DNA of 64,000 bases from Phyllobates terribilis (Eukaryota), in NCBI RefSeq assembly GCF_046119375.1, contig NW_027362768.1, positions 144,646,001-144,710,000 of the forward strand. Direction: 5' to 3'. Position 1 is the first letter of the stretch. Every line of letters begins with the position of its first letter. This document shows, in pieces, positions 1 to 64,000 of the stretch. The position numbers and the translations under genes are program-made. A model generated the notes under the pieces. It was not told where the DNA came from and made no database searches. It saw only the letters and a list, made by a program, of their open reading frames with translations.

Positions 1-56
1 TGCTCCCATGGGATAGCACTGATGTTAGATGACAAGTGTAGTCTTTCTCGTTGGGC

Positions 57-230
57 TTAGACCTTCATCATCGGAGCACCTTCCACTGTAAGAGAGAGCT
101 GGGCCCGGCGGTAACAAGCTGCAATGCAGATGAGAATTGTGAAGGCCAGTAGACCAGAAGACACATTGGCCATTGAGTGGTTGGAGTGGTACTCCTCATA
201 GTGCCAAAAAGAGATACCTTGGTCTAAGGC
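57..230 (-). CDS. Candidate terminal coding exon of an unidentified membrane protein (ALDQGISFWHYEEYHSNHSMANVSSGLLAFTILICIAACYRRAQLSLTVEGAPMMKV*)
   Basis: Acceptor ctttctctttcag ends at 231; only phase 0 is open (57 codons + TAA at 59-57); hydrophobic stretch followed by RR resembles a TM helix with a cytoplasmic stop-transfer. Upstream exons not identified. Confidence 0.55.
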   Translation of the reverse strand, partial: ALDQGISFWHYEEYHSNHSMANVSSGLLAFTILICIAACYRRAQLSLTVEGAPMMKV

Positions 231-408
231 CTGAAAGAGAAAGCCACCACCATTGCCATTGTTGCTTAATTGTTCTTATAATGTTTAAAGGGGTTTTCCA
301 GGGAATATAGTTTTTATGGGCACAGACTGCTTCAAAAATATTAAAAAGTAACACCTACCCCCTCACCAATTTCCCATAGCTTTTATACCAACATGAAACT
401 GCAAGGCC

Positions 409-434
409 ATAATAATAATAATAATAATAATAAT
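409..434. repeat. (ATA)n microsatellite, the L2 3' tail
   Basis: ataataataataataataataataat directly abuts the L2 3' terminus. Confidence 0.9.
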
Positions 435-805
435 TTTTATTTATATAGAGTCAACATATTCTGCAGCACTTTACAATTAAGCGGGAACATGTACAGACAA
501 TAAATTCAATACAATTTAAGACAGTTTAAACAGTTACATTAGGAGTGAGGTCCCTGGTCGCAAGCTTACAATCTACAAGGAAATGGGGGGACACAATAGG
601 TGAAAAGTGCTTGTTATTTCAGGTCTAGCAATTATAATAAATAGGGATTTTCATACCAAGTTGCATGATCCGGTCATCAGCCCGTATGTTTAACTGCAAT
701 ACTCAAGTACCAAGTGCAGTTATTGTGTGCATGGAGGGTGTGGAGACAGATGAATAGTAGGGTGCAGATTCGGAATAATATTTAGAAGGAGGGAACAGGG
801 GAAAG

Positions 806-1620
806 TTAGTTTACTGAGTAGTTGAGGTGGTAGGCTTGTTTAAAGAAATGGGTTTTTAAAGCAAGCTTGAAGACATGAGGGCTAGACATCAGTCGGATCG
901 TCTGGGGTAGAGCATTCCAGAGAACTGGCGCAGCACGAGAGAAGTCTTGGAGACGGAGGTGCGAGGTTCGGATTATGGGGGACGTTAGTCTTAGGTCATT
1001 TGTAGAATGGAGGGCACGTGTAGGGTGATAGACAGAGGTGAGAGAGGAGATATAAGGCGGTGCAGAACTGTGGAGAGCTTTGTGGGTGAGAGCGATGAGT
1101 TTATATTGGACCCTGTAACGAATGGGCAACCATTGTAATGACTGGCACAAGGTGGAGGCATCAGTGAAGCGACTGGACAGAAATACGACACTGGCTGCCG
1201 CATTCAGGATGGATTGGGAGGAGAATGTTTGGTAAGAGGGAGACTGATCAGAAGAGAGTTGCAGTAGTACAGACGAGAGTGAATAAGAGCGACAGTAAGA
1301 ATTTTAGCAGTTTCAAAGGTGAGAAAAGGTCGGATTCTGGAGATGTTTTTAAGATGCAGGTGACAAGAGCGAGTGAGTGATCGGATATAGGGAGTAAAGG
1401 AAAGGTTAGTGTTGAATATGACCCCAAGACAGCGGGCGTGCTGCTTGGGAGTTATGGTTGAACCCTCCAAGGTAATTTCGATGTTAGGTAGAGTTAGGTT
1501 AGTAGAGGAGAGAAACACAAGAAGTTCAGTTTTGGAGAGATTCAGTTTAAGATAGAGGGAGGACATGATGTTAGAGACAGCAGACAGAAAATCCTTGGTA
1601 TTTTGTATTAGGGTAGATCA
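806..1620 (-). pseudogene. L2 ORF2 3' part (RT C-terminal region), frameshifted
   Basis: ORFs 1204-1566 and 806-1150: SSLYLKLNLSKTELLVF, KNISRIRPFL, SLQWLPIRYRVQYK, FSRAAPVLWNALP. Confidence 0.88.
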
Positions 1621-1628
1621 TTAGAGAC

Positions 1629-4600
1629 TAGTGATGGGCGAGCACTAAAATGCTCGGGTGCTCGATGCTCAGGTCGAGCAAATTGGAATACTCGGGTGCT
1701 CGACCCGAGCAACGAGCCCAATGTAAGTCTATGGGAAACTCGAGCATTTTTCAGGCGGCTCCCCCCGGCGGTCTGCAGAGGGCCTAAAAATTGCCCAAAT
1801 TGATGGGAACAGTGCTCAAATGACATGGGAACAGCATGGGGAAGACCCCTGGAAGCATTTCTGACTCCCAGGTCACTGCTGTCAACAACGTTGTCAGAGG
1901 TATTATGCCACTTGGGGCGGCCCACCTATTGGATAGTGGTCACACAGTCTATCCAATAGGTGGGCCACCCCATAGTCTTTTCCATCCCCTTTCCTGTACT
2001 TTATTACATTTTATCTTCTACTGTCATAACATTTATTTGTTAAGGAGATCCTCCCTTTTGTATAGGGGATTAGTGACACAGCTCTGCTACCATGCCTCTA
2101 GTCATATTTGTTCTATGTAACCATAGACTAGCCTTCATTATGTACCTATCTAATCAAATCTCTCACCCCAGAATGTTTTTTCACTATTGTGCATATTTCC
2201 ACAGTGTTATACTTTCTGCATTTGCATATTATTGTTATACTGTTTACAGTTTGTAAGATATATTCTACATTTTGTTTATGTAGGTTTTGAGAAACCGCTG
2301 AACCACAAGGTTAAACACATGGGTCAGGCATGGTACATTTCTGAGCTTGCCTTTCCTCACAGCCACCACCAGGTTCCGGCCATTGTCACACACGACCATG
2401 CCTGGCTGTAGGTTCAGCGGTGTCAGCCACAGATCTGCCTGCTCTTTCAGAGTTGTCCACAACTCTACAGCATTGTGCGGTTTGTCTCCTAAGCATATTA
2501 GCTTCAGCACAGCCTGTTGCCGCTTGGCTGAGGCAGTGCTGCAGTGCTTTCAGCTTGTGACTGATGGGGTCATTTCGGAGATGAAGGCTGAAGAGGAGGA
2601 GGAGGATGAGGTGCAGGAGCTGTAGACTGTGGGGGCAACTCTGATTGACCTAGGGCCCGCAATCCTCAGCGTCGGGAGGATGTGTTCCGTCCCAAGGTCC
2701 GACTGGGTCCCGGCTTCCACTATGTTTTCCCAGTGTGCCGTCAGCAAGATGTACCGTCCCTGCCCACAAGCACTTGTCCACGTGTCCGTGGTTAGGTGGA
2801 CTTTACCTGTAACTGCATTGTTGAGGGCACGGCTAATGTTGTGGGACACGTGCTTGTGTAATGCGGGGATGGCACACCGGGAGAAACAGTGGCGGCTGGG
2901 GACCGAGTACCGAGGGACGGCCGCCGCCATCAGGTTGCGGAAAGCTTCCGTCTCCACGAGCCTAAAAGGCAACATTTCGAGTGCAAGCAGTCGTGAAATG
3001 TGGGAATTTAGTAGTGTGGTCTGTGAGGCGTTGGCTGCGTGTTTGCGCTTGGGTTCCAAGGACTGGGGTATGGACAACTGAACACTGCGCTGGGACAACG
3101 ACATGCTTGATGATGGTGCTAGTGGAGAGTGTGTGACGACAGGTGCAGGGCAGGAGGCATCTTCACATGCACCATGGACAGGCAATTGGCTTGCACGCAC
3201 AACAGCGGAAGAAGCAGTGGTGTCACCCGCAGACACTGTTCCTGGACCCTGGGGTTCAGCCCACAAAGTCGGGTGCTTTGCTGCCATGTGCCTGATCATG
3301 CTGGTGGTGGTCAGGCTGGTAGTTTTGCTACCCCTGCTGATGCTGGCCTGGCAGGTGGTGCAAATGGCCTTTTTGGGGTTATCGGCAAAGTCTTTAAAAA
3401 ACAACCAGACTCGGGAAGACCTAACAGTTGTACTGGCAACTTCCTTCGTGTTGGTGTGACGGGGAACGGTTGCCTGCCTTCTGTCTGCGGCCACCACACT
3501 GCTTCTTTCTGCCTGTTGGAGTGCTCTGCCCCCCCCCCCCCCGTGTGCTGCTGTCCTCGCTCTGCATGTCCTCCTGCCAGGTTGGGTCAGTTACTATATC
3601 ATCCACCACCTCGTCTTCCACTTCCGCACCCTGGTCCTCCTCCTGACTTTCTGGCAATTGTGTCTAATCATCGTCCACCTCTTGTGACACTTTCCCACCG
3701 TTGCCTTCGTATGATTGTGGCTGCTCAAATATTTGGGCATCACTACATGCGATCTCCTCTTGCCCCGCTTCAAGTGGACCAGGCGAGAGGCCCGAATCTA
3801 TAAATGGAAAAGTGAACAGCTCTTCAGAGTGTCCAAGTGTGGGATCAGTTGTCTCTGGGCACTCGGCATGGTAGGAGGAAGGAGGATCAGGGTGAGGAAT
3901 ATGCGGTCCAGACACACGGCTACTGAGACTTGACCGGGTGGAAGACAGGGTGGTGATGGTGGTGGTGGCTAAGTGACTGGAAGCATTATCCGCTATCCAA
4001 CCAATAACCTTTTCACACTGCTCTGTGTTCAATAGTGGTGTTCTGCGGTCCCCTATTAATTGGGACAGGAAGGTAGAGCGAGAAGATGTGGGTGTTTGTT
4101 GTGACACAATTTCAGCTTGCCCACGGCCTCAGCCTCTGCATGCACCATCACCATCATGTCCAGTTCCCCGTCCCTTGCCCCGTGCCTTGCCCATTTTAAA
4201 TGGAGGACAATATCTTCCACGCTCACTACAAATGGCTGAATTTGGAGCGAACTTATATGTGATCCGTGTGACGGACAAACCACAGTTTTAAATAGCTGTA
4301 TTTTTAGCGCTGTAATATGGAAAGGACCTGGCTGTATTCTGCAGTGCCAACAAGCAAATGGCGCAGAAAAACAGTGTTCTCTGGATTGCTTTTTAAGCAA
4401 ATATGCAGGATTAAGATAAAAAAAAATTATTTCTGGCCCCTGAGACCTGGGGCTATTTATAGAAATATCTGTAAAAGCACCAGCAGCAGACAGAACTGGA
4501 ATGGACCCTCTTGCTATGTGCACTGCAGTCTGCTATATACCCTGCCTGCCTATACACCCTGCCTGCCTGATATCTGTGCAGCTGGATTAGTCCTCAGAAG

Positions 4601-5002
4601 GACTGTTAGTTGAGATGGATATGTGTCTCTAATATAGACTGGTATACCTACACTAACTATGAACAAGCAAATCTCTCCCTAGCTCAGCAGCACCTCTCCC
4701 TACACTGCCTGATTCCGGAGTGACTGTGACGAGCATGGCGGCGCCAGGTCTGACATAGACCTGATGACGCTGTGCGGCCAGCCAATCACTGTAATGCCAC
4801 AACCAACATGGCTGCGGCATTACAGTGTGTGGCAGACAATCCCTGCATGTTGATTGGCGCTCTAAAGAGTGTCAAACATGCAAGGAGGAGACCCGAACTC
4901 CCGCCTAGTAACCGCGGAAATACTCGCAGAGCGCCAAGCATCTCGAGCAGTGAGATTCTCGGGCGAGCACCTGGCAGTAGCGAGCATTCTCTCTCATCAC
5001 TA
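1629..5002 (-). mobile_element. hAT DNA transposon, internally deleted, with perfect 8-bp TSD TTAGAGAC
   Basis: TSD at 1621-1628 and 5003-5010; imperfect TIRs TAGTGATGGGCGAG / TAGTGATGAGAGAG; subterminal CGAGCA/TGCTCG repeats; BED-finger transposase inside. Confidence 0.92.
2285..4194 (-). pseudogene. hAT transposase with BED zinc finger, C-terminal half missing
   Basis: VWLFF..AICTTC..MIRHMAAKH (BED finger), VHLTTDTWT (first D), VVCDNG (second D), CLTH (CxxH-like). Stops and frameshifts; truncated near 2285. Confidence 0.85.
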
Positions 5003-5010
5003 TTAGAGAC

Positions 5011-6878
5011 TTTAGTGAGGGCAGTTTCAGTGGAGTGTAAAGAGTGGAAACCAGATTGTAGAGGGTCGAGAAGAGAGTTATCTGAGAGATAGCGGATTAG
5101 ACGGGAGTGGACCAAGCGTTCCAGGAGTTTAGAGATGAAGGGAAGATTAGAGACCGGTCTGTAGTTAGCAGTGCAGTTCTGGTCCAGGGATAGCTTTTTA
5201 AGTAAAGGGGTTATGATGGCATGTTTATATGGGGAGGGAAAGATACCTGAAGAAAGAGAGAGGCTAAATACTTTAGTCAGGTGAGTGGTGACCACCGGTG
5301 AGAGAGACTGAAGGAGATGTGAAGGAATGGGGTCACTGTTGTAGGCCGAGAAGAAATGAGGAGCTGGGTAACTTCTTCCTCTGTAACAGGCTCAAAGATG
5401 GCTAGTGAGCTTGAAGTGCGGCAGGGAAGGGGATCCAGGCACTGAGGAGATGTCCTGATGGATGTGGTTGATTTTTTCTAGGAAATAAGAGGCCAGATCC
5501 TCACCACTGAGATTGGTGGTGGGGGCCTGTGCTTAGGGCTCAGGAGGGAGTTTAAGGTTTCAAAAAGTCGTTTTGGATTGTTGGACAGTGAAGTGATGTG
5601 GCTGGTGAAGTAGGATTGTTTGGCTACATGAAGGGCAGAGTTATAGGTTTTGAGCATGAATTTATAGTGGATGAAATCCTCTGCTAAAATAGATTTTCTC
5701 CACTTACGCTCAGCGCACCTTGAGCAACGCTGAAGAAAATGTGTTTGCATCGTGTGCCAGGGCTGCCGTTGTCTGTGTCGGGTTTTACTGCGTGTAGAAG
5801 GTGCTGCTTCATCTAGGGCACTCTTCAGTGTATTATTGTAGTGTGACAATGCTAGGTCTGGACAGGAGAGGGAGGAGATGGGGGCTAAATATGTGTGGAT
5901 ATTGTCCATAAGCTGCTGGGTATTAATGGTACATGTATTCCTATTAGTGTGGTAAGTGGTGGTGTCCTGGGTGACAGAGAAGGAAAGAAAGTTGTGGTCC
6001 GAGAGCGGGAGAGGAGAGTTAGTAAAGTCATGCAGTGAGCAGAGACGGGAAAAAAACAGGTCCAGAGTATTCCCGTGTTCATGCGTAGGAGAATTAGTAA
6101 ACTGTGAGAGGACGAAGGAGGAGGTTAGAGAAAGTAGATGAGAGGCAGTTTGGGAGAGGGGATCATCGATGGGGATGTTAAAGTCTCCCATGATGAGGGT
6201 AGGGATGTCACAGGATAGAAAATGAGGAAGCCAGGTGGCAAAGTGATCCAGGAACTGGGGGGAGGAGCTGGAGGGCGATACACAACCGCCAATCGCAGGG
6301 AGAAGGGTTTGAAGAGTCTGACGGTGTGGACTTCAAAGGAAGGAAACATAATTGAGGGAACCGGGGCGGGGGGGGGAGGATTTTCATCGGGAAAGCACAT
6401 TGTGGTGAAAGGAGCAAACTAACACCTCTACGCTGTCTATTCTCAGGTCTGGCGGTATGTGAAAATTTCAGCCACCAAACGAGAGAGCAGCAGCTGCTGT
6501 GGTGTCTGAACACTGGATCCAGGTTTCTGTAATAGCCAGAAGGTTAAGGGAATTAGAGAGGAAAAAATTGTGAATGTAAGTTAGTTTGTTACACACAGAC
6601 TGTGTCTTCCAGAGAGCACAGTGGAAAGCAATAGGAGAGGGCATGCACTGAATGTTAATAAGATTGGCAGGGTTTCTATATCTAGCTGAAGGAGAGTAGT
6701 GTATGCTAATGGAGGGAGGCCCAGGGTTGGGGGAGATGTCACCAGTGACTAGGAGAAGCAGAAAATAGAGAAAGAGCAGGTGGTGCAATGATTTGTATGA
6801 ACGTTTTGAGTGCTGTATGGAGGTAGTGGATGGTTTGGAGTGGGTGAGAAATGGCAGTAGAGCCTCAGAGTTATACAT
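5011..6878 (-). pseudogene. L2 ORF2 5' part (endonuclease + RT N-terminus), frameshifted
   Basis: ORF pieces 6468-7085, 6125-6400, 5478-6191 and 4786-5295 carry consecutive APE and RT motifs. Confidence 0.88.
6717..6791 (-). other. 2A-like (StopGo-type) peptide HHLLFLYFLLLLVTGDISPNPGP at the L2 ORF2 N-terminus
   Basis: GDISPNPGP at 6743-6717, upstream of the APE domain; resembles D(V/I)ExNPGP with S at the E position. Confidence 0.7.
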
Positions 6879-7949
6879 GGGAGAGGGTAGAAGGGAGGGG
6901 TGGATATGGAGAGAATGCACAGAATGTGTTAAAGGGCGGGCGAGTTGTGAGTAAGCAGCGGTTAAAACAAGTAGGAAGCATAATGCAATACAACTGACCA
7001 AGAAGCAGCATGTTTGTATGAATATCTTATGCACATTACCTGTCTCCTGCCCAACTGCCATTGTATAACTGCTTATTGAAAGCATTTTAAGCTATTGCAC
7101 TTTGTCTATTGCAATCGTGCTATCCTGAGCCAGAGCTGAATATATATGAATTGAAATGTCTGCTAACGTGCAGCACCAATTGGCCAAACTGAGTAATTAG
7201 CCAATTAGCACAAAGCCAGAGCAGGAAATGCTATGCAGGATAAACAAACCAATATACAACAGAGGGTCATAAACCAGTGAAATAGATAGCTTTGAACACT
7301 TTAAAACAGAACAAAAAAAACAAGGGAAAAAAAACAAAACAGTAGCAATGGATTAAATACCATGTAGAATTCTTGCTAGAATATGACTGTTCACACCCAG
7401 ACAGCACACAAATGGATGGATGGATTAAATACCATGTAGAAATCTTGCTAGAATAGGCCTTGACTTGAAGAGCCAGGAGGCCATAGAAAACGTATCACTG
7501 GGGCTCCACTCATTACTGCTGAGTCCTCATGCAGTGTTGTCCGCTGATATCTTACCCCCCTATCGCCCGATTATCATTGCCGGGGTCCTCTTGCAGTGCT
7601 ACCCACTCTGATAGCATCTATAGTGTGCAGCACTGCATGAGGGCCCTGCAGTGAAGAGCTGTATAGTGTCAACCGGTAGCACTGCAGGAGGGCTCAGACG
7701 TGACTTCTGCGATCGCGGACCCTGTAGCGAACTCTTCAGCATTTATAGTTGTTGTCGGGCGCCTGCTTATCTACTCCCTGCTGGTCTTTTCCTCCCCGGT
7801 ACCGTCTTGGCAAACTTGATATTGCCAAAAATGCCCACTCAGCCAATCATTGCCGGAGCCAAAGTAGATACTTCCAGTCACCATCATCATTTTTATTCCT
7901 TGGAAAACTCTCTGACAGGAGCTGCTAATCCATTTCCGGTCGTGCTTTC

Positions 7950-8740
7950 GAAGTAAGGGCTGCCTCTGCATTCGAACCATTGCAATGTGACCTTCTTGTC
8001 TTCTCTCCTCCCGTAGAAAGCAACCATCCAAAGACCATAGAAGTAACTTGATGACATCCTTCTTATCAACAACTACATCCAACTCCTCAAAATGATTTAT
8101 GATTAGTGTTAACTGCAATCTTACAACACTATCCCCTAACCCCCCAGTCTTAGAGGTCTGGGAACCGGAGATCGAGGGTGCTGTCTGGCAGGGTCCAATT
8201 TCACCTTATAAATTTCTACCATATAGCAACCCAGACCATGAAAGTCTACACAAATGTCTTTCCAGGAACAGTTCAAGCTCTCTTTCTTTCATTTTGAATC
8301 TCGAAGTGGATTTAAAAGGGAAAAGTAACTTGAGAGGTCTTGCTCCATTTAATGCACAGTAGACACCGAGTAGAGTACCACTAGAAATCTCTACTTACCT
8401 TTCCGTGTGTGAACCCCGGGAGCGTCCCATAACACGCTTATCATGAAGATAAACTTGCAATGAATATTCTGCATATTGCAACGCTAGGACTGTAATATAT
8501 CCACCGCTCTCAGGCTCCAGTACAGATAAGAGTCACAGAGACGGAGCTGCTATAGGATTAATAATTCATCCGATGTCTGAATGGGAACTTGATCTCACTT
8601 TTCTCTCCACCCTCGATGTTCTGATGTGTATCGGGTGTCCCAGGATTTACGCTATCATACTACCTGCATGAAATCACTGGGAGATATTCGGGGCTTACTC
8701 TGATGATGCAGAGGGCCAAACATCCGTAATGGTCCTGTGG
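7950..8740 (+). pseudogene. Possible very old Penelope-like element remnant (RT end + GIY-YIG)
   Basis: Frame-broken motifs in the expected order: LDDILL, PY..CLSRNSS, GL*YIHRSQAPVQIRVTE, then CTGATGA near 8699. Weak similarity judged by eye. Confidence 0.3.
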
Positions 8741-8849
8741 CTGCAAAGTGCGGAGAAGTAGGAAGAAGCATCAATGATGTGCATTATCATCCTATAGTGC
8801 ACGTCAGTCACTAATACTACTGGCGAATGCAGACAGAAGAATGCAACTG

Positions 8850-8993
8850 TGCAAACATAATATATGGGCCCTTTACAGCCCAAGAACTCATCACAATGCA
8901 CAATTCCGCCTACTTTGGAGGTAGAAATGGTCCCATTACCTCTAAGGCCCCTGTGCGGCCTCACAGGTTGCACCAATGATATTTCCGCCCCTG
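8850..8993. mobile_element. Short hAT-type MITE, left end eroded (same family as 31681 and 59697)
   Basis: Shares tatatgggcc...gttgcaccaatgatat..ccgcccctg with the other copies. Confidence 0.5.
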
Positions 8994-9230
8994 ATATGCA
9001 CGATATGGCCAAATGTATTGGAACACCTCCACATTACACCTACAGGTAGTGTGAGACTGGGGTGCTCAGGGCCCCCAGGAAGAATTGAGCCTAGGGGCCC
9101 ACACTAAGGCTGCATGAGAATACCTGTTTGGCATTGGAGTGGAGCGTCAACTGAAAAATACTGGGGGCTCCTGCACATCTACCGTGACCACACCATAACG
9201 GTGATGTCCAATTACGGTGTTTTACATTAA

Positions 9231-9577
9231 AAGGATTCTTCGGATAGGATTCCACCGGATAGCTGAAAACGTATTAATTGGTGGGGGTTCGACTGCTGGG
9301 ATGCGTATGGATCGAAAGAACGGGCAACTTTTATCCACATCAGATCAATTATCTGACTCCATTCATCCTCTATGGGGCTTGCAAAGAAAAGTGCAGTGCT
9401 CAGCAGCCACATAGGGAATGAAGGGAGCTGTGGTTGACCATGATGCTTCATTGTAACGAGATAAAAGTTCCCCATTCTGCCGATCAGTGAGCGTCCCAGT
9501 AGTTGGACCCCCACCAATCAATAAGTTATCACTTATCCGGTGGATAGGTGATAACTTGTTTTTACCGGACAGCCCCT
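9231..9577. mobile_element. TTAA-bounded T2/Kolobok-type MITE
   Basis: TTAA at 9227-9230 and 9578-9581, AAGG...CCCT ends, internal inverted similarity. Confidence 0.55.
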
Positions 9578-10119
9578 TTAAGTGCATCTCTGCCACTGTG
9601 TAATAGTATGTCACAGGATAGGGAGGGGTAAACTTCCAAGTATTTTTTTAGGGAACTTTACAGTTTCTTTGTGTCCCACAAATTGACTCTATGTCTTTAT
9701 CCCACTCTTTCTAATGCTTCCAACTATCCCTTTCTTTTGTTTTCTGTTTCATTCATTTCCATAAAATCATTTAATTTTGTCAGGGATATGCAAATCAGTG
9801 GGTGACTAGTCCAGGGGCGTTTTCTTCTCCCGGACTAATTGTCCTGCTAATCTGGTTATCACACCCCTGCACTGTACCTCTTTTAGAGAGGTTTCCTTCA
9901 GGTTTAACTTCAGAGAAGTCAGATAAAGTTTCTTTTTTTCCACCACGTATTTTTTTCAAAATCTCTTCAGGAAAAAAAAGACACTCAAAAAACTGTGAAC
10001 ATTGCCTTAAAGGGAAGAAATGTCTGGACTGGACTTGTTACCCCGGTGGCTCCTATTACAGGACCCGCACTGGTATCAGTGAGCTCTGCACCACCGGCCG
10101 TTCTGGTGACGGGGCCGTA

Positions 10120-10855
10120 AATTATACACCGGGGCCGGATGTTATACACTGGAGGGTGAGGCATCGAATGTTATACACCGGGAGTGAGGGGCCAGACACT
10201 ATATACCAGGGGCGAGGAGGCTGGATACTATACATCGGAGGCAGGGGGGGCTGGATGTTATACACCGGGGGCGAGGGGGCCGGATGTTATACACTTGGGG
10301 CGTGGGGCCGGATGTTATACACCGGGGGCGAGGGGGCCGGATGTTATACAACGGGGGCGAGGGGGCCAGATGTTATACACTGAAGGGAGAGGGGCTGGAT
10401 GTTATACAACGGGTACGAGGGGGCCAGATGTTATACACTGGAGGGAGAGGGGCTGGATGTTATACAACGGGTACGAGGGGGCCAGATGTTATACACTGGA
10501 GGGAGAGGGGCTGGATGTTATACACCTGGGGCGTGGGGCCGGATGTTATACAACGGGGGCGAGGGGACCGGATGTTATACAACGGGGGCGAGGGGGCCAG
10601 ATGTTATACACTGGAGGGAGAGGGGCTGGATGTTATACACCTGGGGCGTGGGGCCGGATGTTATACAACGGGGGCGAGGGGGCCAGATGTTATACACTGG
10701 AGGGAGAGGGGCTGGATGTTATACACCTGGGGCGTGGGGCTGGATGTTATACAACGGGGGCGAGGGGACCGGATGTTATACAACGGGGGCGAGGGGGCCA
10801 GATGTTATACACTGGAGGGAGAGGGGCTGGATGTTATACACCAGGGGCGAAGGGG
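10120..10855. repeat. G-rich minisatellite, 28-29 bp unit (core GATGTTATACA), about 25 copies
   Basis: Periodic gatgttataca with four recurring spacer variants. Confidence 0.95.
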
Positions 10856-11508
10856 ACTGAATGAAAAACCTGAAGTCAATGATTAGGAGGCGTGAGCCAA
10901 TTCTTTTATCTACATAATGTATCTATCTGTAAATTATATTTTTCAATTTCACATTCTGATGTCAGAGCCTGATGATTTTACAGAAATGAGCGACACTACT
11001 TACAGTTATGTATTCATGAATAAGCAGTCTGCTATTGGTTGTTTGTTTTTTTGGAGGCAATTATTTTTCTTTTGCAAATATCACTGAATCAATGACGGTG
11101 TGGTGCTCGCCTGCTTATTTTTAAAAAAGAGGTTCTTTAGCACAAGTACCTTATCCATCTGTTTTGTCTAAACTAAGTGCCCATGGGATTTTTCTGCATT
11201 TTTCACAAATGCTGCGTTTTTTGTTGCATGAAGCAGATAAAGAAGGGGGCTGAAGGCAAGTGCAGCTAGAAGGAAGCCCCACATGACCGGGATTGGCCAG
11301 GAGGGTGCAATTTTTAAAACAAAGGGTTCAGGATTGGGTATAAGCATGGAGGGGCGGGCATTTAATAAAGGGGGAGGGGGGGAGTATATTAAGGAAAGTG
11401 CGAGAAAATAGTCTGTCCAGCAGGGGAGTCATAAGTGAAAGTAGTGAAAGTGCACAGAGTAAGAAAAATTTCCAACTTACCCATTGTTTGCGGATACTAC
11501 CTGGCATT

Positions 11509-13050
11509 ATGGAGGCGGTTGACTCCCTGATCACCAGGCTGAGAGACGCAGCGAGATCCAGGCGTGGAGGGTGGCTTGAATCCCAGCGGTCCGAATTGCT
11601 GGGGAATGCCAGGGTGAAAGAATCGCCGTCGGGGTCAGGTAGAAGCACCAGGAGAACGCGGCCCCCCAAGAGGCTTTCACCGGAGATTGCCGGCACGTGC
11701 AGCAGGCGCAGGCTGCGGAGCCCCTCAGGGGACCCTGCGTCTGGTGAGCATAGCGGCGGAATCCCCCGCCGCCGCGCCCGCCACGGCAGGAATCCGCCCA
11801 GCCGGCCTGCGGGCGCTGCCATCAGCGTGTCGCGGTCAGCGACTGAAGTTACGCCCCCACCGGATGTGCGGCCTGCTCCGGCGGTGCGCCGCAGTAACAG
11901 AGCCTGGGCCGCGCCGGAAGCAAGGCCCGCGCTACAGCAGCGTCATCAGAGTGCAGCCTGCGTCATCGCCGGTGCCGGCGGTACGTGACAGGGCCGCACA
12001 GGAAGTGAGCGGTGGGCACAGATATCTATCTCCCGCAACAAGAGCCAGCAGCGAATCATGGCGCCGGGTTTCAAATAAAAAGGGGGCCAGAGGGACCGGA
12101 GGGACCAGCAGCACGGCAGGCACACCTGGCGATGTACCAGTCGAGGTGCCTGTTAGACAGAGCAGCAGGAGCAGACAGCACAGCGTATACCTGTAGTGTT
12201 GCTGGTGGGGAGTGAATCGGCAAGGTCGGCGGTGGGTGCAGAGGGGGCAACTTCGGGCGTATCGGTGTCTGTGCAGACAGAAAAGGATAAAGCGGATGCC
12301 TTAAGATTGGATTACAGGGCAAAAGGGGAGGTATATGTGCGCTTTGAGGGGCCGTTGGGGGCACACTTGAAGAAAGAGGTTAAAGAAAAAATCTGGCGGG
12401 ATGAATATGTTGAAATTTTTTCCCTTCTTCCGTTGGAAAAGTTTATTCTGGATAAGGGAAAAAAGGACGGCAGTAGAAAAGAGGAGGAAGAGAAGCGTAG
12501 GTGGAAGTTGATTCCTCAGACGTTTGTCAATTGGTTGCAAGCTTTTGCAATAATGGCTAGCGTCATTGGAGAAAAAGCTCCGGATAATTGCTCGGGTTTA
12601 TTTTGCTACCTAGATGCTATTGGGGAGGCTCATCGTACTTATGGGGGTCAGACATGGTTACGATACGATGAGCAATTTCCACAGCGGAAGGCAGTCCGCC
12701 CGGAGATTAGATGGGATCAAAAGGACATAGGGTTGTGGCTGAAGGTTATGGCTCCGGCGAGGTATGGGAAGTCCTTTCACAGGAGCGGCAGTAGTGGGAA
12801 CCAATCAGCAGGACACGGGGGAAGTAGCCAAGGGGCACAAAGCTATAGGAAGGAAACTTGTTGGCAATTTAATGATGGGCAATGTAAGAACGGGAACTCC
12901 TGCAAATTTAAACATGTGTGCTCCCATTGTAACGGAAGTTCACATGGAGCATCTAAATGCTTTAAGAAGGGTAAGGGAAAGCTGCCAGTGTGTACCGGTC
13001 AAGGGGGTGACTCCAGTGAGGCTTCACGAGATGGCCCCCTTTCTAAGTAG
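11509..13050 (+). pseudogene. Ngaro gag-like ORF1 (frameshifted)
   Basis: MEAVDSLITRLRDAA start; 12196-13050 carries WLQAFAIMASVI, WLRYDEQF and the C-terminal Cys/His fingers. Confidence 0.8.
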
Positions 13051-14580
13051 GTTTTCCGGATCAGTTGAAGGCTAAGGTCATTTCAGATGTTTTTTTGGAG
13101 GGTTTTAGAATTCCTCCTCCTGATCACGAGGTCCCCTTTTCTGTTAAGAATTTGATGTCGGCTTCCCTTCATCCGGAGGTGGTTAGTGTGAAGCTGGCAA
13201 AAGAGGTTGAATTGGGTAGGATGGCTGGACCGTTTCAGGAATTACCTAGTAGTAAGGTGATTATTTCGCTGTTGGGGGTTGTGCCCAAGAAAGAGCTGAA
13301 TAAGTTTTGTTTTATTTATTTATTTATTTGTCGTACCCTAAGGGGCTTTCCGTGAATGATAGCATTGCGCAAGAATTGTGTTCGGTTGAATATACATCAT
13401 TCGATGCGGCGGTGCAATGGGTACGGAGATACAGGCCAGGATCGTTGCTAGCTAAGACTGATATTGAGTCGGCTTTTAGGTTGCTGCCAGTTCACCCGGA
13501 TAGTATCCCGTTGTTAGGTTGTTTTTTGAAAGGGAAATATTATGTGGATAGGTGTTTGCCAATGGGTTGCGCAATTTCGTGTTCTTTGTTTGAAACGTTT
13601 AGTACCTTTTTGGAATGGGTGGTGAGGGGCTTGGCATCAGTTCAGTCGGTCATTCATTATTTGGATGACTTTTTGTTTATAGGTCCTCCGCAATCGTTGT
13701 TGTGTAGGAATTTGTTAGGTACTATGGTGTGTGTAGCGGATCATCTTGGCGTACCATTGGCGGAAGAAAAAACAGAAGGACCTTGTACCATTTTAATTTT
13801 TTTGGGCATATTAATAGATTCGGAGAGGATGGAGTGTCGGTTGCCTAACGATAAATTGAGTCTGCTCAAGCTAGAAGTGGATAGAGTCAGGAGGTTGCAT
13901 AAGGTGACGCTGAAGGAGTTACAATCACTGTTAGGTCGTTTGAATTTTGCTTGCAGGATTATTATGCCAATGGGCAGAATATTTTGTCGCAGGTTGTCAG
14001 GGGCAACAGCAGGAGTGCGTGCGCCGCATCATTTCATTCATTTAAATAAGGACCACAAGGAGGATTTGAAGGTTTGGAAGTTGTTTTTGGAAAATTATAA
14101 CGGCAGGTCGTTAATTCAGCAGAGTTTTTGAGCAGTTTTGATTGTGAGATTTTTACAGATGCTGCGGGAGGTGCTGGTTATGGAGCTTACTGGAAGGGGC
14201 GTTGGAGTGTTGGAGTATGACCGAGTCTGTGGCAGGAGAGGGGTCTTACGAGGAACCTGGCGTTTTTGGAATTGTTTCCTATCGTAGTTGCGGTTTCAAT
14301 TTGGGGAGAGTGTTTTGCGAACAGGAGAATACGGTTTCATTGCGATAATATGGGAGTGGTGTCTGTAATTAACAGCTTGTCGGCTTCATCTCAGCCTCTG
14401 ATTGGGCTGCTGAGGGAACTAGTTCTCTGTTGTCTTAATTTGAACACTTGGATTACGGCAGTCCATGTTCCAGGTGTGCAAAATTCCATAGCAGATGCCT
14501 TGTCTCGTTTCCAGTGGGATCGTTTCCGGGCGCTAGCACCAGAGGCGGTGGACGTGGGCAGGAATGCCCTTCGCATCTGT
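13020..14580 (+). pseudogene. Ngaro RT/RNase H (frameshifts, stop)
   Basis: ORFs 13065-13355, 13307-14131 and 14266-14709 with YLDD and RNase H residues. Confidence 0.85.
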
Positions 14581-15105
14581 GGCAGCTGGTTATGGAGGAG
14601 CGGGACGGTTAATTCAGGAATCCATTACAAGGCAGACCTGGGCATCATACGAGGCATCGTGGCGAGTATGGCAAAGTTGGTTACTGCAGTGGGGCTTCGT
14701 GGAGAATGACGGCGATAGAGTGATGGCGGTGTTGTTTCTTGTGGGAAGGGCAACGGAGATTGGGTGGTCTGTTTCAAAAGTGGGCAAATTCGTTGCAGGT
14801 CTAGCGTTTGGTTTTAAATTGCAAGGAAAAAAAAGATGTTACGAAGTCCTTTTTAGTGAAGCAAGCACTTAGGGGCTTTAGGAGAGGGGGCAAGGTTTTA
14901 GATAAAAGAAGACCGGTGTCTTTTAGCATCTTGGAAAGGTTGGGTTTAGTGTTGGATAATATATGTTGTTCAGTTTTTGAAGCTACACTGTTTAGGTTGG
15001 CTTTTTCATTGGCGGTTTGTGGTGCGCTGAGATTAAGCGAGTTGGTGGCACCGAGCAGGAACAGGGTTGGGGTTTTGTTTGCAGAAGATGTTAGCTGTTG
15101 GGCTA
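14564..15105 (+). pseudogene. Ngaro tyrosine recombinase, N-terminal half only
   Basis: TWASYEASW, VKQALRGFRR, RRPVS, ALRLSEL (first catalytic R); similarity ends near 15105. Confidence 0.8.
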
Positions 15106-15230
15106 GGGGCAAAAATACATTGTGTGCACATACCCACATATTCATAAATCCACAGGTGGCAGACTTTTTTCAAGCAATTTTTAAATAAAACAAATTCTCT
15201 CCAAAAACTCAGTGAGTACATAGTATTTGG

Positions 15231-15350
15231 TATCTGATAGGGTGGGCGCTAGTATTCGATGTCTGATAGGGTGCCCCGTAGTATTCGGTGTCTGATAGGG
15301 TGCCCCATAGCATTCGTTGTCTGATAGGGTGGCACATAGCATTCAGTGTA
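15231..15350. repeat. 29-bp tandem repeat, 4 copies (tgtctgatagggtgccccgtagtattcgg)
   Basis: Four ctgatagggtg units seen directly. Confidence 0.9.
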
Positions 15351-16084
15351 TGAGCTCCTTTGGCATAAGTTTGTCTATTACATCATCTTTGTATGTTCAT
15401 CCAATCATTATTACACCAGCATTAACTACTATAATACTGCCCCCTATTGAAGATTTTCTAAATCTGACGGTACTGCTTCTTTTCTAATTTTATAAAACTC
15501 TTCATTATTATTTTTCCGGCACAATAACTGCATTTTGCTTAGTCTTTTTCCCAGGAAACCCCCATTATTTGCTATCAGACGGGCTCTGACCGTCACTCGC
15601 ACACAACTGGGACCTTTGCCAAACATTTCCTCTCAGGTTTCTCTGCAGCCGGAGACACAGCCGACCTCATTTATAACCACAGAATAGCTGTACTGACATT
15701 TTCTTTCTTATGAAACAATAATTAGTGTAAAACCTCAAGGGAAACTTGAGGCAAATGTTATATTTATAAAGTGGACTTATAATAAAAGTTTATTAAGGTG
15801 AATGAAAGCGGAGGGTCTGTAGTCCTCATCTCTAGAAATTCACTCACTAACTCACAATATAGCGATGGAGAAAAGTCTAAAGGGATTCAGGTTTAGTGAT
15901 CGATTGGGGTGAATCAGCTCTGTGAAATAATATTCCTCGCTATTATTGGGGATGCACCGAGTATCGCGGGTCTTCTAGTGACATGTTTGAATCCCCACTG
16001 CCGTATTTTTCACAGCTGTTAGCCACAGAACATGCGATGATTGCCTGACAAACACGGGCAATCCCCACATATTTTGTGTTCACT

Positions 16085-17210
16085 TTAATCAATAGATCTT
16101 GGAATGATAATTTCTACAATTGGATGTGTTTAAATAAAATGTTCCTGTGCTGAGATAATCTTATACATGTGCCCCTGCTGTGTACTGTGTAATGGCTGTG
16201 TCTGACTGTGCAGCTCCTGGGCAGAGGGGGAAGCAAAAGAGTATACAGACAGGACAGCACAGGATCACAGCTGATTCTTTTTGTGAGGTAAAACATTTCC
16301 CTGCCTGTTTTTAAACAATGTTTTTCCTCAAAGAAAGAATCATTTGCGATCCCCTGCTGTAATGTCTGTATACTCTTTTGCTTCCTCTCCTGCCCAGGAG
16401 CGGTGGTATGATCAGACCATGTTCCGTACACGTAACAAAGTAGCACTCTGTAACGCTAAGAATGCGAACATGAAATATATGAAATATGAATAGCATTACT
16501 GCTGTAGAACATAGAGACAAATGAGAAATCTTTTTCTTTTTTTTTTTTCATGCTCCGTGCACGGTCGGACACAGTCATTACACAGGGGCACAATTATAAG
16601 ATTATCTCAGCACAGGAACATTTTATTTAAACACATTCAATTATGGAAATTATAATTATTCCAAGATCTATTAAAGGGATTGTCCACTACTTTATATGAT
16701 CCCCCAATGTATTCCCCCAGGGCCCAGTAGTGTTTCTGTAAATACCTTGTGGTGCCTTTTCTGCCTGTGAGCGGCGCTATCACTGGCCGCTCACAGGCAT
16801 CACGTGACCCCCGGCTGCATCCGCTGACGTCACGACAAGTCCAGGCTGCAGCCGAGGGTCCCTCTTCCGCGTTCCACCGGTGGCTGCTGGGTTGTGGGCA
16901 GGGTTACCCTCTCCTCATTCACTGGGAAAACGCGCGGTGGATGCTGGGTGTGACACATGGGGTAACCCCGCCCAGCGTCCACCGCGGGGAATGTGTCACT
17001 GATGTCACACCTCACTTGACGTGACATCAGTGACGGGTCACGTGATGCCTCTGAGCGGCCACCGATAGCGCCGCTCAGAGGCAGAAAAAGCACCGCAAGG
17101 TATTTACAAAAACACATCTGAGCCCCGGGGGATACATTGGGGGGTTCATATAAAGTAGCGGACAACTTCTTTAATTAAAATGAACTTTTGTTCGTGGAAA
17201 ACCCCGTTTA
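16085..17210. mobile_element. Older palindromic T2-type MITE carrying a nested MITE
   Basis: aatagatcttggaa..ctgagataatct is inverted at 16598-16674; right end ggaaaaccccgtttaa at about 17210. Confidence 0.6.
16675..17170. mobile_element. Palindromic T2/Kolobok-type MITE with TTAA TSD
   Basis: TTAA at 16671-16674 and 17171-17174; AGGGATTGTCCACTACTTT versus AAAGTAGCGGACAACTTCT; long internal inverted arms. Confidence 0.8.
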
Positions 17211-17422
17211 AGTGAATCAAATAGATTATCACATTTGTATGTATTACGCCAAGTACACAGGACGCCTCAATTCCTATTTGACATAGGGCTCCGGCCAAAC
17301 ATTTTATGTGCCAGATGCAAAGTGCACTCAGCAAACTTGATACACATGATGTGGTCTTGTCCTAACCATGAATCCTTTTGGAAAGGCGTATTAGAAATGA
17401 TAAATAGAGTCTATTTAGTTAA
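17211..17422 (+). pseudogene. L1/Tx1-type LINE 3' remnant (continues at 17787-17840 and after 18221)
   Basis: CARCKVHSANLIHMMWSCP zinc-binding motif; reading resumes as IVPSPFACILGYSEDL between the two MITEs. Confidence 0.65.
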
Positions 17423-17786
17423 AGGGGTATTCCCATCTCCAAGATCCTATCCCAATATGTAGTAGGTGTAATAATAATAATATTAGCAAATACATCCAAT
17501 TAGAAATGTAGTATAGTATTTTTGATTCGCTATCTCTCTTACCTCATGTGCAGGCATCGCAGGACCTTAGGTATCCATGGTTACGACCACTAGCAACTAG
17601 CTAGCTAACTGACTTGATCAGTGGTCGTAACCATGGATACCTAAGGTCCTGCGATGCCTGCACATGAGGAAAGAGATAGCAAATCAGAAAAAATATACTA
17701 CATTTCTAATTGGAGATATTTGCTAATATTAGTATTAATACACCTACTACATATTAGGATAGAATCTTGGAGATGGTAATACCCCT
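17423..17786. mobile_element. Fully palindromic MITE, copy 1 (TTAA TSD)
   Basis: TTAA-AGGGGTATTCCCATCT...AGATGGTAATACCCCT-TTAA; whole element folds back. Confidence 0.88.
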
Positions 17787-17840
17787 TTAACATAGTTCCC
17801 TCGCCCTTTGCATGTATATTGGGTTATAGTGAAGATTTAA

Positions 17841-18217
17841 AGGGGTATTCCCATCTACAAGATCCTATACCAATATATAGTAGGTATAATAATAATAATA
17901 ATAATAATAATAACATTAGCAAATACCTCCAATAAGAAATGTAGTATAGTTCTTCTGATTCGCTATGTCTCTTTCCTCATGTGCAGGGCATTACAGGACC
18001 TTAGGTATCCATGGTTATGACCACTAGCACCTAGCTGTCACTATATCAGTGGTCGTAGCCATGGATACCTAAGGTCTTGCAATGCCCTGCACATGAGGAA
18101 CGAGACATAGCGAATCAGAAGAACTATACTACATTTCGAATTTGAGGTATTTGCTAATATTATTATAATTATACCTTCTGCATATTGGGATAGGATCTTG
18201 GCAATGGGAATACCCCT
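17841..18217. mobile_element. Fully palindromic MITE, copy 2 (TTAA TSD)
   Basis: Same family as 17423-17786, about 50 bp downstream. Confidence 0.88.
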
Positions 18218-18329
18218 TTAACTACTGATGACCATAGCCGCTGTAATCTTGCTTACTTGTTTTTGCTGTATTGTTTCTTACTCCCCCCCCACACACAATT
18301 CCCTACCCCTCTTGCAATCCTACAATCTA

Positions 18330-19522
18330 CAGTACAGACCAAAAGTTTGGACACACCTTCTCATTTAAAGATTTTTCTGTTTTTTTTTAATGACTATGAA
18401 AATTGTACATTCACACTGAAGGCATCAAAACTATGAATTAACACATGTGGAATTATATACTTAACAAAAAAGTGTGAAACAACTGAAAATATGTCTTATA
18501 TTCTAGGTTCTTCAAAGTAGCCACCTTTTGCTTTGATGACTGCTTTGCACACTCTTGGCATTCTCTTGAGGAGCTTCAAGAGGTAGTCACCGGAAATGGT
18601 CTTCCAACAATCTTGAAGGAGTTCCCAGAGATGCTTAGCACTTGTTGGCCCTTTTGCCTTCACTCTGCGGTCCAGCTCACCCCAAACCATCTCGATTGGG
18701 TTCAGGTCTGGTGACTGTGGAGGCCAGGTCATCTGGCGTAGCACCCCATCACTCTCCTTCTTGGTCAAATAGCCCTTACACAGCCTGGAGGTGTGTTTGG
18801 GGTCATTGTCTGCTGCTAGAACTCTGTGTGGCATTGACCTGGTCTCTAATCTGAGCTGCTGTTAACCTACGATTTCTGAGGCTGGTGACTTTGATAAACT
18901 TATCCTCAGAAGCAGAGGTGACTCTTGGTCTTCCTTTCCTGGGGCGGTCCTCATGTGAGCCAGTTTCTTTGTAGCGCTTGATGGTTTTTGTAACTGCACT
19001 TGGGGACACTTTCAAAGTTTTCCTAATTTTTCAGACAGACTGATCTTCATTTCTTAAAGTAATGATGGCCACTCGTTTTTCTTTACTTAGCTGCTTTTTT
19101 CTTGCCATAATACAAATTCTAACAGTCTATTCAGTAGGACTATCAGCTGTGTATCCACCAGACTTCTGCACAACACAACTGATGGTCCCAACCCCATTTA
19201 TAAGGCAAGAAATCCCACTTATTAAACCTGACAGGGCACACCTGTGAAGTGAAAACCATTTCCGGTGACTACCTCTTGAAGCTCATCAAGAGAATGCCAA
19301 GAGTGTGCAAAGCAGTCATCAAAGCAAAAGGTGGCTACTTTGAAGAACCAAGAATATAAGACATATTTTCAGGTGTTTCACACTTTTTTGTTAAGTATAT
19401 AATTCCACATGTGTTAATTCATAGTTTTGATGCCTTCAGTGTGAATGTACAATTTTCAAAGTCATGAAAATACAGAAAAATCTTTAAATGAGAAGGTGTG
19501 TCCAAACTTTTGGTCTGTACTG
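18330..19522 (-). mobile_element. DD38E (Intruder-type) Tc1 transposon, copy 1, internal deletion
   Basis: TA-CAGTACAGACCAAAAGTTTGG...CCAAACTTTTGGTCTGTACTG-TA; about 265-bp TIRs; central transposase part deleted near 18810. Confidence 0.9.
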
Positions 19523-19524
19523 TA

Positions 19525-20891
19525 TATATATTGAAAAGTCTAAAAATAAAACAACAGCAATACATGTGTATGTGTATGTATATACTTACCTGACCGGGAG
19601 GAGCGTTGCCGCGACGCCTCTCTTCTGGCCGGAGACCGGGGCCGGAGTGCGGCGTCAAAATCGGCGCATAGCAAACTGTCCAGCGCCATTTTAATGAAGA
19701 CACATTTGCAGTGTGTCTTCAGAAAAATGGCACCAGACAGCGCTGTATGGGCACGAGTGTACTCTGGTGCCACACTCCTCCCCCGGCCTCCAGCAGAACG
19801 GGACGCAGCGCTGGAGCATAGGGAAGAAAGGTGAGTATAATTGTTTATTTTTTTTGTGTGTGCAGCGTGAAAGGAATGAGGGGTGCCATACATACCAGGA
19901 TTGGGGGGGTGAGGAGGCCACACACACCAGGATTAGGGGGTGAGGGGACCATGCATACCAGGATAGGGATGAGGTACCATGCATACCAGGATGAGGGATG
20001 GGGTACCATGCATACTGGGATAGGGATGAGGGGTGCCATGCATACCAGGATTAGGGATGGGGTACCATACATACCAGGGTGAGGGATGGGGTACCATGCA
20101 TACCAGGATGAGGGATGGGGTACCATGCATACTGGGATAGGGATGAGGGGTGCCATGCATACCAGGATAGGGATGAGGGGGTGCCATGCATACCAGGATA
20201 GGGATGAGGGAGGGAGTTCCATGCATACCACGATGAGGGATGGGGTGCCATGCATATGAGGATAGGGATGAGGGGGTGCCATGCATACCAGGATAGGGAT
20301 GAGGGGCTGCCATGCATACCAGGATAGGGATGAGGGGGTGCCATGCCTACCAGGATAGGGATGAGGGGGTACCATGCATACCAGGATACGGATGAGGGGC
20401 CATGCATACCAGGATACGAATGAGAGGGTACCATACATACCAGGATAGGGATGAGGTCTACCATATATACCAGGATTGGGGATGAGGGGTGCCACTCATA
20501 CCAGGATTGGGGATAAGGGGTACCATACATACCAGGATAAGGGATGGGGTGCCATGCATACCAGGATTGGGGGATGAGGGGTGCCATGCATACCAGATTT
20601 GGGATGAAGGGTGCCATGCATACCAGGATTGGGGATGAGGGGGCCATGCATACCAGGATGAGGGATGGGGTGCCATGCATACCAGTATTGGGATGAGGGG
20701 TGCCATGCATACCAGGATTGGGGATGAGGGGTGCCATGCATACCAGGATTGGGGGATGAGGGGTGCCATGCATACCAGGATAGGATGGGGGCAGCACAAA
20801 TACCAGGATGGGGGCAGCACATAACAGGATGGGGGACCATATAACAATAAAAATGCTCGCCACCCAGGCCTAGAACGGGTTCAATAGCTAG
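19525..20891 (+). mobile_element. Probable non-autonomous Helitron-type element carrying a minisatellite
   Basis: Ends in ...cgggttcaatagCTAG followed by T; no ORF, no TIR. 5' boundary uncertain. Confidence 0.4.
19875..20830. repeat. About 30-bp minisatellite (ggggtgccatgcataccaggatagggatga), about 30 copies
   Basis: Direct periodicity; source of the PHPYPGMHGT pseudo-ORFs. Confidence 0.95.
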
Positions 20892-20897
20892 TATATA

Positions 20898-21363
20898 CAC
20901 TGCTCAAAAAAATAAAGGGAACACTCAAATAACACATCCTAGATCTGAATGAATGAAATATTCTCATTGAATACTTTGTTCTGTACAAAGTTGAATGCGC
21001 TGACAACAAAATCACACAAAAATCATCAATGGAAATCAAATTTATTAACCAACGGAGGCCTGGATTTGGAGTCACCCCCAAAATTAAAGTGGAAAAACAC
21101 ACTACAGGCTGATCCAACTATGATATAATGTCCTTAAAACAAGTCAAAATGAGGCTCAGTATTGTGTGTGGCCTCCACGTGCCTGTATGACCTCCCTACA
21201 ACGCCCGGGCATGCTCCTGATGAGGTTGCGGATGGTCTCCTGTGGGATCTCCTCCCAGACCGGGACTAAAGCATCCGCCAACTCCTGGACAGTCTGTGGT
21301 GCAACGTGACGTTGGTGGATGGAGCGAAACATGATGTCCCAGATGTGCTCAATCGGATTCAGG
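20898..21363 (-). mobile_element. DD34E Tc1 (family B), 3' fragment
   Basis: TA-CACTGCTCAAAAAAATAAAGGGAACAC terminus; closely matches 36128-36590. Confidence 0.88.
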
Positions 21364-21774
21364 TGTATATATGAAATAATACAATTTTCACAATGGCCGT
21401 TATGGCTATTTTACCCTCATACCTCCTATTCTTTCAGAAAGTGCACATATACATTAGCAGCAACTGACTCATAACCTACCTATTGCTTTTGCATCTAATG
21501 TACCTGTGCAAAGGTCATTGTGAAGGCAGGAAGAGGAGGGAAACTGTGACATCAGTTATTGTGATTGGTGGATCTTGTGTTATCAGCTGTTTATGGAGGT
21601 GTTACCTGTCATTGTAATCCTCTGATGATAATGAGACTTTAGAAAAATCTTCTGTAAAAACAGGAAGTAAGAGTCCAGCCCCAGTGATCACTGTGAATAT
21701 TGCAAGATTGCTCTTTCTGCTGCTGACACTGGTATAGGGGTAATGTCCCCCAATTCTGATAATATCCCCTTCCT

Positions 21775-22030
21775 ATTATACGTAGCCCCCATCCTTATCC
21801 TGGTATGCATGGCACCCCTCATCCCTATCTTGGTATGCATGGCACAGCAATCCCCATCCTGGGTTGCATGGCACCCCTTATCCCTATCCTGGTATGTATG
21901 GCACCCCTCATCCCTATCCTGGTATGTATGGCACCCCTAATACCTATCCTGGTATGTATGGCCCCCTCATCCGTATACTGGTATGTATGATCCCCCTCAC
22001 CCTTATCCTAGTATGCATGGTCCCCCTAAT
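21775..22030. repeat. Same 30-bp minisatellite in inverted orientation, about 8 copies
   Basis: atcctggtatgcatggcacccctcatccct units; flank 22040-22100 is the reverse complement of 19800-19870. Confidence 0.9.
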
Positions 22031-22494
22031 CCCCATCACGCTGCACATAAAAAATAAACACTCCTACTCACCTTTCTTCTCTCCCCCAGCGCTGCGTCCG
22101 GCCTGCCCGCACTGATTTCTCCATGTGAGCCGCGCATGACGTCACTGCCATGTGCGACTCACAAGGAGAGATCAGCTGCCGGAAGTCACTGCTCCCGACG
22201 CCGGGACTGTGTGCACGGGGAACAGTGACTTCATGCTCCTTAATAGCCGGCACACAGTGTCTCCGCAGTGCGGCTCCTGCTGCTGCTGGGCGATTGCGTG
22301 TGCCCGCTATTAAAGGGCATGAATATTCACCCCTCCCCACTCCCATGGGCATGGAGTGGGGGTGAATATTCATGCCCTTTAATAGTGGGCACACACGATC
22401 GCCTGGCAGCAGCAGGAGCCACACTGCGGAGATACTGTGTGCCGCTATTAAGGAGCATAAATATTCAGTGCTCCCCACGCCCATGGGGGTTGCA

Positions 22495-23037
22495 TGGAGG
22501 TGATCAGCCTGTGGCACTGCTGAGGTGTTATGGAAGCCCAGGTTGCTTTGATAGCTGCCTTCAGCTCGTCTGCATTGTTGGGTCTGGTGTCTCTCATCTT
22601 CCTCTTGACAATACCCCATAGATTCTCTATAATAGATTCTCTATGGGGTTAAGGTCAGGCGAGTTTGCTGCCAATCAAGCACAGTGATACTGTTGTGTGT
22701 AAACCAGGTATTGGTACTTTTGGCAGTGTGGACATCTGTCAAGTCAGCAGTCTTCCCCATCATGGTGGAGCCTACTGAAACAGACTAATGGACCTTTTTA
22801 AACGCTTAGGAAGTCTTTGCAGGTGTTTTTTGTTAATTATTCTAATTTACTGAGATAATGACTTCTGTGTTTTCATTGGCTGTAAGCCATAATCATCAAC
22901 ATTAACAGAAATAAACACTTGGAATAGATCACTCTGTTTGTAATGACTCTATATAATATACGAGTTTCACTTTTTGTATTGAAGATCTGAAATAAATTAA
23001 CTTTTTGACGATATTCTAATTTAGTGAGATGCACCTG
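22495..23037 (-). mobile_element. Degenerate Tc1 remnant (third family)
   Basis: Minus-strand NSPDLNPIEN motif; ends gagatgcacctg-TA. Confidence 0.55.
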
Positions 23038-23233
23038 TATATGTGTACAGATTTATTTTTTTTAAACTTTGCCAAAATATAGATAAATGTATTTTTCTAA
23101 CACAAAACCTGATTTAAACAATAGGTCATATTTCTGATGTCCCTTTAAGGCTAAAACTGGCTGTTGCATTAAAGGGTTAATCACGCTCTGTGTCTGCGTC
23201 CATAACTAGTCCGTTCTGTTGTTATGTTTGCAG

Positions 23234-23430
23234 AACCAGCAGCCGAATTAAGTCGTCAAAATAAAGTGTAATTGATAGCGAGTCAGAGCGTTGGAAACGT
23301 ACGTGTCAACACAGCAGAGCATTATACGCTCCTCCAGGAGGCGTCCAGTCTGCTTCACCTCTCGCTGCAGGAGGATCTCGGGATCGGAAGGGGCTCATCT
23401 ACAAGTCACAGCGGCGACGAAGGAACGGAT
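23234..23430 (+). other. Candidate upstream (probably 5' UTR) exon of the Tctex-type gene
   Basis: tttgcag acceptor, GAT|GTAAGA donor, CpG-richer than flanks; no ATG in the frame that would join the 28607 exon. Confidence 0.3.
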
Positions 23431-24980
23431 GTAAGAGCACAAATAATATCTGCTAATTGTAAGAGCTACACACGCCATGGTAAATCTGCAGAACATTCAC
23501 ACACATAGAAATACTGAATATTGAAATCATTTTAAATTATATTACATTTTTTTGTTGCTTAAACACAAGTATTTGGGACTAAATGTATTTTTTTGCAATT
23601 GGGTTTCATTAAAAATTTTTTACACCCTTCTATATCCTCTGTGTTGCAGCGTCTATTTCTAGCTGCAGAAGGAGTTAACTGAGAATCCATCAGTGAGCCC
23701 ACTATGATGGTCTGATGGGGAGTTTGTAACTCTTATCTGTCTCTTTTTTTTTTTTCTAGCTCCTCAAAGTTGATTTCTGACCATAGACCACATGAAAGCT
23801 GAATGTGCAGTGAAACAAAGAGCCTGTAAAGGCAAAACGGTGCATACATTTTAATGAAACGCAATTGCAAAATTTATTTTTAGCATTTAAATTTTAAAAA
23901 AAAAATTGTCTCCAAAGGAGGACAATTTCTGCTGGCTATATACAATTGGTTAATATTGGATTTGATGGTCGTTTTTCAGTGGGAGCAGTTGACCATTCTA
24001 ATATGTAAGGGGTGTCTCACTTTTTTACCAGTATCAGGGGAGAGAAGGATTCAGTACACAGGCGTGTAAGGGGGATCGGCAGATATTAGTGTAGGGTCAA
24101 CTTGAATGAGGTCACCTTGTCATGGCAGGTGGGCTCTCACAATTTGATCAATGATAGTACATTCTTTAGAAAAGACAGAATTATTTACAGTGAAACCTCG
24201 CTGGGACGACCACCCAAAAATGCACTGAAATGTGGTCTTTATGGGACATAGAAATGTACGTGTCTCTTATGGGGGGTCTTTATTTTTGGCAATAAGAGTA
24301 GGGTTAAGAATATACTAGAGAAAATGGCGCACTGGTAAAATAAAGTTTCCTGATTAAAATTGTTGTTCAGGATTTGAAAAAAAATAAAAAATTCTGAAAC
24401 AGCACCACCCCTGACTATAGGTTGTGTGTGGTATTGCAACATAGTTCCATTCTTACCAAGAAGGCTTAATTGCAATACAGCACCCATGGTCAGTGGTGGC
24501 ACTGGTATGTTTTTTGATTGAAAGCAGCCATATTCTTCTAAGGTACATAGCACTTAAGCTCGGACAGTCCTGACAAATCACATGTCCCAATGATTTTCTA
24601 AATTAAAAGTGGTTAACAAAACCTCCTCAGGGATCAAACTTAAAGAGGACCATTCACTTGTCATAAATATGTAATGTTTTTTTTTACCTGGTGTAGATAC
24701 CGCTGTTCTCCTGAATTTGGCGTTGTTTTATTTTTATTCCTGCGCCCCTCCATTTCTGAGATATGGCCCCCTTCTTCTTTGTATATAAATTTACTCATTA
24801 GCTAAAGAGGTGTTGTCTTCAGCTATTATTTATGGGTGTCGTCTTCGATAACCATACCCCCTTGGCTAACCAGAATAAATTTATATACAAGGAAGAGGAG
24901 GCCATATCTCAGTAGCAGAGAAGAGCAGGAACAAAAGAAAACAAGAAAACAAATCCAGATTCAGGAGAACAGCGGCATTT

Positions 24981-25154
24981 NNNNNNNNNNNNNNNNNNNN
25001 NNNNNNNNNNNNNNNNNNNNNNNNNNNNNNNNNNNNNNNNNNNNNNNNNNNNNNNNNNNNNNNNNNNNNNNNNNNNNNNNNNNNNNNNNNNNNNNNNNNN
25101 NNNNNNNNNNNNNNNNNNNNNNNNNNNNNNNNNNNNNNNNNNNNNNNNNNNNNN
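24981..25154. other. Assembly gap (174 N)
   Basis: Run of N. Confidence 1.
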
Positions 25155-27331
25155 TTAAATATAACATATTTCTATTTATTTGCTGAATTTTTCATGGTGA
25201 AGATGTCTTCCTTCAATCTTGGCCATAGACCTTAGATAGCTGTCAGTCATTTGGCAGACAATTATTCGCTACCAAACTTCTTTCCTGCAGCAAAATGATC
25301 ACATTTCTCTCCAACATTTAAAGATGACCATGCATGTTGAGCACCTTGAGACTTATGTTCACCTTGAGACTTTTGTGCATCTTGAGACTTTTTTTTTTCA
25401 TATTCTTCCTATGCACCATTATGGACTTCAGTTTATCCACTGCTTGTGGGACATCCATGCTTCCTGTATTTTCTGTGATTTAGTAGAATCCATCTTTCCT
25501 CTTGCCACATAACATTTCCTGTGCCACGGGCTGCAAAGCCACCACATAGCAGAACCAGTCACATGCCTTTGTGTTCTACTTCTTGATTCTCCCTGACTTT
25601 AATGATTTGAGTTTACATATTAAATAGCTTTATGAACAGATCTCAGTTGAGTTTTTCTACCGATGACTTTTGCTTGCAAATCCCAGTTGTGCAAGCAAAA
25701 TAGCAGACAAGACTGGAGCAGCACTAGTCCTAAGGCACTTACGTGAGGGCTTTTGTATCTGCCCTGTCTATGAGTGGTCTATCAAAAACTTCCTTTTTTT
25801 TCTATTTCTAAATGATGCATTGGACAATGAAACAGACAGAAAAGGTTGGATTTTTTTTACCGTCTTTTAATAGTCAAATTTGAGATCTTCAGGCAGCTGG
25901 ATGGGGGCCAATGACCATGAAAAGCCTCCGGCTGAATAAAGCTTCGCCCGACATCTGTTATCACCAATCTTAGTGTATGTAATAGCTGCTGATCATAACA
26001 ATGATCTGAGAGGCAGAGTGTGTTATATTCTGAAAATGTCTATAAATAAAAGACAAATAAACAGTGAAAAATGTATCATATTTACAGAATGTGGACACCT
26101 TTTGGAGACAAAGTTTTTTTTTGCTTAAATGCATGTATTTTGGGCTAAAAAATAATTATTGCAATTGGATGTGATTAAAAATTGCACCGTTTTGCATTTA
26201 CAGACTCTGGTTCAATGCATATTGCTGGCTGCAGAATGAGTTAACTGAGAATCTATCAGTGAGCTCATTCTGACTGGAGAGTTTGTAACTATTTTATCTG
26301 TCTTTTATGAACTTCTCTGTGCTGATTTATGATGGCAAACCATATTAAAGTTACAGTGTACATTGAGATCATAAATCAGCTCTGAAAGAGATAAGAGTTA
26401 CAAACCACCCCATGATGGATTCTCCGTTAGCTCATTCTGCAGCCAACAATGTACAGGGAAGTCAAAGCCAAACGGTGGGACATTTTTAATGAAGCCCAAT
26501 TGCAAAACTAATTTTTAGCCCAAAATACATGCAGAAAAGAAAAATTGCTGCGAAAGCTGTCCACATCCTTTAAGTGTGGTCCCTGCCAAGGAAGATAGAG
26601 TGTTGGACTTTATTTCCTTTTCTTTAAGAATGTTTCTTTCTTGCTAAAATTTCAATGAAAGAGAAATTACAAACTCAATTCTGGATGCTTTTTTTATTTA
26701 GATCCTCTAGAAATATGGACGCCACAATTGAGAGCAAGAAACTCGGAGCCGTGAAACTATCACGTGTAACTTTTCGAGCAACTAATCGGGATAGTGATCC
26801 TGCAGCTGTGAAAAATGTAAGACCACATAATTTAATCTAGGTTACAATAAAGGGGTTGTCCACAGGGATTAGAGATATGATTATTGAGGGTCCACCTGCT
26901 TTGCCCCCACTAGACACAAGAACAGGTGTTACAAAGTACTATGTGTGAATAAAGTGTTCTGTACATACGTGATAGGATACTTACTGATCTCTGGATGTCC
27001 ATCTGCTTGGACCCCCAGTTATCCCAAAATCAGGGCTCAGGTACTCCGAGAACGCACATGCTTGACCTCGTCTCCATTCATTGTCTACAGGACTGCTGGA
27101 GACAGCTGAGTACTGGGCTCTGCTATTTCCGGCAGACACATAGACAATGAAATGAACAGAAGTGAAGCATGCATGCCTCCATTCCATTGAAGTCAGAGAT
27201 GCATAGCCCTGTTCTCTGGGTTCCAGAACCCCAATTTCAGGACCTCTGGGCGTCCCATTGGTCAGATCCTCAAGTTAATCCCTATCAAACGGAAAGGAGA
27301 TCATTTATTTTTTTGTAAAATAACTCCTTAA

Positions 27332-27711
27332 AGGGAACCTTTCACTGGATTTTTTTTATTTAAACTGTGCATTTCATCCAATTGGTGCTGCTTCACTGAT
27401 TTTGGAACAGTTTTTCTTTTTCTTCTGTGCCCCTCCGTTCCAAAGTTATGCCCCCCGGTAGTAAATTTTTCCTTCCACCAACTGGGCGTGGACCACAGAC
27501 ACTGGCCAATCAAAACACAGCCACGCCCACAGAGAAGTCCTATTATACATGCCCAGTCAGTTGAAGGGAAAATTTGCCTTATTACTTTGGGGTCATAACT
27601 TTGGAACGCAGGGGCATAGAAGAAAAAGGAAAAAAGTTTCAAAATCAGTGGAGCATCGGGAATTGGAGGTGGGAGTCAGGCTAAATTAAAAAATCCAGTG
27701 AAAAGTTCTCT
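27332..27711. mobile_element. Palindromic T2-type MITE
   Basis: TTAA-AGGGAACCTTTCACTGGATTTTT...AAAAATCCAGTGAAAAGTTCTCT; internal inverted arms. Confidence 0.7.
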
Positions 27712-28606
27712 TTATCTAGCACTCACGGAGCAGTGCGTCCACATAAGGAACTTTGAGAACCTCTTTCTCTGAATCATTGGGTTCCAGTAGTTAGACCCCC
27801 GGGGATCATACTGTACATTTATCATCTATGGAAAGATAATAAATGGTATAACTCCTTTAACTTTAAAAACTGAGTGGGTTTAAAGGTGTTGTCAGCATTG
27901 CCTGATGTCGGGGGAAAGAGAAGGATCTGGCATGTCCGATTTCGGACTTCCGATCCTTTTGTTCTTGGCGAGACAAGCCACAGCTAAAAGAGTCTGGCAG
28001 AGGGGCTCTCTCGTAGAGGAGTTATGGGGGGACATAAACGCCAGTGGAACTATTGGCCAAATCATCGTTCGACTGACTGCTACCGATTGTGTGTGTTTGG
28101 GGGGGATGGTTCCATGGAGTCCTGAAACACACCAGACTCAAGTCTATAGAGGTTAATTCCTTGACATGGAGCCCAGTCTGAGAAGACAAACAATAAGTAT
28201 TGGGCTTATCTCTCCTATCTGTAATGGATGTCAGCGCTAGGTCACCGCTGACGGAAATTACTTATTGTCTCTAAGTAATTAGGCCGCTTAGTTTTAATGA
28301 CTTAATTTGTTTTGCATCCTGATCTTTTGTGCGCAGATGGAGAACGATTCTGTCCGATACTTTATGGCTGAGTTATCACCGGGCATTTTATTGCAAATTT
28401 CCGAAGTTTTAGCACCTGCGATTTTTACAACTTTTTAAAATAACGCCAGATTATTCTAAAGGGCGCAGTTAAAAAGAATGCACATTAATAAAGACAATAG
28501 AGCAAAGCTCTTCTTACTACCCCTATGTGTACGTTGTGATGCGGGGGGTATGCAGATAATCGGCGCAGTTGTAATAAACGATTCTTCAGTACTTTGTCTA
28601 TTTAAG

Positions 28607-28756
28607 CCTGCAGTCGCCCAAAGCTCCAGGGGAACCTCAAGTGTGAAACCTCTGCCAAGTGAAGGATCTTCAAAACCTATAGAACCAAAAAAACCTACAC
28701 AATCCATCAGTCTGTCCGGTCTCCTGGCTGCTCAACGGATGACAATGAGGCTTAAG
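28607..28756 (+). CDS. Tctex-type dynein light chain gene, upstream coding exon (5' edge uncertain: 28607 or 28614)
   Basis: PAVAQSSRG...SISLSGLLAAQRMTMRLK, AAG|GTAACA donor in phase 0, matching the next exon. Confidence 0.6.
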
Positions 28757-29345
28757 GTAACAGAGCCAGCACTGGCGTGGATACTGGTGATGGAAATAAT
28801 TCACTATATAATCCATACATGAAGAATAACATTATTTTTGGACAATATATGACTTGTATCCTGCAGTTTTCTCTCTAATTTCCACTTGTCTCTGAGCTGG
28901 TGGGTCGAGACTATCTGCTATCATAATGTATATCTTATAGGTAGCACACAGAAACATCTGAGATTCTTGCTCTCTTGCCAGAAACAGCATGGAGAACATT
29001 ATTCATCCATTCTGAGTAACTTTGAATCCAATATTGGTGCTAAATATAACACTAGAAAGCAGCAGCAGCATTTTCTGTGTGTGTCTCTCTGTCTCCTTCT
29101 ACCCTCTGCATTGACTTTAATAGGCACCTATATTCTGATATGAGCTGACAGTCAGTCCTTTCTTGAGCAAAATGGATTTTAGCTGCTTTTCAGAGTGAAT
29201 AAGGAGTTCGGAAGGCAGAAAAGTGGCTCATTAGTGAAGAAAAAGAAGCATATTTATTTTTGATAAGATATCTTACAATGTTTGTGATATTTTCTTGTAC
29301 TATTAATTTATGCAAAGTTTGTTGAAAGTACAATGACCGTTTTAA

Positions 29346-29543
29346 AGGGGTTGTCTGGTGAAAAGAAGTTATCACCCATACACAGGATAGGTGAAAGAAG
29401 TTTTAATGACAAATTAAGTCATTAAAACTCACGGGAATAAAAGTGCCCCGTCCTGTTTTAATGAGTGGTCAGTCCCCCACCAAACAATTATTTTTCACCT
29501 ATCTGGTGTATCAGTGATCACTTGTTTGCATAGGGCAGCCCCT
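29346..29543. mobile_element. TTAA-bounded T2-type MITE
   Basis: TTAA-AGGGGTTGTC...GGCAGCCCCT-TTAA. Confidence 0.65.
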
Positions 29544-30251
29544 TTAAATAAACAGACCCATAAGCGATAGATAATAGGTACAAGAATGGTAGATGTTACA
29601 TAATTCAAATATAAAAAAAGCACAGATAGATATTAATGGCGGCGTAATTTTGGAAGTAAACCGTTAAACCCGCAAAACTGAACAGGTCGTCCATTGATAA
29701 GATTGTTGATGGTTTTGTGGATAAAACTGCTGTTCACTTATAATATCATTCTGTCTAAAACATATGTCCGTAGCTACATGTGTTCATAGTCTGACAGTCC
29801 AGAGCTGCATTCACAATTCTGCCAGCTTTGAAATCTCCCAGCATTGTTTACCGACTTACTGCCTGTATAGAACTTGCTTTGGTGATTTGCCTTTCCGAAA
29901 AGAGTCGGCTTTACAATATGAACTATTAGATAAAGGAAAAAGCTAACTATAATTGTTGCTTGTCGACAAGCCTACTGACAGTTTCCATTAACAACTTGCC
30001 GAATCATGATTTCAGCTCTGGAGTATTATACATGCTGTATAACGGGGTCAGAACACAACATAAGTCATGCAATGTATTTACGAAGTGGCTCAACTCGTCA
30101 CCTAGATTGTTATTTTTTATATAAAATGCTGTCAGGGTATTTTTTTTTGCTAATTATATCATAATCCAATAATCCTTTTTTAAAAACTTGCAGATAAAAT
30201 AAGTTATTGTAATATTGATGAAACTGCTTCTCAAAACTGTTTCAGAATCAG

Positions 30252-30320
30252 GTAGCTTTAAGGAGAAAGGCGAGAGCCCGCACACCGAACCGCAAACCCA
30301 TCCCCATCATCAACGAACAG
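30252..30320 (+). CDS. Tctex-type dynein light chain gene, middle exon (VALRRKARARTPNRKPIPIINEQ; alternative in-frame acceptor at 30246)
   Basis: cag acceptor, CAG|GTAAGG donor, 69 nt, phase 0/0, open frame. Confidence 0.7.
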
Positions 30321-31250
30321 GTAAGGACTTTTTAGGAGAGTCCCCTCTTTTTCTATATAACTTAACCCCTGTAAATCCTAATTCTTGGCATTGCATAATA
30401 ATACTGACCTTAATTAGTATTTTCTCATGGACAGAGAATGGCTGCACAAGATCAGATCATAGTATCCAGTTCAGATAAAACTTTTTTTTTTTTTTTTTTA
30501 ACTGGTACCCCAAATCTCAGAATTTAAAGGGTTATTTCTGAAAATCATAAATTATACCCTATCCAAGGGATAGCTTACTGATCACAAGGGGTCAGACCAT
30601 TGGGACCCCCAGAAATCCCAGCAGCTGGCTCTGCAGAGTCCGGTCTTGACTGGAGATGAGCTGCGCCAGCTCGACCTGTACACCATTCATTGTCTATGGG
30701 ATGACCGGAAATAGCAGAGCGCTGCACACTGCTTTCTCCAATGAATGGAGCTGAGCTCGAGCTTTCGCAGCTACAACCCATTCAAGACAGTGCTGCAAAG
30801 CCAGTTCCTGCATTCAAGTGCCCCGTTCTTAGGATCGCCAAGGGTCCCATATGATTTTGAAGTATTTACTATAAAGGACCACTCAAATTTTTTTTTACGT
30901 CTATGGCACAATCTTAGTGGGTGGTGGGGGACGAAGGTATTAAAAGACCACCAAAAAGAGAGTATCCCCATATCTGCCAACTCTCCTAGAACAAATGAGG
31001 GGCTCCTAGAAAAAAGGGGGAGACCTACAGGACTAGGACTAGAAGAGAAGCTTTCCTGTGTTTGGCCCCAGGATGCTCCACTATCAGAGGGATTGTAGGA
31101 ATCCAGATGCAAAAATCCGGATGTGGATTTTAAATAAGGGGATGTGATAAAGAAATACGTGTTCAGATTTCTGCTGGACCTCTCCTGCTTATAATAGGAG
31201 TACCGCTGTGCCTTCCATTCACCACCCTCTGCACCAGACATAACAGTATA

Positions 31251-31663
31251 TCACATATCAACAGTCCAAACGATAGCCGGCACTCACATCTTCTTAAAAG
31301 AATTGCTTTATTGATCTGATAGTATAAAAGGCACAAAATATGGTTAAACACAACAGCACAAAAAATAAAAAGGCTGAAAAGAGGGATCAGCTACGCTCCC
31401 AGGCAACATGTTTCAGACCTACATAGACTTTGGCTTGACAAAGGACCATGTAGGTCTGAAACATGTTGCCTGGTAGCACAGTGGATATTTATTTTTCTGG
31501 TTGTTGTGTTCAACCATTTTTTGTGCCTTTTATACTACTGGATTAATAAAGCAATTATTTTAAGAAGATGTGAGAGCCAGCTATCGTTTGGACTGTTGCT
31601 ATTACTGGAGTGTTTTGCCGTGCACCCGGACGGGTGAGCTGATTGCTCCTTTTTCACATATCA
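31251..31663. mobile_element. Short Penelope-like foldback insertion with 10-bp direct repeat TCACATATCA
   Basis: Inverted arms 31259-31370 / 31488-31598, inner 25-bp IR 31400-31424 / 31448-31472, motif GACC-ATGTA-GGTC-T-GAAACATGT. Confidence 0.55.
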
Positions 31664-31680
31664 CATACACTTGTGCTGTG

Positions 31681-31840
31681 CAGTGGCGGACACAGACAGA
31701 AGAGGGCCCTTGTGCAAAAACAGTATTTGGGCCCTTAGTAGTCCTTTGTTCTGTAATGACAGAAGCTCCTTGCTTCTTTGGAGGTTGAAAAGGGCACCTA
31801 TGCGGTTGCACCGGCGGCACCAATGATATGTCCGCCGCTG
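31681..31840. mobile_element. 160-bp hAT-type MITE
   Basis: TIRs CAGTGGCGGACA / TGTCCGCCGCTG; 6/8 matching flanks gtgctgtg / atgctgtt. Confidence 0.7.
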
Positions 31841-32504
31841 ATGCTGTTGTACAATAAACTACAGTTCACCTCATCCATCAGGTTCGCAACGCAAACACTG
31901 AAGGAGAAGTGGCTGTTTTCTTCCGTCCGCCGATGAACAGCTCAATCACTATTTGCTCGTTGCAGCACAATGACAATGGTCAGCCGCATTCCAGCAAGCG
32001 AGGGAGTGCCTGCTGTTTGTCCTGCACACAAACGTGGAGTCAGATGGCATCAGCAGTGAAGTGTGTTTGCACGAGAAGTCCTCGTTACACGGAACAATTA
32101 TGTACACAGTAGCCACCATTTACTTTTACAATGCGCCGCTCAAAACACATAAAAGGCTGAATGTTACAAAGGAAGAGGCTTCAAAACTGCAACATAATCT
32201 CAGTGGAAGGCTAGAAATACAGGATCACTAAGTAACATCCAGCGCTCCCATCATCAGGCCTGACAACGCCGTACAGACCGGATGGCTGAGCGCGTCATCA
32301 CTGTGTCGCTCCAATACAGTAATTCTTAATCATAGTAAAATTAATATAACTCCTGTCCCGCTGCAGACAATTCTTCCAAGAGCCTTAACATTAGATGCTT
32401 TGGAGCAAGAATTGGTAGCAAATGGGAACCGTACCTTTAATCCTGTAGCATAGCGCGATCTTGCAGTCATCATCCCTCCTTATTTAAACTACTTTTGGTG
32501 CACA

Positions 32505-32960
32505 TATATCCAGCAACTGTCTTGATTTTTATGTTCACTTTCTATAAATAGGTGGTTCATATTTATCAGCATTCTGCCAGCATTATAAGAGCTGGAACTT
32601 CCTCTTCCCTCAGTTCACAGAATACGTTGGTTCTGTCATTGTCCAATGGCTTATCTGTCTTGAACTAAAAATCCGTCTCTCTTTAAGGCTCATATCCAAT
32701 TTGACAGACAGGAGTAGAGACAAATACCTGCCCCCACTGCCTGTAATCCATTTTAGCTGCTAGAGAGATATTAAACTTGTGTCTAATATATCCAGGAACT
32801 GTCTTGATTCTCATGTTAATTTTTTAAAAAAATGGACAGTTCATCTTTATCAGCATTCTGCCTGCATTATAAGAGCTGGAACTTCCTTTTCCCTTACTTA
32901 CCAGTATTCACTGATTCTGCCATTGTCCAATGGCTTATCTGTCTTGAAATGAAGACACGC
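32505..32960. repeat. Diverged tandem duplication, about 280-bp period
   Basis: atatccag.aactgtcttgatt...cattataagagctggaacttcct...gtccaatggcttatctgtcttgaa occurs twice. Confidence 0.75.
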
Positions 32961-33220
32961 CTCTTCAGAGAGGACACTTCAGAGAGGACTCCAGTGCCAC
33001 CTATTGGAAGTAGCAATCCTAAAAGTCAATATCAACTTGCCATATGACTTAGGATAAAAGCCAAACCTGAGTCTCAATTTTGTAGACACGTGTTTCAGGG
33101 TTTTTGCCTCTGCTCAGTGCAAAGCAAGAGGTCTGATTTGGCTGTGTAAGAGGCCTATGACTGGGGTGTAAGGGGTAAAGTCTTTTCATTACATTACCTT
33201 TTTAATGCTGTTTTTATCAG

Positions 33221-33568
33221 GTTCCTGCTGGCTCTGCAAATCCTCCGCAAAGATTCCCATATACCCAAGCGAAGGAACTTATCAAGGATTTTTTAACAGC
33301 AAAGCTGAGGAATGTGACCTACGACCCAAGTACGTCCGCTGACCTCACCAAAAACTTGTGTGAAGACATCAAGAAAATGGTCCGCAGAGTCACGCCACCG
33401 CGATACAAACTCATCTGCAACATGGCCATAGGGAGCAAGAACCGGGAGGACATTCTGATGACCAGTCAATGTCTGTGGGACTCGTACTCTGATAACGTCA
33501 CCTCCTGTAGCTTCCAGAACTCCACCATGTTCTGCGTGGTGACAGTGTATGCCATTTACTATGAGTGA
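33221..33568 (+). CDS. Tctex-type dynein light chain (DYNLT4/DYNLT5-like), terminal exon with the whole Tctex-1 domain
   Basis: tttttatcag acceptor; RFPY..AKELIKD..TYDP..LCEDIK..PPRYKLIC..SQCLWD..FQNSTMFCVVTVYAIYYE*; matches the Tctex-1 family signature. Confidence 0.9.
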   Translation, partial: VPAGSANPPQRFPYTQAKELIKDFLTAKLRNVTYDPSTSADLTKNLCEDIKKMVRRVTPPRYKLICNMAIGSKNREDILMTSQCLWDSYSDNVTSCSFQNSTMFCVVTVYAIYYE

Positions 33569-33574
33569 AGATGG

Positions 33575-33580
33575 AATAAA
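33575..33580 (+). terminator. Polyadenylation signal AATAAA
   Basis: 6 nt after the TGA of the Tctex-type gene. Confidence 0.6.
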
Positions 33581-33808
33581 TTATATAGAAGACCTCTGGT
33601 CCTACTCAGCCTGACCGATAGAAACAGAATGGAGATTTACTAATCTTATCAATGCAGCGCAGACCTGACAGTCTGAACAAGCGCCAAACATATCTACGTG
33701 GCCAATGTTGGATGATACACTTAGTGCATCTTTACACACTTTTATCTGACATTACACCACCTCTACGTTAGCCTACTTTTATTCCGCCGAAATGTTAGCA
33801 CATCTTAA

Positions 33809-34200
33809 CCCTTTAATGACTGGTGATTTTTTTATTTTTTAGATACTTTCATATCAATATAGCTGTACGAAGACTTTTTTTTTTGCAGTAAGGATTGTAG
33901 CTCTTCATGACGCTCTTTATTTTACCATATAATGTACTGAAAGAACAGGAAAAAAATGAGGTGAAATGGTAAAGAAATGTGCAATTCCATAATTTTTTTT
34001 CTAGGTTTTGGCATTATGGCGTTCATTGTGCGGTAATAATTATGTCTCAACTTGATTCGTCAGGTCATTGCAATTACTGTGATACCAAATGTATAAGGTT
34101 TTATTTTTTTATATATATGTAAATTAGTCATTAAAGAGCTTTGTAAAAAAAAATTGGTTTGCGTCGCCATTTTCTGAGAGCTGTAACTTTATTTTTCCAT
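33809..34200 (+). mobile_element. piggyBac-type (TTAA-CCC) non-autonomous repeat, left part
   Basis: TTAA-CCCTTTAATGAC start; body shares ttgcgtcgccattttctgaga with 42715-43229. Confidence 0.45.
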
Positions 34201-34227
34201 GGGCTTTATCATTATATACATATATAA

Positions 34228-34349
34228 ATTTGATTTCTATTGATGATTTTTGTGTGATTTTGTTGTCAGCGCATTCAACTTTGTACAGAACAAAGTATTC
34301 AATGAGAATATTTCATTCATTCAGATCAAGGATGTGTTATTTGAGTGTT
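34228..34349 (+). mobile_element. DD34E Tc1 (family B) 3' fragment running into the gap
   Basis: Reverse complement of about 36153-36275. Confidence 0.85.
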
Positions 34350-34508
34350 NNNNNNNNNNNNNNNNNNNNNNNNNNNNNNNNNNNNNNNNNNNNNNNNNNN
34401 NNNNNNNNNNNNNNNNNNNNNNNNNNNNNNNNNNNNNNNNNNNNNNNNNNNNNNNNNNNNNNNNNNNNNNNNNNNNNNNNNNNNNNNNNNNNNNNNNNNN
34501 NNNNNNNN
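34350..34508. other. Assembly gap (159 N)
   Basis: Run of N between two Tc1 ends. Confidence 1.
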
Positions 34509-36109
34509 TTTGGACACACCTCATTTAAAGATTTTTCTGTATTTTCATGACTATGAAAATTGTACATTCACACTGAAGGCATCAAAACTATGAATTAACA
34601 CATGTGGAATTATATACTTAACAAAAAAGTGTGAAACAACTGAAAATATGTCTTATATTCTAGGTTCTTCAAAGTAGCCACCTTTTGCTTTGATGACTGC
34701 TTTGCACACTCTTGGCATTCTCTTGATGAGCTTCAAGAGGTAGTCACCGGAAATGGTTTTCACTTCACAGGTGTGCCCGGTCAGGTTTAATAAGTGGGAT
34801 TTCTTGCCTTATAAATGGGGTTGGGACCATCAGTTGTATTGTGCAGAAGTCAGGTGGATACACAGCTGATAGTCCTACTGAATAGACTGTTAGAATTTGT
34901 ATTATGGCAAGAAAAAAGCAGCCAAGTAAAGAAAAACGAGTGGCCATCATTACTTTAAGAAATGAAGGTCAGTCAGTCCGAAAAATTGGGAAAACTTTGA
35001 AAGTGTCCCCAAGTGCAGTTGCAAAAACCATCAAGCGCTACAAAGAAACTGGCTCACATGAGGACCGCCCCAGGAAAGGAAGACCAAGAGTCACCTCTGC
35101 TTCTGAGGATAAGTTTATCCGAGTCACCAGCCTCAGAAATCGCAGGTTAACAGCAGCTCAGATTAGAGACCAGGTCAATGACCCACAGAGTTCTAGCAGC
35201 AGACACAACTCTTCAACAACTGTTAAGAGGAGACTTTGTGTAGCTGGCCTTCATGGTAAAATAGCTGCTAGGAAACCACTGCTAAGGACAGGCAACAAGC
35301 AGAAGAGACTTATTTGGGCTAAAGAACACAAGGAATGGACATTAGACCAGTGGAAATCTGTGCTTTGGTCTGATAAGTCCAAATTTGAGATCTTTGGTTC
35401 CAACCACCGTGTCTTTGTGCGACGCAGAAAAGGTGAACGGATGGACTCTAGATGCCTGGTTCCCACCGTGAAGCATGGAGGAGGAGGTGTGATGGTGCTT
35501 TGCTGGTGACACTGTTGGGGATTTATTCAAAATTGAAGGCATACTGAACCAGCATGGCTACCACAGCATCTTGCAGCGGCATGCTATTCCATCCGGTTTG
35601 CGTTTAGTTGGACCATCATTTATTTTTCAACAGGACAATGACCCCAAACACACCTCCAGGCTGTGTAAGGGCTATTTGACCAAGAAAGAGAATGATGGGG
35701 TGCTACGCCAGATGACCTGGCCTCCACAGTCACCAGACCTGAACCCAATCGAGATGGTTTGGGGTGAGCTGGACTGCAGAGTGAAGGCAAAAGGGCCAAC
35801 AAGTGCTAAGCATCTCTGGGAACTCCTTCAAGATTGTTGGAAGACCATTTCCGGTGACTACCTCTTGAAGCTCATCAAGAGAATGCCAAGAGTGTGCAAA
35901 GCAGTCATCAAAGCAAAAGGTGGCTACTTTGAAGAACCTAGAATATAAGACATATTTTCAGTTGTTTCACACTTTTTTGTTAAATATATAATTCCACATG
36001 TGTTAATTCATAGTTTTGATGCCTTCAGTGTGAATGTACAATTTTCAGCCATGAAAATACAGAAAAATCTTTAAATGAGAAGGTGTGTCCAAACTTTTGG
36101 TCTGTACTG
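34509..36109 (+). mobile_element. DD38E (Intruder-type) Tc1, copy 2, near full length; ORF 34904-35948 frameshifted
   Basis: Paired-like HTH, GRPR, WSDKSK, QDNDPKH-(38 aa)-E; small deletion at VMVWG shifts the frame. Confidence 0.93.
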
Positions 36110-36127
36110 TATATATAGATAGATATA

Positions 36128-37699
36128 CACTGCCCCAAAAAATAAAGGGAACACTCAAATAACACATCCTAGATCTGAATGAATGAAATATTCTCATTGA
36201 ATACTTTGTTCTGTACAAAGTTGAATGTGCTGACAACAAAATCACACAAAAATCATCAATGGAAATCAAATTTATTAACCAATGGAGGCCTGGATTTGGA
36301 GTCACCCCCAAAATTAAAGTGGAAAAACACACTACAGGCTGATCCAACTTTGATGTAATGTCCTTAAAACAAGTCAAAATGAGGCTCAGTATTGTGTGTG
36401 GCCTCCACGTGCCTGTATGACCTCCCTACAATGCCTGGGCATGCTCCTGATGAGGTTGCGGATGGTCTCCTGTGGGATCTCCACCCAGACCTGGACTAAA
36501 GCATCCTCCAACTCCTGGACAGTCTGTGGTGCAACGTTACGTTGGTGGATGGAGCGAGACATGATGTCCCAGATGTGCTCAATCGGATTCAGGTCTGGGG
36601 AACGGACGGGCCAGTCCATAGCTTCAATGCTTTCGTCTTGCAGGAACTGCTGACACACTCCAGCCACATGAGGTCTGGCATTGTCCTGCATTAGGAGGAA
36701 CCCAGAGCCAACCGCACCAGCATATGGTCTCACAAGGGGTCTGAGGATCTCAGCTCGGTACCTAATGGCAGTCAGGCTACCTCTGGCGAGCACATGGAGG
36801 GCTGTGCGGCCCTCCATAGAAATGCCACCCCACACCATTACTGACCCACTGCCAAACCGGTCATGCTGAAGGATGTTGCAGGCAGCAGATCGCTCTCTAC
36901 GGCGTCTCCAGACTCTGTCACGTCTATCACATGTGCTCAGTGTGAACCTGCTTTCATCTGTGAAGAGCACAGGGCGCCAATGGCGACTTCGCCAATCCTG
37001 GTGTTCTTGGCTAATGCCAAGCGTCCTGCACGGTATTGGGCTGTGAGCACAACCCCCATCTCTGGACGTCGGGCCCTCATACCTCCCTCATGAAGTCGGT
37101 TTCTAACCGTTTGTGCAGACGCATGCACATTTGTGGCCTGCTGGAGGTCATTTTGCAGGGCTCTGGCAGTGCTCCTCCTTGCACAAAGGCTGAGGTAGCG
37201 GTCCTGCTGCTGGGTTGTTGCCCTCCTACGGCCCCCTCCACGTCTCCTGGTGTACTGGCCTGTCTCCTGGTAGCGCCTCCAGCCTCTGGACACTACGCTG
37301 ACAGACACAGCAAACCTTCTTGCCACAGGTCGCATTGATGTGCCATCCTGGATGAGCTGCACTACCTGAGCAACTTCTGTGGGTTGTAGAGTCCGTCTCA
37401 TGCTACCACGAGTGTGAAAGCACAACCAACATTCAAAAGTGACCAAAACATCAGCCAGAAAGCATTGGTGCTGAGATGTGATCTGTGGTCCCCACCTGCA
37501 GAACCACTCCCTTATTGAGGGTGTCTTGATAATTGCCAATAATTTCCATCTATTGTCTATTCCATTCGCACAACAGCATGTGAAAATGATTGTCAATCAG
37601 TGTTGCTTCCTAAGTGGACAGTTTGATTTCACAGAAGTTTGATTTACTTGGAGTTATATTCTGTTGTTTAAGTGTTCCCTTTATTTTTTTTGAGCAGTG
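36128..37699 (-). mobile_element. DD34E Tc1 (family B), full length; ORF 37401-36386 frameshifted
   Basis: TIRs CACTGCC/TCAAAAAAATAAAGGGAACAC at both ends; FTDESRF, QDNARPH-(34 aa)-E. Confidence 0.93.
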
Positions 37700-39676
37700 T
37701 GTATATATATATATATATACACACACACATATATATAAATACAGTACAGACCAAAAGTTTGGACACACCTCATTTACAGATTTTTCTGTATTTTCTTGAC
37801 TATGAAAATTGTACATTCACACTGAAGGCATCAAAACTATGAATTAACATATGTGGAATTATATACTTAACAAAAAAGTGTGAAACAACTGAAAATATGT
37901 CTTATATTCTAAGTTCTTCAAAGTAGCCACCTTTTGCTGTGATGACTGCTTTGCGCACTCTTGGCATTCTCTTGATGAGCTTCAAGAGGTAGTCACCGGA
38001 AATGGTCTTCCAACAATCTTGAAGGAGTTCCCAGAGATGCTTAGCACTTGTTGGCCCTTTTGCCTTCACTCTGCGGTCCAGCTCACCCCAAACCATCTCG
38101 ATTGGGTTCAGGTCTGGTGACTGTGAAGGCCAGGTCATCTGGCGTAGCCCCCCATCACTCTCCTTCCTGGTCAAATAGCCCTTACACAGCCTGGAGGTCT
38201 GTTTGGGGTCATTGTCCTGTTGAAAAATAAATGATGGTCCAACTAAACGCAAACCGGATGGAATAGCATGCCGCTGCAAGATGCTGTGGTAGCCATGCTG
38301 GTTCAGTATGCCTTCAATTTTGAATAAATCCCCAGCAGTGTCACCAGCAAAGCACCCCCACACCATCACACCTCCTCCTCCATGCTTCACGGTGGGAACC
38401 AGGCATGTAGAGTCCATTCATTCACCTTTTCTGCATCGCACAAAGACACGGTGGTTGGAACCAAAGATCTCAAATTTGGACTCATCAGACCAAAGCACAG
38501 ACTTCCACTGTTCTAATGTCCATTCCTTGTATTCTTTAGCCCAAACAAGTCTCTTCTGCTTGTTGCCTGTCCTTAGCAGTGGTTTTCTAGCAGCTATTTT
38601 ACCATGAAGGCCTGCTGCAAAAAGTCTCCTCTTAACAGTTGTTGTAGTTGCTGCTAGAACTCTGTGTGGCATTGACCTGGTCTCTAATCTGAGCTGCTGT
38701 TAACCTGCGATTTCTGAGGCTGGTGACTCGGATAAACTTATCCTCAGAAGCAGAGGTGACTCTTGGTCTTTCTTTCCTGGGGTGGTCCTCATGTGAGCCA
38801 GTTTCTTTGTAGCACTTGATGGTTTTTGCAACTGCACTTGGGGACACTTTCAAAGTTTTCCCACTTTTTCGGACTGACTGACCTTCATTTCTTAAAGTAA
38901 TGATGGCCACTCGTTTTTCTTTACTTAGAATTTGTATTATGGCAAGAAAAAAGCAGCTAATAGTCTATTCAGTAGGATTCACAGTCTATTCCAATTGGAG
39001 TAATACATTTAAAAAGTAATGTTTATTCAATATATTTTAAAATTCACACAAAGCACATGACAAACTGTAAAATCTCAATCCTTGTGTTAGGACTATTAAA
39101 TGTCTCCTTTGGTTGTAGTTCAAGATTTCTAATTTAAGTTTTCATATTGGGTCTCTTTTTTTTTTATTTTTGCTAGCTATATATGTGGCCTCGTTTTGTT
39201 TGGGAATATCATGTCCAACATATATTTCTATAAGAGAAAACTCTCCTATTTATTAGGGAATTAATTATCTGTTCAGACTGTATCATAAAAGTCTGAGGTC
39301 TAGTTGTTATGTACACATATAAATTAATGTGTCTGGTTTATCATAGCGCTACCCTCCTTCATAGGTGCAGCGTTAATTGCTATATTTTCATCGTATTCAC
39401 ATTTAATTAAACCATTAAGTACTGCCCTCGTTCACAGGTCCAGTGCCAATAGCATATTCTTAGACCCTTATGTCAAATAGTCTGATAAATCACTATAAAG
39501 ACTCAATTATGACGGTCCTGAACATGGTCTATGCTCATGCTCAGCCTAATTCATTTAGCACTGCCCTTGTGCACAGGTGCAGTGCCAATAGCTATTTTCT
39601 TGGACCCTTGTATTAAATTGCCTGTTAGATCGTTTCTGAATTATAACTGTCCTGAACGCTATCTGTGCTCTTACTT

Positions 39677-39730
39677 AGCCCTACGCGTTTCATCATTTTT
39701 TGGATAGGACTGCTATGATCATCAGGGGCT
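39677..39730 (-). ncRNA. Hammerhead-ribozyme-like motif (type I, Penelope-type), left-arm copy
   Basis: Reverse complement of 41518-41571. Confidence 0.5.
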
Positions 39731-40799
39731 CGCAGTCAATGTTCCTATTGTTTGAGATAATATGATGCTTATATGATAAACCTATCGGCAGGGTTGCCTG
39801 CCGCGTTTGGCGGCCAAACCGGCATGCTTATATACAAGGCTTGTTACCGCCTCTTTTTTCCTTCATCTTACCGCTGTCCAATGTAGTGGCAGGGCGCAGT
39901 GTGGGCGCATCTTATTGTGAGTCATGTGACTGAGCAGAGGCTCGTCTCGTTTATCCTATAAAAACACTTTCTTCATATATGTTATAAGTGGTTTAACTGT
40001 GCTACGTTGCCGCAGTGTTATTTTATTCTTTGAAGTCCAATCTTAATCTGTGGACTAACATAATAGATAAATTCATATGATAAACTCTTGTTATGAATTC
40101 ATTATTATTTTTTGTGATTCTGTTATGATATGACGTTTGTTGGACAGGTCTTCCTGTTTCATGTAATATTTAATCCTCATTAATTCAAAAGAAATTTCAA
40201 TTGTACAATAGCTATTTAGTGATATCGAAATATATTTACATGACAGTATGATCTTTTCCTTATTGTATCGATATCTGAGTTAAAAATTCTCAAAAATTGA
40301 TTCACTAAACTATCATGTATATAATCTCTACATCTAAAAGTCTTTAGTATATACTTTATATTCAGAGGACAGCAGGAATAACTATGGACCTGTCCTAATA
40401 TTATCAGGTTTGTTTTTATACGAGCTAACTTTCTGGTATACATTCTTTAGTTATCTTTTTACTGCAACACCGGTTTGATAGTTATATGAATCAGTATCCA
40501 TTATATGAAGGTCATGGTCCGGTTTCTAATGATAATATGGATTGCACTATGGCTAGGGAGTTATTGAATCGGTAGTAGTATTTTAACTTTATTGAAGAAA
40601 GTCATTTAGTAGTATCAGTGTTATCAAAGTAGGAGAACTACATCAGGGGTAGGAATATGACTACTGGGAGAACTACATAAGGGATATACAGTAGATGTTA
40701 TTCGGTGTCAATGAAACATGTAAATGACAATGTCTCATTGACACCATATGGGTTGTATGATTTGATCCTATGAATCCATTCACTTTCCTTATGAAGGAA

Positions 40800-41270
40800 C
40801 CAATCAGGACAGCGGTGTTTTAAATTTCGCGACCAATCAGCGAACCGTGTTAGTGAGGACCAGGGAGCGGCACTGCCTGTGCGGGTACTTCCGCTGTGAG
40901 TAGCAGGGAGATGACCGGCTAGCGCCGGTCATCTCCCGGCTGCATCGCCGCTGACCTCCATGCGGCTACCGTCGGGAGATCAGCGGCTAGGGCCGCTGAT
41001 CTCCCAACGGCAAGTGTGAAGGGAGGACCGGGGAGCGGCGCCGCCTAGGCCGCTGGTCGGGGTACTTCTGCTGCGAGCAGCCGGGAGATGACAGGCTAGC
41101 GCCGGTCATCTCCCGGCTGCATCGCCGGCTGACCTCCGTGCGGCAGATGAGCCGCTAACGGCCGCCATCTTGTTCTGAAATCCCGCGTCGCTGATTGGGC
41201 CCCGGCCGGACCAATCAGCGACGCAGGATTTCCTGGATGGACAGACAAGATAAGCCGATTATATAGTAGA
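40800..41270 (-). mobile_element. Possible Helitron 5' fragment with GC-rich tandem hairpins
   Basis: Minus strand begins A|TCTACTATATAAT; two copies of GGGAGATGACCGGC-TAGC-GCCGGTCATCTCCC (first perfect); no CTRR 3' end found. Confidence 0.4.
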
Positions 41271-41517
41271 TATGAAGAAAGTGCTTTTATAGGATAAACG
41301 AGACGAGCCTCTGCTCAGTCACATGACTCACAATAAGATGCGCCCACACTGCGCCCTGCCACTACATTGGACAGCGGTAAGATGAAGGAAAAAAGAGGCG
41401 GTAACAAGCCTTGTATATAAGCATGCCGGTTTGGCCGCCAAACGCGGCAGGCAACCCTGCCGATAGGTTTATCATATAAGCATCATATTATCTCAAACAA
41501 TAGGAACATTGACTGCG

Positions 41518-41571
41518 AGCCCCTGATGATCATAGCAGTCCTATCCAAAAAATGATGAAACGCGTAGGGCT
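41518..41571 (+). ncRNA. Hammerhead-ribozyme-like motif (type I, Penelope-type), right-arm copy
   Basis: Stem I AGCCC/GGGCU, core CUGAUGA (41523-41529), stem II UCAU/AUGA plus an extra U, GAAA (41557-41560), palindromic ACGCGU stem III, GUA site. Confidence 0.5.
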
Positions 41572-42714
41572 AAGTAAGAGCACAGATAGCGTTCAGGACA
41601 GTTATAATTCAGAAACGATCTAACAGGCAATTTAATACAAGGGTCCAAGAAAATAGCTATTGGCACTGCACCTGTGCACAAGGGCAGTGCTAAATGAATT
41701 AGGCTGAGCATGAGCATAGACAATATTCAGGACTGTCATAATTGAGTCTTTATAGTGATTTATCAGACTATTTGACATAAGGGTCTAAGAATATAATATT
41801 GGCACTGGACCTGTGAACGAGGGCAGTACTTAATGGTTTAATTAAATGTGAATACGATAAAAATATAGCAATTAACGCTGCACCTATGAAGGAGGGTAGC
41901 GCTATGATAAACCAGACACATTAATTTATATGTGTACATAACAACTAGACCTCAGACTTTTATGATACAGTCTGAACAGATAATTAATTCCCTAATAAAT
42001 AGGAGAGTTTTCTCTTATAGAAATATATGTTGGACATGATATTCCCAAACAAAACGAGGCCACATATATAGCTAGCAAAAATAAAAAAAAAAAGAGACCC
42101 AATATGAAAACTTAAATTAGAAATCTTGAACTACAACCAAAGGAGACATTTAATAGTCCTAACGCAAGGATTGAGATTTTACAGTTTGTCATGTGCTTTG
42201 TGTGAATTTTAAAATATATTGAATAAACATTACTTTTTAAATTTATTACTCCAATTGGAATAGACTGTGAAAACTTTACTATATAATTTGGAGCACATTT
42301 ACAATATATAATACTGTGAAGTCTATTCAGTAGGACTATCAGCTGTGTATCCACCTGACTTCTGCACAACACAACTGATGGTCCCAACCCCATTTATAAG
42401 GCAAGAAATCCCACTTATTAAACCTGACAGGGCACACCTGTGAAGTGAAGACCATTTCCGGTGACTACCTCTTGAAACTCATCAAGACAATGCCAAGAGT
42501 GTGCAAAGCAGTCATCAAAGCAAAAGGTGGCTACTTTGAAGAACCTAGAATATAAGACATATTTTCAGTTGTTTCACACTTTTTTGTTAAGTATATAATT
42601 CCACATGTGTTAATTCATAGCTTTGATGCCTTCAGTGTCAATGTACATAAAAATCTTTAAATGAGAAGGTGTGTCCAAACTTTTGGTCTGTACTGTACAT
42701 ATATACATACACAC

Positions 42715-43229
42715 AAAATTTAATTTGCGTCGCCATTTTCTGAGACCCATAACTTTATTTTTCAATTTTTTCCATTTTATTGGGAAGGCGTGCGACAACC
42801 ATAAAAATGTCAATTCTGGAGTTTCACTTTTTTTTTTTTTCAAGCAATTGTTGCTCGGTTTAAATAATTTTATACTTCAACAGAGCGATATTTTATGGAC
42901 ACAATAATACCAAATATGATTATTCTTTAAAATTTCTTTATTTTTCAACAGGAAAAAGGGGGGCGATTCCTACATCGTTTGATCATTTTAACTATATACT
43001 GCAGTATATGGCGAAAACGACACTGTCCTTCAAAGACCAACCACATACTGCGCTTCACAGGAGGACCTATATGGCAGGAACATGGGACCTTCAGCATGCC
43101 TCTGGCTGCCATGTCAACCCCTTGACCACCAGCGATTACGATTACGTTGCGGGGAGGATGATGGGGATAGATGCAAGGAGCACCGGCAACCAGTTAATGT
43201 AAATGCCGCTGACAGGGGCATCTAAATTG
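42715..43229 (+). mobile_element. piggyBac-type non-autonomous repeat, right part
   Basis: Continues the 33809 family sequence; ends at TTAA 43230-43233 with a degenerate terminus. Confidence 0.4.
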
Positions 43230-44599
43230 TTAAATGGAGTTTGTCAGCTCAGAATGACTGTTCAAACCAAGTACAGGCGCTCGGTGCACCCTTGGTGTGG
43301 CCAAACATTTAAGTGAACCTTTCCTCCTACTTGTTTTCCCTCCATCTCCTCCTTCTTCTTCCTTGACTGACAGCTCTGGCTTTATATAGCCAGAGAAGAG
43401 CAAAGATAGGTGAAAAAAAGTAAGTGGAAAGGTGTATATAAAATGTTTGGTCACGCCAAGGGTGCACGAGTGCCTGTTCTTAGTTTCAACAGTTATTCTG
43501 CGCTGACTACCTTAAACAGCAGCGACCAGAGCAAAGCTCCGCTCGCTGTTGGTGAAGGCAATTTGATGCAAACATAAGGCTCATCCATGGAGCTGTAATA
43601 GGGTCATGTGCACGAGGTACTCTTATTATTTATATTTTTTAGGTCCCTCAATTGCCTGTAGATTGGTGGAGGTCCAAGTCCTGAGACTCCCAACAATCAC
43701 TCAAAAGACCTCTAAGAAGTATGCAGCTTGGGAAGCAGCAGGAGAGCGCACACACAGAACAAATTCCATAGAAACATTATGCTCCCAACTGCACCTTTTT
43801 TGTCTGATTTTTGGTGTTTTTTTTGCCTGTTTTTCACTTCAGCCCTATTTGACTGTGTCTTTTTTAAAGTCTATTTTATATGTGTTCACTTGTTTTATGT
43901 ATACGAGCAAAGTGAAAAAAATACAAGCTGAATACATTATCGAAGAAATCAGACTTGATGGGGCTGGTGTATTTGCGATGAAAATCCACGTCAGAAAGAC
44001 TATATAATCTTTTCTGAAAGTTTCCTTGACTGATTAACCTCTTCCCGCCCTATGATGTACTATTACTGACAGCGGCATTTAAGTGGTATGATATCAGTGG
44101 GGCGTTTCTTCGGGCGCCCTATCCGTGACAGGGTCACAGGGTGTCCATGGGCTGCAATGATAGTCAACAACTAGCAGAAAGCAGTCATAGTCACCATCTT
44201 GGTGCTAGTTACGGGATCATTGTATTATTTGTACCATATATGCAATACCGAAATATCTAAATAAATATTTGATCGCAGATTCAAGTTCCCTAGGGAACTA
44301 AAAACAAAAAAAAGTGAAAATGAAAGTGTCATAAGTTACTTACCGGTAACCGGATTTTTCAGAGACCATGACAGCACCACGAGAGAGGGGATCCGCCCAC
44401 CAAGGACAAGAAACCTACAGGCTTAAAAGGGGCGGCCCTCTCTTCTCGCGTCAGTTTGGATTACAGAGCATTGAGAGGCCCACCAGATTAGTAGACATAG
44501 CAAAACATGATAAACCAACATTTCTATAAATCACCAACTTAAGAGTGAAAATTAAGAAACAAGGAATGCTCCCACCAATGTGAAGGGAGGGAATATAAA

Positions 44600-44683
44600 G
44601 GTGCTGTCATGGTCTCCGAAAAATCCCGTTACCGGTAAGTAACTTTTAACTTTATTGGTCGACCATGACAGCACCACGAGAGA
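44600..44683. repeat. DIRS internal complementary region (ICR)
   Basis: First half pairs with 44333-44378, second half with about 49873-49903. Confidence 0.88.
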
Positions 44684-44702
44684 ATTACAGAGATGAAGAA
44701 GT

Positions 44703-46091
44703 TTAGGGAGGGACTACAGCTTGGAGCACCCTTCTCCCGAAAGTGAGATCAGACGAAACACCCGAATCTAGTCTATAGTGCCTATAGAAGGTAGAAGGAG
44801 AAGAGCAAGTAGCAGCCTCACATATGTCTTCTATCGAGACACCCGTCTTCTCTGCCCAGGAGGTAGTCACTGCCCAGGTGGAGTGAGCCTTCAATTCTTG
44901 TGGTATTTCCTCACCGCTGGATGTATAAGCTAGGGAAATAGTGTCCCTGATCCATCTAGCTATGGTGGACTTTGTGACCTTAGAGTCTTTCCTAACACTT
45001 TGGTAGGATATAAATAACAAACTGTCTTTTCTAAACTCTTTGGTGACAAAGAGATACCCAATTACACATCTCCTTACGTCTAGTGTATGAAACTCTTCTT
45101 CTTTCCGGTTACCCGGATTAGGGCAGAAGGAGGGTGGGACTACTTCTTGGAGTCTGTAAAAACGGGTAGCTACTTTAGGGAGATAGGCGGGATCAGGTTT
45201 AAGAATTATTTTATCATCCAGGATCTGAGTGAAGGGCAAGGCTGAAGACAGGGCATGAATATCACTAACTCTCCTAGCAGATGTTAAAGCTATCAGAAGC
45301 ACTGTTTTAAGGGAGAGGGACTTAAGAGTGGCTAACTTTATTGGCTCAAAGGGTGGACCAGTAAGAACCAAATTTAGATCCCAGGGTACCAATTTGCTTT
45401 TGACAATGGGCCTAGACTTAAAGGCAGCTTTAATGAAACAAGCAATCCAATAATTACTCGCCAGATCACAGCTATATAAGGCGCCTAAGGCGGACACCTG
45501 AACCTTCAGGGTGCTAGTGGCTAGCCCTAACTCAAGACCTTTTTGCAGAAATTCTAGAATTTTACTTATTGGAGCCTGCTCACCCACTCTGGAACCGGAA
45601 AAAGATAAAAACTTCTTCCAGGTTCTCGCATAAAATCTGGTTGTAATAGGCTTACGGCTACGCATTAAGGTTGTCACTAAGCCTTGGGAGAATCCCTTTT
45701 TGCTTAATAGCATCAAGTTCCATACCATCAAGTGGAGGCCAGACACTTGAGGATGGACTATTGGACCCTGGAAGAGGAGATCCGGAACTTTTGGTAGAAC
45801 CCAAGGATCTGACACAGACATGCACCTGAGGCATGAGAACCAGGGCCTCCTGGGCCAAAAGGGTGCGAACATCAGAACTCTCGCCTTGTCATCCCTGATA
45901 ACCATAGGAAGAAGGGTTAATGGGGGAAAGGCATAGGCTAGGCTGAACCCCCAAGGTATCTGGAGAGCGTCTACCGCCAGGGGTTTTTCTTTGGGATCCA
46001 GGGAACAGAAGAGCCGTGTTTTCCGATTTAACTTTGTAGCAAACAAGTCCACTACTGGAGGTCCCCATCTTTGGACAAGTTGGGAGAACAT
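44703..46091 (-). pseudogene. DIRS methyltransferase-like domain in frame with tyrosine recombinase (462 codons)
   Basis: VDLFAT...AYAFPP (MT-like), then ARRVSD, HTLDVRRC, HSTW (HxxR with R to W), RHY. Confidence 0.85.
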
Positions 46092-46163
46092 GTCCTGATT
46101 TAGTTCCCATTCCCTCTGTCTCAGGGTATAGCGGCTTAAGTAGTCTGCCCTTGAATTTTCTTC

Positions 46164-47449
46164 TCACTTTATATGAAGGGCTGTTAGGGAACGAAGACGG
46201 CATTCCGAGACCTGAAAGAGATGATCCGCCACTCTCATCAGAGATCTTGATCGTGTACCCCCTTGGCGGTTCACGTAAGCTACTGGAATTTTATTATCAG
46301 AGAAAACCTTTACGTCATGATTTTGAAGAAAAACTAGAAAATAATTGACTGCCCTGTCTATCGCTAGCAACTCTTTAGCGTTGGAGGAGAGACTCTTTTC
46401 CGAATTAGACCATGACCCCTGGGTTACCATATCTCCCAGATGGGGCCCCCACCCACTGGAACTGGAATCGGTAGTAATTGTTCTTGTTGTTCTAAAAACC
46501 CAGGGGACCCCTCTGGATAAGTTCATTTCATTATCCCACCACTGTAAGGATTCAACTGACCGGGGAGACAAGGAAAACCTTCCCTCCAAGCGCCCCCCCG
46601 TTCAACATAACTTCATTATGCAGTACATCCCATTGTAAAACCCTGGAGTGATATTGAGCCCACAGAACCCCAGGAAGCAAGATGTCAGGGTACCTAACAG
46701 GGACATCGCAGCTCTCAGGGACATGACTGGGTTTGACACTGCCCTTCTTACTTCATCCCTGATCCTTAGTTTTTTGGCTTCAGGGAGGTAACATGTCTGA
46801 TAATCTGAATCCAGAAGAATCTTAAGAATTGCTGAACTTTTGTGGCCGTTAACCTAGATTTATTTAAATTGAGGACCCAGCCCAGATTTTCTAAGATGGA
46901 GATCACTATTTTTAGATGCTTATTACATTGAATGGCCGAGTTACCAACTATCAGGAAATCATCCAGATAAGGGATAATTAATATGTCATGCTCTCTAACA
47001 TGAGCCATTACCCCTGCCACGATTTTGGTAAATACCCGGGGGGCTATGGCTAAACCGAACGGCAGGGCCCTATATTGAAAGTTCTTGATGACCCCATCTA
47101 TAACCACGGCCACTCTAAGATATTTCTGGTAATCTGAATGGATAGGTACAGGGTAATAGGCGTATTTCAAATCCAAAACTACCATGTAACAATCTGCAAA
47201 CAGCAATTTTATTGTTGACCTTATCGATTCCACTTTGAAGGTGGGGATTATCAGAAATTTATTCAGGGCTTTTAAATTTATAATACACCTGAAAGAACCA
47301 TCCGGCTTAGAGACCAGGAAGAGAGGGGAGTAAAATCCCAACCCCCTTTCGGACGCCGGGACCTCCACCAGGACTGCTTTTTGAACAAGGTTCAGTACTT
47401 CTTCCTGAAGAGCGAGTTGTTCTGATCTAGAGGAATGGACCGGGGTCAA
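46164..47449 (-). pseudogene. DIRS RT and RNase H (frameshifted)
   Basis: FYSPLFLVSKPDG, DLKYAY, ALPFG, PYLDD; TTDSS..GWG, NAKEL, SDNK. Confidence 0.9.
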
Positions 47450-47611
47450 GATAAACCTTCCACGAGGAACTGCTTGGAACTGGATTCTCAGACCCGAACC
47501 TATCAGATTAAGGATCCAGTTACTGGCTGAAATCTTTGTCCAGGCAGGTTCGAAGCCCGTCAGCCTCCCCCCTACCTGGGCTACGAGTCATTAACTCGAT
47601 TTCCGGGGCTC

Positions 47612-49131
47612 TCAAGTGGAAGAAGAGGTACAGAACAAAAGACCTCTACCTTTTGGTTTACGGTCTTCCCATTTATCCTGGTCTCTCTGTGGCCTTTTAC
47701 GTACAAATCTTCTCCTGCGAAAAGACCGCTTATAGGCCGGCATGGACAGGCTAGGGAAACCTTTCTTCCAGTCGCTTGCTTTGTCTAGGATTTCATCCAG
47801 GACTGGACCGAAGAGGTGTTCCCCTTCGCAAGGTATAGCAGAGTCTAGTTCTAGCCTGGATGTCACCCAGCCAACACTTGAGCCACAGAGCCCTCCTGTC
47901 TGCATTAGAAATGGCGGCCGATCTAGCAGCTAACTTAACCGAGTCCGCGGAAGCATCCACTAGAAAGGCTGCTGCCCCCTGCATGAGTGACTAGACAAGA
48001 TCTCTTTCCTGGATGTGTAGTTTTCTAAGTGCGATTCCAGCTGATCTAGCCATATTATCAAAGACCTAGCTGTGCAAGTTGCAGCAATTGCCGGTTTTAA
48101 AGCCCCAGCGGTTGTCTCCCAGGTGCCTTTGAGAAACACATCCGCTTTTCTGTCCAGAGGATCTTTAAGGGCCCCCATATCATCAAAGGGGACAGATGAC
48201 TTTTTAGAAGCTTTAGTTATGGCAGCGTCTAGTTTGGGAGCCTTCTCCCAGGAGGAGGAGGCCGAGTCCTCAAAGGGGTACTTTCTTTTAAAGAATGGGG
48301 GGAGAGAACCCTTTCTTTCCGGCTTTTGCCACTCTCTATGGATTAGACCCTGAAGTTTATCATTAAACGGGAAACATTTTCTCTTCCTCTGCCCCAGTCC
48401 TCTGAACATGACGTCTTGGACTGACTTCTCTGGTCTGAGGTCCGTAATGCCCATGGTTGAGCGGACCACTTTAACCAACCCGTCAACTTCATTTAATGGA
48501 AAGCAGTGCTGGCCTGAACCACTATCCGAAGATGAGGAAGATGAAGAAGTTGAATCGTCAGAGTCCACCTCCTCGACTGATGATAGGGAATAATCAGGAG
48601 TTGGGGAGACCTCATGGTTAGCTTCCTTCCTCTTAGACTTTTTAGAGAGGAGTTTGCTCACCTCTGATTTAACTAGGGTTTTTAAGCCTGAGGCGAAACT
48701 AGGGGTCTCATCCGCCAAGGTTTGGTTTATGCAGGACTGGCACAGTCTTTTGGAATATGAGTCCGCCAATAGGGGCTCGCATAACGCACATTGCTTGTGT
48801 TTGGCTTTGGAGGTACACTTCTTCCCCTAAACGGATAAGAAGAAGGGACACCTTATTACCTAAGTGAATTTTCTCGAAGATCACTTACCAAGAGCTCAAA
48901 TAGCCGGTACCGGTTTAGCTGGAGGACCTTTCTCAGCCGGGGGATCGTCCCTAGGGGCTGCAGATTCGTCCGTTTTGTTAGAGTCACGATGGCTGGACCG
49001 GGTTCGTCTACCTGCAGTCTGAGAATTGCTGGTGACTCGAGGGGTCGTGTCTCCTGGGGCTCCCCAGGTGACCACTAAGATGGAGAAAGCGGTGGCCGTT
49101 GGATTTGCTGCTGCTCGTCTTCAGAATCCAT
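47612..49131 (-). pseudogene. DIRS gag-like ORF1, apparently two exons
   Basis: CALC...CQSC Cys cluster and PKLDAAI..LKDPLDRK region; frame opens exactly at the acceptor AG 48828-48827. Confidence 0.75.
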
Positions 49132-50507
49132 TAACAATAGAGTTTTGAAGTAGCTGGGAAGCCTAGAGCAGCGATATCTGGACGCTTAAATAGGCGCGTC
49201 TACTTCCCTTTAATTTCCCCTCTTTTTTTTTTATTACATTGCCATCTGCTGGTTGGAGGGGAGAATGCAGCGCTCACGCGGTGTTTGCATGCATGTGGAC
49301 CGATCTTCCTGTCTGGTCACATGACTGCCCGGCCTCAGGCCCCGCCCCCGTAAAAGACCGGAAGCATGTGGCGCCGCCGCATTCTGCGGCGCTGGTCATA
49401 GAGGCGCCGCTCCTGTAATCGGCACTTTCTCCCTCCAGCTGCCTGCTCCAGCTAGCGTTCACCTGCTGCTAGGGGCGGCCCTACCCTGGCCGGGGTGCCA
49501 CTCCCCCAGCATCCTGCACGCAGGTCTGGGGCTGCTAACCCCAGACAGGGGCGAAGCCCCCCAATGCTGTGCCCACATCAAGTTGGGGCTGCTGTCCCCA
49601 GATAGGGGCACAGCCTCAGTCATCACGATCCATCTGGCTGGAGCTGCCACCCCAGACAGGGGAGCAGCTCCCACAGCCCAGGGCACAGGATGGTACTGGA
49701 GCTGCTGATCCCAGACAGAGGCGCAGCTCGACAGCACGCTTCTTCCGGACATCTTCACAGGTAAGCCTGTCAGAGGTTTCCTTCATCAAGGACAAGAAAC
49801 CAAACTGAGGCGAGAAGAGAGGGCCGCCCCTTTTAAGCCTGTAGGTTTCCTGTCCTTGGTGGGCGGATCCCCTCTCTCGTGGTAGTCATGGTCGACCGAT
49901 AAAAAATATATATTTTTTTAAAATTTTAAAAGTTCAAATCTTCTAATTTTCTTCATCCAAAATTAAATTAAAAAATAATCATATTGACTGTTGCCATGTG
50001 TAAGTGGGATCTATCAACATATAAAATTATGTAACCCACAAGGTGAACACCATAAAAGAAAAAAAAATTGAAAATGCCAGAATTGCCAATTTCTGTCTGA
50101 CGCACCTCCCTGAACAATGATCAAAGCCTTGTATAAAGCCCAAAAATGGTAATATGCCCTTATAATGCAATGTAATGTAAATTCTGTAAAACCTGAAAAA
50201 TTACCGGCCAAACAGATCTGTAATTACCATTATACATATATAATATTCCCATCGGAAGAGCAAATTCCTTTGTTTTGGTTTTTTTTAGGCAAAAATCCCA
50301 ATGCAAAATGAAGCTCAATGAGAAAAAAAAGAGTCTTTGAAAACATAAATCTGAAAATCCAAGAATCTGAATACAGTCCAGACAATGGACCTTGTCCAAT
50401 CGCTATTTCATAGATGGACTTTTTTTTTGGTTACTGGTCACTTACAGCATCATATCCTCAGTTCTGGGTACAATATTTTCCTTCTTTATGTTCGATGCCC
50501 AAATTTG

Positions 50508-50711
50508 TTAAAATGAGAAAATCGATGTGATGTCATTCTGTAGAAGCTTCATCATTTCAGTCATGTCCTCTGTGAACGATGCTGAACCACAGATGAGGGT
50601 ATACGGTCTCCTCCTGCAGGTCTCCAACACTTGTGCCAAGAACTCAGAGTCTATTCGTCCGAGCTTCAAGTTTTCCCTATAACTCATGGGCAGATTGTCT
50701 AAGGATTGTTC
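50508..50711 (-). CDS. CYB5RL: CYB5RL coding exon 6 (last): EQSLDNLPMSY...ICGSASF...IFSF*
   Basis: ttttttgtcacag acceptor, phase 0, TAA at 50510-50508; matches the CYB5RL C-terminus (CGS motif). Confidence 0.92.
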   Translation of the reverse strand, partial: EQSLDNLPMSYRENLKLGRIDSEFLAQVLETCRRRPYTLICGSASFTEDMTEMMKLLQNDITSIFSF

Positions 50712-51968
50712 CTGTGACAAAAAAATGGAGTAAATTAAGCAGTGATTAGGAGGAAGCGCCTGTATACAGCAGCAAACAAAAGGATTCACCCCCTCAATGC
50801 AAAATCGGTTTATTTGTAAAATGTACAAACTTTCTGCTGTTTGCAATAAACCAATCATACAAGAACAATGTACAGTATATAGCTGAACACAACTAATATA
50901 ACAAATGGTTTCTCCAAATTCTACACAAAATGCCACTTTTCCTGACTACTGCAGCCTCACAATACGCAAAGCCAGACACCAGCTCCTGGCAGCGTTCCTG
51001 AGAGATCTTAGCTCATTCCTCATGGGCAATGGCCTCCAAGTCTCCAATATTCTAGTACTTTTTGGCAGCAGCCCATCAAATATTTTCTATGGGTATAACT
51101 GAGACAACTGTGATTGTTACTTCAGAATCTTTCATGATTTTTTCACAAAACAAGCCTTGGTGGACTTTTGAGTTATGCTTGGGATCCATGCTCTTGGGTA
51201 GCGTTCACACAGCCTATGCAGTTTGGTCCAAATATGTGCAGTTTTATTGCCTTCATAAAACTCCAAGGGATTCATAACCAAAAACAGCCTCTTCTGGGTA
51301 CAAAGGTATAACGGAAAATAAACAGTTCATTCAGTAAGCACATATATATGTCAGTGCGGGCTCACCAGGACAGATTACAGTCCTTTCTCCCGGAGTAAAA
51401 CTTTACACAAAGAAGGGGCACATCCCACCAGTCTCAGTATCCCCTTCAGCCTGAGCTCCAGCAGCTTCCAAAGCAAAACAGAAGTGTTCAACTCCATTCA
51501 CAGTTCACACTGAACAAGCTGCAGCTTCCACACATTATTGTGCAGATCCAACACACAGACTGCTCAGCTTTCCTAGCTGAACAGTGCAGTCTCCATTGTC
51601 TCTCTCCCAGCTTCAGCTTACATTTTGGCTGGTCACTCACCAGCTTCAACAAACTCCACAACATCCAGCAGGCTGACACAGGGTGAACCCATTTCCTAGT
51701 TCTTAGTCAAAGATAGCCAAGTGCATCTAATAAAGACCTGCTATGCTAGGATTTAACCCTGTCCTACCTGGCTTTGCTACAACTGGTAGAAGGTTGAATG
51801 ACGCCCAAAGTTTAGCTTCCATGCAAAAGAGGCATGATAATTTCTCCCAGGATTTCCTGATACTTGATTGAATCCATCTTACCTTACACGTGCTGCAGGT
51901 TTCTATTGCAAGAAGAAGAAAATCAGCCCCAGGGCATCACCGAGCCACTGCTACGATTTACTGTAGGC

Positions 51969-52349
51969 ATCACCGAGATACCAATGGAGAAAAAAAGAAA
52001 AGCTGCACTCATCGTACCATTAAAATAAATAATCCTTTATTTCATATCCATATAAAAATAATGATGTGCAGGGAGGAGGACGACGGACGACAGCTGTTTC
52101 GCGCTGAATCAAGCACTTCCCCAGGTCCAGGTCATTTATATGGATATGAAATAAATGATTATTTCTTTTAATGGTACGGTGAGTGCAGATTTTCTTTTTT
52201 TCTCCATTGTTATGCTGTCTTCTATTTTTCAAAGCATTGCACCACAATTACCATATTTGCAGATTTGTGCCTAAATTAAGGGTTGTGTGTTCCTCCTGCT
52301 ATATAGGTGGTGCAGGTATTCTTTCACTTGTTGGATCACCGAGATACCA
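51969..52349. mobile_element. Short Penelope-like foldback insertion with 15-bp direct repeat ATCACCGAGATACCA (CYB5RL intron 5)
   Basis: Inverted arms 51982-52056 / 52135-52209 around a hammerhead-like core; inserted in a Tc1 remnant. Confidence 0.6.
52085..52128 (-). ncRNA. Hammerhead-like motif with one core substitution
   Basis: GGAC-CUGGGGA-A-GUGC/GCGC-GAAAC-AGCU-GUC-GUCC; A6 is G. Confidence 0.5.
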
Positions 52350-53339
52350 CCATGCTTCACTGTAGGCATCATTGAGCTGTCATCACACTTCACTTTCAGC
52401 AGGGTGTACTATTCAGAGTATGATTCATTCTTCCAAGGCCAAAAAGTTCCAGTTTTATTTTATCACTCCATGGAGCAGAATCCCAAAACTTCTGTAGCTT
52501 ATAGATAAGATTGTGAGCATACTGTTCTTGTGCTTATGGGTCAAAATTGGTGGTGTCTCGGAGTCCAGGCATGGAGACCTTCAGTGTTTAGTACATGCAT
52601 TAATGTTAAAACCCAAACCTCAGTGCCCACTGCCACCAATTCTTGCTGCAGGTCTTTTGCAGTCATTCGGGGGGGATTTCTGACCACCGGACTCCTCAGG
52701 AATCTGGTGGCAGCAGGTGACGGCTTCTTTTTTCTTTCTATTTTATTTTATAACAATGAACAAGTAGAACATGCACAAAAAATCAAGTAAAGCGTTTGTA
52801 ATTTTTGTGGCAATGAATAAATGAGAACATGACCTTCCTAATGGTGAAACGACAAATAATGCAATATATCACAGAGAAAAAACATGTCCCAATAGAATAG
52901 GAGTCATAATTCAAGTATATAAAGGACTGGCACTGAACACCTCAACTGTGGCGGATCAGACCCAGATATTTATTGTGCCCGTTCATACCATTATCCACAC
53001 AATCGCACACAACACACAAGCATTCACACACTCCTCTGCTCCTAAACTCAAAAAAGTAGTATTGGAAGTAGGCGAATCAACAACAATAAAGTATCACTGG
53101 TGACGATACCTCGGAGTTAAAAGTAGGCTCCATCTCCAGCCAAAATTACCAGATTTGATCAAATTAATGGGGGACATTATAGGGACATATAAGGTATTTT
53201 ACAAAGTGGGACATATTTATTGACTAAATTGATCCAGTGGGATTATGGCGGTGGACCTGTCGATTTTCATGCAATATAACCACTAAGTATATGAAAAAAA
53301 AAGCCTTTTATACGAGCCCTGGACATTATCGTTCAAGAT

Positions 53340-53720
53340 GCCTAAGAAGACATACTTGTGGAAAGAAATCAAAGTGAAGGGGCATAAAGTGGACTATTTC
53401 CGACTTTAAAGGAGTAGAATTAAGGCAGGACCAAACATTATGGATGAAAATCCCTGACGCTGCTCTACAGACAGAAGGTTTTGCACAAGTCTACATCCAA
53501 TGAAGATCTGTGGTCAGTTCTACAAGATGTTTGGAACAACCTTCCTGCCGAGTTTCTTCAAGAAGTTTATGCATGTATACCTAGGAGAACAGATGAAGGC
53601 AAAAAGAGGTCATCAAATATTAATTAGTTTTCTCTTTTGTTCATTCACTTTGCATTTTGTTCATTGACAAAAATAAACTATTATCACTTCTGTTTGAAAG
53701 TGGTTTACTCTGCCACTTTT
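53340..53720 (+). mobile_element. Degenerate Tc1 3' remnant
   Basis: EDLWSVLQDVWNNLPAEFLQ...PRR. Confidence 0.5.
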
Positions 53721-55061
53721 AGACAGATGTGGAAAAATTGCTGCACATATCAAGAGCCTAGCCAAATCAGTAGATCTCAATAATGTCTATATTTTAGATT
53801 ATCACATTATAGCCCTTGCCAGTCCAGGTATTTGATGTGTTTTATCTCAATCACACCTGATGCAGCTAATGAAGCCCTTGGATATTACACCAGGTTGCTC
53901 AAGGCCACATCGGATTTTCCAACGTTTGCACTTTATGGGGGATTCCATTCAAGGGTTGAGTATTTCCGAGACTCCAGTAGTCAGTAAAATTGGCATTTTG
54001 TGCCGAATTTGTAGAAACCATCTTTTACAGCAGTTGTGTTGAGCATTATGCAATTTTCTTGTTTCACTGGTTTATTGCAAACAGTAGTTTGCTAATAAAC
54101 CTAATTTTCAACGGAGGTTGAAAATTTTTTATTGCTTCTGTAGGTCCGTATAGAAACGGTATACACATCACATGCTCACATCTGCGCCCGAGGCTGTTTT
54201 TGGATGAAAAAAAATATACTGCATGCATCAACATAACAGTTACTTTGGTAAAACCCTCCAGACCACCACATTATAGGTCAATGGGGTCCGTCTGCCACTG
54301 CGGTTGTCCAGCGTGCAACGGATTAGACACCGCGTCATTTTTTGTGCTCAGATGTTAACAGAAACTTAAAAAGTAACTAAATGCTTGTGCAAAACAATTA
54401 AATGTTTTTGTCTCTTCTATTGCCTGTAGATTGGTGAGGAACTGGACTTGAGACCCCATCGATCACTCAAAAGACCAAAAAAGTGTGCAGCTCAGGAGAC
54501 AAGCGTTCACAGCTCGTGCCCGATCATCGACTTTCTATTGAATCTGTACTCGGTTGTGTGCATGATCAGGAAGGATCTGCACACTTCTCAGTGGTCTTTT
54601 GAGCAGTCAGTGGGGGTCCCAGGACCAGGACCACCACCGTTCTGCAGGCAAAAGAGGGGAAAATAAATAAATAAAATGTTTAACTATTTGCTACCTGCCC
54701 CGAAGAAATACCTTGGTTCTGCTTACCTGTTATAGGACCAGTTAGCACGGGGAATAAAGCCTTTAGTTTTTGACAGGTCAGGCCAAGAGGAGGCCAACTG
54801 CAGCCAAAAACTGAATTCTGACTTTTGCAAGACATTAATTTCATTCTGACTCTGTCTCCTATTGCAAAACTGATGAGATTCACAATGAAACAGGTTTAAT
54901 CAATTTCTTATTGCAACACACACTATATGTCACTGCGGAAACATGTATGACCAATATGTAGACGACGTTACACAAGTCCGAGTCTTACCAGCAAGGCTCA
55001 ATGACTCCTACAAACCACAAAGGTGATTCACGTTTTATGAGATGAGTGACCACGTACTTAC

Positions 55062-55265
55062 TTGGCTGAGGACATAGAATATCCTTACGTTCCAGTATCT
55101 TGACTGCTCCCTCAGAAAGTTCTTCATATAAATATTTTGGAAATTTCGAGCACAGACCACCAGCGTTATGAAGGTCTCGTCATCTTCAGTGTCGGTCACA
55201 TGGGTCAAGATTGGGAGCATCGGGGCTATTCCTGTTCCTGAACACAGCATGATCAGCTCCCCAAA
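55062..55265 (-). CDS. CYB5RL: CYB5RL coding exon 5: FGELIMLCSGTGIAPM...FYVLSQ
   Basis: tctttccctag acceptor, CAA|GTAAGT donor; NAD-binding GTGIAP motif. Confidence 0.95.
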
Positions 55266-55843
55266 CTAGGGAAAGACAAGTGAGACAAGAACTTGGGAAC
55301 CTACATGGAACCTGATTGAGACATTGTAATCTTAAGGCCACCATGCACATGGTGAAAGATGAACGTCGGGCAAACAAGTCGATTTTGGTGGCACCTGCTG
55401 ATCATCTGATGTGTATGGGGGTCTCAAAACTCTTCCGTGCCAGATGTCAACGAGGGATATAATGATCCGGGAGTTGAAATTTCAAGCCTCTGATAGAGAT
55501 GTCCAGTGGCCTTTCTCCTCACCCCCCAATCCTGCCCAAGCATTGAACATTTTGCGAGAACTGGGAGAAACTGGCGTGAAAACTCCAATAGTTGCAACAG
55601 TTTTGCACAATATTTTTTGAAACTTTTCAAAGCAATTTACACCAAAATTTCTTTAATAAATTTTCTCTGAAATGGCACAGAATTTCAGAGAAAGACATAC
55701 CCATCAGCACTCATGCAGCGAGGCTCTGATTCATGCAGCCCGTGGCTTGGGCAGCATGAATGGAGTGACAGGTACCCTTTTAATAGAGACTATTTACAAA
55801 TTTTTTTGGAGCAAGAAAAGGGTATATAGCCTTTAGTACTGAC

Positions 55844-55948
55844 CTTGTTTGGCTTGTATAAGAAACCTCCAAATGGTCCCCTCCATGCTATAGAGTCTCC
55901 CGGCCTCCAGCACTTTATGTACTGTGACATCAAGCCGTGCTCGTAAAC
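55844..55948 (-). CDS. CYB5RL: CYB5RL coding exon 4: VYEHGLMSQYIKCWRPGDSIAWRGPFGGFLYKPNK
   Basis: ttgttccag acceptor, AAG|GTCAGT donor, 105 nt; G.MS and RGP.G motifs. Not in the ORF track. Confidence 0.93.
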
Positions 55949-56124
55949 CTGGAACAAGGTCTTTACATTATCATAGGAAATGCCCCATTTGCATCATATA
56001 TAGTTTAGTATTATCTTATATATTTACCAAGAAGGAGCAGACTGTATATTATTACATATACAGGTTCCCAGGACAGCCATGACAATCACTGCTTAGGAAC
56101 TTGGAACTCTCACTAGGCTCTTAA

Positions 56125-56431
56125 AGGGATTGTCCACTACATAACAATCCTTGCTTAATCAATTAAGGCTCCCATAGAAAATAAAAAGTATGAATTCTCA
56201 TCTCTGCAGTAGTGCCATTCCAGTAATACTGATGCAGTTGACAAGACATAATTTTATCACGTGACCACTGCATTCAGTCGGCGGCCGCTGATCGGCGGCA
56301 GCTCATCAATATTCAGTTAGAGCGGTCGTGTGTCATGCAACTGGAAGTCCCAGAAGTTGGACACTCAGTGATCAGAGAGTTAATCACTATCTTACAGAGA
56401 GGAAGCAACTTCCAAACTTTGCACAACCCCT
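56125..56431. mobile_element. T2-type MITE about 25 nt from the exon 3 donor
   Basis: TTAA-AGGGATTGTCC...GCACAACCCCT-TTAA. Confidence 0.65.
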
Positions 56432-56456
56432 TTAATTCATATAAAAGTTTCTGTAC

Positions 56457-56544
56457 CTTTATTAAAACTTTAAAAAAGCCCTGTACATCCACAGAACTGA
56501 TGGGGGTGTACGCTCTTTGGATCTCCATTCCATTTACAACACCT
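56457..56544 (-). CDS. CYB5RL: CYB5RL coding exon 3: (R)GVVNGMEIQRAYTPISSVDVQGFFKVLIK
   Basis: ttttttctttcgcag acceptor, AAG|GTACAG donor; FAD-binding RxYTP motif. Confidence 0.95.
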
Positions 56545-56637
56545 CTGCGAAAGAAAAAATAATTTTTAGAAAGGACTTTGGCTGTCATTGTGCCCAGTGC
56601 GAAGATTATGGCGTTGTACTGCTACTTATTGTTCGTT

Positions 56638-56677
56638 ACTCCCTGACGAAGTTTAACGTCGAAACACGCGTCGGGGA
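56638..56677 (+). ncRNA. Degenerate minimal hammerhead-like motif
   Basis: CUCC-CUGACGA-A-G..C-GAAAC-ACGC-GUC-GGGG; stem II nearly absent. Confidence 0.3.
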
Positions 56678-56694
56678 GGGCACCACGTTGCTCA

Positions 56695-58110
56695 GAGCAC
56701 ACTCTTGCCATTCTCTTGATGAGCTTCAAGAGGTAGTCACCGGAAATGGTTTTCACTTCACAGGTGTGCCCTGTCAGGTTTAATAAGTGGGATTTCTTGC
56801 CTTATAAATGGGGTTGGGACCATCAGTTGTATTGTGCAGAAGTCAGGTGGATACACAGCTGATAGTCCTACTGAATAGACTGTTAGAATTTGTATTATGG
56901 CAAGAAAAAAAGCAGCTAAGTAAAGAAAAATGAGTGGCCATCATTACTTTAAAAAATGAAGGTCAGTCAGTCCGAAAAATTGGGCAAACTTTGAATGTGT
57001 CCCCAAATGCAGTTGCAAAAACCATCAAGCGCTACAAAGAAACTGGCTCACATGAGGACCGCCCCAGGAAAGGAAGACCAAGAGTCACCTCTGCTTCTGA
57101 GGATAAGTTTATCCAAGTCACCAGCCTCAGAAATCGCAGGTTAACAGCAGCTCAGATTAGAGACCAGGTCAATGCCACACAGAGTTCTAGCAGCAGACAC
57201 ATCTCTACAACAACTGTTAAGAGGAGACATTGTGCAGCAGGCCTTCATGGTAAAATAGCTGCTAGGAAACCACTGCTAAGGACAGGCAACAAGCAGAAGA
57301 GACTTATTTGGGCTAAAGAACACAAGGAATGGACATTAGACCAGTGGAAATCTGTGCTTTGGTCTGATGAGTCCAAATTTGAGATCTTTGGTTCCAACCA
57401 CCGTGTCTTTGTGCGACGCAGAAAAGGTGAACGGACGGACTCTACATGCCTGGTTCCCACCGTGAAGCATGGAGGAGGAGGTGTGATGGTGTGGGGGTGC
57501 TTTGCTGGTGACACTGTTGGGGATTTATTCAAAATTGAAGGCATACTGAACCAGCATGGCTACCACAGCATCTTGCAGCGGCATGCTATTCCATCCGGTT
57601 TGCGTTTAGATGGACCATCATTTATTTTTCAACAGGACAATGACCCCAAACACACCTCCAGGCTGTGAAAGGGCTATTTGACCAAGAAGGAGAGTGATGG
57701 GGTGCTACGCCAGATGACCTGGCCTCCACAGTCACCAGACCTGAACCCAATCGAGATGGTTTGGGGTGAGCTGGACCGCAGAGTGAAGGCAAAAGGGCCA
57801 ACAAGTGCTAAGCATCTCTGGGAACTCCTTCAAGATTGTTGGAAGACCATTTCCGGTGACTACCTCTTGAAGCTCATCAAGAGAATGCCAAGAGTGTGCA
57901 AAGCAGTCATCAAAGCAAAAGGTGGCTACTTTGAAGAACCTAGAATATAAGACATATTTTCAGTTGTTTCACACTTTTTTGTTAAGTATATAATTCCACA
58001 TGTGTTAATTCATAGTTTTGATGCCTTCAGTGTGAATGTACAATTTTCAAAGTCATGAAAATACAGAAAAATCTTTAAATGAGAAGGTGTGTCCAAACTT
58101 TTGGTCTGTA

Positions 58111-58113
<3 letters not shown>
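56695..58113 (+). mobile_element. DD38E Tc1, copy 4, left TIR truncated; ORF from 56897 with stops
   Basis: Near-complete transposase with WSDESK and QDNDPKH-(38)-E; TGA at about 57666; right TIR intact. Confidence 0.93.

Positions 58114-58170
<57 letters not shown>
58114..58170. repeat. (TA)n microsatellite at the Tc1 end
   Basis: Seen directly. Confidence 0.95.
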
Positions 58171-58175
<5 letters not shown>

Positions 58176-58822
58176 GTATAACTGCCACACTTTCTCTTAT
58201 CATGCTATGTATTGGCAAATAGCATAACCCATTTTTCTATGCAATATATTCTGGTTACAACTATCTTCGGATCCCCTGGCATTGTCTTTCTTGAATATTG
58301 TTTGCACGTGTGCCCCTGCCTTGTTGTATGTCTTTTGTTATCCCCCTAATGCTTAATAAATGTATACAATTTTTAAATTTATACTTTGAGTCTAGACTTG
58401 TTGGTCGGTTCTTATCCCTCTCGTTTACTTATTGTGCAGGTGGGGGGCGATGATCGTCGCAGGAGCGGAGAGGATTGTGATAGGGAGACCCTAAGCTGCT
58501 GCAACATGTGTCGCGAAGAGGTTCGCTACTTATCTCATTCTATTAAACGGTTTGTCTATATTAAAAGAAACTTAGATGGTTAGCGGGATGGGTCTCTTGG
58601 CATGCTTGCTGACGGTTTCCAGTTTTAAAATTAGGATGAAGGAATCAAACATTGCCTCCTTTCCTATTCAGGGACCTGAAGATTGTCTGTATGTTATCCA
58701 AAGGTGAGAATTTGTGGATCAACAGGAAGCCAACTACTTAGACCCCTCCCCCCAACAATCCCCATCCATCAGAATGGAGACAATCCATCAACAAGGAAAA
58801 TATTAGTCTGGGTATGTGATAC

Positions 58823-58971
58823 CTCAGTACAAGATGTTGTCCTAACTTCAGTCCCAAACTGGTCCCGGATGGGAGCTGAAATCTGTAGCAGCCGGTGTCC
58901 TCTGTCTCCTGCTCCACGGAGCACAGCGGGAACTCGGCAAATGTTTCTGACGTCAGCAGCACATTGCGGTT
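58823..58971 (-). CDS. CYB5RL: CYB5RL coding exon 2: NRNVLLTSETFAEF...GLKLGQHLVLR
   Basis: cctcccacag acceptor, AG|GTATCA donor, phase 0/2, compatible with exon 3. Confidence 0.93.
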
Positions 58972-59347
58972 CTGTGGGAGGATGATGGCGGGTTATCACA
59001 TGATCACCGGTCCTTATCCTTATCGTAAAGGGTAAAGATGTAAATGTAAAACCCCCATCATAATGTAATATCTACATGTGCAATATTTATTGCAGTATTC
59101 ATCCATAATTGCTCCAGCATTATTAGAATACAGAGCTGCATTCATCCTTCAGAGCTGAAATCTTCCACCAACATCTAATTTCACTCTAGAGTTTTGCATT
59201 CTGTGAAGAGTCGTCTGTACAGTAAATATTAGGAATAAAGCAAATGTCTGAATTCATAACAGAATTGTGAATGCAGCTCTGGAGTATAATATAGATTGCA
59301 ACCTCAGTACAAGAGAAGTAATGCAAAGTTAATCTGCAATGAATTAC

Positions 59348-59527
59348 CTGTACTTTGATTTTCCGTAGGAGGTCGGGGTCGTCTTTCTCCTTAGCTTTCT
59401 CCCATAATTCCAGCTCGGCCTGATAGAGATCATATATACAGGGGGAGCAGCCGCTTCCGCAGCACTGTGCAGGCGTCGGTTCCACCGGTTTGAGTGACAA
59501 CCAGTCATTTTTATCATTGTTGGTCAT
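59348..59527 (-). CDS. CYB5RL: CYB5RL coding exon 1 with oxidoreductase-like N-terminal domain
   Basis: KPVEPTPAQCCGSGCSPCIYDLY; acceptor 3 nt before the ATG, CAG|GTAATT donor. Confidence 0.93.
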
Positions 59528-59696
59528 AAGCTGTAGAGAAAAACACAGATTTTAGTGCAGAAATAGCTCCAGCGCGGCGTATCGGAAGCAAATCCATGAG
59601 AAATCTGCAGCAAATTCTGCATGTGATTTTATTACAGTTCTGCAAGTCTTACACTTTCTATTGCTAAAAATTAAATGCACAGTATAAAATCTGCAG

Positions 59697-59867
59697 GAGT
59701 GGAGACAGTCAGAAGAGGCCCCTGTGCAAGAACAATATATGGGCCTTTGCAGTCCAAGAGCTCATCATAATGTGCAATTCCACCTGTTTTGGAGGTAGAA
59801 GTGGTCCCCTTATCTCTTGGGTCCCTGTGCGGCTACATAGTTTGCACCAATAGTATGTCTACCACTG
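59697..59867. mobile_element. hAT-type MITE (31681 family), diverged
   Basis: gtggagacagtcagaagaggccc...gcaccaatagtatgtctaccactg. Confidence 0.55.
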
Positions 59868-60459
59868 ATGTTCTGATTTCACTGTCTAATTTTTCTGGCA
59901 AGCCACAGCTAGAAAGGGAAAAAGCTGCAGTACCAGTCACAGCCACTACTCCATGTGTGGAGCTATGCACGGCGGCTCCATCAATCATCTAATCGGCGTG
60001 AGGGAGCTGGGAGTCCGACCTTCAAACTATAATAATTATGACCAAGAAAACCGCTTTAATTATTTTGTACATTTCCAAGAGAAATAACAAAAGAAGATTC
60101 TGTATTCTTTCTAGTGTATTATATATATTTATTTCAGGGTCATCTGAGAACTCAGAATATTTGACAATCTGGTAACTATGTTTCCAGGTTAATCCCTTCA
60201 AGTCAGGGTGCATGTGTATGGAGCGAAGCAGTGACCGCTTGTAGCTCTGATCACTATGATTTAACTATTTGGGTGCTGCCAATCACTGACAGTGGCATTT
60301 AAATGGCATGCTTGTCGGTCAGTTGCCAGTGAGGGAAAAGTAATTTTCTTACATATTGCAATATTGTATCAAATCAAACAATTACAGGTCCAAGTCCCCC
60401 AGAGAGACTAAAACATAAAGTAATAAAATAGTAAAGAATAATATTTTTTTAAATATATC

Positions 60460-60670
60460 TATAAAATATATTAAAATATTAATATATATTAAAATATTAA
60501 TTATAAATATATAAAATATTTTATATTAAAATATTAATTATATATTTTAACATACTATACATAAAATGAATTATATATGTAGATATAAAAATATTAATTA
60601 TATAAATTATATATGTAGATACAAAAATATTATATATATATATATTTAAAAATAAAGATATATTTAAATG
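60460..60670. repeat. Extremely AT-rich low-complexity tract
   Basis: Almost only A/T, with repeated taaaatattaattata. Confidence 0.85.
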
Positions 60671-61249
60671 TGTGTAGTTTTCCTACATATTTAAGAGTCC
60701 AGACTATGAAAATATAAAATGAACCCGGGCACTGTGGTCCATATGTAGACCGTAAAATACGCCTGTCTTAAAAGAGTTCAAAATGTCGTTTGTACCCCAA
60801 AATAGTACAAATAAAATCTAATACTCGTGAAAAAGATATGAAAAAGTTCAGAAATAACTATTAAATCTTAAGCATTAAAATATTTACATATAAAAAAATA
60901 TATCGCTCGGTATTGCAGTAATCGTACCGACTTGGAGAATCCCATTAGCAGCTGATGTTTACAGCATAATGAACGGTGTAACAACAATGGCGGAATCGGG
61001 GGGGATTTCACCTGTTTTTCAATACATTTTGAGGTAAAATTAATGGTGTCGTTCAAAACTTCAACTCATCCTGAAAGAAAGAAAAACAAGCCCTAATATG
61101 GCTAAGTGTATGGTATAGAAACATAAAAAGAGTTATGGTTCCTGGAAGGGAAAAAAAACAAAAGTTAAAAAAAAGTTTAAATGATAAAGACGAGCGGAAC
61201 TGGATAGATATTAGTATATAAACGCAGCATACAGTGTGCACAGAGTCAT

Positions 61250-61700
61250 AGTGTGCAGCTGCGGCTCCTGTCTCCGGCTCTGCTGCTCTCGCACTGACTG
61301 TTGCTCCGGATCCGTCCTCTGACACTCACTACCCATCATCCCTTGCGCGCCAACATGGCGGTCTCCATGCTCGTCTCCTCCGCTCACAGAACCGGTCTCC
61401 GGTGCCTGAGTGTCAGCGCCAGCCGCAGCCGGAAGCAGGTGCAGCGTCCCCGGGAGAGGAAGGAGCCGCTGGAGATCCCGGGCCTGGAGCGGATCACGTA
61501 CGCGGACCGCTGTTACTACGTGCCCTGGCTAGCGCGGCCCAAGTACCAAGAGTTTCGCATGGACTGGAACCCGCAGCATTACCGCTCCCCGCCCGTCCAG
61601 CAGATGGCGCTGTACAAGGAGCAGCCCTCCTATGTGTTCAACCCCAAGTGCCGGCTGCTGGGAGGTATGGAGGGTCCCTGTATGTCAGGCCTCTGTCTGA
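61250..61700. promoter_or_regulatory. CpG-rich bidirectional promoter region CYB5RL/MRPL37 with YY1-type motif CAACATGGCGG (61351-61361)
   Basis: Head-to-head genes, high CpG density; AANATGGCG consensus overlaps the MRPL37 ATG. Confidence 0.65.
61355..61664 (+). CDS. MRPL37: MRPL37 exon 1 (mitochondrial ribosomal protein mL37)
   Basis: ccaacATGG Kozak; EIPGLERITY..VPWLARP..YRSPP..LYKEQ..CRLLG; G|GTATGG donor. Confidence 0.95.
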
Positions 61701-61820
61701 CCCTTCTCCTGCCCCGTACAGTTCTGGAGCTTTGTTTTCTTCCTCCTACAAAACTCTGAATAAATTGCCAGTTGGCAGTGCGTCCTTGCCTGGTCTGGTG
61801 TGTGCCAAACTACATAGTGG

Positions 61821-62480
61821 CTGGTCCGGGGACCGCGTAGGTGTGAGGGAAGACCGGTCCGGGGACCGCGTAGGTGTGAGGGAAGACCGGTCCGGGGACC
61901 GCGTAGGTGTGAGGGAAGACCGGTCCGGGGACCGCGTAGGGGCGAGGGAAGACCGGTCCGGGGACCGCGTAGGGGCGAGGGAAGACCGGTCCGGGGACCG
62001 CGTAGGGGCGAGGGAAGACCGGTCCGGGGGCGCGTAGGGGCGAGGGAAGACCGGTCCGGGGGCCGCGTAGGTGTGAGGGAAGACGGGGAGGACTGGTCCG
62101 GGGTCAGCGTAGATGTACAGGACGATGTCTAAGAGGGGGAGGACCGGTCCGGGGAACGCGTAGGTGTGAGGGAAGACCGGTCCGGGGACCGCGTAGCGGC
62201 GAGGGCAGACCTGTCCGGGGACCGCGTAGGGGCGAGGGCAGACCTGTCCGGGGACCGCGTAGGGGCGAGGGCAGACCGGTCCGGGGGCCGCGTAGGGGCG
62301 AGGGCAGACCGGTCCGGGGGCCGCGTTGGGGCGAGGGAAGACCGGTCCGGGGGCCGCGTTGGGGCGAGGGAAGACCAGTCCGGGGGCCGCGTTGGGGCGA
62401 GGGAAGACTGGGGGAGGACTGGTCCGGGGTCAGCGTAGATGTACAGGACAATGTCTAAGAGGGGGAGGACTGGTTCGGGG
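61821..62480. repeat. 33-bp G/CpG-rich minisatellite in MRPL37 intron 1, two higher-order blocks
   Basis: Unit ggggaccgcgtaggtgtgagggaagaccggtcc, about 8 copies twice, each block ending in gtcagcgtagatgtacaggac.atgtctaagagggg. Confidence 0.95.
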
Positions 62481-62909
62481 TCTGCTTGGTGGGAGGGGCG
62501 GCTCTAGCTTTGTGGGGCCTGGTGTGTAATCTGGAATAATTATGAGGTGTGCTAAAGGGGTTCACATACTATTTGTGATTCACATGCCTTATGTTGGGGG
62601 CATAAGGGGAAACATGCCCATATTCGGAATCTCTTTGATGTCGCTGTAGAATTGGCAAAGATGTGTAATAGCGGCTGTGGCATCTCTTGTTCTGGAGGAC
62701 CCGGCGTGTTCATGGATTCAGTGCAGTGCTTCTTGTCTCCTGTGGTGGCGCTGCAGGGATATTGAGCTTTTTTTTTTTTTCTTGTCCCGCACTGATCGTG
62801 GCTGATCTGCGGGGATGCGTCATTGCTACACCCTGTAATCTGCTCATTCTTAGGTTATGCTGCATTTTTCATCCCTGGCAGAGTCACATCTTCACCTTCT
62901 CTGTATCAG

Positions 62910-63093
62910 GTGTGAAGCAGGCGCTATGGCTGACAAAGTCCAAGCTGATAGAAGGTTTACCACAGAGGATAGTGGACGTATGTGAAGACCCGGCCTATAC
63001 ATTCCCCTGTCACCAGGACCTGGTGCACAATGCCATCTCCAATGCCTGTCTATGGAGCACCACCGAAGAAATAAGAGAGCGGGAAGAGTACTG
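62910..63093 (+). CDS. MRPL37: MRPL37 exon 2
   Basis: ctgtatcag acceptor; GVKQALWLTKSKLIEGLP...LWSTTEEI; TG|GTGAGT donor. Confidence 0.95.
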
Positions 63094-64000
63094 GTGAGTG
63101 TGGCGGTAGCTGGAGTCTGTTAAAGAGGGTGTCTCAGCTTCTTAAATGGGTAAAATTGCAATTTATTTATTGCTTACTGCTCATTGCCGACATATCGACC
63201 ACCTCTGCAGTGTAACAGAGTTAGCCAATAGTGCAGAGCTTACAAGCTCTTTGCTTCAGAGCTTGTAAGCTTCTCTGAATCTGGGTAGATCACTGGATCC
63301 ACCAAGCTTCAGTGTCCCTGCGCTCCTCACATGCTGCAGAGGTGAAGCATTGTAGCGATTTGGAACAAGGAGCGAAGAAAAAGAAGAGGAGAAACCGCAC
63401 TAGGGAGTCTTCAAAGAACTGGCTCTAGTGGGAGTCTAGTATCCCTTTCCCTATAAAACTGAACTATCACAAGATTGATCAATGCAAACTGCATACATTA
63501 TTAGATCTCTTAGACCCAATGAGGCTGGGGAACTTACTTTAAAAATACAGTACATGTTAACATGATTATACAATCCTCAAATTAAAATGAAGAGGACTTA
63601 TTTTAATATTAGGCAGGGAAACTTTCCCAAAGAACCATACAGCTATTCTGAGATGGATGTTTTTTTTTTTAAGTAAGTACACCAGCCTCATCAGGTCTAG
63701 AAGTTTTATTTATTAATGTATGCACAGTGTATATTGTGAGACGATCTGCTCTTAAGAAAAAAACAAAGATGAAGAAAAAATTAAATTTTTCTTTTGTTTT
63801 AAGTCCTAAGCTGCTGCAAAACCTCCTGCATTTGTGCCAGACACAGAACCACATCTATCCTTCACTGTCACAGAGGACAATTGTGGAGGATTGGAAATTG
63901 GCGACTTCTTGGCATAAAGGTAAACTCCGTCTATAAAGATTAACCCCATGTGTGTGTGTTAGGTGCATTTCACATCACTTTGATGTGGCTGTAACCGCCC

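What the first reader, a model, noticed from the sequence alone, without database searches (positions are those of the whole stretch)
38962..42335. 3.3-kb foldback with 1-kb inverted arms, each carrying a dimer-type hammerhead-like ribozyme, inserted with a 16-bp target duplication
Seen: near-identical arms, no recognised ORF, a 48-bp one-sided tail, AGTCTATTCAGTAGGA duplicated, and arm ends sharing AGTCTATT with the target. Each arm has stem I (5 bp), CUGAUGA, GAAA, palindromic ACGCGU and a GUA site, with both motifs pointing outward. Knowledge: Penelope-like elements carry minimal hammerheads with palindromic stem III that cleave as dimers and often insert with inverted pLTRs; long variable TSDs fit target-primed retrotransposition better than cut-and-paste. 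Inference: a young non-autonomous, retrozyme-like PLE derivative; transcription from either side would give one ribozyme plus 1 kb of dsRNA. Caveat: stem II has an extra U, so activity is unproven.
Basis: partly seen in the sequence, partly recalled or inferred. Interest (0 to 1): 0.72.

Follow-up and report, generated by a model that had tools for sequence, protein, structure and literature searches.

The report
Penelope insertion records ribozyme cuts
This 3.3-kb mirror-image insert is a cut-short copy of a known Penelope-type jumping gene in its usual head-to-head layout, so it is ordinary in kind, but it and its relatives break unusually often at the exact base where the built-in ribozyme is predicted to cut, which likely records that this odd ribozyme cleaves in the living germ line.

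Summary
The foldback is real: arms 997/1009 identical, one tail, a 13-16-bp duplication in a Tc1 copy, one hammerhead-like motif per arm. It is not a separate ORF-less retrozyme family. The spacer holds the last 33 codons of a Penelope-like (Neptune-type) RT/GIY-YIG ORF plus a truncated Helitron-like repeat; a decayed full-length relative lies elsewhere in the genome; no other copy exceeds 86% identity among the candidates scored. Inverted arm, one-sided tail and variable TSD are the published layout, and this scan found such insertions before in other genomes. The end/target match is a one-off (1 of 59 ends). One result goes further. The extra-U core is conserved across the family, and 9 of 44 independent 5' breakpoints within 100 nt of the motif fall at the predicted cut (p about 1e-6; 5 of 44, p 0.005, without hand reassignment). 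The 134-bp duplication inside each arm is one of them. A second cluster lies about 30 nt after a TATA box. Most likely reverse transcriptase runs off RNA 5' ends made by transcription start and by ribozyme cleavage. That is indirect evidence of in vivo cleavage, which the papers read had not shown; no cleavage assay was done.

The parts
38962..38977 (+). Left target-site duplication (13-16 bp; first 3 nt ambiguous)
   Evidence: single in three other Tc1 copies of the window; for the ambiguity
38978..39977 (-). Left arm: 3' pLTR of the main (longer) copy, ending at the tail-less end motif
39677..39730 (-). Type I hammerhead-like motif, predicted cut between 39682 and 39681
39828..39834 (-). TATA box of the left pLTR (promoter inferred)
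39978..40697 (-). Non-coding body between ORF stop and arm; 68-76% identical to relatives
40698..40799 (-). Last 33 codons and stop of the PLE RT/GIY-YIG ORF
   Evidence: 27/33 identical, E 2e-17
40799..41270 (-). Truncated non-autonomous Helitron-like repeat: 5'-TC end intact at an A|T site of the right arm, hairpin-CTAG end missing
   Evidence: 4411 candidates, best 95%; the Helitron label rests on recalled end features
41271..42271 (+). Right arm: inverted 5'-truncated copy
41414..41420 (+). TATA box, 153 nt upstream of the predicted cut; start site inferred near 41446
41518..41571 (+). Type I hammerhead-like motif: 5-bp stem I, CUGAUGA, 4-bp stem II plus unpaired U, GAAA, palindromic ACGCGU; predicted cut 41566|41567
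41567..41835 (+). 134-bp tandem duplication (units 74% alike); second unit starts at 41701 with the first base after the predicted cut; mirrored at 39681-39413
42272..42319 (+). One-sided tail (48-51 bp), the sequence that precedes the ORF start in a full-length tandem relative
42320..42335 (+). Right target-site duplication
37769..42713 (.). Host Tc1/mariner copy interrupted by the insertion (approximate limits)

Best explanation
This is a 5'-truncated insertion of a Neptune-type Penelope-like retrotransposon made of two head-to-head copies of the element's 3' end, likely written by reverse transcription from both strands of a staggered cut, and its hammerhead likely cleaves the family's RNA in vivo. 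Shown: the layout, the ORF end, the tail, the TSD, the relatives and the breakpoint clusters. Inferred: the element's protein nicked the Tc1 target 13-16 nt apart; one strand primed at the tail-less site and copied about 1.8 kb into the ORF, the other primed about 50 nt further along the RNA (tail) and copied at least 1 kb; the two cDNAs were joined. A Helitron then landed in the right arm and the centre was deleted (order inferred). In the family, transcripts would start about 30 nt after the pLTR TATA box and some would be cut by the hammerhead about 120 nt later; RT running off either RNA end gives the two breakpoint clusters, and a jump from the cut end to another RNA gives duplications such as the 134-bp one fixed in both arms here. 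This copy cannot encode a protein and is predicted to be dead as a source. Confidence is for the PLE insertion; for in vivo cleavage I put about 0.7.
For: ORF end matches relatives. A 5.3-kb decayed tandem relative has pLTR, tail, ORF with RT motifs, CxxCxxC linker and GIY-YIG; RVT_1 hit E 5.7e-7 on another relative. Of 24 both-ended pairs, 22 scored exactly one tail, 2 none, 0 two; TSDs found in 17 of 24, plus two of 15 bp. Breakpoints: 9 of 44 events between -100 and +100 at the cut, p 1.2e-6, any-window p 2e-4; 20 of 54 raw segment starts between -189 and -10 fall at -127..-103, p 2e-5, with TATA most often at -152. Stem II covaries (UCAU/AUGA against UCAA/UUGA) while its loop drifts. Layout is published (PMC8557442, PMC3846280, passages); two RT start sites and both-strand extension shown in vitro for a related PLE (PMC11167929).
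Against: No cleavage assay and no RNA reads. Four of the 9 cut-site events were moved to the cut by reading the junction; with only the 5 placed there by the aligner p is 0.005, and 5 in some 5-nt window arises by chance in 40% of simulations, so the result leans on the site being fixed beforehand. Events were collapsed by hand and loci were not a random sample. The core lacks the G10.1-C11.1 pair and is one base short on the 5' side of stem II; the hammerhead is not the MFE fold. For the anole PLE, HHR mutants did not affect insertion and no RNA-seq reads ended at the site (PMC11167929). No intact or close source element was found. The Helitron looks older (12/442 from the majority of 27 siblings) than the arms are from each other (9/995), p 0.035 at non-CpG sites. 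Neptune was assigned by motif, not by a tree.
Confidence: 0.9

Rival explanations
1. Same PLE insertion, but the hammerhead is inert and the breakpoint cluster comes from RT stalling or template switching at the stem I hairpin, or from a splice acceptor in the motif.
For: Non-canonical core; hammerhead fold not favoured; low in vitro activity of PLE minimal hammerheads (PMC4209133); an AG follows the cut site; one junction is a palindrome built from stem I bases.
Against: 9 of the 11 junctions inspected keep no hammerhead base upstream of the cut as aligned while keeping the whole 3' strand of stem I (the other two are within 1-2 nt); upstream sequences differ between events and there is no pyrimidine tract, unlike splicing; base -1 is T in 7 of 10 events (p 0.01), as a non-templated A at run-off would give (recalled RT property).
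Confidence: 0.27
2. A self-standing non-autonomous foldback or retrozyme family that moves as a 3.3-kb unit.
For: Arms 99% alike, clean TSD, Helitron older-looking than the arms, as expected if it was carried in a source. PLEs can move unrelated sequence between pLTRs (PMC3846280, passages).
Against: No second copy of the unit or of its junctions among the scored candidates; every relative has its own arm lengths and junction; hammerheads are on opposite strands, not tandem.
Confidence: 0.04
3. A foldback or MITE-type DNA transposon with long terminal inverted repeats.
For: 1-kb inverted arms inside a DNA transposon.
Against: Variable 12-17-bp TSD cores, asymmetric tail, tandem copies, RT/GIY-YIG ORF in relatives.
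Confidence: 0.01
4. The second arm is an assembly artefact.
For: No contig of the four runs laid spans the whole element.
Against: Arms differ at 10 places; alleles of both arms occur in contigs from 3 samples of 2 studies; arm contigs are about twice as deep as spacer contigs in X6 and X8 (weak, contig depth); one contig runs from the right arm through the tail into the TSD; perfect TSD; same layout at 24 loci.
Confidence: 0.02
5. RNA-guided targeting: the element end base-paired with the target through the 9-nt match.
For: 9-nt identity next to the nick, 11 nt with the usual Tc1 allele.
Against: 1 of 59 tail-less ends has a match of 7 nt or more, against 4 of 59 in distal control flanks.
Confidence: 0.03

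Closest known systems
EN+ Penelope-like elements, Neptune clade (PMC8557442, passages; PMC3846280, passages)
   Same: 5' truncation, partial tandems, inverted 5'-truncated copy, tail at one end, short variable TSD, HHR in the pLTR, CX2-5CxxC linker before GIY-YIG.
   Different: Tail about 50 bp instead of 30-40; arms about 1 kb instead of about 200 bp; 1.7 kb of non-coding sequence after the ORF; a Helitron fragment at the junction.
Minimal PLE hammerheads (PMC4209133, parts 1-2 of 4; PMC6765202, passages)
   Same: Type I, short stem I, palindromic stem III needing a dimer; opposite-strand pairs already noted.
   Different: Published consensus has an extra base between 9 and 10.1 and a G10.1-C11.1 pair; here the 5' side is one base short and a U is unpaired before GAAA. 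Lunse et al. 2017 on PLE variants could not be read and may already list this core.
Anole Poseidon element PAc in vitro (PMC11167929, parts 1-2 of 4)
   Same: Both strands cut and extended; two RT start sites whose spacing is the tail; no need for target homology.
   Different: That study saw no start-site difference between strands and no RNA ends at the HHR site; here no pair has two tails and breakpoints cluster at the HHR site.
R2 elements with HDV-like ribozyme (PMC3774820, abstract)
   Same: Ribozyme cleavage position is reflected in genomic 5' junctions: a working analogy.
   Different: Different retroelement class and ribozyme; in R2 the cut defines the normal 5' end, here it marks a minority of truncations and duplications.
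Non-LTR retrozymes (10.64898/2026.07.22.740005, part 1 and passages)
   Same: PLE-derived type I HHR, no protein.
   Different: Defined as tandem repeats with an HHR in each unit; this is a single inverted insertion with an ORF remnant.

Membership tests
EN+ Penelope-like element | Single ORF with RT and C-terminal GIY-YIG endonuclease | tested here: met
   ORF end in the window; RT motifs and GIY-YIG in relatives; RVT_1 E 5.7e-7; Pfam GIY-YIG only E 0.017, below cut-off
EN+ Penelope-like element | pLTRs from partial tandems, direct or inverted | tested here: met
EN+ Penelope-like element | Short tail at one end | tested here: met
   22 of 24 pairs one tail, 0 two
EN+ Penelope-like element | Variable TSD | tested here: met
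EN+ Penelope-like element | HHR motif in the pLTR | tested here: met
   468 exact pattern matches, 0 for the control
Neptune clade | CX2-5CxxC linker between RT and EN | tested here: met
   CGGCKAC in relatives; shared with Nematis per PMC8557442
Neptune clade | RT phylogeny groups with Neptune | not tested
   No reference sequences at hand; only Neptune and Poseidon reported in vertebrates (bioRxiv 2026.07.22.740005, passage)
Type I hammerhead ribozyme | CUGANGA / GAAA / NUH core closed by stem I | tested here: met
Type I hammerhead ribozyme | Stem II abutting GAAA, usually G10.1-C11.1 | tested here: not met
   U-A closing pair plus unpaired U; short form in 26 of 39 distinct cores by a strict rule
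Type I hammerhead ribozyme | Self-cleavage at the NUH site | not testable with these tools
   Indirect only: breakpoint cluster
Non-LTR retrozyme | Tandem units, each with a same-strand HHR | tested here: not met
   One HHR per strand; the internal duplication lacks the core
Non-LTR retrozyme | No coding remnant; own multi-copy family | tested here: not met
Non-autonomous Helitron (spacer repeat) | 5'-TC, 3' hairpin plus CTRR, A|T target, no TSD (recalled) | tested here: met
   Two full siblings of 553 and 576 bp show these ends; the window copy keeps only the TC end at A|T

The most novel reading that the evidence does not exclude
The family's genomic copies are a fossil record of hammerhead cleavage during Penelope retrotransposition: a core variant one base short of the consensus cuts germ-line transcripts about 120 nt after the pLTR start site, RT runs off or jumps at that end, and each inverted insertion is primed in a coordinated way from exactly one tailed and one tail-less site. 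Breakpoint mapping would then be a sequence-only assay of which PLE ribozymes work in vivo.
Probability: 0.55. Interest if true: 0.62.

Novelty: new member of a known kind. Interest (0 to 1): 0.4.

Why it matters
The insertion itself is a textbook PLE product. What matters is the by-product: whether PLE hammerheads cleave in vivo is open in the papers read (PMC4209133 says in vivo evidence is absent; PMC11167929 found no RNA ends at the site). Breakpoints at the predicted cut in several independent lineages suggest they do, even with a non-consensus core, and give a cheap test that can be run on any genome with PLEs. The strict absence of two-tailed pairs constrains models of two-strand priming.

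Tried and rejected
Rfam: no hammerhead family hit in 36000-45000. The 28-bp micro-inversion in the host Tc1 beside the TSD is not caused by the insertion: 4913 exact matches genome-wide. End/target homology rejected as a rule. Clustering of arm differences (4 of 8 within 74 nt, p 0.07) and their one-sidedness (6 against 1, p 0.125) are not significant. An automated breakpoint census was unusable (short or contaminated references) and was replaced. No RNA holder listed. Joints that skip the element come from other Tc1 copies, so an empty allele could not be judged. Idea that the amplified copies on unplaced contigs sit in rDNA: no rRNA hit in the two 10-kb stretches scanned. Lunse et al. 2017 is not held; its variants, and the supplements of PMC4209133 and PMC11167929, which I did not open, may already show this core. 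Searches for a prior report of PLE breakpoints at the hammerhead site (scan notes) listed none that I saw saying so; most listed papers were seen as listings only. Junction-bridging contigs at the Helitron/right-arm joint remain unchecked.
Full report
Observation. The window comes from a 10.6-Gb genome; the repeat types suggest an amphibian (inference). A local alignment gives inverted arms at 38978-39986 and 41262-42271 with 997 identical bases, 12 mismatches and one indel. Three mismatches belong to the end of another repeat, so the arms proper are 38978-39977 and 41271-42271 with 9 substitutions and 1 indel. The 16-mer at 38962 and 42320 is single in three other Tc1 copies of the window, so it is a target duplication. 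Its first three bases could also be element-derived, because the tail goes on AAGTG in relatives. Each arm holds the hammerhead-like motif; a looser descriptor turns up in 3 of 3000 simulated arms. Contigs of four runs (3 samples, 2 studies; one may be the assembly's own source) carry the spacer and alleles of both arms, and arm contigs are about twice as deep as spacer contigs in two runs; none spans the whole element.

What the spacer is. 40698-40799 (-) encodes 33 residues, 27 identical to the C-terminus of a relative's ORF. 39978-40697 is the family's non-coding body. 40799-41270 is a repeat with over 4400 candidates, best 95% identical. Full siblings run from TC to a hairpin and CTAG in an A|T site, the recalled marks of a non-autonomous Helitron. 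The window copy keeps the TC end, in register at an A|T of the right arm, and has lost the other end.

The family. Searches with the whole element, the arm and the body found no other PLE copy above 86% identity among the 40 best candidates each (of 5193, 672 and 291). At G000:C1:721.88 Mb a decayed 5.3-kb tandem copy shows pLTR, tail, then an ORF with RT motifs, a CxxCxxC linker and GIY-YIG; another relative hits RVT_1 at E 5.7e-7, while Pfam GIY-YIG stays below cut-off. The linker marks Neptune or Nematis (PMC8557442, passages), and only Neptune and Poseidon are reported in vertebrates (bioRxiv 2026.07.22.740005, passage); no tree was built. Exact patterns give 468 hammerheads and 240 ends, controls 0. 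Of 24 both-ended pairs within single loci, this one included, 22 scored exactly one tail, 2 none (each shows a tail-like stretch on one side by eye) and none two; two of the 24 use an internal tandem junction. The script found TSDs in 17 of 24 (9-23 nt allowing up to 2 mismatches, cores about 12-17). Inverted copy, one-sided tail and variable TSD are the published layout (PMC8557442, PMC3846280, passages), and earlier notes of this scan reached the same reading in other genomes.

End/target match. Only this locus, 1 of 59 tail-less ends, has a match of 7 nt or more; distal control flanks have 4 of 59. It is treated as chance.

The hammerhead. Among 39 distinct cores, 38 have U before GAAA; 26 are the short form seen here, 8 a form one base longer, 5 other. 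The pattern fixed stem I, the core and stem III, so only stem II and its loop were free to vary. Stem II covaries (UCAU/AUGA against UCAA/UUGA) while the loop drifts. The core lacks the G10.1-C11.1 pair of the published PLE consensus (PMC4209133), although weak or mismatched stem II bases occur in active hammerheads (PMC3088659, passages). The hammerhead is not the MFE fold. In a read-through transcript it would be locked in the arm duplex; outward transcripts from the pLTR TATA boxes (41414 +, 39834 -) would leave it free (inference).

Breakpoints. Each arm has a 134-bp duplication whose second unit starts at the first base after the predicted cut. Aligning all loci to 41 clean references spanning -200..+130 around the cut gave 157 segments, 55 running through the upstream edge and 102 listed. 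Between -100 and +100 I collapsed these by hand to 44 independent events: 9 at the cut and 35 elsewhere (7 of the 35 are probably alignment fade-outs, kept). The 9 are the duplication shared by this element and five relatives, three other duplications (L243/L060, L345, L155), four truncations (L239, L285, L194, L279) and a palindrome centred on the cut (L326). Binomial p is 1.2e-6 for a 5-nt window fixed in advance and 2e-4 for any window; with only the 5 events that the aligner itself placed at 0..+2, p is 0.005, and 0.40 for any window. A 10-nt deletion ending at the cut (L075) was not counted. Base -1 is T in 7 of 10 (p 0.01). A second cluster, 20 of 54 raw starts between -189 and -10, lies at -127..-103 (p 2e-5, not collapsed by event), about 30 nt after a TATA box found most often at -152 in 50 of 84 references. 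The loci were gathered by several anchored searches and are not a random sample; hammerhead-anchored searches bias against the cluster, and one search used a query starting at the cut.

Mechanism. Shown: anatomy, relatives, tail rule, clusters. Inferred: staggered nicks 13-16 nt apart; each strand primes RT at one of two sites about 50 nt apart, as the two start sites and both-strand extension of the anole element suggest (PMC11167929); head-to-head joining; later Helitron insertion with loss of the centre. Both arms here extend upstream of the inferred start site, so they were copied from read-through, uncut RNA. In the family, RT run-off at capped starts and at ribozyme-cut ends would give the two clusters, and jumps from the cut end would give the duplications. 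R2 offers the analogy that cleavage position shows in 5' junctions (PMC3774820, abstract). Against: the anole HHR was dispensable in vitro and no RNA ends were seen (PMC11167929); RT stalling at stem I remains a rival. Unexplained: the Helitron is 12/442 from the majority of its 27 nearest siblings, the arms only 9/995 apart (non-CpG p 0.035, CpG p 0.06-0.14); the host Tc1 is 14/639 from the majority of 10 siblings.

Papers. PMC11167929 and PMC4209133: parts 1-2 of 4 read. bioRxiv 2026.07.22.740005: part 1 of 5 and passages. PMC3846280, PMC8557442, PMC6765202, PMC3088659: passages. PMC3774820: abstract and outline. Lunse et al. 2017: not held, seen only as cited in PMC6765202. No supplements opened. 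Searches listed no paper that I saw reporting PLE breakpoints at the hammerhead site; this is a limited library.

Verdict. A new member of a known kind, confidence 0.9. Interest 0.4 comes almost wholly from the breakpoint footprint, which gives indirect support (about 0.7) for in vivo cleavage by a non-consensus PLE hammerhead and makes that question testable from sequence.

Noticed in passing
window 38929-38956: 28-bp micro-inversion in the host Tc1 relative to three other copies in the window; a common Tc1 variant (4913 exact matches).
   Followed up: yes
G000 C10:28.5-28.7 Mb and unplaced contigs C74, C84, C94, C123, C134: Many near-identical PLE copies, often about 50 kb apart, make up about half of the first 100 listed of 468 hammerhead matches: probably one insertion amplified in a macro-repeat. 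No rRNA in the two stretches scanned.
   Followed up: partly
L077 2473-2995; L291 95-966: Tandem array of about 65-bp units that include the pLTR hairpin at +79..+130 after the cut, without the hammerhead core.
   Followed up: no
L326 around 3070: Perfect inverted junction centred on the predicted cut base; both arms start there.
   Followed up: partly
L075 around 2569: 10-nt deletion of the hammerhead's GAAA-to-cut segment ending exactly at the cut; not counted among the 9 events.
   Followed up: partly
window 41660-41695, 41800-41830, 41875-41905 (approximate): A recurring GC-rich hairpin motif downstream of the hammerhead, kept in 1-3 copies in relatives; possible protein-binding element.
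   Followed up: no
L319 6552-6623: A tRNA gene lies within about 20 nt of a PLE end.
   Followed up: no
window 61298-61759 (+): Open frame that looks like the first exon of a mitochondrial ribosomal protein gene (recalled resemblance; no Pfam hit), 19 kb from the element.
   Followed up: partly
window 44703-48826 (-): Decayed element with RT (RVT_1) and a recombinase-like frame, DIRS-like by recall; a second one near 12157-14709.
   Followed up: no
window 40799-41270: Helitron-like fragment looks older than the arm pair that flanks it: arm gene conversion or carriage from a source copy; unexplained.
   Followed up: partly
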